Source of the DNA: Takakia lepidozioides
Taxonomy: Eukaryota > Plantae > Bryophyta
NCBI GenBank assembly: GCA_030704615.1
Contig: CM060732.1
Coordinates: forward strand, 50,158,001 to 50,222,000
Length of the DNA stretch: 64,000 nt
Direction of reading: 5' to 3'
Positions 1-64,000 of the stretch are shown one piece after another (position 1 is the stretch's first letter; each line of letters starts with the position of its first letter). The notes under the pieces are model-generated. The model was not told the DNA's origin, did not search any database, and saw only the letters and a program-made list of their open reading frames with translations. The position numbers were made by a program, and so were the translations under genes.

Positions 1-361
1 ACTCACCGAGTTCAATCCTTGTCAGATTTGCAATGACACAAGCAAGTTCCCCATAGGTCAGGCTAAGAGCTGCACACGGTTGTGCAGGGTCAAGAAGTGC
101 AGAACACGATGCATCTGACGTGTGAAACACATCCATGACATGCTCCTTGCTTTGCCAGCTCCATTCTTTCTGAAGTGACAAGCTTTTCTGGTTGCATAAT
201 TGTGATACATGCACTCTCAGTAGACCCTTTCAACTTCTCTTTTGGATACTGACACCCACAAAATGCTGGAAGCACCTCCCGGCCTGTGTGGCATTGGTAC
301 CATGCGCGGAGTAATGATTGAATGCTGAAAATGCAGCATAAAAAAAAAGACCCCATTAAGC

Positions 362-3300
362 TCAGTCATCTTCTAGCTCTTCAAGCTGTGCCCGTCTCGC
401 AGCTGCCCGCTTGCGTATAAAAATACCCCAACGCAGTGCTGCCTTCAGCTTTAGCCACCCCACATAGGCCTTGCCATTGGCACGAGGTTTCTCTTCACCT
501 ACACTGACAGTGGGACCAGGAGAAAAGCTGAAAGGAAAGGGGTCATGCTCTTGGAATGAGCCGTATGGGTTACCCGGGAATTCGCCAGCAGCAGTTGCAT
601 TGAACATTCGCAACAGCTGCTGCATGTCCTCATTTTCAAGCATCTCCAGACTTTTAGCACGCAGATCATCTTCATTGGTGAAATCGTCAACCTGCATGCT
701 CCTCGGGAAGCTCTCTTGGCCCCGGGTTTCACGATATCGTGGCCCATCATTTGCTCCCGAGTTCACAACCATTACACCTGGGTTCATGGGAGCAAGCACA
801 ATGCCAGAGGAAGGTATCATGGCAGTTTGTGGCGGACCAAGGGCCAGCCCTGTCATGCCAATGCTGCCCCCTTGAAATGACGAGCTTGCTTGGGTGCTTG
901 ACTCCATGCTGTTGTTCATACGGAGTGCAGATCCCATCGTGTTCTGATCTGGTAGAGGCTGAGTGGCCTGACTGGTATACGACCGGGCAAAGTTTGACTT
1001 TTGATCAGGTCCATAAGCATGAGGTCTGGTCGCTCCACTGCCTGCATGTTGATGGAAGAACATTCCCAATCAGCTCAAAAGGGGAGATTCAATGTCATCA
1101 AAGAGCACATCAGGACCAGCAGAGCGACAGGGAAAGCTTCAACCATCATACCAGCTAACTGAGTTTTGGTCTGAAGGTAAAAGTTTCAACATTTGTCTTC
1201 AAAGCAGACGACAGCTACAATGGTGATAAAACTTACGTCCGGGCATCACAAAAGCAGGATAACCAGTAGGAAATTAGAAGCCGGCTTTAGGGGAAACACG
1301 CGAGTTGACCAACCAATTACTTTAGTCGCAGAATCCTAAAGTTGGATCTACTATGATGGGTGGGCGCCTACCGGTCCGGCACTGCAAGGCCCCTGGGTGG
1401 GCCAGACGTACACCTGGCAGCCCAGTAGCTGCACAACTTGGCTTTTAGCACTGCACAGCCAGCACTGAGTTTTGCAGACACAAAATGATCACGCTCAGTT
1501 GGATGTGAACGTGCGAATTGTTGTCTAACTACAACTATGGAGATTCGTTGCCAAAACGCCCCGGTCTGTTAGGACCAAATGAGGCACAACTGACATGACA
1601 GATCAGAACCTAATTTGTGAACAGAAGGAGAAAACAACACAAACAAAAAGGAATAAGCAGAATGCAGGAGAGAGTAAATAGAAACAGGAGCCACAACTCT
1701 GCAGAAAAGCCAGAAAAGGGATTCAGCCCAGCTGTTAGCCATGCTGGCATCTTCATGATCCAATATGACCCAATCTAACGTTCTTGAGGCAGAGGAAACA
1801 ACAGAACTTGTCTGCAGGAAAAACCAAAGACAGCTGACAGACCTCAAAGCCGGCAGCATAGATATGCATATCAGAAAAGAGGCGTGAGAACTGAATAAAA
1901 GAGCCCAACTTTCAGGCAAAGTAACAACCTCTTGCTGTGCCTCTTCAACTAGCTCAAGAGTGCAATTTCCAAACCGTCTTGCTAAATCATAGGAGAGTAC
2001 TTTCACCAGGAGCTTGAAATCAAACCTCTCGACAAACATTCAGTTTCAAGTACAACTAACCGCCAGCACCACATCAAGCTGAAGTAAGGATCCTACAACC
2101 TGGCATCAAGTTTGCTCCCATCTCACTCTTACAAATCCTGAGAAGTAAGCTCCTTTCATTCATTTGAGCAGAAGTAAACTTACAGAGGAGATCTAAGCAC
2201 AACCATGGAGTGAACAGATGACAAAAACTTATTGATATGCACTCAAACACAGCCACCTGATGAGACAAGGAAAGAATCTGACTACCAAGAGTTGCTTCTC
2301 CAACAACTCACTTAGTCAGAACACAAACAGCATAACTCTCCCTCTCATATCAACAACTCCATTACTAATCTCCACAGTCAACTGACATAAACCTCAGCTT
2401 CGACTCTGAGGGTAAAACAAGTTGCGTCTTCATTGGCTAGTGGTGGGGCCTCCTTATGCAAGTTGCTACCACATGACCTCTGACCACTGGCGGATTGGGA
2501 AATCCCCCACTTCAAAAACCCACATCAAAGCACTGTACCTGAAAAGTTTACCAGCCATTCAAAACACAACCAAGCTAGAGATCCCCATTACTGACCCCAG
2601 AAGTACCACCGCTTATAACACAGCCAGGTCCAAAATAAAGCCACATAAAAAAAGCCCTCTTCTCGATCTTACATCTGTGACTCGTATGGAGAAAATCTAA
2701 TATGGCTAGTTTCATTTGTTAGATTACAAGACTGAAGAGCAGAAGCTTCTACTAAAGCACCCACCCTCTGCTCAGCTCTGAGATTTAGGAATTTTGCTTC
2801 CTGATAAAGCTCAAAGCTCTATATTTGTGATATTCAACAAGATCTTTAATCAGATGGTTACCCTAGGGGAAAGATGCAGAAGAGAGGTTTGGCTTTAAGA
2901 GCGGACCTGAGAGTCAGGCAAATACAGGGCCTTGGGCTATGGGGAGGTACCAACCAGGTCTGGTAGCACCGGAGGAAGCACTGGATGATTGATGCTGCTG
3001 CATCGGGGCTGGGCGGGAGGACAGGGGCTGCGGTTGGCTAAAGCCACCTCCATGTGGCTGGAGGTTGCGGCCACCAGAGCCATGACCATGGATTGGATCT
3101 TCAGTGTGAGCATCAATTCCCCTCAGTGCACTGGGTTTCACCCCAATTAACGCCTCTCCATCATACTCCACAACATTCTCCCAGTTTTCATAAGCTACCT
3201 TCACTAGCTTATCCACATACACCTGTGTATTATTCCACCAAGCAAAGAATTACTCTACTAAGAAATTTGCCCTTCACATCTTTGTATCTCAAGCTCTGTA

Positions 3301-6300
3301 TGAATAAAATGTATGCTAACCTCAAGATAAACAGTAGACGATTTGTACTACCATCACGAACAGACACCAAGCTAGACAACATTGATGACCCTTCACTAGC
3401 CTTGCACTGACAAAACAGTCAGAATAGAAGAGCAGCTATGCAACAACGATCCCAGGCAGTGTCAAATTCATACCTTCTCATTGTCAGCAAGAGAGTCAAC
3501 CGACATATAATTACTGTCGGCAATAAGACCCATTAGCTGGAATATATTGTTGAAGATGACACCAATGTTTTGCTTTTCATCGGCATAGTAGACATACAAC
3601 TTGCCGCTCAGCACACATGTCTTGGCATGCTCGACAGTACCCTCCCACATCTTATTTGACATTCCATTCCCCAAGATCTGCCACCACCCATCATAGATCA
3701 GCTCCCTCCCACTGACAACCCTCAGAGAATTACTCGAAGCTGGGAACTAAAAAGAAACCGGCATCTGAACAGTACTATTACTATGAGTATGTAGTCCAAA
3801 TCTTCCCCATGGAAGAGGCGTAAGATACATTGGAGTTACTATCTACTCACCACCTTGTGACAGGAGCTTTAGTCAGTTTTTAGGAAAGACCAATTACAAA
3901 ATTAATTTACTCACAATCTGTAACTTGAAAGTCACCATTAGAACACTTGTGGTTCATATGCTCAAACCACAATGCGACACTCCATGTAGCCATTTAAGAG
4001 GGCACATAGCATTAAAGATTAGCAATTAGGCCTATGTTTCCATTGACACAGTGATTCAAGATCCAGGTTGTAAACTGCTCACTGAACCTGATCAGGGACT
4101 ACTAAAAGATAAAGAGCCAATCGAGGAGGGTAACTAATGCCCACTTACATTGCGTAGTTTCTGTGGATCCATGACAACAAGGCGTAAGAAGTCCTCGACT
4201 GTCTGGATACTAGACTGGTTGAGACGCTTGTGGAAAGCACCATCCTTTCCAATCTTGTCCAAGCGCCACACCTCATCATTCAATGCTGGAGGATAATGCT
4301 TCTTGTATACTGTTTAGACCCAACAAAGTAATCATGGTCAATACAGGTCAGCTTACCATAAGGCTCGCAAATTGACAGGAGAAAATCCTCGTAGAATAGA
4401 ACTCAACTTCATACCTCCACCCTCTTTGTCTTTACGACCAGGTTGAACTTCGAGCTCTGAATGGTTATGTAGAGGTTCAGAGTGTAGGCAAAAGTAAGGC
4501 ACCTAGCTGGCTTGCCCATGTTTGTGCCTTCAATACCACACAGGCACCTCTTAGAGAGGAGTAAGAGGTGTTCCAGCCCATAAGGATATTGGGAGTTAAC
4601 AACAGACCACCACCAGCATGCTATGGTGGTCAGGAACTTGCACTTTCCTCATGATCCTCCTCCTCAAGACAATTCGACAGTAACCCAAAAACCATAGCCA
4701 AACTTCTAGAAGCCAATATCTGCTTTCCAAAAGTTTGTGGAATTTGCTATACACAGATGCAAAGAGAGAAGTTCAGCAAGAGAAATATACATTCGCCTCG
4801 GTGATCTTTCACAGTGAACGCCTCTGTCTTAGCTTCTCGAATTCGCAAGCCCTCGCAGTGGCCTGAAGAGATCTTCACCCCAAGCCGAAACTTCCGGCTC
4901 CGGATCCAGCTTGAATTATCAGTGAACGTCAACTCACCAAGCGTACCCACTCCTTCCTTCAATGTAACAGACAAGTCTCCTGTCAGGAGTGGTCTTTTCC
5001 CCTCACGCTCTCTAACCTCAGCATTCTCGAAGTCCTCTTGGGGCCAATTCTCCTCGTCATCAGCAGTGAAATCGCCCTCTAAAACCACGACTTCGAGCTT
5101 AGCAGATGATTCTGCACCTACAGTCACAACCTGGCCCGTAGCAGCATCCAGCAGCACTACATGAATGGCAGTTCCTTGCTCTCCCTCCACCTTGCTTCCA
5201 GTAAAAAGGGGGAGAGCCAACTTATTTCTAAATTGCAGCCGTAAAATTCGCTGGTCAGGGCCCTGTATCCTTTTAGGCGATGATCTACACATATCAGAAA
5301 CAGACATGATTAAGCTCTAGCACCAACTTTCTGAACATCAAATGTTGTTTCCAAGACAAACATAAACCATAGCCATACAAGCATGAAGAACATAATCCCT
5401 AATGGAGGGGTCAAACAATGTCTGAAGAATTTGGAGGTATACTTCTAATATAAACACATCTTGCAGAAATACTAGATACCCTGGAACATACCACAGTGTA
5501 TACTTTACAACTCATACTACAGAGACTCCTGGAGTTTCAGCCCACATTTGCTGCCAGTTAGATGTTGTGGATTTTTTTCAGAATTCAGAATGCACACAAT
5601 ATAGCTGAGAGTATTAAACATGATTAATGAAATTGGGTGTGAAAATGTGGGAAACTTTCATACCGAGATCCCACTTTAGGAGGGGCGAAATTGGCAAGTG
5701 CCCTTTCAACCTCTTCTCCCACCTGCAAAATAAAAAAGGATCAAGCCATCAGACATTGCCCGGCCCTGAGCAAGCCACAAAAGCTCCTCCAAATCCCGGC
5801 CTGGTCCCTATCTGGAGTTGAGGATACTACCAAATGGTGGTAAGTGGATCATGACATGGATGCAAGGAGCATCAGAACCATACCAAGACATAGTTGGATG
5901 GACAAAGGGGCATCCTGCTGCTAATCCCCACAAGAGTGCCAAAAAACACTCGGGATACTTCTACAAAGAGTAGAATCTTCCCTCAAAAGACACTTTACCA
6001 TTACCGAAATAAAAAAGATGTACAATACATGCAGCTCATTTCGGTATCAAAATTGCATGACCATGATATGGAAAGCAGTAGCACACCTATTCAGGGTTCT
6101 TGTGCTAAGGGACGATCATGCACAACAGATGAGTCCTCACCTACGAATGTACATGAAGGTAACCTGTTCATGGTAAACTTAAGCGGAAAACTCTCCTCAC
6201 ACTCTCCTCGCACCGGTACTATTCTGTAAGAACAAGATTTTAGAAAACATGAAGACAAATGGGGAGAAAAATAGAGGGCTTACCACTCTGCGAAGTAGTG

Positions 6301-6713
6301 GTTCAAGAGTCGAGCACAGCTTCGAGAGACTGTCCATCTTAATAGCTTCTACTATCGCACTGGACATACAACACACAATACAATGGCCAAAAAGACTTTC
6401 AGGACATAACGCACATTTCCTACAACTGTAAACATGCGAGATTCGAAGATGACTCACGCTCATTCCAAACTCGATACTTTACACGAAATAAAACAGAAAA
6501 TGGACATGTAAGAAAACTGACGCATCTGAACTGCCTGTTTGACTCCACGACATACAGACGCAACAGAAAATGTTTGGGCTTTCCGCCGGAAGGGAGCAAA
6601 GGGGAGAAGAGAAACCTAGTGAGGGCAGGGCCGCGCTGTTTCTTTTCATCAGGCAAGCCTCCATCTTTAGCCGCATCCTTCTCTGCAGCAAAGGGCCGCT
6701 TCTCCCTTGCCAT
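362..6713 (-). CDS. CBP60: Calmodulin-binding protein 60 family transcription factor (CBP60b-like, C-terminal CaM-binding site), 8 coding exons
   Basis: Exons with GT-AG junctions and matching phases: 6713-6616, 6359-6284, 5722-5664, 5284-4791, 4309-4149, 3677-3474, 3222-2955, 1041-362. Family motifs: [70 protein letters not shown], and the C-terminal CaM-binding [31 protein letters not shown]. Confidence 0.95.
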
Positions 6714-9700
6714 TCCTTCTTCGGAGGCTGTACTTTGCGAAGAGAAAGCCAGTTTGACAGTGGCCACAAAACCAACAAGTTCTCACTCTCTCAAAATGCT
6801 AATACCGAAGTCTTAGATTCCAAGAAATTCGCAGACTAAGTTCTGCGTTAACGACTTCAAAAACCCTAACTTGCAGTTTTCGAAGTTCACCAAGCTCCAG
6901 AAGCAAGCTAATCCTCACAAGAACAAGCTGGTATACACAGCCAGTTCGACAACAACCATCCGCATCTAAGTGCCACTGCCAACCCGCTGCTTACAATCAC
7001 AGACAAACGAACCATGCAAGACCAACATCTCAGCCAACTCCGAGGAAGGTCAACGGGGGATCCTAAACTCTAAACCACACCACTTCTACACAAACAGACG
7101 AAGACTAGTGATGCGACAGGAAATGGAGTGAAGCAGAACCAAGATTGGCCCGAGCTGGTCGTGTAGTCAAGCAAAAACAACATTGAATGCTCTCAAAATT
7201 ACAGCGAAAGGATGGGACGCTTAGGATCTACACACTTTATGTGTTGGCTTTCAGAACCGTCTGATCTGGCACAAGATAAGTTATGGTAGCATGCAGCCTT
7301 CTCCACAACGACGATCTCAGGCTGCGAGTCGAGGCAGGGATGTGAAGGCCCTGCGGCTGCCCTGCCCGCCCCCATGCCCGCATGCACCCATGCCATCCAT
7401 GCCCACGCGTTTTCCCTGTCCTTTTCTACGCGGCGCTTTTTCGTTCGCTCTGACTAGTGCTGACCCCTGTTCGCGACCCCTAATTCAGGGGTTTAGTACG
7501 GTTGGTGCTGACAACTCAGCGTTAGTGAGGAGTTTAGTGAACTAGTAATTCGCAACCACATTACTTCTAGAAGGTTCTTTCGTGGAGACTGCTTGCACAG
7601 CTGTCAACTTCTAGGCATCTCTGATTTTCTTTTGCCTTAAAACAAATAGCACTCGACCAATAAATTTGGCTTCAATTGTCTATTTATTTTTAATTTGTTT
7701 AATTTATTATATTATATTATATTTATTTTGTTGTATTTATTATCTTTTTGGTGAAAGGGGAAATCAAAGTGTTGTTATTTCTGGCGAATTCTCGCCAATC
7801 CCAAGAACAAAAAGAATATTCTCTCGTAAATTCCCTGTTTTCTCATGGATGAAATCGCCAAACTTCTCCAGATCAAATGTAAATAATGGATGAACTTGCC
7901 AGATATGGATGATATACATGGATTGAAGTACAGAGGAGGATGATTCTATCCAAATTTCAGAGGATGAAGAGGATGAACAGAAAATATGGCAATTTCTTGC
8001 ATCATACTCAGTAGCCACTCCTGATATTTTCCAAATTTAAAAAAAAAAGCACTAAAGGGGATGCAATGAACTTCAAGCCCTACACGGGACTGGCTGTCAT
8101 TCTTTCTTTTTCCTTTTTTTGTTTTTTTGTTTTTTTTTTCATTAGCGGAAAGGGACGGAGCCGCGCCCATTTGATCATCCTTTTTATTTTTCTCCAATTT
8201 GTTTTTTTTTAAAACAGAGCCTTGTTTTGTTTTCATTTTTTGGAAAGCGACACTGCCTGAGTGGAATTATTGAGTGAATGTTTTTCTATAAAAAACTAAA
8301 ATTAGGAATAATGTTGCATCAGGATTCTCTAGTTTATAACGTCACAGCCAGTTTTACAGCACGTTGCTTACCTGTTGTAGCCGGTTAAGGATATGATACC
8401 AGTCCACGTTTCTCCCGATCTGGAATAGCCGGTTGCATTCTTAGTACTACCGTATAGCTTCCACGTGTCTTTGTGGACTTATCTTAGTTGACGGCTGATC
8501 CTGGAAGGCTGATGGATGATCATTCACCACATGTGGATGCATGCATGCGCAGGAATGAGGCATGCATCGCACGGTGGCAAATATACAACGACCGGGTGGT
8601 GGCATGCATGTATGGATGAGTGCATGCGGACGCATAGCCGAACGCGTGGATGGATGACCCACATCCTCCTCATTCATCCCCCAAAATATCCTGGACGGAA
8701 TTAGGGCCCCAAAAGTTCCCGAGTCGGTAGAATGGATGGCATGGGTGGCGCATGGGATGGGGTCATGGTAGGTTCCAGGCAGGAGGGGAATAATAGTGTC
8801 ATTCAGAGGCCCGAAACCCTAAGAGATGATTCTGGAAGCTTCCGGGGAGGCGTGGTGGATGGATGAATGATAAAGTGACCGACGATGACAGCAACGGCGC
8901 TCGAGGAAAACATGCGCTTTGGCGAGACTCTCATTCCGTAGGTAACCGGCGGCTCCCGGTCGCACAGCGGCGCTGGTCAGAGTCAACCGTGTTCAGTTGA
9001 CGGATGAATGAATTCTATTTCATCCAATGCCTTGTGACTTTAGGAAGGGAAATCTCTGAGTTTCTAAGTCCAACAAGTCCCAAAGCCAGTGGAAAGGCCA
9101 GTTCAACAAACAACTGTGGAGATGCGCTGCGCTGCAAAATTCAGGGAGGCAGAAGCTACACAGCTCATCCAAGTGCTAACTCTATGTTATACCCGTATGC
9201 AACTGTTGGATACTAGTTGTTCAGAGTCATATACATCACCGCATGCAACTCTAATGCTATCTCACATTCTTCCAAAAACTATCCACACACACACCATTGC
9301 CAATTACTGCTGTGATCAAAGGAAAAATTACTATCTCACTATATGGTGCAACCATCTCATAAGCTACAGAGGAGCTTTCAATCACTTATCATGCTACTAT
9401 ATCCAAGTCCTGCAACAATCAGAACTCAAAAAATGTTGTTTTACACAACAACCATACACTGGGACAAGCATACCAACAAACAAAAATGTCATCACATTAA
9501 CAAGCTGTCCTCAGGCACACCTGAATGTCGAATGCATATGCTACCCATCCTTGAAACCACTAACTACCGCTCTGCTCAAAAGCACTAGAACTGTCATGGC
9601 TGCCACTAAAGGCCACACATGCACTTGCTCCACCACTACAAAAGCAGCCTGCTGTAGTTCACTCAACAGGTACCTTGCGGGGGGAGATGCTTTGTGGAAT

Positions 9701-10119
9701 CCCCTGCAGGGGTTAGCTGGGCTCCGGCTTGGTGGGAGCTCAAATATGCCGGTTTGAGGCATCCATTTCCAGACGTGCAACCCCCCCCACCCCATCCGAT
9801 ACAGCCGTAATGCACTCATCGTGGTGTGGGTATTGGGTAGGTACATGCTGTGTCATGGCAATGTGGCGGTCATTTGTTTTTCCAAATATTGCTTGGGACT
9901 GCTGGTTTGGAGGTGCCATGCTAAGACCACAGCGTCATATTTTGTTGGAGGGGGTGTGGGGAGCCGGCATATATTACTGATGCTGGGGTATCCAACATTG
10001 CTAACCACTGCAATGAGCAAAAGTTGCAAGTACCAGCATACCATAAGCTACAACTATTTTGTCTGCCACTAAGGAGCATTCACACGAGAAACAGGCTGCT
10101 ATATACCGACCCTATCTCT

Positions 10120-10660
10120 AAACAATGGACAGCACCTCAGCCTGAACGGACAGCACGAAACTCAAAGCTAGGGATTCACACAAGGGAACCGGTTTCCACC
10201 CCAAATGCCATTACATTTATTCAGATACAGTATTGCGTAGCCCAGCTACCCCCAATGCGGGGAACTCCACTGAATATCTATGCCAAGATGCAACTGCATA
10301 GACAATTGCCAACTGCCGCTTAATAAAAATCTACAAACACTGCCACATGATATGATGCAATTAGAAGAGAACTCATCCAACCAGCATACAACTATATACA
10401 ACTACAGTTCCCAAACCATGGATGGCACCTCAATTTGAATGGGCAGCACACAGCTCCAAGCAAAGGGGTCACACAGGGGAACCCATATCCACCCCAAATG
10501 TCATTTCATTTGTGTCCTACTCCGAGATACATTACAACGCTACAACCATCGTGGAGAACTACACTCGAGCTATACCACTCTGCCAACTACACATACTACT
10601 GTCACTCCATGTTATGACCAAAAACCACAGTCACTATCACATCATATGCTGCCACTATCT
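10120..10660. repeat. Diverged direct duplication, period about 295 bp
   Basis: aaacaatggacagcacctcag...gggattcacacaagggaaccggtttccaccccaaatgccattacattt (about 10120-10218) aligns with aaaccatggatggcacctcaa...ggggtcacacaggggaacccatatccaccccaaatgtcatttcattt (about 10413-10511). Confidence 0.6.
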
Positions 10661-10754
10661 TGGCTGATACTAAGAGGCAATCATTTTCACAGTTTCCCAA
10701 CAATACACGGGGCTAAGAGAAGCACAGGAGCGGGGGAGATAGGCATATTACCTC

Positions 10755-11286
10755 TCACTTATTGCCTCGGTAGAAATTCTTCAGGAACTCGGACTCTCCG
10801 TGGTAATCCTCGCCCAGCTTGTGGACATCCCCAGTCAAGCCTTCAGGCCCGATAATATATTGGGAAAGCAAATGGTGGCGCTGTTTAGAATGGTCTATAC
10901 AATACTGGAGCTCCTCTTGCCCCTTGAACACCAACATGTCAATAACCTAAAATCCCACACAGCATTCCTCAAAAACCAATCTCCCTCAAGGCACACGGAA
11001 CATCTAAATCATCAGAGCTTAGAAAACATTGAAAGTCAACCAGGGAGCACACAGCGATCCATGCCTTGGGATTAGAGCCGGTGGAATGCTTGCGGAATTG
11101 AGCTGCGACCTTGGAGCGCAATTCCGACAGAGATATGACATCCAGCAGATTATATCGGTCCATGATCGAAGGCAACGATCGGCAGGCCTCCCTGAACAAA
11201 CCAAGCGCTCGACTGTGGGCCTCCTCCAGCGATGCCGACCCACTGCCCGTCTTTGTCACCCGCAGGTTTTTAATGAGTGTGGCCAT
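10755..11286 (-). CDS. NDUFA6: Mitochondrial complex I accessory subunit B14 / NDUFA6 (LYR family), 137 aa, 2 exons
   Basis: Exon 1 11286-11065 (MATLIKNLRV...SASLEEAHSRALGLFREACRSLPSIMDRYNL...NPK) and exon 2 10946-10755 (VIDMLVFKGQEELQYCIDHSKQRHHLLSQYIIG...FLKNFYRGNK). Collinear with plant B14 as recalled (PKVIDLLIFKGMEEL...HAKQRHH...FLKNFY). The intron has a GC donor. Confidence 0.9.
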
Positions 11287-11399
11287 CGCCTCCAGCCCAA
11301 TATATCTTGTCGCTAATCGTTCGAGACCCAAAGAGCTTTCTGTCAATCTCTGCTCCAACACTCGTCTTCGCTCACACTCCCATCAGCATTACAAATCTG

Positions 11400-13170
11400 T
11401 GGAGCAGATCCGCCTGCTCTCTTGCTCTGTGCTGCTTGGGCAGGAGAGAGACGACCTTGCTATGGATGAATGAGTATCATCGGTAAGTACCATATTAAGA
11501 GTATGCCAATGTGCGTCTCTGTGGAGCAAAAGAAGTCTGGACGAGGAAGCTCTCATGACAAAGGATTGGAGCATGCTAGTGGGGACCCGAGTGGCCCCTT
11601 TGTATCCACGAGTTCAGTCCGGAAGGTTCCACAAGCAGTCTCCTTGTCACCTGATGGAGGGCTTTTATTTGTTGGTTTTCCAATCAAAGTGGGTAAGATC
11701 AGTAATTGAAGACAGAATTGTAGCCGAGGCACCCCATACAAGTTCCAGTGATTCATTCAAAGATTTGGAGGAAAGTGACGTGCAATTTGGACTTAAAGAG
11801 CTTGCAGATTCCTGCATGTTTGCTGGAGGTTTCTTCCTTGGGGGGTTTCATGTTGCCAGCGGGGGAGGACAAGAGAGATATAAGAGCATGCGGGCAAAAG
11901 TTCTTGGTCTGGGACTTCCAAGGGGCAGCTGAAATTTACTGCTTGGCTGATTCCAAGAATGAAATTCCTTGTGTAGAATCTTTGTCTTGTCTACCACTTA
12001 TCTCTCTTGGTCATGTATCAGCTGTGGAGTTTTATATCTGACAGCTAGATGATCTGATTCTTCGCTTTGAGACTGGGGATTTTGACTTGGGAAGAGGTCC
12101 TGTGTTGGAGCCTAAGGCTACGTTGTGGTTTACCCGACAGGCACCCTCTTTGAGCTCAAAGCCTAGTGAGAGTGTGAATTCTTGCGATGGCATGGTAAGA
12201 GGAGAAATGGCAGGGAATCAGAAGAGTTCTCCAGCAACCCAGTGGAGGCTGTGTTAATTGGGCAGGCAGGATTGTGTCGTGACGGGTTTGGAGCTGATAG
12301 TCCCATGCCTCTGGGGTCAGATATGGGCACATACAAATCAGGTTACTCAGAGGAGCAAGTTGTGAGAAAGGATGGCGGTGACAGCTCTTTAGCAAGCTCA
12401 TTGCCGAATGACACGAAAATTTCTTTAAGAGTATGCATTACAGCCCTGTGGTAGTGGAAATTGATGAGTTTGTCACTGCAACTATGCTGTTTTCTGGGAG
12501 CTCCTCAGTCCACTCGATGTTTGTGCATGGCTATGCCAGTGGAGAGATCCTATTGGTTGGGCTTGAGGACTTAGGCATCAGAATCCTTGTGTTGGTAAGG
12601 AGAATGAAGGGGTTGCAGCAAGTGTGATCCAGCCACTTAGAAGTTAATGTGGGCATCCTGGGCCCATTCTGTGCCTTGCAGAGCATAGCCTACCTCCATC
12701 TTCTGATCAACAAAGAGCGGAGCGTGTGCTATTGTCAGGGAGCATGGATTCAACAGTGCGTGTATGGAATTTGATGGAGGGAGGTAAAGCACTCGCAGTA
12801 CATAGCCACCATGTTGCAACCGTATGGCAACATCTTCTGCCGCCACCCGGCACTCAACAGCCCTGTTCACACTGCTTCCTTTCTGTTAGTGAGGACGCGT
12901 GTGTGCCCCTTTCCTCTCTTGAATCTTTGTCTGTGGAACAAATGTTTCCTGGCCATCCAGGCCTCCCCAAGACTGTATTGTGGGATGGAGTCCGGGGGAT
13001 GGAGTCCGGGGCTTCATTGCCTGCCTCTGTCCTCATCCCCCCGACCAGCCTTCAGGCTTAAACGAGGTGGACTGTCCTGCTGGCGCGTTTACATACAAGG
13101 TGGAGCGGTCATGGTCATGTATTTCCTGGTGCGCCTGGTGGAAATTGTGGCTGCATTAATAACTAACAAT
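11400..13170 (+). pseudogene. Degenerate internal fragment of a WDR7/rabconnectin-3-beta-like large WD40 gene
   Basis: Broken frames encode HGYASGEI, GHPGPILCLAEH, LLSGSMDSTVRVWNL...HHVATVWQHLLPPPGTQQPCSHCFLSVSEDACVPLSSLESLSVEQMFPGHPGLPKTVLWDGVRG and GFIACLC, matching the plant WDR7-like protein as recalled. It has multiple stops and frameshifts, including a 14-bp tandem duplication (gatggagtccgggg, 12984-13011), and no start or end. Confidence 0.8.
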
Positions 13171-13206
13171 CAACCTTCTCAACGCGGGGGGGGGGGATAT
13201 TCACAC

Positions 13207-16200
13207 CTCCCTCAGCCGGCGTTGGTTCGGCAAAATGTTGAAATTCCTTGAGGGATTAGAAAAGTGCTGGATAGTGGTGATCGCAGCGCCGCATCCCATG
13301 GCATGAGCTGTGTATGAATGGCCATGTAATAGAGCATCTAGCTGTTTCCTTCCCCAAGCATTACATAGCACTAGGTCAAGACAAGCAGAGATTGTGAAGT
13401 CCATATATGTCTTGTCACCCTAGCTTTTCCACCTCTCTCTATCCCTCTGGATGTGCTTGTCTGTCTCAAATCATTCCCTAGCCTCTTGTCCTTAGCCTGT
13501 CTATCAGTACTTGTGCATCAGCCTCTCCTGTCCCCTGCTTTATCAAAACCTGGCAAGGGATACATAACCACAAGGCTACCTTAAGTCTAACAAATATATC
13601 ATCTTCCGGTGTGTTGCACTAACTTCATGTGTCTGTATATCAGTCTTTATGAGGGTACTGACCTGCAAATGGCAGTGCACTCTGCTTTAACTACCCCCAC
13701 TGGTCTGTCTTGAAACTTCCAAACATCAAGAAAGAGAAAGAGAGAGGAGAACACGGCTGGAAGTTGGAGCGCCAGGGGTTTCCTGACCTTCGATTGGCCG
13801 ATGAAGACATCAAATACAGACTGAGAGGCAAGAGTTGCAGCCAGTGGAAGCAAGCCTCCAGTGAGGAGTTTTGCATAGCATGCAATGTCAGGCGTGCACC
13901 CCAATAATTTCAATAGCAGACTGGCAGCAGAAACAAGTGAGTTCAGTCCCCATGAAGTCCAAGACTACAGTGCTCAGATTCGGCAACGACTTCACCAAAC
14001 ATGCATACAGGAGAGTCCAACCATGTTTAAACTGCACATACATACATGGGCACATCCACATACATGCAGCTAACATTCACACAGTCAGAACAAGATATCC
14101 AACAGACAATGTGTCATTATATGGGAACACATCCCCGAGTCAGAAATCTGAAGGCAAAAGACACTCTGGAAGATGTGTGAAAGAGCCTGACAAACTAAGG
14201 TGTGATCAAAGGTCAAGTAAACAATACAGGTGAACCTCAGCACCAAGCCTCCAGCAGCCAGTAAAGACTTCGTCAAATATAACAGGGATGCGCTGCTGCC
14301 GACATTTGTGGACAAGCACGCGCTGGAACAGAGGATCCACCATCTCCATACCTCCTGCTGCATGAATCACTGCCACCCACGACCCAACCAACCATTGCCT
14401 CAACTTTTTTAGCTAGACTCTATGTCCAAAGAGGAAGAAAAAGAATACGCCATTGATGTATGGGAGTACATTGTACAAAAACAGCAGGACGTGTTGCTTT
14501 CATACATTGCTCCGTAAGTTATGTCCACACATATTGCAAAAGCATGTCTCAAGTGCTCTGGGTGGGCATTTCTTTCGAGCCACTCTCTAGCCCCCACCTT
14601 CCTGAGATGAACATGTCACTGCCTGGGCACCTCGTGTATCATCCTCCTATCCATTTTCCATGAAATTGTGTTAGATTGGTAGAACAGACACATACCGGGC
14701 TCTGTAATAAAGGCAGCTATGGAAGTAGTCTCCTCTTTAGCTGCAGATAATGAAAGTTGTTCCTCTATAAATGTGTTGTAGACCTTGGTGAGGGTTGTGG
14801 CCTCCCGGCTCAAGTCAAAAACTTCATCTCTTTGATCTCCAGCCTTCATCCACAAGAACAAACAACCAAGCCCACCCAACACTGTCCCTGCTTTAATCAC
14901 TGCAAACCCTAATTTGTGAGGGATGGATATATAATGTATATTTCTTTGTAATTGTCATGGTTTCCTAACTAGCTGAAAAGAACAATTTTCAATTTTAAGT
15001 CAAACGAGGTGTAGAATGGGTTGAAATTGTGAGGCAAACGTACTGTGAGCCACATCAATGTCTTAGACAATCCCTTGAGCTTTAGTTACTTTTGGGCTGT
15101 TTGTGGCCCCTCTCTCTTTCCTGTTCTTTCCTCGTCCCATAAGCTCTTTGAGCTTCCCGGGGACGTTACAAAGTACCATTTCATTTCATTTCCTTCCCGC
15201 ACAGTTTTTCAGTTGACTTCTACCAGAATCCGACCTGTTATAGTAATGCACAGTGAAATAGTCACCTTGAACTGGCGCTCAGGGCTAGGAGATGGAACAT
15301 GCAGACCATGGTCGATGGAGAATTTGCGAAAAGCCATTTTGATGGCAATCTCTATTGCGGTTGACCCATTGTCTGAATAGTAGACTCGGTCCGCCCACCC
15401 TGCCTCCCCATAAAATTGAACATAGGAAATTATCACAACTGCGCTACTGAGTTCCAAACATCCCAGATGCATTAAGCAGACAACAGATATGGGAGACAAA
15501 AACATGTGAACATACAAATAAACCATAAACTGTAGTGTCACATGCTATGAATATGCCAGCAGACATAGGCATATACACGACTTGCTAATGGACCGACCAA
15601 GTAATGTGTCTGAACCAACAAACAAAGCCAGTGGGGGAAGAAGAAAACACAATAAAAAAGTGGAATTCATGGACCAATGAGCGAAGTGGAACTACAAGAG
15701 AGGGAGTGGCTACCTCGTCCTACACCTTGGAGGCGGAGTTCAGCACAGCGAAGGGGAGGCTCATGCACGTTTTCAGGGAACATGACATGGCCATACCTCC
15801 CTGCCGTGTATGCTGCTTCTCTGGCGAGCTCTGGCTGAAATTATGGCCAACCAACTGGCAAAATTCAGACCATGGTGAAGGGTAAAATTCCATAGAGGCC
15901 TCATTGCACACTCTGCCCCAAATGTACAACCATCACCAGCATTGCAGTTCTAGTTTTAAAACAACCCCCAAAGAGCTCATAAGTTCAGCTATCACCAGTA
16001 TTCTGTTTTAGCTAAAGGCAAGTCCAGAAGGGTTGAGGAGCAAGAGCAACATGAAAAAGGATGGGGGACACAACGCTTGAACAGTCACTAAGGTAGAAAG
16101 AGTGAACTCAGGTCTACCTGGAGGGTAGTGTCAGGTCCCTGAGTCCACCAGCTAGCACATGCATCAAACTGTGGCTTTATCACATCTCTCTGGCCCTCAC

Positions 16201-19200
16201 TGCCACCCTATAGTTCTCCATATTTCAATCTCCAGATTCAGAAAATAGTCCACACATTGTCAATATAAAACTTCCACAACAGCTTGTGTTGATTCTCCAT
16301 GAACTGCTACGTAGTAGTATATATCAAATAACATGGAAGTTCACTAGCCTAAAAAGTCTACTTTGAATGCAATCCAGGCAACTCTGCTGGGACCTTGATG
16401 TGTGGTCACAAAGCTGAACTTATTCTCCTGTACTAAGTGCAATCAACCTTTAGATGGATAAACCAACAATGTGGCCTGATTAAGCTCATGTGCCAAGTCC
16501 AGAAGATATTGGTTGTCAAAAGTGAAACACACGAACACACCTTGTACACAGCAAAATTTTCCCCAGACCATGAATCAATGACCATAATAGCCTCCTCTGC
16601 AACAAGGGAGTGTTGTGTGAACGGCCACCATAGAATCTCACTTGCCTTTCTGGGCATCTCCTCCAGCCTCTCTATCCTCTTCAGGTGGGAAATTTCCAAC
16701 GTGTCACGCAACTCAGCATACAAAGCTTCTGACATAGAGAACCACTCCATAAGGTTCTCACTAGGATCTTGAGGCAGAGGGGGCAGGACAAGCAATGGCA
16801 CCCTGAGATAGAGACAATTTTTTGGAAATGATCAATATCCCTTAAAGCTGTAGGTTATATTAGAATGAAGCAAGATTCACTGTCCAATCTGCTCCAGTTC
16901 AGCTTCATTAGAGTCACCTAATATACCAAAATAGGTCTCAGAAAGGTGCCTGGTGGTTACTTCTGTTGCAGGTATTCAAGCAAAGACTTGTCATTCCCCA
17001 GCCCTGAATCCACCAGTACAACTGCAAGTACGTCATATCCACGCAAGTGCAGGCTTTCATAGGAGGCTATCGTAGTTGAGATGCCCCCGAGTTTGCCGTC
17101 GCCAACTAGCACACCTGGCAATCTGAGTGGCCTGTAATAACCAATAGACCAAGAATCCATTTTTCAGCGTTTGAATGTAGAGGCATCCATCTCTGTGGCC
17201 CACCATTCCACTAAGAATTGCTCTACTACCTTCAACAATTCACCGAGCTTCCAGCAAATCATGGTAGGAGGGATACAAATTGCTCACATATACAGGGCTT
17301 CAGATGGTCCAGGGCTGGCACTATGAGCAAAAATACTGGGGTACCTATATACGTCACATTGGAGGGTTCCAGATGGTCCAGGGCTGGCTACTCCACCCGC
17401 AGTCTCTACAATTGCTCACTTCGTCATCCCACTTCCACCTCTGTCTCGCTCCTTCTGAACTCCCTCCTGACCCTCACAGCTGAAATTCCCCAGGGCATTT
17501 TGGAGTGACTGCAGCACTAATACATCAGTGACTGTAGACCCCTCCTTTGCAGCGGCAAGGTGGGGGGAGACAGGATCGAACCATGACCACATTGTCTTAC
17601 AGGTGAGGTGTGATGACGATGGCCTTTCCCTATCTACATGTCTAACACTATCTACCTCTCTCTTTGAGAACACAAGGTCTACGTTTTTCCCAGAAGAAAC
17701 CCTGTGGTGCTCCTCAGCCTCAATGCCTGGCAGCATCTGGCACTCGTAGCTGCAGAGGTCCTTCATTCCTGCATCCCCAACATTGGCCCCATGGAAGCTC
17801 AAAAAAATTTCTCTCTTTCTTCACTGGACATTTCAAAGGTTTTGTCTCTATTTCTTTTGTTCTTTCCCTGTAGAGCCTGCCTACCCTCGGCACAAGACTG
17901 AAATTTAAACGCAGGGCAGGGAGTCTACCTTAGAAAAATAAACAGACGCAGAGAGGAAAGGGAGATTGTCAATGCCCGATGTGTGGGCATCCTGAAGACA
18001 GTAGACATTTTCTGATAGAATGTGCGGGGTATTCTCATCAGAGAGTGACCCACTTCAGGAACATTATCAACACAGTCCCTGCACCTCTGTTCAACAACTT
18101 TTAAAAAGAGGCTGAACCTAAAGCCCTGGGGTCTAACTGCCGGGCAGATCACACACAGCAGATTGATGCTTGTGTGAAGGGCTTTCCAGAGGAAATCTGG
18201 AAAGCCTGACCAAATTGTTTATATCAAAGTTGAGCCCACTACTGGAGTGAGCCCCTCCCAAGGTAGCATCTGCTCCCTCTTGTTCCGCCCAAACTGGGCA
18301 CGGGGTCAATAGCCACAAGGCTATGGCAAACAACATCTTATGAGTACATTCTTTCTTCCTTTCAATTCTTGTTGAGGGCCCCACTGCATTTCATGGAAGG
18401 TACTTTGCCTTTTCCAGCCCAAACCTGTCTAATCTGCTCCTGAAGGAGGCTTGCTCCACTCAGAGTTGGCAGAAGTAAGTGAACTGACTGCTTGGACACA
18501 TTTCCGAACAGCAGGGGAGACCTGGAGCATGTGATTACACACAAACAAGCCATGGGGGATGGCTTGGGGACGAAGTCTGCCAATGCGAGAGACCTCTTGA
18601 AAGACAACGCGCGCGTCTGAATCGACGGATAAACCTGTTTGCACGGGCTTCAAATATAGAACATCTCGGGCCCCCATAGGTCGCTCGGTCTCCTTTGAGC
18701 CAGGAAACGAGTCCTCCGCTTTAAAAAAACCCCAGCCCTTTTGGATGATAACTTGTTTTTTTGGGCCGAGAGAATTTGTTGATAAACAACTGCCTGCCGC
18801 TGCTAAACCTGCCCCAAGAAATTGGCACGCCCACAGATAGAAAATTGAGCATTCAATTACTCTCACACATCCGAACTTCCATAATTGTTGCAAAGAAGCC
18901 TCTGTGCACAATAACATCGTTCACTGAAACCATCAGTGACATTGCCAGGGCCCCCATGTCGTGAAGCCCGTCGATATGATTTCAAAAGCTTGCGACGTGA
19001 AAATGATCGAACTAGAAGCGCATAATCTACCTTGTAGAAGAAGAAGAAAACCCCTCACCCATTCTGCATCCTGCATAGTTTTTTACTTCACCCAAAACAG
19101 AAGATGCAATGAGACAACACCCACCTGCAGAGACGAGCGTCTTCCCAACGCCTGTGTTGGCCCCCCATACCATATAGGTGGGAAAGGACGCATCTAGAGG

Positions 19201-19383
19201 TTTCCAGCTGGACACACGCTCCAATTCACCCTCTGATCTCTTCTCTTCCAACACAGCAACATGTCCAGCTTGGGAGCTCACACCATACCGATTATGCAGC
19301 TGCAATCTGGAGGCCCTACCCAGAATTCGCAGAACTAGTCCAGAATTCCTGGAATGCATAAGCCCAGACATGACAGTCGCCAT
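13207..19383 (-). pseudogene. BIO3-BIO1: Bifunctional dethiobiotin synthetase / DAPA aminotransferase (BIO3-BIO1) pseudogene
   Basis: Motifs present: WGANTGVGKT, YLKPVQTG, VETAGGVASPGPSG, LVGDGKLGGIS, WWPFTQH, FDACASWWTQG, YSDNGSTAIE, FDEVFTG, PDIACYAKLLTGG, LLHGHSY. Lesions: in-frame TAG 18429-18431, in-frame TGA 17416-17418 (K*AIVETAGG), +1 frameshift near 13909, YHGDT-containing exons absent between 15266 and 14843, and the last exons (LWDE...RPLGN) absent after 13207. Confidence 0.88.
15133..15193 (+). mobile_element. Very short retroposon-like 3' end: stem-loop plus (CATTT)n tail, copy 1
   Basis: gtcccataagctctttgagcttcccggggacgttacaaagtaccatttcatttcatttc. A homologous copy lies on the - strand at about 47018-47092. 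Confidence 0.55.
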
Positions 19384-19710
19384 GACTACTTACCTTCTAC
19401 TCCAAACTATCAAACCCACAAATGGTACTTGCTATCTTATTAACCACATGTCGTCTTGAGCTAAACTCCCGGCCCCGCTATTGTCCAGAAATCTCAACGA
19501 TTGACATATTTGTAACTATCTTTGAACCTAAATCTGTCACATACCTTACTTACCTAGCTTATTAGGCACTTTCGCGCCTAATAATTAATAAGAATGGAAT
19601 ATTATTAGGTAGATTCGTTTTTATTACTTAGGCACCTTTTATGTCACCCTTAATGTTATGAAATCTTTGGTCCGTAAAAATTTACACTTGAAAATGGCAT
19701 GACTAGAGCG

Positions 19711-22700
19711 TTATTTTTTTTGTTTTTTTTTAAAAAGGAGAGGGGACAGAGGCCTGCTGATCAAATTAATTGAAAAAAATAACCACCAAGGGAGGCCATG
19801 AGGCTTACTGAGGGGGAACATTCCCGCGACCATAGCTAACTTGCTAAAGGGAAGAAGATGGGGAAAGGGGTAGGAACAATGATTGAGAGAGGGGGAGAGA
19901 GTTATAAGTCTAAGCAATAGAGGGGAAGTAAAGCGAGGATCAACTGCAGAAAGCCATTGAAGGATCACGTAAGAAGATTCATAGAGGGCCATGCCCTAAG
20001 ATGACTGAGGAAAACAGGTCTTTTAAGCAGCTGACGGAGACGGAATTTGGAGAACCTGAACAAGGTGCAGATGGCGAGGGAGCATCTGAGGCTGCACTAC
20101 TAAAACTTAAGCTGTGTACGGAATTTGGGGTCTCGTGCACGTTTGTGGCGCCAGTTATAGTCTCCATCATCTCCCTCACTATGAGACTTCCCATTGAGGG
20201 GGGATGGAAAGTTGCCATGTAAATTTTAGTGTGGAAAACACCGGCACCAAGCATGCTGCCTTTGCCCCAGGAGTTCTCATGGGAAGTCTTGAAGCAATTC
20301 CTCCCCCTTGGACTGCTCCGAAGTTCTGGAAACAGGGTAAACACAGACAGTAGTAAACCAAGTCCTTATGCCCCTCAATGTCAATAGATCGTGGTATAGG
20401 TAAGTAATAAATAACACCGGATCTGCCCTCTTGGGAGGTTTCCCTCAAAAACCCAAGCACATCTTGTTGCCATAGATTCCACAGGGTAAGCGCTCTAAGA
20501 GCCACCCAAACCGGACAAAGAGTTTTTTTAAAAAAAACTTTGTCCTGGGAAGGGAACATTTAGAAGCAACAAAGAAGGCAGGGGGGGGGGGGAGGAGAAG
20601 GGGGAAGCTATTCCAGTGGGAAGTAGGAGGAAGAAGGCAAGAACTCTTTTCCAGACTCTAACTACCAGATTGCAAAATATGAGACAGTGCTCAATTGATT
20701 CCAAAATGGAGCCGCATAGAGAGCAGATAGATTAGGGTTATAGGTAGGGGTGGTTTCATGGGTGCGAAGTTTGACTGGTAGGATTCTATGAGTGAGCTTC
20801 CAGATGGAAACATGGAGGATCTTGTCCGGTCTATCTTTCCTCCAGATGTCTCTCCAGATTTGATCCCATTAACGTTGATCAAGCTGCAGACTGCCCCATT
20901 TCGAGCACCATTTGAAAGCAAAAGAATGGGGGGGTTGATGAGGGAGTGTCCCTTTTTCACCGAGTATGAGAAGAAAGGGGTTTTCTCTGTCCATTTTCCC
21001 ATCCCACTTCCCCGGGATCAAATTGCAGGTCAGCCAAAGAACATTTAAAAACCAGGTGAGGTTTTCTTGACGTGCCCATTGCGCCTCCATACCTTGGGGG
21101 GGCAGTGGGTATGAGTTACCCTGAATGTCAAGCACCCTGATGTGGAAGAGGGCAGTCATATCAGTTTCCATTCTTCCTTGATATTGAAGGAGCCCTTCAT
21201 CGTCTGCAGCAATTTATCCCAAAGCCTGATGCTTTTGGACCCTGGCAGGATGTGACCAACAAGACTGGAGCCTGAATTTGCTGGCTGGAGGCCACCCATG
21301 CCGGTGCCTTTATTATCTGAGCTGCACCTTGAAGTAAGGGCTCCATATACCTGGAAACAGTGGCCATAATGGTGTCCCAGGCTTTAGCTCTCTTGTGTGC
21401 GCCATAACAGTCACTTGAGCCCGAGATAGGGTTTCGTTTTGGGAGCGCATGTTGGCAATATGAATGAATCCTTGTTGTTCCCAAAAAAGCCATTGCGGGG
21501 TCTGAGAAAGCAGAGTAGCAGAATCCATATTGTAATTAGCAAAAACAGGATGTCTCAAACATTCTTGGTGGGTTTGAGGCATCCGTTGTGTGAGGTTTCC
21601 TCTCATGTAGTGCCAGGCCTTCCATATAGACTGCCATGGCTTGGAGCCCAATGTAACAGCCTTGTTTTTTCCCTTGAACTATCCATCTCAACGATTGAGC
21701 CCAAAGGGTGGAGGAAGCGGGCAACGAGCCCATGAGGTAAGGTTGAATGAGCTTGCTCCATGGTGTGATCCTATGTTTAATGGCTCTGGGAATCCCTTTT
21801 GCCAGCAGGGCCTTGATCTCCGCAGAGGGGTCGATAACACCTAATCCGCCCTTTTTCTTTTTTTGGCACAATTGGTCCCATGAAAGCAAGGCCCTTCTTG
21901 TTGGAGCTGCAGGTGTGGCTCCCCATATGAAATTGCGTATGAGGGCTTTAATCTCCCGGATCATGGCCTCCTCAGGGTCCCAGACTGCTGCAAAAAACCA
22001 CATAGATGCCTCCAAACCTGATTGGCCACCAAAGCCCTTCCCACAATAGAGAGCATCGCAGCACTCCAAAAAGCCAAGCTTTTCCTAAGCCTTGCAAGCA
22101 CCTCTTTGAGTCTGTCATGATTGGACATGTTCAGCCCTATTTGATGTCCCAGCAGCTTGTGAGTGTGACCCTCTTGAAGCCATTGCAGGCCTATATCCGT
22201 GCCCCATGCCTGGCAGTGAGCTGCCGTTGCCCCATTGTGAAGGAGGGACAAAATGCCCATAGATTTTTTCCAATTCATTTTGAGGCCAAAAGCCAGGCAA
22301 AATGTTTGGAGGACTTGAAATGTTTTGTCAATGTTTGATTTTGTGGAGTTGTCCAATAAGAGAGCAGTGTAATCCGCATACATGGAAAGTTTGAGCATCT
22401 CATGGGTTAGTGTGGGCAAGTGCAAGCCCACAATGTCGTGCCTGGAGTACATCATGTGCCCCAGGGAGTCGGCAGCAATGAGAAAGAGGAACGGTGCTAG
22501 AGGGCAGCCTTGTCGCACCGACCTAGAAATATGGAAGGGTTTGGAGATGACACCGTTCACCATGACCTTGCTGGATGCTGCATGTAACAAGATGTGAATC
22601 CAAGTCAGAAAAGGCCCCCCCAGCCCTGTTTTCTCCAATGCCCTTTCCAGGAAGTTCCAATCAATTGAATCAAAATCTTTTTCAAAGTCCAGCATCAAGA

Positions 22701-25190
22701 AGGCAATGGGCTGGCTGTTGATCTGAGCTCTGTAAAGGTCCTCATGAGCCAAGAGAATATTGTCCAAAATCATGCGGTCTTTGAGAAATCCAGTTTGTTC
22801 CTTCCTCATGATCTTTGGCAGAAGGGGCTGCAACCGTAAGGCCAGGGTCTTGGCGATTATCTTGTAAGTGGACTTCAGCAAAGTGATAGGCCGATAGTTG
22901 GCCATATCTTCTCTATCATCTTTCTTGAATATCAGAGTGATGAGGCCTTCAGCCATCTCTGAGGGCATGAGCTCTTTTTCCAAAATGTCGTTTGTCATAA
23001 GGAGGAAGTCCTCCCCAATTGTTGGCCACATGGCTTTGAACAGCTCATTGGGGAGACCATCAAGTCCCGGGGATTTCTGGGATGCCATGGAGTTGACTGC
23101 TTGACCTAACTCGTACACTTACAGGGGGGCTACCAAGTTTGATTTGTCCAATTGAGACAGAGAGCACGGAATATGCTGGAGCATAGAGGTTGTAGCATCA
23201 ATCTTTAGCTGTGATGGCTCTTGCCTTTGAAAAAGTCTTTGGAAGTACGAGGCAACAACTTCTGCCATGATTTTTGGCCTGTCCACCAAGTGCCCATTAG
23301 CATGGCGAAGGGCTGGAACCATTGTGGCTGCTCTCCTCTGTGCAGCTTTGACAAAAAAAAATTATTCATCTTTTCTCCTTTGAGACTCCAGTTGACCCCT
23401 GCCTTGATTCTGGAAAATTGCTCCTTGGCATGTAACAGAGTAGAGAGGTTCCTCTTGGCATCCTTGTAGGAGGATATAGTATGGGGTCCTTCATGTCCCG
23501 ACTGCAGCTGAAATTGGCAAACCTCTAGACACTTAGTAAGAGCTTTTTGTCTTCTAGAAAACTCTTCCACCTTCTCCCCAGAGATGTCTTTGCAAAGGTC
23601 TCTCAACATTTTGAGTTTTGCCAAGAATCTAGCAGTGGGGGAGACCAAGGGGGTGACTGCAGATTCCCAGGCCCTCTGAAGAGTCTGTATGATGTGAGGG
23701 TCTTGCAGCATGGTTGGGTTCAATTTGAAAAAACCCCTGCCTCTCACTCTGGATCCGGGAGTGTTACTCACCAGCTGCACAATAGCGTGGTCAAATTATG
23801 GAAGAATGGGCTGCAATGTACCTCTTGACCAAGCCTTAAGAGTAGATGAACAGTAGAATCTATCCAAACGAGCCTGGCACAACTGTGGAGGGTCTTTGTT
23901 GTTGGACCACGTAAATTTCAAGCCACCCTGGGCTGGAGTTGATGCGTCCAGCAACCCCACCAGCAGGCGCATAGCATCCCAGGAGTTTTTCTCATTCGTG
24001 GAAAGACCATGCGCCAATCTACCTAGTCTGTTCATGTCTCCCTCCACCATATTGAAGTCGTCACCCATGAGCCAATGTTGAATATGTGGATGCTGCAGCA
24101 TGTTCTCCCTGATTTGATTCCAGAGGCCTACCCTGTCTTCCTCTACATTTGGGGCATAGATGTTTAGAAAACCCACCTCCCTAGAGTTTGACCTAGGTTC
24201 AAGACAAGATGTTGCACTCTGCCTTGCAACCACACATCATGAGAGACAAAGGATTGTTGTAAGGATGGGGAGACGAGGATTGCGGTGCCCCCCCCCTTAG
24301 AATCTGTGATGGTGGGGTTCCAGAAGGCTGATGCAGCAGGCCACATGGAGGCTCCCAGAGAGCTTATTTTGTCTTGATTTAGTTTATGTTATAAGAAAGA
24401 CAATATTAGAGCACGTATCAGAGTAGAGGCCCATGTTATGATCCTGGCCCTTTTGGGGGCAGAGCGATCAGAGCCAAGGCCTCTGACATTCCAGAAGGTG
24501 AGGGATAGATTCATGTTGGGGTGACCGCAAGGCCCATGCTATCTGCGTGACTTGATGGCCACATTGGGTAAAAGAAGAACTTCAGACGCCTTGTCAGAGG
24601 GGTGGAGGGTGTTGAACCACTTACAACCTCGCGGAGGAGGAATCAGAATAGGATGCTGACAGGTGAACACATTTGTTGTCTTTTTACTTTTGCATTTACT
24701 TTTGAATGGCATACCTCCATCTTTATGAGCTGAGAATATGTCTGCAATGATGTGGCAGGAAAAGGTTTTGGAAAGAAGTAGGAGGGCTGAGGGGGAAGAG
24801 GGGTGGCCCAAGGGGTCCCACCAACCCGAGAGGATTTTCTGCGTGTGAGCATTGTCCAGCAGCAAAGTCCATACCCTCTTACAGTCTGAGAGGTTAGGCA
24901 CAAAGAATAGGAGGGGGGAGTAAGCATGAGACATGCTTACCGGCGGGGGTGAGTCGACTGTCTCTTCCGGCAGCAGAAAGTTGACCGAGTGATCAGCTGC
25001 AACATTTGAGGCGATGTTGAAATGGTTAGCATTTGCCAGCACCAGCTGTCTGTCGAGATTTGGCTGCTGTAGGGCTGCCCTGCTTCCGTGCGGGGATGTA
25101 GCAGCTCATAATGCTCATCCACCAGCTTGGATCCAATCTCCATAATTTTCCTGCATCAGGCCCACTCGTTGGGATCTTTGCCTCTACAAG
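19711..25190 (-). mobile_element. Degenerate L1-clade LINE retrotransposon (ORF1 remnant; ORF2 with APE endonuclease, RT and Cys/His motif; poly-A tail)
   Basis: ORF2 starts at 24514 (MNLSLTFWNVRGL). APE motifs: NIYAPN, GDDFN, FTWSN, ARLDRFY. RT motifs (21961-23118): KSPGLDG, NYRPITLL, LDFEKDFD, RSVRQGCPLAPFLF, YADY (YADD mutated). C-terminal EHCLIFC-like motif near 20680 and WVALRALTLWNLW. A-rich tail at 19711-19734. Many stops and frameshifts. Confidence 0.92.
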
Positions 25191-26239
25191 ACAGGTAGTA
25201 CTTACTCACCCAGATCCATGAGTTATGAGCCCCTGATGTGTCAAAATCTCTACTGAACAAGACAGGCATGACATGAACACACTAGAAGAAAAATGCGGAC
25301 TAACCACTCTGGTAACCACTTATTTTGAGTAGGGAAAGACACCCAACCACTCTGGCCCAGAGTGGTCTAGAACCAGTGGATCTTGACTCAGCAGTGTGTC
25401 AAGTTATTTTACCACTAGTGTGAAACTAGCTAGGAAATAGCTAGCTTTTACATATTGACATTTGGGATTGGCCCAAGTGTCAATCCAGGGGTCAAGGCAG
25501 ATTTAGGCACTGGAGTGGTTATCTTCACGGCAAGCGCAGAAGGCTCATCTTGCTCGAGTTGAGCCTCACCGCGCCTAGCTATGGCGCCGTAGTGTGGATT
25601 CCCCATGGCGTGGGGTGCACTTGGCTTGACTTGTATTTGAGTGATGAGGTTATATATGCATGAGTTTATGCTTCAGCTTTGTGAGCTCGCATGAACTTGT
25701 GCTTGTATTCTTCTTCTTTATCACTCGAGAAAGATGAGCTCGTATCTGTGAGTGCCGTAGCACTTGTGGTTTTTGCTTGAGAATGAGATAAACCAAGTTG
25801 TTATGCAAGGAGCACCGTGGAGCTCTTGGTTGTTAGAAGCGGAGGCGATGTGGGTTACGAGGTGGTAGACCTTGGCATTTGATCTTCAGCTTCAGAGATG
25901 AAAGCACCATGCTGCAGGATTGCAAGACCAAGCGAAAGGGCTGATTTGGCTTGGGGCAAATCGGTGCACTTTGTGGAGTATGTTGAGATTGGGTTTCAAT
26001 CTCGAGCTTCAGCATTGAGAGGGCTCTTGTCATGGCAAGAGCAGGGCTAGAACAGGAGCTAAGAGGTGCGACAAGGCCATGGAATGTGCACCTAGGGTTT
26101 CAGAGCTTGGAAGAAGAGCTCTTGCACCACAAGAGGAGTGTCTTGTGGCTGGAAATGTAAGCCTTAGGGTTTCAGAAGCTTGGCAAGGGCGTGCTTAGTC
26201 TTGTCTTAGAAAGCATCAAGGAGCTAAGGAGCCAAGATA

Positions 26240-26700
26240 GGGGGCTGATACCTCTTGTGTGAAGAGGTTGCATGTGTGGAGCATGTATTCAGCTCATTAA
26301 AGCTTCCATCTTCAAGCTTGGAGGGCAAGCAAGGAAGAGGGAAGGGCTGACTTCCCTTATGTGAGAGCAATGCATGAGTGGAGCATGCTTTCAGCCTGTT
26401 GAAGGCTTGTACTTTCAGGTTTGGGAGTGCAAGAAAGGAAGGAAGGGGCTGGTTTCCCTGTAGGGCATGTGTGGAGCATGCTTCCAGCCTGCTGAAGCGT
26501 GTATTTTCAGGTTGGTGGATACAAGAAAGAAAGCAAAGGGGCTGATTCTCTGGTGGTGAGAGTAGGGCATGTGTGGAGCATGCCTTCAGTCCATTGGGCT
26601 TTTGTTTTCAAGCTTTAGAGAACTAGAAGAGAAGGTAAGGGGCTGATCTGCTCTTATGTGACAGTCCGACACTTGTAGAGCGTGTTCTGAGTTGGGGTAT
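26240..26700. repeat. Tandem array of about 100-bp units, 4.5-5 diverged copies
   Basis: The unit core gggctga...gcatgtgtggagcatg...tcag...ttcaag/ttcagg recurs at about 26240, 26344, 26445, 26538 and 26639. Confidence 0.8.
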
Positions 26701-27085
26701 CAATCTCAAGCCTAGATAGAGCATGGCTCTTGAAGTGGCAGATGTAGGGGGCTGGAATAGGCTCTAAGACAGATGCTATGGCCAAGGGAAACGCTTGAAT
26801 GAGTGCTCACAAGGGCTGGAAACCAGCAAGGCTTGGTTGTTTGCCATTGAGTTTAGTGGCGTGTTTGGGGAGTCTAAGTGAGAAAGAAAGCTTGGTTTGT
26901 GGCAACCATCTTCCTCATGGCTTAGGGCTACTATTGGTGGTGTGTGGGAGCCGAAAGAGCAAGAATACCTTGCTGATTTCTTCACACCCGCCATAGCTCG
27001 GTGCAAAGAAGCCTAGAGTCCAAGAGACACAAACCCTAGCTTGGCGTGGCTAAACCCCTTGGAGAAATGGCTAAACTGTCATGAG

Positions 27086-27140
27086 TGGCCTGTGGGGCTG
27101 TGACGGGCTGTGACAGGCTGTGATGGGCTGTGACAGGCTA
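27086..27140. repeat. 10-bp tandem repeat (ggctgtgacR-like), about 5 copies
   Basis: ggctgtgacgggctgtgacaggctgtgatgggctgtgacaggct is directly visible. Confidence 0.8.
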
Positions 27141-27199
27141 TGCCCTATGGCCTGTGGGGAAAGAGGGTGACATAGGTAAATGACAAAGCTTACTCCTTT

Positions 27200-29240
27200 A
27201 CTCAAAGTGTCTACGGGTCTATTAACTGAACTCTGCTCTTGCAAAGAGGATAAGCTTTATCTAAGGAAAGGAGGTATAAGAAAAAGGCAGAGTAGAGACT
27301 TCGACGTCAAGCTTCATCTACTTGACAAACTCTTTCATTGCGCACGTGAGTTTATCCTCACCTTAACAATGCAGTCAGTATATTTGTTTCCAGGATCTGA
27401 AGGAAATTCATTCACCAACTTTGAAAGTCTTAGGCTGACCCACGAGCCCTGGCCTTGTTGGGTGTGAGTTGTTGGGCAGCTCATACACGGCAAGTTCATG
27501 CTTGTGTGAAGCTGGGCGCTGGGGCCTTATGGCCGGTAGATTCTCTCTCCCTCTCTCTCTCTCTCTTTCCCCCTCATTTGAACAGCAAACAGAAGCAGAG
27601 AGGAAGGGGCTTATTTCACAAAGGTTTGATCACACATCGCAATTTCAATCCCAATCCCACAACTCCAGACCAGATGAAGGGCATCCAGCTAAATACTCAC
27701 TTCTTGAACGTTCTCACCTTCAAAAATTGGTCTTCAGCAAACCTGTCATAAGGACACACCAAGTACATAAATCCCAAATGAATGACATCAAGCTAGACCA
27801 CAAGTAAGGAGACTAAAATGAAGGATGGCTGAGCATCAAGCTTCTGTCGTTAGCAAAACTCAGGAACTCCACATGTGCCAGATTAAAAGGCAATTGAGCG
27901 TCACAAGCTACATTCCAAGAGGGCCCTGCAAGGAGTAAAACTTTTTATCCCTAACTTTGTTTTGTTGGGACATTTTTCGTGATTTTGACATGGCCAAGTA
28001 GACACTTCAGCCTCTGGACAGCTTCATCTAGCAGCTTCATGATCTACTTGGCAAACTCTTTCAGTGCATACAGAGGTTACCCTCAGCAAGTCCAAGATTT
28101 AACAAATAGAAATTGGTAGATGGACAACCTGGAATGTGTTGCCTGCTTTTGTCCGGTTTGCGCTAGAGAAGACAGACAACCCATTGAAGCACTCTCCCTC
28201 TCAACATACAAACGTGGAAAGCTGCCTCAGAGTTGGTTCATGACCTACACACATAGCCAGAATATCAGGATTCCTTCTGCTCAATCTTGCTTCGAGCAAC
28301 TGTAGGCCCTTTAGATCATCCTTAAAACCCATCTCACAAACTGGAAACAAGTTCAGTAAAGTTTTATGCTTAACTTTGTTTTGTTGGGATATTTTTCGCG
28401 CTTCTGACATGGCCAAGTAGACACTTCAGCCTCCAGCTTCATCTAGCAGGGTCAGTTCTTCCTGCCTAATACTTAGGAACTTGAAAATCTTCTCTCTACC
28501 TTTTCCGCCAGGACTTAGCCAGTTTAAGAAGATGGTCTTGGTTCTAAGAAATAGAGTCAATGCAGCTGAGATTAATCCTGTGGAAGGAAGTTGGAGAAAG
28601 CCATTTTTGCCCTTTTCCATGGGAAGGTTCAGCCATAGTGTTGAACACCCCCTTTGCATCCTCGATCCACCCACATTTGGCATACATGTCCACCAAGGCA
28701 GAGTTTAGAATGACATCTGATAATCTGACAGGCATTCACCTTTTTGCCTCGGTTGTCCCATCATTGACTAGGGTCAGAAAAGTATTCATTCCACAACTTC
28801 TCCTCATCTCTGTTATCTATTTTGGATAGTTTCTTGTTGCCACATTGGTAGTATCATGTCAAAGTCACTCCAAACTAGATTCACTCAACCAGCTAAATTG
28901 CAGAATTTAACATGGAAATTTAGGGCCGATTCTGATAGGAGGGAAAAACATAGTGAAAATGTGTTGAAGAAGGTGCCTTCATTAGCAGTACCTGATTTTA
29001 TCAATTGTGCCGCTGCTGCTGCGGGGCTTCCAGTTGACCATCTACCCATGTAGGTTTCTTGTAGCTATCTTTAGAGGGAATCATAGGTAATCTGGAGCTT
29101 GAAATCTGGCCCTCTTGGATGAATCTGGACCCACACTCTAGTATCCCTGCTCCTTCAGCTATCCATGCCTCTGCACAAATCATGCGTATATCCTTGCCTT
29201 GCTGCTAGCAGCTGACAATGACAGCCTAGAATTGTTCGAG
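27200..29240 (-). pseudogene. Highly decayed pentatricopeptide-repeat (PPR) gene remnants with internal duplications
   Basis: DVILNSALVDMYAKCGWIEDAKGVFNTM (28735-28630) is a PLS-class PPR signature. A DIRMICAEAWIAEGAGILE-like N-terminal motif lies near 29190. The block gacatggccaagtagacacttcagcctc is duplicated at about 27987 and 28406. No long ORF. Confidence 0.55.
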
Positions 29241-30598
29241 CAAATACCCCAACCCTAACCACCACATATCCACCCGACGAGCTAACTTACAGAATTCAAT
29301 ATGCATCTCAAGGCCGAGTCTGATGAGAGGGCGAAACAGGCTGAAATAGGTCAAACAAGAAGGTGGATCCTCACCACATTGTCCTTGACCTTGTGTCATG
29401 ACCCATGGAGGATTTGACCGACCATCAACCCAGAAGGACCTCTTATGTGTGCTGCTTGTGTCTGTAGTTAGTCAGGTAATGCCAGATTGGTCTGTGAGAA
29501 CCACCACGGTAATCGTGGTACTAACAGGAGCTAAGAGCCCACATTTGCAGGATGGACAAACTTCTTCACATCGTACATTAAGAAAAACCCACACCATGCG
29601 ATTGCGGTTGGTCCACCATCGTGCAAATTCGAGCTGTGACAGCTCTTGTGGTGTACTCATAATTTGCAAAGTCTCCATCTGCAACCCCTCCGCGCTCAAG
29701 GATGCGGGGACATCATCCCTTCCCCGCGCGCTGCAAGACACCTTTCGTGATTGTCTTTGGGCATTTCGGGCAGTATCCAAAAAAATTGTCGACAATGACG
29801 TGGCGACGACAGGTGTCTACGGGCTACGAAACGTGGCGACGATGATGTGGCACTATGGCACCCTATACCTACTCTACGCTAAACTAGCTTCCGACCTTCG
29901 ATTGTCGCTAGAATTTCAGGTGTTTTGTGAGCCCGACAGACTCGCTCCCCCTCTCGCTTCCCATGGGGGCAGCTCACCCGAGCAGATTGACCCCGCCGGG
30001 TAGGGGTCGCCCCACCCTGCGCGACCCCTGCCTCAACCACACGTGCCCGCAGTCAAGTCCCAATGATCAAACAATGAGAAGCTTTTAAGGTGGTTCAAGT
30101 CCAATATACATTTTTAAAGAGGCCTGCTTGCCCCTGTTTTGCGAAGCCCACCAAAGTAACGTCAAGTTCAGGTGTAAAAAACCTAACCCTCTAATATATA
30201 CTCTCCTAGGGTAGTGGTGGAGCCTTCTAGGAGGAGGCCCCACCACCTCATCCTACCTCTATGAAAAATTCTAGAAGGAGGGCGGACGCCTCATATATCC
30301 TACTTCTCTACTCTCTGTATACGCGGCCTTACATATCAACCATTCCAACACCTACCACCTTCCATCCCTCCCTCCTCATTGGCTGCTCCACTAGATTCTC
30401 CTTTTTTTTGACCTTCAGAATTAACCCTTGCCAGAATTTGGGACCCATATGAGTCCCTCAAGTTTGGTGGGCCCTGTGTCCATCAGAAGATGGTGCAAAA
30501 ATTAAAAGGGGGTAAATAGTAAGCTACACAAGGATTTGAAGAAATAACCCCTATATAAGGAGTCCAAGAAAAGACTGTAGAAAGGCAACATGTATTAA

Positions 30599-31425
30599 CC
30601 CTTAAGTTCCCAAGCCTTTTTTTGATTTTTTACCAATTTTGGGTACCCAGCTGCAGTAAATTGCCCCTAGAAACCTACCAAAAATCATCCGGAGATTCGA
30701 GCCTTATAGCAATGGGCCCAGCTCATTTATGCATGACATACCAAAAAATGAGCCAAGTCCACCACCCTGGAAATTGTGAGATTATAGCGTTGGCCCGGAC
30801 CTCAAATATCAGGTCCCAAAGAAAAAGTGAGAAAGAATTTGGTTTGAACAAATCAAAACCTAGCTTTATCCAATTTTGCTTGCCCCAAGACCCACCATTT
30901 CCAAATCAATAGTGGAGTGGCTATGACCGCACTAAATTGCAGGTCCAACTGATTTTTTCACCTATGGGTGCTATGCATGCAATTACATGGGGGTTGAAAT
31001 CTCAAAATTGACAAGAGAAAATGTGCCTCAAAATGAAGTATTTTTTTTTCTACAAATTTTTTTAAATCCTATGGTGGATGTGTGTACGTAATGCTCACAC
31101 ACCACAAGGTGAAGTGTTTTTTCCAAAATTACTAATTTTCTGCCAAAAATGGCCTTTGGAGTGCAATATGTTTTGGGTTTGTTTACTTGCCACGTCAGCA
31201 ATCAACAAGCCCTTTTCAACCCCAAAACGTAAATGAGAGATCTAAGATATTTTTTGTAGGTCGTAGCTTTTTTTTTTTTTTTAATGCTGTTTTTTGCATC
31301 ATACTCGAGACAAATCCCTTGTCATTAAAGCTTCAAGAGTGGGCCCCATCAGATTAGATCTGCAAAAATTAGGTCGAATTGCCAAATTCAAAGTGACATG
31401 ATTCAGGTGCTTGGGAGCTTAAAGG
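30599..31425. mobile_element. Non-autonomous TIR element (827 bp) flanked by TTAA, piggyBac-like MITE
   Basis: Left end TTAA|CCCTTAAGTTCCCAAGC (30595-30615); right end GCTTGGGAGCTTAAAGG|TTAA (31409-31429). The TIRs match at 15/17 positions, and the interior is AT-rich and non-coding. Confidence 0.7.
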
Positions 31426-31437
31426 TTAAACACTGTC

Positions 31438-31625
31438 ATCTAAGCCCAAGTGCAATCCCTATGTGTCCAAGTGCGTCTCCTATGTCCAGGCCTATCTAAG
31501 CCCAAGTGCAATCTTCTATTCATGTATCCAAGTGTATCTCCCATGTAGAGGCCCAAGTGTCCGGTAACATCTAAGCCAAGTGCAATCTCCTATGTATCCA
31601 AGTAGGTCTCCCATGTTAAGGCCCA
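31438..31625. repeat. Minisatellite of about 55-75 bp units (3 copies) built on CCAAGTG
   Basis: tctaagc(c)caagtgcaatc...atgt(a/g)tccaagt...tctcc(c/t)atgt...aggcc occurs three times. Confidence 0.75.
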
Positions 31626-32294
31626 ATTTATTGTTTTCCACGAATTTATTGAGTAGTACTTATCCAATCATTATTGATATATCTGCTGTCGAGGCTCCAA
31701 TCATTGTCCAGGAAAACTCACTTTGGTATTTTTTGCAAATTTCCAATCACCAAAACTACTTGAAATTCAACATCTCCCACCACATGTCCAAAAATCATGA
31801 GACCAAGGCGGTGCACCCCTCCTCATTGAGGGCTTTCCAACGGTACCAAGCACCAAGGCTGGTCCGCGGTTTGGGACATCTTAATGCGACAAAACAAACA
31901 AACAAACAAATCATCTTGCTTCATACATTGATATCGAGCTTGCCGTAGGGCGGAGTGTGTGGCATGTGGATGGTGATGTAGCCACAAAGGTTTCAAGTTC
32001 CACTCACTGTATAATCATTGTCTCATTATGAGCCTTCCACAATCACTTTCCACAATCACTTTCCACAATCACTTTTGGCAGTTAGCCGCCAGCGTCAATA
32101 TTCGCTGACAACACCCCCAAGTGCCATGTGATATACGCACTTTAAGGATAGCTGATGGCCCCTCATGTCGTCGGGCATTCCTCGATTTAAGGTTAGAGCC
32201 ACAGGGACTGCCCATTTATGGAGGGCCACATGAGGCGTCCATCTAGACATTAACCATGTGCAAGCAGGTTCCGTGGTTGGTGCGGATTGTTACC

Positions 32295-32389
32295 ACCTCC
32301 ATGCAGGTAATGTTTGATTACTCTCATGCAGGTAGTTCAGCCTGTTATTGCAACTACCTTCATGTAGGAAATCCTACCTGCATGGAGGT
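32295..32389. repeat. 95-nt foldback with nested inverted repeats (MITE-like)
   Basis: Perfect 15-bp inverted repeat ACCTCCATGCAGGTA (32295-32309) / TACCTGCATGGAGGT (32375-32389), enclosing an inner repeat catgcaggtagtt / aactaccttcatg (12/13). Confidence 0.7.
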
Positions 32390-34034
32390 TATTAGAAATT
32401 TTATACGCCAAAAATATTTTGAGTCCTCAACCCATGGAGGTAGTCCGAACTTCGCTTCTATATTAATGAGGTGGTGGCCCCCAACAACCGACCAGGCCAC
32501 AAAGTCAGAGCCCAGACAGCGAGAGAGAGACACACAGACAGACAGACACAGACACAACTCACTGTCCGAAAACCTCAGGATCAGCGGATTCATCGTAATT
32601 TCGTCACTCTCATCACACCGCCGCAAGGTAGTCTGTTCTTCCTGCATGATCAGCAAGTTGAGCTGCGTGTGTGGTGTGGTGCACAGAGGTGATGATGAAA
32701 TGTAGTATCGTGAAACTGGGCATGATTCTCCTTGAGGAAGAATTAGCAATAGAATGCAGGATTTGCAGTCTCCATGGAGGGAACAAGGTTTCATTGGAAT
32801 CTAGTGTCCGAAGTGGAAGAAGAACAGCGGCGGAATTGGGTTGATCGACAGTGCTCAGCGATGGAGGTGTGGAATGGAATGCCAGAATTGACGGAGGGAG
32901 GAGTGCATAAATATTTTGGGATGTTTTGGGCGCATCAAGAGTAGCCGAGGTAATTAGCTATGGACCTGTGTGCTTTCGCCCTTTTTGAAGCATCTCTTCA
33001 CTTTGCCTTCTCTGCATGTCTTTGGTTGGGAGTTACACTTGACCGCAAGTGCAGCGCCAACCGAGAACTTCAGTCTGCCTTTTCCTCTTGTTCACTCTAT
33101 GAGGAAATCGATGTGCTGTACATTTCGAATTTCCCAGCATGGCTTTGCCATTTCTGATTGTGGATTCTAGGTTGAGTTTCATCCCTAGGTGACAAGACGA
33201 TGCGTGAGCTTGACCTTAAGGTTCCATTACACAACCAGCAGAAGGAGGGACGAAATGACTGTAATTGTAGGGTTTGTTTGACACGTGAATTAACGAAAGT
33301 TTTGATGCCTTGGCAACATTCTCTGTGGCTGCTGCCTAGTAAATCTGCGCTCCTGAACTATGTCCTTGAGCTGCAGTTGCTTACACACATCAGCTAAGCT
33401 AGCTTTCATCTCCTATGTACTCGCTCGAGAGTGCCTTTGAAGTTCTCGGTCTTAGCTTGTTGTGTCTCCCAGTGGTAGACTGTGGTCAGCTGAGAGCTCC
33501 AGCCATATTATTTTAGAACAAAATCCCTCAAGCATAAATAGGGACATGAGAAGCCCGACACAAGTGTACCTTCTGTTCCTCTGATCTTTGGGCTGCCAGC
33601 GGAGGTTTTCTTTTCTCCCCAAGTTATTTCTGTATCTGACTCCTCTTGTAAAGTTAGGTGCGGGTCTCGAGTTTAGATTGTCATCAGTTGAGCGGCTGGA
33701 ACTATTAAATTTAAGTACACTTGTTGCAAGCTCCGCACATGATCTAAAGAGTTGCAGGTATATTAATTAGACGTTCTTGACCAGTAGATGCTTTCTATAC
33801 AAGTTTTGTCTTTATGATTCTTTAGCGCGCACGAGGTTTGCATAGTATCGAGCTATTTCCCATTACATAGACAGACCAATCACGACCCGAGAAAAGGAAA
33901 GATTCTCAAAATCAGCTCAAAGATTGTAGCCACCTTGAAGTTTTAAAGCTGCTTCCGAAGTTGGAAAGACCCTTGTTGATTCACCCATAAGGACCGATGA
34001 GGATGTGCAGGAGGTGATGGTGTAGCTGAGCAGA

Positions 34035-37000
34035 ATGCAAGATTTGGGTGTCAACATGATGCACGTATTCCAAGCGTTGGTGTGGGTGGTGTTGGTAGTC
34101 GTGGTGGAGAGATTAATATATACGTGGATAAGTACTAAGTGGGCAAGGACCACAACTAATCCAGAGCCCTCTCCAACTACACTGGAGTTGGAGGATCCCA
34201 GGTGAGAATCCCGTCAGATGATGCTATGCTACTGCAGCCAACATTGAACTGTTGGAGCCGTTTCGACAGTTTGAAATTGTACTGTCGCCTTGTTTGCATT
34301 GTTCGGTACTTGCAGATGCACGGACATGGGTGCCACAGTTGGCACTGATTCTATAAAGGAAGTCTAGGTGTTGTCTACAACATAGCAACAAGGATACATA
34401 TATTCCACCGTGCGGAGATATTATAGAAACTTGTATAAAGTATGAATGAGCTTGTATTTTCTTCAAATTTGAGGCTCGATATCTTGATATGCCGATCGTT
34501 AGAGGCCCGTAAGCATTACATCAAGCATCTCGAATGCTGTGCATGAGGCCAGTCTTTCGAGTACACACATTACATCATTAGAGAAATGGCAAGATAGCCC
34601 TGCTACCTTGGAGTACACATCAGGCACTGATGAGCTGAGTTTGTTAGGGAATGGCAGAAATTCACACTCCCCATGTTTTAGCAAGAGGTACAACAATTTA
34701 CAGTCCTTGATAAGGTCATGCCTATAACATTAACTCTCTCGAGGTATCCTGGTCGATCTCCTGGTATCTCAGGAATACCCACTTACGTACTGGCTTTCTT
34801 TGCTAGCCTGCGCAGCTTTCCAGAGCTCAATCCCAAGCACAACATTTTCTTGAGCCACAGTGGAGCTCAGAAGCGTTTCGTTGAGCAACTATGTAAGGAT
34901 TTGGAAGCGGGATGCCATTATCCTTTCTTTGACCAGCGGGATGACAGCTTGCCAAAAGGAAAGAAGTTTGCATCTCTCATTTTTGATGCCGCCAAGCAGT
35001 GCCGTGTAGCAGTGGTTGTTTTGTCAGAAAAGTACCTTACCTCTAAATGGCCTATGCAAGAATTAGCTGCATTTGTAAGTGCTAAGAAATCTGAAAACAA
35101 AAATCTGGACTTGTTGCCCCTTTTCTTTGAGTTGTCTAACTATGATCTCAGTGATCAATCAATCTCGAATCGGTGGATGGTAGAATGGACTAAGCTGGCC
35201 GAAAACGATCCTAGAGTGGACGTAGAGCAGTGGAAGAAAGCCATTCAAGAGCTTCGTGCTGCAAATGGCCTCATTTTTGCCAAATTTGGAAACTCGGAGG
35301 TGTCCTATAGGGAAGCTGTTGTGAAAGCCATTTTTAGGCTCGTGCCTCCAGACCTGCTGTACGATACTTCCGAAGTGGAGGGTTGCGACCGAATGTGCAA
35401 AGTAAGTTCAAGCTCTCAGGCAGATGTGCCTAGACATTTTAGAAATTCAAATATTTGATGTGGGAGCACTAGATTCTTACTAAGCACGAGGGGTGCTTGA
35501 TACCTTTGTTTTCACTTGCAGATTTTGTCAGGTATGTTTGTCGAAGACACGTCGAATGAGAGCGGTTTGCCACAAGCACAAAAGTTGGGCTTGTATGGGA
35601 TGGGCGGCCTAGGAAAGACAACAATGTGCAAAGTTCTATGCAATCACTTTCAGGCAGAATTTTGTGGATGGGTTTGCCATGTGGAGCTGGGAAGTGAATT
35701 CCCTCTCGTTCTGCAAAAGCACGTGTTAAGGAAGCTGCTACGACTAGGTGAGGATGTGCTGCAGAATATTACAGACATCTCCCAGGTAACATGTGATTTG
35801 CTTCACAAGTGAGTACGTATTGTAGGTCTGAGGGGTCAAGGCTCAAAAGCTGTCTGGGCAGACAATTATACTATCAATTGACGATCTATCTTAGACGTTT
35901 CCCTGGAGTACTTACTTGATTCAACTGTGAATAGTACAATTATAAGCTGTAGTGGTGCGTGTGCTCAATCGGCACAGTCGGTGTAGATCTCACTTGAGAC
36001 TAGATTGTGGAAGTGATATCTCTAGTGTGGCATATGTGTATATCTTCCAGTTTCTAAAACAGACCAATACTCGTTCGCGTTGGTTTTTCCACTGACTGCT
36101 GCAAGCCAGTAGTTTTGGTACCAGGTTCATTAATGTCTTTGTGCTTGATATTGCAAATTAGATATTCTAGCTGGAGTTTTGTACTCCCCACGGTCCATCG
36201 TGCCATCTATAAGAAAGCTTATGAATTCTCCTCATGACCTCCGAAAGGATCTCCCCTCAAGTGCTCATGATTAATTACTGCAGGGTCAGAAATGCTTAAG
36301 AGAAAACATGAGACGGCAGCCAGTGTTTCTGGTCATCGACAACGTTGGTGATGAAGAAGCTTGTCGATCTGAAGCACGTGCATATCTGGAGGCCGGATTC
36401 CACCCACGTAGCAAGATTATGGTTACATCTAGGAGTAGAGATGTTGTGAAGGCGTTGCTTTACGACCTGGAATTGTGTAAGCCAATACCAGATTTGACGA
36501 TGGACGAAGCGGCAGTCGTCTTCCTGCGTAAATCAGCACCACGAAAGAGATTCTCTTTACTTGAACACGAGGAAAAGAGAATTGTCAACATTTGTCTTGA
36601 GCAATGCCAATTCTCACCTGACGGGGATCCGTATGCAGACAAGAGGGATGGACAGTATCATCCCCTGGCGCTAGGAGCATTGGGAGTCTATTATCATGAC
36701 ATCGACAATTTTAACTTGTTGCTTTGGGAGGAACACCTCCAAGACTTTGACAAGGTCAAACTCTCTAGGGAGTGTCCACGCATTTTCCTTATTCTTGGAT
36801 TGCAGTTCAGCACTTTTGACAGAGTGAAGAAGCTTCTATTTCTGGATGTTGCTCTCTATGCACATGGTCGGGTCGGAGTGGAGCTAAGTTCGTTCCAGCA
36901 TTGGGTGGATTGGCTGGCAGCACTACATAAACAGACAGGACAAGTTGTGAAGCATAAGGTCAGCGAAACCCATGATCACTATTCCAGAGAACACATTGTG

Positions 37001-38289
37001 CGCACTTATGACACTGGCATTTGTCCAACATTCTGAAAGTCCATCTTCCTGTTGTATTCGGAATTGAGGTTTCTCTAGCAGATTCTAATGGCCGGGAACA
37101 AATGTGTGTGCAGTTGAATGATTTGCAGAGGAATGCCATGATCAACCTGGGAGATTCAGCAGTCACCACACACGACCTCTACAAGGAATATGCGGAGTGG
37201 TATGTTACAGAGGGTGGGGATGCAAAGGACTGGTGTGTTTACCGGAAACATGCTGAGTACTTACCACATGAACTGAGTAGCAGTCCTCCTGCAGGTGGCT
37301 GTTGGCCAGACTTGATGAGAATATCGATGGAAGGTTTGAAATGTGTCAAATTTCCACGGAGGAAAGTTCAAGAGTGGCGCAACATCATTGTTTTACAACT
37401 CCATTCTTGTTCCAGTTTGACAGATATCGATATACACGGACTCACTTGTCTGTGTCATTTGGAATTGGTAGACCTCAAGAATCTGGAGAGACTTGCTTTT
37501 TCAGCAAATTTAGACGATAACACCACCCCTCAATACCCGCTGGACCTACAGTTTGTGATTCTAGAGAACCTCAGAGCATTAAAGCATCTACCCAGGTTTA
37601 GTCCGTGTATCTCATTGAGGATGTTCATCATGAGGGAATGTCCGAGCTTGACAGCGCCCCCAAAACTCGAATCGTGTTCAAGTCTTGAAATCTTCTCAAT
37701 GGACTGGTATCCCGATCAAGTATGCGCACCGAACGTGAGCGGAATGACTTCGTTGCAAGATCTTTTCATCTGGAACAAGGGGCAAGGACGTGGCGGACGT
37801 GTTGAATTAGAGGGCCTCAGCTCTTTGATAAATTTGCATGAAAGACTATATCTGTTGTCTCTGCCTGTAGAGAGATTGTCAGGGCTGGAGAGGCTGACAA
37901 AACTTCGTGTCCTCAGCTTGGAGCACTGTCATCTTCTCACTGAGTTGCCAGACTTGATTGGCCTCACCCACCTTGAGCTGCTGATTCTCTCGTGGACGAA
38001 GGTGAAAGAGATTCGCGGGGTGGACAGCTTGTTGCAATTACGAACCCTTGATTGTAGATGGTGTCAGGAGTTGCTCTGGCTGCCAGATTTGCACCATCTG
38101 CCAAAACTGAGGTATCTGAACACACGAGGGTGCGCAAAAATGACGACTCGTCCCAGAGTGCCCAAGCACCCTTGTGTTCATGAAAAAGATGTGCTTGAAG
38201 GAGACTCTTCAGGTGCGAAAGATTTCTATGACACAGAAGGCTTGTCCGAAGGTCTTGATCTGATGTTTTCTTCCCAAGAAGCAAACTAG
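34035..38289 (+). CDS. TIR-NB-ARC-LRR immune receptor with a predicted N-terminal hydrophobic anchor exon (about 958 aa)
   Basis: Exons 34035-34201, 34807 (or 34816)-35401, 35522-35785, 36284-36958, 37114-38289, all GT-AG and phase-consistent. TIR: IFLSHSGAQK...FFDQRDDSL...VAVVVLSEKYLTSKWPMQEL. P-loop GMGGLGKTT; Walker B VFLVIDNV; SKIMVTSR; YHPLAL; FLDVA; THDL; about 10 LxxLxL repeats. The first exon is inferred and less certain than the rest. Confidence 0.88.
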
Positions 38290-39544
38290 AGTGAAATCAA
38301 GTGTGATGGCCTCAAATGCAAGTTGAAAGTCTCTGATTCCTTCTGGAGATTAGACAATCTTGTGACCTCTGGGCATCATGATAGAACAAGACTGAAGTGA
38401 TTCTCTGGACCGTGCAAGTTTTTCTTTTTTTCTTCAACGAAACAGTTTGTTAGTTTACCCTTTCATGCCATTGTACCCTTTCATCATACCTTTTGGGTTT
38501 TCTTGTCTTTCTCAAAACCTTTATTCTGTTTGTTTGATACTTTTTCTCTCTAGATTTGTTCACAATCTTTCCCTGCAACATTTATGTTTGCACAACCAAG
38601 GTCTATTGTCATGATCATAACATACATGTAAAGTGAACTAAAGTAATATTACAGCTTTCAATTTGTGTCAAAACTTGAATGTCATAAGAATAGCTGTCTT
38701 GGAGCAACAACAATGGTACTAGATAGAGATTCCCAAAAGAACTTTGCTACTACTATTTTGCTGTGCTCAGAAACAGGCTGCAGGTCATCAAGCTTCCGTA
38801 GTTCAAAATGTTGGAAGTTCTTCACAAAATCTACTAAACTGCACATTCTAAATGAGAGTTGTATATCTATCAAAGTGAGTGATGATTTTCAGCACTCTAG
38901 GTGTTGTAGGGACGATAGCAGTGTTTGCAGATCCAGGTCCATAAACCTACAATGGGAGTGGAACATGATGGAAGTATGATAAATCTATTCATGCTATCAA
39001 AACATCAGAGTATCCACAAAACAAAAACAGACATTAGAGTATCCATTTATTTCTAACGTGGATCTTTTTGCCGATCTGAGAGTTTTTGTAGTGTATCAGA
39101 ATCAAGCAAAACAGAGGCCGCACTTGGTTGCAATCATAAACTATGAAAACAAGGTATATCTCTGATCGAGATCTCTAAGAGTACTTTTGTCAAAACCCAT
39201 CAAAGAATGATACTAGTGAGGTAACTTCAAACTTAGGACTCTACTCTCTTATTGGGTTCTAACTAGGACAACAGGTCTGAAGATACTTTAAGAGCTCAGT
39301 CAGTTGTTTCAAACAATATGAACATACATCTGTTCTCAAACTTTCTACTCATAAGTGCAACTGTGGGCAATGAGATTAAAGTTGATAATCTGATTGCATA
39401 TTAGAGAATTCAAAGGATCTGTATATTCATACATTAAGCTAACTGCAGTGATTCAGTTAGTCCAAAAGAACAACTAATCCAATATGGCTGATGAGATAGC
39501 AGGAAAGATAGTATCACTGGAAAAAAAAAGAGGAAGAGTCCTGC

Positions 39545-40804
39545 ATGCAGGGAGACGACTCAGAGAGGTGGGAGGATGATGAATTCCAACAGTGGGAAGG
39601 TAAAGACTGCAGCGCTATAAGTAAAAGCACTACAGCCCCACTGAGATGGGAAGGTTTCCCACGGGATGTGATGAACCATGTGTTGGCCCTCCTTCCTTTT
39701 CCTACGATTTTTCAGCTTCGTTGTGTCTGCAAGTATTGGGATTCTCTAGTGGGCTGTCCTCGGTTTCTTCAGTCCCGAGCAGAGAGTTCTGGTTCATGGG
39801 GATCATATTTCCCTGTTGTCTACGTAACGCAATACCAAGGCAGGAGGTGGAGAAAATATGCTGCAACGTTTGCTTACGATGCTTCAGTGAATTTTTGGCA
39901 AAAGATGCCACCCCTTTCATTCATTCCCAAGTCACAAAACCTTGAATTCTTAGCGGGAGCTGGAGGTCGTCTTCTGTGTCATAATGAGCTCGATGATATC
40001 GATAACTCATTGATGGTTTGTAATCCTGTGACCAAGGCTTGGAGACAATTACCTCAGTGTCTAAACTCTGGTGGAGGATCTTATTCTAGAAGCACGATGA
40101 GACGTAGAACTTATGCGTTGGTTTTTGTAGTAGATGATCGAGTCAACAAAGCTTACAAGATAGTTTTAGCTGGATTTGGAAATGTGACCAACCTAGATTA
40201 CAGAATCACAAAGGTATATGATTCTAGGTCCGACTCTTGGATACAAACTGGCAAGCTTCCTCCAGACTTGGAACTCAAATACCGAACAGGAGCGTTGTGT
40301 GATGGGCTGCTTTATTGGTGGGCTCATGAATTTGATTATTCCAAGAGAAATTTTGTATGGGACATCCTTCTTGCGTATGATATAGAGCAAGGGGTATGGA
40401 CTGTTATTCCAAATACAGTACCTGTCAATTTTGGAAGGGACCGTTCTCTTTTGGGATTTGGGGAACGTCTGATGATGGTGACGAAATTTGGATCGGGCAA
40501 TTTTCGAAACCAGCAAGGAATCTTTGAACTGGAGCCAAAAACCCACATGTGGGTTCAAATTGCTCAAATGCCCGAGTCGTTTTTAGATCTTGACATCGGT
40601 GAGGTTGAGGGTTGCGCTTCATGTGGCAGTGCGCAAAACAAAATCTGCATGGTCACTAGAGTTGAAAGGATTAGTTCCATTAGTGACGAGGAAGGTAGTT
40701 GGACAGGGCGGTGGATGGTGATTTACGACAAATCTCAAGATGTATGGGAGTGTGTGCCATGTAAGTGCTTTTCGACAGGTGCATTAAGAGAGTCCCATTC
40801 ATAA
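39545..40804 (+). CDS. Intronless F-box / Kelch-like repeat protein (possibly frameshifted at both termini)
   Basis: F-box WEGFPRDVMNHVLALLPFPTIFQLRCVCKYW, followed by AYDASVNFWQKMP, LMVCNPVTKAWRQLP, YKIVLAG, VYDSRSDSW, LAYDIEQGVW, WVQIAQMP. The usual C-terminal FEPxL motif is out of frame. Confidence 0.85.
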   Translation: MQGDDSERWEDDEFQQWEGKDCSAISKSTTAPLRWEGFPRDVMNHVLALLPFPTIFQLRCVCKYWDSLVGCPRFLQSRAESSGSWGSYFPVVYVTQYQGRRWRKYAATFAYDASVNFWQKMPPLSFIPKSQNLEFLAGAGGRLLCHNELDDIDNSLMVCNPVTKAWRQLPQCLNSGGGSYSRSTMRRRTYALVFVVDDRVNKAYKIVLAGFGNVTNLDYRITKVYDSRSDSWIQTGKLPPDLELKYRTGALCDGLLYWWAHEFDYSKRNFVWDILLAYDIEQGVWTVIPNTVPVNFGRDRSLLGFGERLMMVTKFGSGNFRNQQGIFELEPKTHMWVQIAQMPESFLDLDIGEVEGCASCGSAQNKICMVTRVERISSISDEEGSWTGRWMVIYDKSQDVWECVPCKCFSTGALRESHS

Positions 40805-42541
40805 CTTGTTGTTCGAGCCTAATCTAGCTAGCATTTGAAGGGATTCACTTTGATCGGTTTGTTACAATCAACATATCCTGCCTCTCTCTTCTTCTGCTTC
40901 ATTGTGATCTGGTTTGGGTATTTCCCCGGCCTTGGCTCACCTTGCTGGTCCTTTGTCTTTGGGTTCGTCCCTCATCTTCTTGGTGTTTATGCTGCTCAAT
41001 AAAGTTTTTGAGGGCCTCCTGAGTACCTTCTTGGGTTTAGAAAAATGATATATTGACAGTGGGACTCAACACCATCCTTTCATTATGGTTCAAGTTTAAG
41101 GGTTTAGCAAGGAGAACCCTAAACCATTGAATGTTGTTTTAAGCAGTTTTTATGTGAGTTCTTTTCTTGTGCCATTTCTTCATTGATCACATGACCAACG
41201 TCTGCACCCAAGCAACTCATTAGGAAGGTGCACAGATTCCACCAAGAGTGAAGGCTTGGTTTGCACACTGATAACAAAACCTTCTTTCAACAACATTAGC
41301 AGCAACTTTTTTTCCCCCTTCCAAGATTTAGGTGCGGACGAAGCTCCTCATCTCCATACCACCTACTGGTACTGCAGTATTGTCAAAGCGCATTGTGACG
41401 ATTAGAGCACTATAAATTCACCTGGAAATTTTCCCACAAAAACCATATACACTGGTAGATGCAAACAGGTAACACGAAAGCACAGAGAATAGAGCTAAAC
41501 TGTTGAAGTGGTCTGGGCATCAGTGAAGGTAATTCCATTCTACACTGTCGGATTTTACATTCCTAGGATGGGAATTTTCTGCATCGACTTCCCAGTGATT
41601 GAAATGTTTAATGCAATGAACAATCCAAACGGTCAGTGTTTGGGCAGTTGTGTTGAAAGAAAGAAAAGATGGTGGGGTGACAAATCAACTTCCCTTGGAG
41701 ACGGGACGGAGCCTCTCCCTTTGTTCCATCAAACTGTGGGGACGGGTATCTGTAAGTTTTGGTGCGTGAACAATCTCCAACATATGTGGGCATTAAAAAC
41801 CATGATATATGGTATTGTGGAGGTTGTCCTGCAGCCCACAATCATGTATGAACTCTTTTGTAGGAATACAGGGGGGATGTGTCGAAAGGACCACGGCACA
41901 AAGAAGCATGGATTGTGTTTGACCCCATCTAAAGGCACCCCCACTCATTCTTAGCAATGTAACCCTCCGGAGAATCTATGTATAGCTCAAAGAGAGTGGG
42001 TGATAGAGGGCCCAATATTGCTGTGCACTCCTGTTGAAAACTCCCCTGCCACCTTTGACCTGCCAATGACAGCTTCACATGGAGAGGATGGCCAATATGA
42101 TGTCTTCATATCCCTATCCTGTGTAGTACCTCCAGAAGGTTGGTGCCAGGGACAGACCAAAGCTTTCTGGAAATTTGCAAAGCATAGAGAGACTGACCCC
42201 TCTCTGTACATTCAATTTATGAAGGTTGCCAACTGCAGCACATTGTATCAAAGTTTATTCACCTGAAACCTGCTTGTGCTCACTCTAATCGAAGTCAGCA
42301 CAAATGCAAGTAAAGTTTCCTCTGTACGTAGCTCTCTCAACAAATTCAGCAAACTGATTTTGGGCCAATCAAAGAATTTCCTAACTTTCTAATAACCCTG
42401 TTCTCGCGCAGACATGCCAATAGTATAGTAGTGTTCATTTCCTGTGGGGAGTGGACAAATGGACAAATCTACAAGGTCCCTAAGACAAACTAGGGACATG
42501 AATTTGAGGGTGACAGTCTTGGAAAAGAACTCAACTAAGGG

Positions 42542-45500
42542 TTACCTGGCTTCTACTAACTCAGGATATGAAATAGGCCCCAGTTGTCTCTTTAAGTCTC
42601 CACCAGGCAATACAGCTTGGCCTCCTTGAGTTCTCTCCACCTTGTTGGCCAGGAAAGAGGGCAGAGCAGAAGAGGGTGCAGGCCTGGGCTCAGAACCCAG
42701 TAAGGCATCCCAGGCAGGATCAACCTCAGGCAATGTGTAGGCCTCAGCTTTCAAAGCTAATGGGAAGTCTGGCAGTTGAGGTGTTTCCGTTGGAGCCCTG
42801 GAAAATAAAAACACCACAACACAAATGTTCTGTCAACAAATCAACATTTCACATATAATTGGCTTCCCAAAAAACCAAACTACCTCTGCTCAATGTAGAA
42901 ATGAACCCAAAACCACCTGTAGAGAAGACATGTGCCTTGGCCAGTGCTGGTCTTATGAGCCAACTGACACAGGCAATCAAGGTGTCTATCCACCTTGCAC
43001 ACAACGAGACAACCCTTTCTGTGGCTATACCCATGCCTTTTTGCAGGATTCATCAACCCCTAATTGAACTGGATAACGAGTTTGATCCGTCTTACTTCTC
43101 TTGACGATACACGTCTCTGTTGACACGCGACTTGCTCAGGGTGTCCTTGGGAATCTTCTCAGACAGGTACTTCATTGGGCCCCATACAGGAGGGACTCTG
43201 CACAGCCAAACAACAACAATGAAACTCTTGTTTGCTATCCAGGTTAAGATCAACTGGGACAACCCATCAGAAAAGATTTACTTATCTGACCTTGCTTCCT
43301 ATACCCCTGTGCCAATTGACACAAATGTGAGTAGTCACCCGTGAGATAGAAAAATTGTACTCATAAAACGTCCCGAGATAGAAGAATTGAAATGAAATGG
43401 TACTCTAGCATTATAATGTCCACAGGAGGTCCAAGGGACCTGTGAGGCAAACTAGAACAAGAAACCACTTCAAACAAAGGAATGCCCGAAGACTTCAGGC
43501 GGGTAGAATGCCACACACTTCGGGTCCTCAGAAGAAAAAGAGAAGTTCATTGCCCCAGACAGGGGCCATCGGATAGAGAAGAAGGGATGGAACGTGATTA
43601 CATTGAAAGGGGGTCCCCAGGGCCCATGGGACAAAGTAAAAGTCATATCAGAATACACTAGAGAAGAATAGGGCATACATACACAGGGACAGGCTCATAT
43701 CTTCTCTCCTGACATATGAGGAGAAATGATAAGGGAGGAATGGGAGAGAAGAAAAGAACTAAACCCTGGCTCGCTGAACAAACAACACAGTAGGTTGCAG
43801 TTGGCAAACCTGCCAAGAAACCCTCAAGACAATCTGACTGCATGGAAGAGAAGGATGAAGATACGGACCTGGTCACAGGCATAGTGTTACTGAAATCCAT
43901 ACACCCTCTCTGGCTCTCTTTTAGAAAGACATTTGCAGCTTGGAGGCATGCGACTGCGTTAGCATGTGTGTCTTGTTCAGACCCGTCATCTAAGATGAGT
44001 CCGTGAAAGTAGTATGCAGCAGCCTGTTCCATAGAGACGAAGTAAATTCCAAGTTCCAACCATTCAGTTTTGGGCTCCAGAAGAAGCGAGAGAGAACACG
44101 CTATGGGTCAGATGTCTGATTTCAACAAAACCACTCCAAACTATTTCTCCATGTGTGCCAGTACCACGTACCTTTGCCTCAGTAAGCTTCCATTTTACAA
44201 AACTCAAGTGCTTTTGTCCCCAACCATGTCCTAGCCACACACTTGAAATACTCTCCTGTGCCTGTCTTCACAAAACCATTCCCCCACCATAAGGGTGTTA
44301 GATAGCTAAGACTACATCTTGGCTTGGCTGTTTGTTCCTTTGCTATATTGCATCAGTAGTCATCTGGGTGCTTCCCCTTGCCTTCTAGTCACAGACCCAG
44401 TGCCAAGCACAAAAGGGGTCACTTGTTTTTTACCTGTTTTAAAGATGAGAAGCTTTGTAGATGGCATGAAGGTTAGTAGCCCAGCAGTTTGGATCCTCGA
44501 AAGTGAAAGCCTCTGTCAAGGATGAGGAGCCTCTGAAGAGAGTGGTATCTCCCTCAAACCTCAGTAGTACACAGCGTACGGCAAAATGAAAAAGAGGAGG
44601 AAAACTATTATATCAACTAGAAAGCTGAGGAGCCCATGGTCCCAAATGAAAAGTTCCAAAAGAGCATGAGAGAAGATAGACAGAAGAAAGACGTGTATTC
44701 TTCCCATAGAGAATGTCCTCATTCTGCCCATAGAGGAGAAAGAGTAGAATGAGCACCTGCTCCCAGTACTTGACTTGCTCACAGGCCAGCCTTCGTTTAA
44801 CTGCCAATGATGCCTTGACATTGTCGATTGCCAAGCCCAATTGTATCTCCACCCCCTGTCCAACAGCATGTGTTGATTAACATGCCTGACCAGACGCACC
44901 TTTGTGTTCCCAACCCTTCCAACAAAGAAGTTCACAGTTTGCAATTGAATGCTGGAATGGCCAGCCCTGGAGTAATGCCATCAAAGCAAGCCACACCAAA
45001 TGCCACCCAAAAAAGCCGCAAGATCCAACAACTAACATTTTCTTTGGGTTCACCGTTACCCACACAAAACCTATCACTGGATTCGGTTACCTGACTGAAG
45101 ATTTCTCATGAAGTGCAAAAACCTAGTTAAAACTGAAAACCCTCTTTGAAACTATTACTTTCACTAGCGCACCATGTTTCATTTCATGATATCATCATGA
45201 GCCATGTAAAACAGACTTGGCACGCCAAAAGAAAGAGAAAGAGAGAGAGATATAGAAACAGACTTGACCCAATGCCTGCTGCTCCAATGCTCTAAGCATC
45301 CCTTCACTCAAATCTGCAGGTAGCTGGGCCCTGCCAGTCCAACCACCCATCAATGTTAGGTCCTCAATGCCTGTTGGCCACCAGCGAGAGCATTTCAAAC
45401 CTCAGCCAACTCATGCACACCAACTTGCTGGGATAAATGCACTCAAGAAAGGGGGAAGAGGGCAAGCAAAATGAGTCAGTTCCTGGTTATCATTCACAAG

Positions 45501-48500
45501 TACTCCATTGGCCTGCTGAATGATGGATCTGATAATGCAAGTCCTTGATCATGGGTTATGCCTTGCAAAGGTTCATTCATTGTGAAATGAGAAGCAGATT
45601 GAAATGGCTATAGAAGCTTCAGCATATTTTGAAAGTCATGATTGAAGATAGCAAAGAAGAGTTTGATCACTTTCACTCAAGCCGTTGTCTGAGCTGTCCA
45701 TGTAGACCATACATATGACAGCGTTTTGCTCTGATCCCAGCATATTCCTGAAAGGCCCACATATTCCCACATATACATCTTGTGACAGCAGATCTTACTT
45801 TATGTTGTCGGGCATGGTTGGCAGGACAGTGGTTATGGCACACTCCAAAAAATAGGCAGCCTTCAGCAATGTCTCTACAGCATTCCTCTTGCTTTCTGCC
45901 ACAACCCACATAATTTGTCTCAGATTTATGTGGCCTTTAGTGGTATAGAAAAGAGAAGCAGAAGATTCTCACCAAGTGTTTCTAAATCCAAAAATAACCT
46001 GCACAAAACCACGGAGCACGGTGACAAATTTATGGACAGTGAACCAAGTGGACAAGGACACAAACAATCAATCTTCTCCGTGGGAGCCTTTTATATGTCC
46101 TCTACATGGAAAACTTCAGTTCAGAAGTACAGGCAAAGCTTCTAAGTGGTTCTATGCCAGAAACACGTAGTTTAGGAGAATTGGTTCCCTGAGAATCCCA
46201 AAGGAGGCTTGTACATCCAATCTTACTGATTTTCTCCTGAAAGAGAGTTTTGGTGCCACAAGCTACAGATTTTCACTGCATTGATGGACTGGACAAGACC
46301 TCCCATTGGAAATGCTTAGAAATGTGAAATTACGGTAGGGCTTACCATGAAATATGCTGCATCAACAAATATTCACATATAAATACCCTAAGGGAAATGA
46401 TTTAAAGAGGGCTGCACACATGCCTTCGGTGACTTTGGGATTGTATCCTTCTGCTGGAGATCTGGGGGTGAGAAATCCATTGGCTTCTTCGAATGCTAAC
46501 ATGCCCAGTAAGTGCAACATAGAGAGCAGCTCGTAGGAGGCACTCGGCAGGGTCGTCTCCTGTCAAAGTGATTTGGTACGATAAAATATAATGTCAGTAT
46601 TACATGTGACTCTAGTGATATAAAGACATAATGGCACTGTTGTGGGCTGCACACTCAATGCTCCAAATTACTTCGGTCCTAACATCTACTGGGGGGCCTT
46701 TTAGTCAATAGCAGAGGTCCACTTAGTATAGGTCCACCGTAGATGATGGGTATACCCTTCACAGCACAATCCAGAAGGATACTAAAACCTTCCAAAGCCG
46801 GTCGTGGGAATTTCAGCCACCAGAATAAAACATCAGAAACAGAACTTTGGCTTGGCACTTATTCATCATCAACCACAAGGTAAAATTTCAGAGATCCAGT
46901 ATTCACTTTCAAGGAAGGGGTTCCCTGAGGAGAACTAAGAAGAAGATATCGTGTCCACAAGAGGTTGAAATGGAAGAAAAAAACAAAAACTTGATAATGA
47001 AAGGGAAAGCTAAGAGAGAAATGAAATGAAATGAAATGAAATGAGATGGTGCTTTATAACGTCCGCGGAAAGCTCGTAGAGCTTATGGGACAAAGTGGAT
47101 GCTACCTTTTCCCCATCTTCATTATTGGTCCATGCAAACTCAATAGCTGTGCTAACTTGTTCCCCTGTAAGTTACAATGAGCAAATAATTAGCCCCAATA
47201 ATACACATAACAAACTTGATTCCTGGTGGTCTCACGTGGCTTTTGGTACATATGGATACTAGTAAAGGTGACATGTATGTATTATCTTGGTGCGGCACAA
47301 GTAGAAGAGTTGAGACACCTAGGAGAAACCTTGAGTAGACAAATAGAGGGAAGCTTCACATTGAGTTGCTTGAAACAAAAGCTGATAGGATGAAAGCAAC
47401 CGGTAAAAGAGAGAGAAGAAGAAGGAAAAAAGGAGGAAGGACCACAAAAAGCATTGGAGGGCCTACGGGACAAATGGAATGGTACTTCATGACAAATGAA
47501 ATGAAATGGTACTTCATAAGAGGCAACAGAAAGAAGAAAAAAGAGAAAGGACTTAGTTACTAAGTCCACAGGGTAGTCCACTGGCCCATGGATCAAAGTA
47601 ACACAACCAGAAGCCCACATCTAAATGCACCAGACATCGCCTGAAGACGGGACAGCCTACTCAGTGGACTAAGATTTCCAAACCCTCATGGCAATAGATT
47701 CCAACCTGCAAAACAGGTAAGGTGAAAGAGAGGGAGGAGAGCAGTAGAATGGACGGTACTAGGTACTACAGTGCCTTTCCTACTATGATTTCAATGGATG
47801 AGAGGTTGATCCATACTGGACCTACAAATTTAATGAGAATGTACACCCCGAAGGTTAGTCTATAGCATAGCCTTAAGGGCTCTGGTCACTGTGGGATGCT
47901 AACACTCCAGGATATGGTGTGTTCAGCCCACCAGGGTAGTCGATGACTAAAACTCAAACAGTCCAGGACCCCTTGTGTACAACCAATATGGTTCGAAGGA
48001 ATGCAATGTTGATGAACACACTGCCATAGGTCGATTCTAGCAACCACTGCTCTACACCTCTAGCTGGGAAGTGCCTAGCTGGGAAACCGAGTTATTCCAA
48101 CTTGTCGAGTGGTGGGCGCATTTGGCAAGCGCCAATGCACATCACGTGTGACAAATGTAGATTTGGTCATACTACTAAACAAAGGACAGTCCATGGAAGG
48201 AAAGCCAGATAGAAGTAGGAATTGACAACCTGCGTTGGTTAAACCCAGTAAGACAGGCAGATACTCCTCGATAGCCTTTTCTGCATCAACACTTCCAGAG
48301 CCACCTGCAATCCCCATCTCCAAAGATTAACATCCTGCAGCTTCCTTCATGGACCCTGATTACAACTTTTCCTTCTTGACCATCAACAGCACAATTGCAT
48401 AATTGGCTATACTCCTAATCCAGCCATGAGGGAGGACACTGTCTGTATATTTTGTGCTTGATTCTAGATCATAACAACTGCTTTTAACTCCAGGTGTTCC

Positions 48501-48956
48501 GTGGATGACTCAGAGATCCGAAAGCAGTGGGCAGCTATAATTAATTTGAAGTTTCATAATGATGCAGACCCAACAAAGGATCACATTGCATTCATGTTTC
48601 CTCTGGTAGATCCAAATACCCACAAAGCTACAGCAAGCACAGACCTATTCCTAGAACCTGTCTCACAAACGCAGCAGAGAGGAAACTTGCCTACCTTCGG
48701 AATGTTGGGTTTTTCTCTGCCTGGATTTTCCTGAAGAGGATTCTTCAGCACCAGCTGTAAAAACAATGCGGGACCGTAGGGTGGCCAACCGCGCAGCCAA
48801 GTCACCTGGAACATACTCCTGCAGGGCCCTTGAGAGATCCACACCCTTTGGTGACCGCACGCCTGGAATGAACACGTATACCTCACCATGCGACGCGATC
48901 AGCTTGGCTGACCCTTCATCATCCTTGGAACCACCCGAAGACAAGATGCATCCCAT
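42542..48956 (-). CDS. Plant endosomal BRO1-like domain protein (BRAF/At1g73390-like family) with N-terminal MGC acylation motif, 11 exons
   Basis: Phase-consistent exons: 48956-48695, 48304-48230, 47164-47106, 46559-46424, 45895-45799, 45330-45264, 44855-44757, 44261-44172, 44023-43869, 43197-43096, 42797-42542. Motifs: VYVFIPGVRSP, EEYLPVLLGL, QLGLAIDNVKASLAVKRRLACE, VKWKLTEAKAAAYYFHGLILD, MKYLSEKIPK, LPDFPLALK. One GC donor. The stop could instead lie in a tiny extra exon near 42435. Confidence 0.9.
47018..47092 (-). mobile_element. Very short retroposon-like 3' end: stem-loop plus (CATTT)n tail, copy 2 (in a BRO1 intron)
   Basis: The reverse complement reads gtcccataagctctacgagctttccgcggacgttataaagcaccatctcatttcatttcatttcatttcatttc, homologous to 15133-15193. 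Confidence 0.55.
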
Positions 48957-51900
48957 ACTCCTGCAAGCACCCCACCTTCAGGTTCAAATGCATTTTGGGG
49001 CAATGGAATGGCTGGAGTAACTGCCATTCTGGAAAAGAGAATCCAGCCCATTGAGAGTGAAAAGCCTAGAGAATTTATCTTAGAAGCTCTCCATTTCAAC
49101 TCCCAATCCCCTAGCACAGGACCAATAAATTGTATTAAAACACAAAGCATTTCTGTATTGTTACTTTGTACAACTCCTCCATCCCATATGGGCAGAAGGC
49201 TTCTTATCCCACATCACAATGGTGCTTCAACATATTTAAGGTGTAGGTCCAACCAGCAAACATGGAGTCAGCTTGGAATACAGAGAAAGCCCACTAATTA
49301 CATCTGCTACCACGTCTATATACCTAAGGGTCTGGATCCAGTAGTAGTGTCACCGATCACGTGCCTCCCAAATCTCTAAATTTGAACCAGAGCAACCCTT
49401 AAGTGCACTGGGGAAAGCTCCATCTGACAGCCTGCCTTTGGAATTGTTACATGATGATCGTGACAATAAAGACTCACTTGCCTGATGTTCTAGCATGTGA
49501 ATTCGGAAAGATGGTTGGAAAAGATCTTCGCGACGACTCCACCAACCCCCGCAGTAGCCGAAAGGGATTCGGCCAAGGTAATCTCTCTCTTCAACGACCC
49601 TCTCTGTCTTTCCCAAGCAAGATCAAAACCACAATCCACACTGATTTCAGAACCCCAAAAGGCATTCAAAGTCGCGAGTCGAGATCAGCATGGACACGCA
49701 CTATTGTTTGTTTTTACATACATAAGCTCAAAATTTAAGCCCCAGTTTCCATCCAACACGAAAACATGCAGAATGACAAAGAATTGACCCTCTGCTCAAT
49801 GTAAACTCTACAGTACAATCCTGATGGCCTAGTAAGAAAAAAGTCTATTGCTCTCACATACTTCAGCTAAAAACCAAAAACCAATATACACCCTGAACAG
49901 AACAACGGAATGACACAGATTTCACCCTCTAATCACTAGAATTCTTCCAGATACATCCAAATTCCCCTGTGCTGCCACTATCACTCGCCCACTAGCACAT
50001 TGTGTTCCTTCCTGGACCAACAGAAGTTTCACATTTCAAAACTAGAAAAAATGCCGATATTCACGAGCAATTCCACCCAGCATAAGGCAGATTTCAACCA
50101 GCCCCATGCTGCAGGGTGAGAAGTACCGGAAGAAGTAGAGTGCAGGAGTGAATCCCAGAGACGCAGATGTGTCAGAGCACACTAGAATCGTCAGAAACAA
50201 AAGCTCTATAAGCCTCAACAGCTCATCTCTTCAAATCTATCACATCGCCAGCACGCACCTCTGCAATTCAATTCTGACACGAAGAAGACGAGAGACATGG
50301 AGTCCATCGAGGTGGAGCACGAGAACAAGATCTTTACGCTCCCAGTCTTCCTCTGTGCGCTGGCACCACGTCATTCGTTACAAATCGTCTGTAAGGGACG
50401 GCCCAGATCATCTACATGAAGATGTATTTGTTTCCATTTCAAATTTCCATTTGTCAGAAATATACGTCCTAAAATTAACACCTAACTTACCACCTGGCAG
50501 ACAGGCGTCACCACCACCATGCACTGCAGCTACAGCTCGGCACGTGGCAACATTTCAGTTGGGCGGGTGATGGGGACGGATGGATGAAATATTTGGGCGG
50601 CGCTCTGCACCAATCATCCGTGAACATTCGTCGACAATGTTGCCCTTTCATCTAAAGACATTCATCCATCTCAGCGATAGAGCTTGGTTAAGTCCATACT
50701 CCAAACCCCAGAGTAAACAATGGGGTGATGATAATGTGATAGAGAAGAACAATATCCAAGCTCTTCTTTCCCATTCCATATTGCCCTCAGATAGAGATTG
50801 TCACAGATTCTCATATAAGGAGAGAGCACCCTGAGGTGGGAGAGATTGAAAAACCGCATTCTCCGTATTCGGTTACTACTACGAAGATTTTGTCTTATTC
50901 AATCTGCAGAATAGAAACCCTCTGGAACATGAGCGACAAAACAGCACTGACAATGGTTTCTTATGCAGTCAATATTAATGTGGTTGCTCACTGTTTAGAA
51001 ATGCTCTGACCACCTTGAGAAATGGCGGCAGGGGTGTTGTTGAATTCAAATGCTCACAACAGATTCTTGGGACATGTGAGACACAAACAATAGAAATACC
51101 ATTTTCAAAGAGTACATGTGGCACAATGAGCACTATGGCAGAGGTAGGCCACAAATGCCATGCATCTAACAGAAACTCATACTTTAGGTGTGTCAGGTCA
51201 CCTTTGTCCAGGCACTGACGTGATCACCATGAAAATTTGGTGATCTCGTGTATGACTTGCATACACAAGCTTCAATAAGATAGCTCCACCTCCAAATGAT
51301 GAGAGGCTGGTCATCCCAGTTTCTGGTTTGCCAGTTTGCACATACACAGCTTAGCCTATGCTAAGTTATTACAGAGAACCAGCTACCCCTACAAAACTGT
51401 ACAACAGTACACAACAGACAGCAAGACAGCATCCATAATGGCTGCCACTGACTTAATAGGGAGAACATAATCCCAACTAAGATCATAAGAGTAGTTTCAA
51501 ACTTTTTCCAATGAAGAGTTTAGGAGGACAGCTGAGTTTCAACCTCTCCAAAAGTACGGACTGGGATCATGGATGACAGATCCCTAGCATCTGCAGATCG
51601 AAAGCAGGCCTGCCTTATTTCGACCCTGATTGCCCCTGCTTTGTTGCCTACACTGCTAATTTGCAGGGCAGTCTCCTCCTCCTCACCCTTGGCTCGCCTT
51701 CCTTTCAACTTTTGCCCTAACTCTGTAACAATATCAAAATCATATTTCCATGAGGTCTGTATCCACCTGAAGAAATAGCAACAATATCCACATATGGCTG
51801 ATTTACAGCCAAGTAAGAATATCTGTGCTCACTGACCATTCCCATGCAAACAGATGCTATGCGATACAATTAAGGATGGTCTCTGTTGGATACTGACTCT

Positions 51901-52749
51901 CCTTGGGCTGGTTATGGAATTGCTGCCGATAGGGTTATGAGACTCATGCTCCCGTCCTGAAATTACCATATCACTTGCGCACATGCCAACCAAGATCCAA
52001 TTACAGGGTGTGGGTGTTCGTTTATGGGTAGGCATTAATTACATCATGGTGGAGTATTCCAGCCCTAAGTCTATAGCTCTCTAGATTTCAGAGATGCCAG
52101 ACATGCAGGTGAGGTTGCACTGTCAGCTGGATTGTTGAGGAATTGCAGACAGAAAGAGATGGGAGGGAGGGAGGGAGGCATGGGGTCAAAAACTGTCATT
52201 GTTTTGGACTGTCAGGACCACAGCTGTGCAAGGACAGAAATAAGGGCAAGAAGACTGTGACAGCAGTACTACAAGAATAACCATACAAACAAAAGTACCC
52301 CATCAAGGCACCTCTGAAAAGCAGGAGTTTGGCATATAGCCACTAAGCATACAGGTCAATGAGTCAGAATAGACACACATAAAAAGAACTAGTAGCACAA
52401 TTCAACCCCAGCTGCGAAAGCTGTGACCAGAGCAATAGTAAGAGCAAGCTACCAGCAACTGATCAATCTACAGCCTACCAAACCCTAAAAAGACTCTTAG
52501 AATTCCACCTTTGGACGATCAGACTACCTCTAAAAAATACGTACATTCCCGTTCCTCTCCCTACCAATCTCTCCTTCGTCCCATTTTCATCTCCGGCTCC
52601 GATATCGCCGTCTCAACTACCCATGATTGATAAGAACTGTGACACGCATAATGCGCCAGCGCACACAAGCTAAAATTCCTCTCTCCGTTCAAGTGACAGA
52701 AAATTGCGGGGATTAATCAACCAACCTGTGATTCTCAGAGACCCGGGGA

Positions 52750-53379
52750 TCAACAACTGCATCCACCACTTGCGCTAGCAGATGCATCCGCAGGTTGGCC
52801 TGGTCTTAGAAGATTCTTCCTAACCGATGTAGTATCCGCAGTCAAGCTGGGGGTATCAACTATCTTTTGCACGAGTTCCTCGAAACAGCGTTGAACGTTG
52901 ATGCTTGTCTTAGCACTGGCCTCAAGAAACAAACACCCATGTTGCCTGGCGAACGCAACTCCTTCCTTCTTACTCACCACACGCTCTGATTCTTCCAGAT
53001 CAACCTTGTTTCCAATCAGCATTTTAATGCAATCCTCATTCGTTGAGTACCGCTCAACCTCTTTCAACCACACATCCGACAAATTGGTGAATGTCGCCCG
53101 CCTTGTAACATCATACACCAGGATGACACCTTGCGCACCTCTGTAATACGAACTTGTCAGTGTGCGAAACCTCTCCTGGCCAGCCGTGTCCCAGATTGTG
53201 AGCTTCAGCCTCTGGCCCTGGAGTGTCATCATCTTCAGCTTGAAATCCACTCCAACAGTCGGGGAGAGATCATCAAATGTATCCGCAGTGAACCGAAGAA
53301 GAAGACTGCTCTTTCCCACACCCGAGTCTCCTATCAACAAAATCTTAAACAAGTGATCAAAATCACCAGGCCCAGCCAT
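52750..53379 (-). CDS. RABC: Rab GTPase, RABC (Rab18) clade, intronless CDS, 209 aa
   Basis: GDSGVGKSS, effector LSPTVGVDF, WDTAGQERFRTLTSSYYRGAQG, GNKVD, EASAK, C-terminal CXC (GGCSC). The ATG at 53379 (MAGPGDFD) is preferred over the track's upstream start. Confidence 0.95.
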   Translation of the reverse strand: MAGPGDFDHLFKILLIGDSGVGKSSLLLRFTADTFDDLSPTVGVDFKLKMMTLQGQRLKLTIWDTAGQERFRTLTSSYYRGAQGVILVYDVTRRATFTNLSDVWLKEVERYSTNEDCIKMLIGNKVDLEESERVVSKKEGVAFARQHGCLFLEASAKTSINVQRCFEELVQKIVDTPSLTADTTSVRKNLLRPGQPADASASASGGCSC

Positions 53380-53749
53380 GCTTCTCCTCCTCTGCCGTCC
53401 AAATTCTACCAATATGTAGCTAACCAAAGAATCTGTTGCGTCTACCTCAAAAATCTCAAGCCTAGTTTACAGAATCTTGAGTGAAAGAAATCTGCATGCA
53501 TCAAGCAACCAAATCTCAGACCGCCTTCGCTCTCACTTGTCTCTCCACGTAGTTGCATACCTGTCTTGAAATCCTCCATCCTAGGGTTTTCACACGTGTC
53601 ATAGAAATAATATCCCAGCCGATGATCTCTTAAAAAATGACGGCACAGATCCAATTTTAATAGCGTTAGATCTTACGATTCAGAATCGGTTTATTCTCAA
53701 CAAAGGTCAGTTCGTCGACGAACAAGTTACCCATGAATTGTGCGAGGCC

Positions 53750-53832
53750 TTCTTCTTCTTCTTCTTCTTCTTCTTCTTCGTCTTCTGCAGTCTGCGGTAA
53801 TAGGTAGCTTTCTTTCTTTCTTTCTTTCTTTC
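53750..53832. repeat. (TTC)n and (TTTC)n microsatellites at the RABC 5' end
   Basis: About 10 ttc units at 53750-53779 and about 5 tttc units at 53809-53832. Confidence 0.85.
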
Positions 53833-55702
53833 TCAATCTAAATTGCTTCGCGCACAGCCCTGGTTCGAAGCTACACGAGACACGACACACCATACTTGTC
53901 ATTGCATCAACGTCAGTTATCCCATGCTTCAATCCTCGCTCTCACGCAGTCATGATCGAAATGCGTCGGCGCTTTTGGATTCAGACTGGACTTTCGAGTA
54001 CAAATGCCTTGAAACTTCTGCCAAAATTCCTTGGGTTTCCGTTGGAGTTAAAAATGAAGTTCCTTGCTTGCTTCCTTCCTTCTCTCGCAATTTCTTTCAA
54101 AACAGGACGTAGGCTGTATATAATATAGTCGTATCGTCATTCATTGATGTACGGGTCTGTTCTTATCTATAATCTGTCCTTTTCAAACATCATGAACAGG
54201 CCTGATCTGTACATTTTGCTTCCTGCAACCTTCGTTACGAACGCTGTTTGTCAGAGCCTACAGATACGCCACGATATATCCTGCTAAGTTTCTCCCAGTA
54301 TATGGTACACCATTTAAGTAATAAGCGTTGCTGAGCGAGCTCCTCGATCCCAGTTGACTACCTCATACTCAGTTAGGTAGGTATGTGAGCCTCACATTCG
54401 GTCCACTGTGTGCCGTTGTCAGGGTAAGAAGGAGGATGCAATCCTCCATGGGGCAGCCCTCTGTTTCACCCATAACCCCTTTGAACGAAGGGTGGCCCCA
54501 TGACCCGCCCTCACACGTAGTTAGGCCGTGGCGGGGTGCGGGAGATTTCACCCCACCTTTGGTTGGGCCGCCGGACGGGAACCCTTGCAAAGGCACAGAC
54601 GGCGGACACGGAATCTCTGGATTCTATTCTGATGCCATTTCCATTTGTCCACAGTTTAGCCCTGTTTAGCTAATGGCGAGCTGATGCACAAAATAGAGCG
54701 TGTGATTGGGCTCTTTGTAGGAAAAATTAAACCGGCTGACTGACCAATTTGCAAGCACATGACAGAAAAATCCTATTTATCCCATAACGTTTGCCGCCTT
54801 CCCTCGAGAATCTGCTTGTATACACTCGCAGTCATGTCCTACCAATGCCTTGCGAAGGTGACGAGATGAGAGTGATATAATGCGAGGCCTTATAGAGCAT
54901 ACAAACATGTCATGGTGGTGGCGGATATATCACAAGTCCATCCACATCTTCGGTTTTGTTTCTAGTGCAATTGACTGGTTACTCTTGCAGTTTGTCTATC
55001 ATTCGAATTATGGAGGGATGTACGTAAGCGGGCCTTCAATTCAAATTCCTATCTGTAGCTTTTGACTACCTTAGAGGCCGCTCTATTTCGACAGACCCGC
55101 CGGAATCATTAAATACATGCAGGTCACAAGGTTCAGCAGGCTTGACAATATTAATTTTTTCAATTAGGCTTCATCCAATTTTTCAGGAGATCGGCACTCA
55201 TGGGTACTTCTCATTAAATTAGGTGGGCCATGTCAAGATTCATGTATAGTTAACATTCTCTCTGTCCTAGGTTATAGTTTTGGTTAACCATAACTCTCTA
55301 GCAAGACATAGTCATGGTTAGTGGTAAACATGTTTAAACTTTGTATTTTTTTTTCCTTTCAAACTTGACGTTTTCACTATCATATTGCCACCTTTTGTTT
55401 TCAAAGTTCATCTTTTTAAATAAAGATTATTCCCATATTTCGTCTACTACCAGGGTAGAATTTTTAAAATATTCATTCTCTCTTAAAGTGAATTAATTAA
55501 TGTCAGAATAGACCGACCTCTACGTATTGGGCTTTCCAACTTTCATAAAACACTCATACACGCAAAGACTTACTACACTTCTCCCATGCGTCCAACAATA
55601 TAGCTAAAGGATTGTCGTGTGGGTTCCGTTTTATTTTGCGAGGTCATTGTTACTAGCTTATCAGGAACTTTTTTCCATTCTGTTTTTCTATTCATGCATT
55701 TA

Positions 55703-55737
55703 TCATCCATCATCCATCATCCATCATCCATCATCCG
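55703..55737. repeat. (CATCCAT)n-like simple repeat
   Basis: atcatccatcatccatcatccatcatccatcatccg is directly visible. Confidence 0.8.
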
Positions 55738-56442
55738 TCAGAGCGAAGGGGGCCTCTGTCCAAGGCTGCTGTTGTTGACAGTGTGAACATGTTCAATTTC
55801 TGGCCATGGAGGGAAAATCCCACATGTGCTTGAAATCAGCCCATTTGGGCTGACACACTGGACATTTGTTCTCTAGTTAATTTGTTAATGTTTTCCCAAT
55901 TTAGGGATCTAAATTTGGGACCTCAATTGGGGGGCATCCAAATTTGGGCAGGTCAAAGGCCAACCCACAACAGTGGAAAGAATTTCACACCTATTCAGCC
56001 TTATATTTTGGGCCGCTAATCAGAAATTTAGTTGCTGCCAATGAACTTGAAAAAGAAACAAAAAACAAAAAAAAACTTGAATGCAATATGTAAAATGACT
56101 CCAAGGACGACCATTCCATCTGTTTCAAACCATGACCGTGGAAATTTCATTCATTCACTCCGCCCGCGGCACGACTCGAGCTTATTCCAGCAGCACGGCC
56201 GAATGACAATTACAGCCCTTTCACGGTCATGGCGGTGTATTTGGTCATGGCGGTGTATTTTTTTGCAAAGAAAAAATATTGCGAACACCCGTAAGGGAAC
56301 TCCACCAGGACACCCGGTCCCGGCCGACAACCAACCTTTTAATTACGTAGCGCTAGCGCAGGTAACCCAATGGGTTGGTGTTTGTGCTTTCCCTGTGCAT
56401 AACGAAGCTCATCTATTAAATTTTTATTATTATTATAGCTTT

Positions 56443-56530
56443 GTAGCCTTATGGCCTTTGAGGTTATTTTTTCCTCATTTAATAATTTGATTAAAAGGGC
56501 CTCCGTCCCCCTTTATTTTTATTTTTATTT
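56443..56530 (+). mobile_element. Severely 5'-truncated 3' end of the same L1 family, in the CSLD upstream region
   Basis: agccttatggcctttgaggttattttttcctcatttaataatttgattaaaagggcctccgtcccc aligns with the LINE 3' end (reverse complement of about 19740-19806: agcctcatggcctcccttggtggttattttttcaattaatttgatcagcaggcctctgtcccc). Confidence 0.55.
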
Positions 56531-56897
56531 ACAATATAATATAATATAATATAATTTAATTTAGTATACTTTACTTCAGGCACTATATTTCTTAATCACT
56601 CTTCCTCCGAGAGGAGTCCTCTTTCTTTCTTTCTTACATACCATCTCGCTAGGGACAAATGGCACGTCAGCAGGAATTTCAGGGCGTCCGATTGAGAGAG
56701 CATCTACGGCCACGCGCGTTTAACCGTTGGCGGTAATTGTTTTTAATTATAATTAATTAAAAACACTAATTATTATTAAGAAAGTATTGCCAGCCTTTGT
56801 CCTCCGCGGCTGTCCTCGACTGAGAGTTTTCCTTGAGAGCCTCGCGAGCGTGTCTGTGCACCTCTGCACGCCCTGCTCGAGACCTTGCTTGCTTGCT

Positions 56898-57164
56898 GGC
56901 TGGCCTCTGCTTGTTTCCGTGCTTGGCCGTCTATCGCACTGCTTTCCATCCTCCTCTCTTTACCCATCTTGGAGTTTCTTTCTGTAAGGAGGATCTGGGA
57001 AGAGAGTGAAGCTTTTTTACTCGGCATCGGCTGGCCTCTGCTTGTTTCCGTGCTTGGCCGTCTATCGCACTGCTTTCCATCCTCCTCTCTTTACCCATCT
57101 TGGAGTTTCTTTCTGTAAGGAGGATCTGGGAAGAGAGTGAAGCTTTTTTACTCGGCATCGGCTG
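56898..57164. repeat. Perfect tandem duplication, period 131 bp, in the CSLD leader
   Basis: 56900-57030 and 57031-57161 are base-for-base identical on manual comparison. Confidence 0.95.
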
Positions 57165-57389
57165 CTTGCTGGTTCCAAGTTTGGGGTGCGTTGCAATGCT
57201 GGAGCGGCTGGTTGCCCTTTCTTGGATGTGAGATCGACTGGGTTGGTGCTGCATTCTTTATATGCTGTTGACAACGTGAAGACAGTGGATAATTGGGCTG
57301 AGAGGTGGTGAAGAGAGGGTGTTGAGCGAGAGCTGGTGGAGGGTTGGAAAGGGCCATTGATGTGGGAGAGGTAGAGAGAAGGAACAGAG

Positions 57390-60300
57390 ATGGGGTCCCC
57401 GGCGTCGTCGTTGTCGATAACAGGCGGCCGATCGTTCAGAAACCTGGTGAAGGGAATTCAAAGCCCCCGGCCTGAGAAATCGAACTCTCCAACATCGACT
57501 GGCCATGCGCGGCGGACATCCAGTGGGAGGTATATTTCGCTCTCACGTGATGAGAGTGAGATGGGGGGGGAGGTGAACTCGGAGTTCCTCTACACGGTGC
57601 ACATTCCTGCCACTCCTGATCATCATACAATGTCGGCCACCCCGACGGTGCGGCCCATGGACCCTGGGATTGCTGTCAAAGCTGAGCAACAGTTTGTTTC
57701 CAGCACAATCTTTACAGGGGGGTTTAACAGCGCCACGCGTGGTCATGTCATGGAAAAGATGATGGAGACTGAAGCTACCCACCCGCAGCTTGCATGCGCC
57801 CGGGGCTTGACCTGTGCTGTTAATGGGTGTGACGGGAAAGCAATGAGGGATGAACGGGGTGCCGACATGATCCCGTGTGAATGCAGTTTCAAGATCTGTC
57901 GAGATTGCTACATTGATGCCCTCAATGGGTCTGGCAAGTGCCCAGGCTGCAAGGACGATTACAAATCCCCTGAAGAGAATAGCATGAACAGCGACGATGC
58001 CGACGCTCGGGCATTGCCTCCCCCAGGGAATGATTCCGCCAAGATGGAGCGTCGTTTGTCTCTCCTCAAGACTAACAATCCTGCCTTGCTGATGACTAAC
58101 CAGTTTTCTGATTTTGACCATGCTCGCTGGTTGTATGAAACCAAGGGAACCTATGGCTATGGCAACGCCGTGTGGCCGAAAGACGATGGCTATGCCGGGG
58201 GAAACAACTCAGGAATGGGTGCTCCTCCCAAGTTTAATGACAAGGCGAGGCGTCCTCTGTCCCGGAAATCGAACATCTCAGCTGGCATTCTTAGTCCCTA
58301 CAGGTAATAATGTTCCTGCCCTCTTCACCTCCCTCACTGTTACAGGAGCTCATGTTTGGTGAATGTCAGAAGTGAGGAAGCCTCTTGGATCATCTTTGCC
58401 TGCACCCACTATTCTGAGATTGGGGGCTCTCTCAGACTGAGATTTCTAGGCAATGAGAGGGAAATAAAAGGGGAGTCAAGAATGAACGGGCCTTCCAAGT
58501 TTACAGAGGTGTGGGCATTCTATTACCACTGGTTTCTATCACTAGTTCTGTTCTCTTGTGTTGATGAACAATCCCTATGCTTCCTCTGCAAAGCCGGAAG
58601 GTCTTGATTTTTTGAATACTTCTTCAAGATTGTTCCCTTCCCTGGATGGCTGTCTGCGTCTTCTCTGCATTTAATACCAAATTGTCGTTTGATTGCTTGA
58701 ACAGCTGAACGTCAAGCCAGCCTGATACTTTGCATTTTAAAATTGTCCCTTTTTGCTTATATCCATCTCATTAGAGGTTTGACATGGGATGCTGAAGGAA
58801 TGTCTGACAGGACTAGAGTGCCTCTGTTGTGTTTTGTTGACAGAAAATAAGTCTGCAGGGATAGTTGCCTCCTTGAACTTGGTGATACTGAATCCGAGAA
58901 TGTGACATTGATGAGTCAAATGCTTTCCGAGACACAAGCTAGCATTTGTGCATGGCAGTGGGGTTCAAAGACTTTGGTAGCAACTCTACAGTTTTGTCTA
59001 GATGATGGGTTATTCTTGAAATGCACCTTTCTTTCCTTTCTTATCAAACATGATATACATCCCTGGAATGGAAAGGACCATTTGCACGATGTCTTACTGT
59101 AAGTTGTGGATCTCACAATCACATTTTTGGTTGTCAGAGGAGGATCTTTCTTGAGTATGTTTGCAATCTTCTTCGACTCAAGGAAGAGATATCAAAAAAA
59201 TATGGGTCAACTGATGGAGTGTTTGAAACACTGATTGTATGCAGGTTGCTTGTAGTACTTCGCATGGTTGTTTTGGGGTTGTTCCTCGCATGGCGTGTGA
59301 GACACCCCAACAAGGATGCAGTCTGGCTGTGGGGGATGTCTGTTGTCTGTGAAATATGGTTTGCCTTTTCCTGGGTCCTTGACCAACTGCCTAAGCTGTG
59401 CCCTGTAAACCGTACCACTGACCTCCAAGTGCTGAAGGAAAAATTTGAAAGCCCCAGCCCTCAGAATCCTACTGGAAGGTCTGATTTGCCAGGGGTTGAT
59501 GTGTTCGTCTCAACAGCAGACCCTGAGAAAGAGCCCCCCTTGACAACGGCCAATACGCTCCTCTCTATCCTTGCCGCTGATTATCCTCTTGAGAAGCTCT
59601 CTTGCTATCTATCAGATGATGGTGGGGCCCTCCTCACATTTGAGGCCACAGCTGAGGCAGCAAGTTTTGCTCGAGTGTGGGTGCCTTTCTGCCGCAAGCA
59701 CAATATTGAGCCTCGGAATCCTGAAACATACTTCCTGCTGAAGGGGGATCCCACCAAGAACAAAGTGCGCCCTGATTTTGTTAGGGATCGCCGCCGAGTG
59801 AAGCGAGAGTATGATGAGTTCAAGGTACGGATCAATGGACTGCCTGAGGCTATCCGCCGCCGCTCAGATGCCTACAATGCCCACGAGGAAATTCGTGCTA
59901 AACGTTTACAAATTCAGACTGGCGATACTGGAGAGTCCCTCAATGTGGCTAAAGCCACTTGGATGGCTGATGGGACCCACTGGCCTGGTACTTGGACTGA
60001 ATCTGGGAAGGAGCATGGGCGTGGAGACCATGCAGGCATCATCCAGGTATAACCACACCTCTGGTCTCCGAGGGCAGGGGTAATTTGTATGTGCATGTGT
60101 CTCTATCCCTCCACATTGATCTCTTGGGCAGTAGTGTGTTGTTTCAGGGACACTACCGTAGGGTAAGAGCACGGTAATTCCCAGGTGTTATTCTTGCAGT
60201 TTGTGGTTTCCCAATTGCCATTGTTTTATGTTCACTCTTGCACATCTGATGCATGGGATGCCTGCCTCGGAAAACACAGGTGATGCTGGCCCCTCCCACT

Positions 60301-62284
60301 GCTGACCCTTTGATGGGCAGCCCTGATGAAGAGAACCTGATCGACACCACTGACATTGACATCCGCTTGCCTATGTTAGTCTATGTATCACGTGAGAAGC
60401 GACCAGGCTATGACCACAACAAGAAGGCTGGAGCCATGAATGCTCTTGTTCGCACAAGTGCAATCATGTCCAATGGACCCTTTATTCTCAATCTTGACTG
60501 TGACCACTACATATACAACTCACTTGCATTTCGTGAGGCAATGTGCTTTTTCATGGACAGAGGGGGAGATCGCATCGGTTATGTCCAGTTTCCCCAGCGG
60601 TTCGAAGGTGTCGATCCCAATGATCGGTATGCAAATCACAACACTGTCTTTTTTGACGTGAATATGAGAGCCCTGGACGGGCTGCAGGGCCCTGTCTATG
60701 TGGGTACTGGATGTGTGTTCCGGAGGATTGCCTTTTACGGGTTTGATCCTCCAAGGCATAAAGTTCATAGTGGGTGCTGGGAAACCCTCTGCTGTGAAAG
60801 AAACAGGAAGAAGAAAGCCCAAAGGAAAGAAGTGGAGGTGACATCTATGAATGCAGGAACGAGTGATGATGAAGATGATGTGGAAGCTATGATGCTACCC
60901 AAGCGCTACGGCAATTCCATGAGCTTCGTAGAATCGATTCCAGTAGCGCAGTTCCAGGGGCGTCCACTTGCAGACCAAGGGGTTCTTAATGCCCGGCCAG
61001 CAGGTGCACTGACGGCACCGCGGGATCCACTAGACGCGAGCACAGTCGCGGAGGCGATCAATGTGATTTCTTGCTACTATGAGGATAAAACAGAGTGGGG
61101 CGGGCGGGTGGGGTGGATTTATGGTTCTGTAACTGAGGATGTGGTGACCGGGTATAGGATGCACAATCGTGGTTGGCGATCCATCTACTGTGTGACCAAG
61201 CGTGATGCATTCCGCGGGACTGCCCCAATTAATCTTACTGATCGACTGCATCAGGTGAGCATGTTATGCTTGAAATATTCTAATATGTCATCCTACTTCG
61301 CAGGTCAAAACAAAGTGCAAGCTGTCAATAGTCATTACAAGATAAGAGGCAACACCAGGACAAGCTGACATCCTCATATTGCACCATTGCTGAAGATTGT
61401 AAATCAGCTATCATTTCGGAACAATTTGTTGTGGCAATCATTTTGCTTTCCTGGCCCAAAAGTCTAGAATTTATAATCTAACTGCCCACTGTACCATGTT
61501 TCAGGTGTTACGGTGGGCAACAGGGTCTGTCGAGATCTTCTTCTCACGCAACAATGCACTGTTTGCAAGTTCGCGCATGAAATTTCTGCAGCGGATTGCT
61601 TACCTCAATGTTGGCATCTACCCTTTCACATCCATCTTCCTTCTTGTCTACTGTTTCCTCCCAGCCCTATCTCTCTTCACGGGCGACTTCATTGTCGAGA
61701 ATCTTAACCTGTCCTTCTTGGTGTACCTCCTTACTATTACTGTTACTCTCTGCATGCTTGCACTCCTTGAGGTCAAGTGGTCAGGCATCACACTTGAAGA
61801 GTGGTGGCGGAATGAACAGTTTTGGGTCATTGGTGGCACAAGTGCCCATCTAGCGGCAGTGTTTCAGGGCCTACTGAAAGTTGTGGCGGGGGTCGACATT
61901 TCCTTTACCCTCACTTCAAAGTCAGGGACGGAGGAGGAAGGTGCTGAGTTTGCTGACCTCTACATTGTGAAGTGGTCTTTTCTAATGATACCTCCCATCA
62001 CCATCATGCTCATCAACCTCATAGCCATAGCAGTTGGTGTCTCACGCACCATATACAGTGAGATTCCCCAATGGAGCAAGCTCCTGGGTGGGGTGTTTTT
62101 CAGTCTCTGGGTATTATGCCATCTTTACCCATTTGCAAAGGGTCTTATGGGCAAGCGCGGTCGCACACCAACGATTGTTTATGTGTGGTCAGGCTTACTG
62201 GCTGTCATCATCTCTCTTTTGTGGGTCTACGTCAACCCTTCATCACAAAGTACTGTTACAGGTGGTGGATTTCAGTTCCCGTAG
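57390..62284 (+). CDS. CSLD: Cellulose synthase-like D glycosyltransferase (GT2), 4 exons
   Basis: Exons 57390-58303, 59245-60046, 60280-61254, 61505-62284. CSLD N-terminus ([30 protein letters not shown]) and RING-type CxxC region. Catalytic motifs [27 protein letters not shown], followed by C-terminal TM helices ending GGGFQFP. Confidence 0.96.
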
Positions 62285-62954
62285 AGTTTGCGTGCCTGTG
62301 GTGTACCTCGTCATCCCTGGTAGGCTATCAATCAATTCAGAATGGATGGGCTGTTTTATGAAGAGCTAGCTAGTTGGGGTTGACACAAGCTCAGTGAGAC
62401 TGTCAACTAACACTTCCATCCTCCTGAGGCTGCGGTTGTTATGGAGGGTGGGGGGCTCATGGCGGCAATATGTGGTGGGGGTGTATGGGAAAGTGGGGAT
62501 GCAAGGACGGTTTTGGAGATGAAAGGCAGTTGAGAAGCAGGACGAACCAGCTGAAGAGAGATTGTATAAAAAGAAACAAGAACGCCTGACATGTATAGTA
62601 GACAAACATTCTTCTTTATTCGTTGATAGCAAACAATTGATTTGAGAGAGCTAATTCATCAGCACTTGTCACATGATGTTTATGAGCTTACTGCAGTAAT
62701 CCATCTGCACTCCATATGCAAGGAGAGCTTTGTTTTGTAGTCCTAGTGAGTGACAGTGATGCCAAGATCAGCGGTAACAATCAACCATAATACCCCTCAT
62801 CTCTTATGTAAAACAGAATTCTTCCAGCAGGCACCATAGTTTGTTTTTGGGTGCTTTTGCTTTTTGGCAGTTTTGAGGTACTCTTGACTTTGTGCTGTTA
62901 GACTGCAAAGATCAAAGCAAATTGAAGTGTACGAATGAAGGAAGTCCTGGGTCT

Positions 62955-63575
62955 CTATGCCTTCTGGTTGTGTGAAGAGTTCTCCAATTCCTTCTTGTTC
63001 AGCTCTAACCCTGAGAAGGGAACCTGAAATGATCCAACTGCCTTGCATGTCTGTTTGCACCTACCAAATGTAGTCTGATGCACATAACTTACAAACTAAC
63101 AATGTCAACATATAACCCAGGTACCCACTGGCCTTCGTTTTAAAGTGTGCTGAGTGGGGTGAAACTCAAGGTCTAGTTGGCTCAGAAGGTAGTACCTAGA
63201 TCCGTATGAATCAATTTGAAGTTTTTCTACCAACCTGGATGCTTTCTTCTGTGCAGAGAAACCTTTGCAGTTGCATTCCGGACAGTTTCTCCTCTCCTCC
63301 TCCTTCGCTTCACCGCAAGCGAGCTCCCCGCTTTGCACCGCGCTCGAGCCCTGGAATCTTCCATTTTGTCTATAGATCTTGCAATTAGCATCGGTCCAGT
63401 CCGTTCTAATTCTTTTGTGTGCCGTGTCGACGCTGATAATTCTAGTGCTAAACTGATCTCTCTGGTATTGGTGATGATGATTGCTGTAGAGCCTAGAGAT
63501 TTCAGTGCTGAAGACGGCTTAGAAGGAGTGGCTATAGACTGCAGAATACCGAGACGGGGACTGATTTAGACTCAT
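62955..63575 (-). pseudogene. Candidate small two-exon gene or pseudogene with degenerate CxxCxGxG (DnaJ-type zinc-finger-like) motifs
   Basis: ATG 63575, Ser-rich N-terminus, one in-frame TAA (63519-63521), then ...EEERRNCPECNCKG...YGSR, a GT-AG intron (63195-63061), and CKQTCKAVG...QKA* ending at 62955. An alternative splice gives a different 121-aa ORF. Confidence 0.3.
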
Positions 63576-63649
63576 GCTGTTCTCGTCTCTCCCGCTCCGT
63601 TTTTCTCGTTGGAGTTCAAAAGTAAACTTTTCTTACGTTTCACACGTGT

Positions 63650-63900
63650 GGTAAATAGATTTTTGCTTATCCTCCAGGTAAGGGTAAATAAAAATCAGAG
63701 GATTATTTATCCTCCGGGTAAGGATAAATTATTTATATGTCCCTTTATTTATCCTCCAAGTAAGGGTAAATTATTTATATGTCCATTTGTTTATCCTACT
63801 GGTAAAGGGTAAAGGCCAATATTTTTGACCGGATACCGGGTAAGGATAAATGATTTACCCTTTATATACCCACCAGGTAAATAAAGGATATATAGAAAGA
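63650..63900. repeat. AT-rich array of about 38-bp subrepeats (tttatcctcc..gtaagg(g/a)taaa), likely the subterminal region of a DNA transposon/MITE
   Basis: ttatttatcctccgggtaaggataaattatttatatgtcc / ttatttatcctccaagtaagggtaaattatttatatgtcc, plus further partial copies. Confidence 0.6.
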
Positions 63901-64000
63901 TATATAAATTTTTGGTTTGTTATGCTCAACTCAAAAAATATAACTAATTAAATTAAGGCAATCAATTTTTGTTCTAGTTTTTGGTTTAGTATGAGGCTGA

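Follow-up and report, generated by a model that had tools for sequence, protein, structure and literature searches.

RPP1-WsA of Arabidopsis is a TIR-NB-ARC-LRR immune receptor (TNL) that carries an N-terminal signal anchor, like L6 and M of flax. The N-termini of L6 and M are described as uncleaved signal anchors that decide localisation to the Golgi or the tonoplast, and the anchor of L6 is required for accumulation and stability of this protein (PMC3801107). Algal NLR-like proteins with predicted transmembrane (TM) segments are known as well (PMC7145615). Mosses possess a greatly expanded set of TNLs, and EDS1 is reported to be missing from seed-free plants (PMC11218826). Our search of the literature returned no bryophyte TNL with a transmembrane or signal-anchor N-terminus. 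We give an even chance to the reading that the locus described here is one: an expressed moss TNL with an L6-like predicted signal anchor, gained in its own lineage.

The gene lies on the plus strand of a 64-kb stretch of DNA (the window), in which tblastn found no further TNL; it is a singleton there. It is intact and transcribed, and encodes a TIR-NB-ARC-LRR immune receptor in 955 codons. A preliminary description, made from the sequence alone, had treated the host conditionally as a bryophyte; it is a moss, and the nearest named relatives of the gene come from Ceratodon purpureus and Physcomitrium patens. The same description had proposed a hidden exon of 167 nt, running from an ATG at 34035 to a donor CCCAG/GTGAGA at 34201/34202 and spliced in phase 2 onto the TIR exon. 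Both signals are present and the exon is real and transcribed: spliced contigs from two runs, which belong to two independent studies, connect 34201 with 34816, 35401 with 35522, 35785 with 36284 and 36958 with 37114. Each of these junctions occurs in the contigs of both runs, and all four coding introns are GT..AG. Intron 1 (34202-34815, 614 nt, phase 2, acceptor at 34814-34815) is bridged by one contig in each run. Two tandem acceptors had been put forward for it; 34816 is the one used in the transcript contigs, while use of 34807 was seen in the contigs of neither run, contigs being of a kind that drops rare variants.

Scripted joining of the five coding exons gives an open frame by either route, 958 codons via 34807, the length first proposed, and 955 via 34816, the splice observed. 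An in-frame TAG at 34023 shuts the frame 5' of the ATG, and the 3' UTR extends past 38500. The hidden exon carries the start codon, as claimed, but it is not the first exon of the gene: its true start is 34011, and a non-coding leader exon precedes it, which brings the exon count to six or more. The start-codon exon (34011-34201) holds a mini-uORF, the main ATG and 55 2/3 codons before its CAG/GTGAGA donor.

We ran Pfam scans exon by exon and matched motifs on the joined exons, with X at the joints. The TIR exon (34816-35401) matches TIR_2 (E=7.7e-19, 68.8 bits) and TIR (E=2.8e-16, 60.2 bits), both above the cut-offs. The putative catalytic Glu noted earlier in SKWPMQEL is kept: the Glu of WPMQEL (codon GAA at 35060-35062, residue 138 of the 955-aa model) aligns with that of WCLDEL in the RPP1 TIR (5teb) and of WCLMEL in the L6 TIR (7vu8, 3ozi). 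The NB-ARC domain spans two consecutive exons, 35522-35785 with the P-loop GMGGLGKTT (E=1.5e-4), and 36284-36958 (E=2e-3) with Walker B FLVIDNV, RNBS-B IMVTSR and the GLPL-like HPLAL. Their scores of 21.6 and 17.8 bits each fall below the 23.5-bit cut-off because an intron splits the domain. The last exon (37114-38289, stop TAG at 38287-38289) encodes an MHD-like THD and the LRR, which matches LRR_EndoS at 42.9 bits and LRR_4, LRR_R13L1-DRL21 and LRR_14 more weakly. The five NB-ARC motifs, THD included, match those of a Ceratodon relative (P0121, below), down to a Walker B with DN rather than DD. TIR, NB-ARC and LRR are joined in one continuous transcribed frame, and the order announced for the protein (hydrophobic N-terminus, TIR, NB-ARC, LRR) is borne out by this frame and by the Pfam scans.

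How hydrophobic is the N-terminus? Its core, VFQALVWVVLVVVV (34065-34106, codons 11-24, in G/T-rich simple sequence), comprises 14 residues within an uncharged run of 21. The mean Kyte-Doolittle value over these 14 residues is 2.96, attained by only 1 of the 329 ATG-started ORFs in the window, so the strongly hydrophobic stretch reported earlier is indeed exceptional there. The best 19-residue window reaches 2.25, which passes the classical criterion (>1.6) and compares with at most 0.82 among 26 hydrophilic relatives. Against insertion into a membrane speak the shortness of the fully hydrophobic core, the Gln within it and the Glu-Arg directly after it. A crude, position-independent Hessa-scale sum gives a borderline value, +0.7 to +2.7 kcal/mol, over windows of 17-21 residues. 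The AlphaFold single-sequence model shows one helix at residues 2-41 (pLDDT 82-95 across residues 1-30); the first half of these roughly 40 residues is strongly hydrophobic, and a Thr/Pro/Glu-rich linker then leads to the TIR. The only in-frame ATGs 5' of the TIR core are 34035, 34056 and 34059, the next Met being inside the TIR. All three lie 5' of the hydrophobic core, so a complete TIR cannot be made without the hydrophobic segment.

Anchoring of the receptor to a membrane by this helix is plausible, and we rate it evenly poised. The flanks of the segment carry net charges of -1 on the N-terminal and +2 on the C-terminal side; such an uncharged to acidic N-flank with a basic C-flank favours an N-out, C-in topology, in which the TIR would stay in the cytosol. 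The segment may thus be an uncleaved reverse (type III) signal anchor. The receptor would be tethered, as are flax L6 and M by analogy, to the cytosolic face of an ER- or Golgi-type membrane, with TIR, NB-ARC and LRR all in the cytosol.

Is the segment a feature of the family? The phase-2 intron before the TIR exon is conserved across it; the hydrophobic segment is not. In the closest relative (L001, TIR 73% identical), the homologous first exon encodes only an acidic peptide of 17 residues, and aligns solely with the 3' end of the start-codon exon. The N-termini of L002 and P0155 are hydrophilic, no hydrophobic segment was found upstream in L003, and within a well-supported clade of 11 rows all other members with readable N-termini are hydrophilic. 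The exon-1 peptide gave chance-level matches only in tblastn searches of the window and of the 4-6 kb 5' of the TIR exons of L001-L003, and no comparable hydrophobic ORF with its own ATG and a usable donor turned up when the latter stretches were scanned. Searching proteins by shared words, with the 56-aa exon ORF as query, returned no candidate, which is weak evidence since such a search covers only proteins of 30-96 aa with identical words in common. Most matches in a first search of proteins with the TIR exon were prokaryote-style ORF calls on genomic contigs, whose apparent N-termini are read-through of an intron up to the acceptor. We excluded these as evidence on N-termini, among them the hydrophobic-looking P0005, P0119 and P0131.

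Two Ceratodon purpureus proteins bear on this question. KC19_5G034700 (KAG0575840.1, P0121) is the closest named full-length relative, with a TIR 61-62% identical, and shares Walker B FLVIDNV, HPLAL and (I/T)HDLYKE with the window's TNL. However, its N-terminal extension of 50-106 residues is hydrophilic (14-residue Kyte-Doolittle 0.34) and contains no hydrophobic helix. KC19_11G064700 (KAG0556582.1, P0127), annotated as a TIR-NB-ARC-LRR protein of 1317 aa, does have an uncharged N-terminal helix, which spans 23 residues up to a Lys (19-residue Kyte-Doolittle 1.94). Here too, a distinct first coding exon (140 nt) supplies the helix and is joined to the TIR exon in phase 2. The TIR of this protein is only about 54% identical, though, it falls outside the well-supported clade of the window's TNL, and the two N-terminal peptides share no recognisable similarity. 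It is the only one of 34 longer relatives with an N-terminal membrane-like helix, and belongs to a different clade. A membrane-like helix ahead of TIR-NB-ARC-LRR, the order suggested in the preliminary description, recurs in this one relative and is absent from the nearest ones, and the hydrophobic-helix trait needs at least two changes on the tree. As far as these sequences tell, the predicted anchor was gained in a single lineage and is not conserved in the family. It looks like a recent lengthening, at the 5' end, of a first exon that was short and acidic; G/T-rich simple DNA encodes the added part, upstream of the family-wide phase-2 intron.

The same comparisons leave some room for another account, which we consider possible but rather unlikely: the exon is translated and the segment is a young, unselected by-product with no dedicated anchoring role. 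On this account a poly-Val/Leu tract came from G/T-rich simple sequence of a former 5' UTR that happened to be in frame with an upstream ATG, and the receptor would behave as its soluble relatives do, or be somewhat less stable. The nearest relatives lack the segment, which therefore shows no sign of purifying selection, and its simple G/T-rich coding DNA may have arisen through a chance expansion of repeats: codons 14-24 are nearly all GTN, TTG or TGG, and the core contains a weak 9-nt tandem repeat (34078-34096). The short acidic start of L001, the hydrophilic remainder of the clade and the empty word-based search all fit as well. However, an uncharged run of 21 residues with a Kyte-Doolittle value of 2.25 very likely engages SRP or membranes, with or without selection, and the flank charges specify the one topology that is compatible with a cytosolic NLR. 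Moreover, the frame is intact, transcripts occur in two studies, and a hydrophobic N-terminus has arisen independently in another moss TNL, P0127.

The leader raises a further doubt, about translation. The non-coding leader exon (32549-32949) ends at a donor GAG/GTAATT at 32949/32950; its 3' end is firm, whereas 32549 is a minimum estimate that assumes 401 extra contig bases to be collinear with the genome. The contigs of the two runs carry at least 257 and at least 401 further bases 5' of 34009, and their 20-base loose end has a single match in the window, at 32928-32947. From these loose ends, this match and the splice-site sequences we place a leader intron of 1061 nt at 32950-34010 (GT..AG). 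If collinear with the genome, which was checked over 30 bases, the leader would measure at least 425 nt and hold 11 upstream ATGs in the leader exon and about 12 in all. Among them is a mini-uORF, ATG GTG TAG at 34017-34025, that ends 9 nt 5' of the main ATG. Such a long, uATG-rich leader probably keeps translation low, and it could be argued that the upstream ATGs block the main one altogether, the start-codon exon being effectively untranslated and the locus poorly translated or decaying. We find this improbable: none of the uORFs overlaps the ATG at 34035, which leaves room for reinitiation or leaky scanning, the 955-codon frame and every motif are intact, and uORF-rich leaders are a known means of restraining gene expression.

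Least probable of all, and very much so, is the reading that the segment acts as a type II anchor or as a signal peptide that is cleaved, in either case delivering the TIR-NB-ARC-LRR body into the secretory lumen: although a 14-residue core has the length of a signal-peptide h-region, the n-region lacks positive charge (net -1) and the C-flank is +2, the opposite of what signal peptides and type II anchors present, a small-residue cleavage motif is missing directly after the core, and an NLR in the lumen, for which we know of no precedent, would be deprived of cytosolic NAD+ and nucleotide.

Together, the predicted signal anchor and the independent helix of P0127 invite a broader conjecture, which we offer as a long shot: the small first coding exon of moss TNLs, 5' of a conserved phase-2 intron, may be an interchangeable 'address' module, through which membrane-tethered TIR receptors may have arisen repeatedly and independently in bryophytes, a lineage reported to be without EDS1. 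Gene by gene, the module might hold an acidic repeat spacer, a myristoylation-like start (MG...S/T) or a hydrophobic helix. If this were true, membrane-proximal TIR NADase signalling would be an ancient and recurrent solution rather than an angiosperm oddity. The moss TNL offers a concrete construct for asking whether TIR receptors are tethered to membranes beyond angiosperms and whether such tethering affects their stability or signalling; the anchor-less closest relative and the independently anchored Ceratodon TNL are natural controls. The gain in knowledge is modest because the architecture is already familiar from L6 and M and is present, unremarked, in the public Ceratodon annotation.

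How far does the likeness to L6 and M go? The order is the same: a short hydrophobic N-terminal segment, a polar/acidic linker, then TIR-NB-ARC-LRR. The TIR domains are homologous, with E values of about 1e-9 to 1e-10 against the L6 TIR (7vu8/3ozi) and 1.1e-11 against that of RPP1 (5teb). However, the hosts of L6 and M are angiosperms and that of the present gene is a moss. Downstream signalling would also have to differ, since the literature describes seed-free plants as devoid of EDS1 (PMC11218826); if this holds for the present moss, its TNL would signal independently of EDS1, as the preliminary description proposed. Finally, the anchor is missing from the nearest moss relatives, which argues for a gain independent of that in L6 and M.

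The candidate TIR-NB-ARC-LRR (TNL) gene of the window opens, as the preliminary description had read from the sequence, with a hidden 167-nt coding stretch running from ATG 34035, behind an in-frame TAG at 34023, to the donor CCCAG|GTGAGA (34201/34202). Two runs from one organism and two different studies contain 55-65% of the words sampled from 33800-38500, about what is expected of this stretch without its introns. Contigs of both runs join 34201 to 34816, 35401 to 35522, 35785 to 36284 and 36958 to 37114, all as GT..AG, so that every proposed coding junction is correct. One of the two tandem acceptors, the distal 34816, is seen; 34807 is absent from the contigs, although these drop rare variants, and it may have minor use. 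The coding exons (34035-34201, 34816-35401, 35522-35785, 36284-36958 and 37114-38289, forward strand) join into 955 open codons by the route seen in transcripts; the 958 first announced belong to the 34807 route. The type of the runs is listed as RNA by guess, but intron-less contigs at a depth of 55-69, together with depth-4 intron fragments, are what spliced RNA gives. The low-depth contigs (about 4) belong to run X1 and lie within introns 1 and 3, at 34415-34566 and 36049-36232; their source may be pre-mRNA not yet spliced, retained introns or traces of DNA.

Domain and homology searches were made exon by exon, the joined sequence serving for frame and length alone. In the Pfam scan exon 2 is a TIR (TIR_2, 7.7e-19), exons 3 and 4 share the NB-ARC (1.5e-4 and 2e-3, each under the gathering score because an intron splits the domain), and the last exon holds LRRs. 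The catalytic Glu is indeed kept (GAA 35060-35062, residue 138) and aligns with that of the RPP1 and L6 TIR structures. The NB-ARC motifs are GMGGLGKTT, Walker B FLVIDNV, IMVTSR, HPLAL and, in place of MHD, THD. Walker B (36320-36340) has Asp-Asn in place of the usual Asp-Asp, which may alter nucleotide hydrolysis; since the closest named full-length relative, Ceratodon KAG0575840.1, also has this Walker B and HPLAL, we take it for a clade trait and not decay. Beyond its N-terminal segment the protein looks functional. The window differs from the two runs at four coding positions, all in the last (LRR/C-terminal) exon and all non-synonymous (37518 D>E, 37944 E>D, 38144 T>M, 38225 F>C), with none synonymous; this pattern is suggestive of diversifying LRRs, four sites being too few for a test. 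The gene is the only TNL in the 64 kb. An F-box/Kelch-type beta-propeller gene (39545-40804, +) follows 1.3 kb downstream, and the window also carries a RING + cellulose-synthase (CesA) gene of several exons (57390-62284, +) and a retroelement reverse-transcriptase ORF (21961-23118, -).

The hydrophobic core of the first coding exon (residues 11-24, VFQALVWVVLVVVV) lies in an uncharged run of 21 residues (4-24). Its Kyte-Doolittle mean is 2.96 over 14 residues, reached by one of the window's 329 ATG-ORFs, and 2.25 over 19 residues, for which the classical threshold is 1.6 and the best value among the N-termini of 26 relatives is 0.82. A crude Hessa-scale sum, position-independent and approximate, gives -1.1 kcal/mol for the 14-residue core and a borderline +0.7 to +2.7 kcal/mol for windows of 17-21 residues, positive because of His, Gln and Glu-Arg residues. 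A single-sequence AlphaFold model shows one helix over residues 2-41 (pLDDT 82-95 for residues 1-30), then a disordered Thr/Pro/Glu tail. Net charge is -1 in the N-flank and +2 in the C-flank (ERLIYTWISTKWART). The positive-inside rule is the established basis for reading topology from such charges, and with it they favour an N-terminus out and a C-terminus in the cytosol, an orientation without which the NLR could not be cytosolic. The likeliest reading, to which we give about an even chance, is that the segment stays uncleaved as a reverse signal anchor and so holds the receptor at an endomembrane, on its cytosolic face.

The main rival, a possible but rather doubtful account, takes the stretch for an unselected product, made when simple-sequence DNA entered the reading frame. 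The core's DNA is G/T-rich simple sequence in which nearly every codon is GTN, TTG or TGG and a 9-nt unit is weakly repeated (34078-34096). Such a product would probably still be membrane-sticky, yet no adapted 'address'. The nearest relatives are without the hydrophobic part. L001, the closest relative, is the locus of a TIR exon in an ENA assembly; its TIR, NB-ARC exon b and LRR exon are 73%, 63% and 58% identical to those of the window's gene. About 300 nt 5' of its TIR exon, at 5729-5781, lies a candidate first exon, which encodes MDPERLPSNAAEDEDDR and ends in CGCAG|GTGAGAT at phase 2. Together with the beginning of its intron, it aligns to the 3' end of ours and the beginning of our intron; no counterpart of the hydrophobic part was found in L001, whose ATG is preceded, at 21 nt, by an in-frame TGA. 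The candidate first exon of L002, another such locus (134 residues; like that of L001, a prediction from genomic DNA alone), and the 53-residue N-terminus of fragment P0155 (69% identical) are hydrophilic. A search of the word-indexed protein database with the exon peptide detected no homologue, which is weak negative evidence. By these comparisons the segment looks as if it had been added recently, in this lineage, to the 5' end of a short acidic first exon.

The relatives of the TIR exon are moss proteins, the named ones from Ceratodon purpureus and Physcomitrium patens, which bears out a bryophyte host. Most short matches of the first protein search were rejected as evidence on N-termini: they are ORF calls of prokaryotic style, and what looks like their N-terminus is read-through of an intron. 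An exhaustive search without length limit gave 34 longer relatives, with pre-TIR extensions of 8-171 residues. One of the 34 has a membrane-like helix before the TIR, the extensions of the others being hydrophilic. This protein, Ceratodon KAG0556582.1 (KC19_11G064700, 1317 aa), begins with an uncharged helix of 23 residues, then Lys, and, like the window's gene, puts the helix on a separate first coding exon ending in phase 2 (140 nt; 1501-1640 of its locus on CM026432.1). A tree of the TIRs places the window's gene beside L001 and protein P0004 (96/90 support), within an 11-row clade (99/96) that leaves out the Ceratodon gene, so that no fewer than two changes of the trait are required; judged from sequence, KAG0556582.1 is a second moss example of the layout, independent of the first. 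Other relatives (P0123/P0261, P0141 and P0134; Ceratodon purpureus and others) start with MG and have S/T at position 6 (MGNVMT, MGITLSRKRR plus a basic cluster, MGPGGT); these starts look like N-myristoylation motifs and could be a membrane address of a different kind, placed on the same variable first exon. In L002 (9702-12759) and the related locus L003 (7545-9247), both from a related ENA assembly, a second TIR-NB-ARC-LRR gene follows each homologue head-to-tail.

That the segment is not translated is improbable, less likely than either the anchor or the unselected product. The exon had been described as the gene's first, but contigs of both runs continue 5' of about 34009 by at least 257 and at least 401 bases not placed on the stretch. 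The 20-base end of this extra text has a single match in the window, at 32928-32947, directly 5' of a GAG|GTAATT donor; the exon thus starts at 34011 (after tgtgcAG), behind a non-coding leader exon (32549-32949, +, if collinear with the genome) and a 1061-nt intron. On the same proviso the 5' UTR is no shorter than 425 nt and contains 12 upstream ATGs; their uORFs reach 56 codons, and none overlaps the main ATG. A two-codon uORF (ATG GTG TAG, 34017-34025) shares the frame of the main ATG and stops 9 nt before it; such a leader may restrain translation of the NLR. Since the TAG at 34023 closes the main frame inside the exon, upstream ATGs cannot lengthen the protein. Ahead of the TIR core this frame has just three ATGs (34035, 34056 and 34059), all 5' of the hydrophobic core, and the next Met falls within the TIR, in WPMQEL. 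A complete TIR made from this mRNA, if any, therefore includes the hydrophobic segment, and this placement is the strongest argument for the exon being coding rather than UTR. At 32923 the window's G is replaced by T in the loose-end text of both runs (GGGATGT to GGGATTT or GGGTTTT), so that the upstream ATG at 32921 is lost in both accessions. Three tandem copies of CACAATCACTTTC lie at 32039-32077, some 500 nt before the point where the leader is presumed to start, and a (GA)n/(CAGA)n tract (32515-32560) directly on its minimum 5' end.

A luminal fate of the receptor is more improbable still than the anchor or the unselected product, and the flank charges argue against a cleavable signal peptide or type II anchor.

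Angiosperms are known to have TNLs with a signal anchor at the N-terminus. We found no paper describing them in bryophytes, and the same layout stands unremarked in the public Ceratodon annotation. Added interest comes from an independent recent origin, from L001 as an anchor-less near-relative for natural comparison and from the second independent moss case. Seed-free plants are reported to be without EDS1, and moss TIRs still cause catalytic-Glu-dependent cell death in Nicotiana (PMC11218826); going by this literature, the window's gene would signal independently of EDS1. Read as a signal anchor, the helix would hold the receptor on the cytosolic face of the endomembrane, analogous to flax L6 and M, whose N-termini set Golgi or tonoplast localisation and, for L6, are required for accumulation (PMC3801107). 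The flax proteins carry their anchor in angiosperm TNLs, whereas the window's gene has a putative anchor of the same type in a moss TNL.
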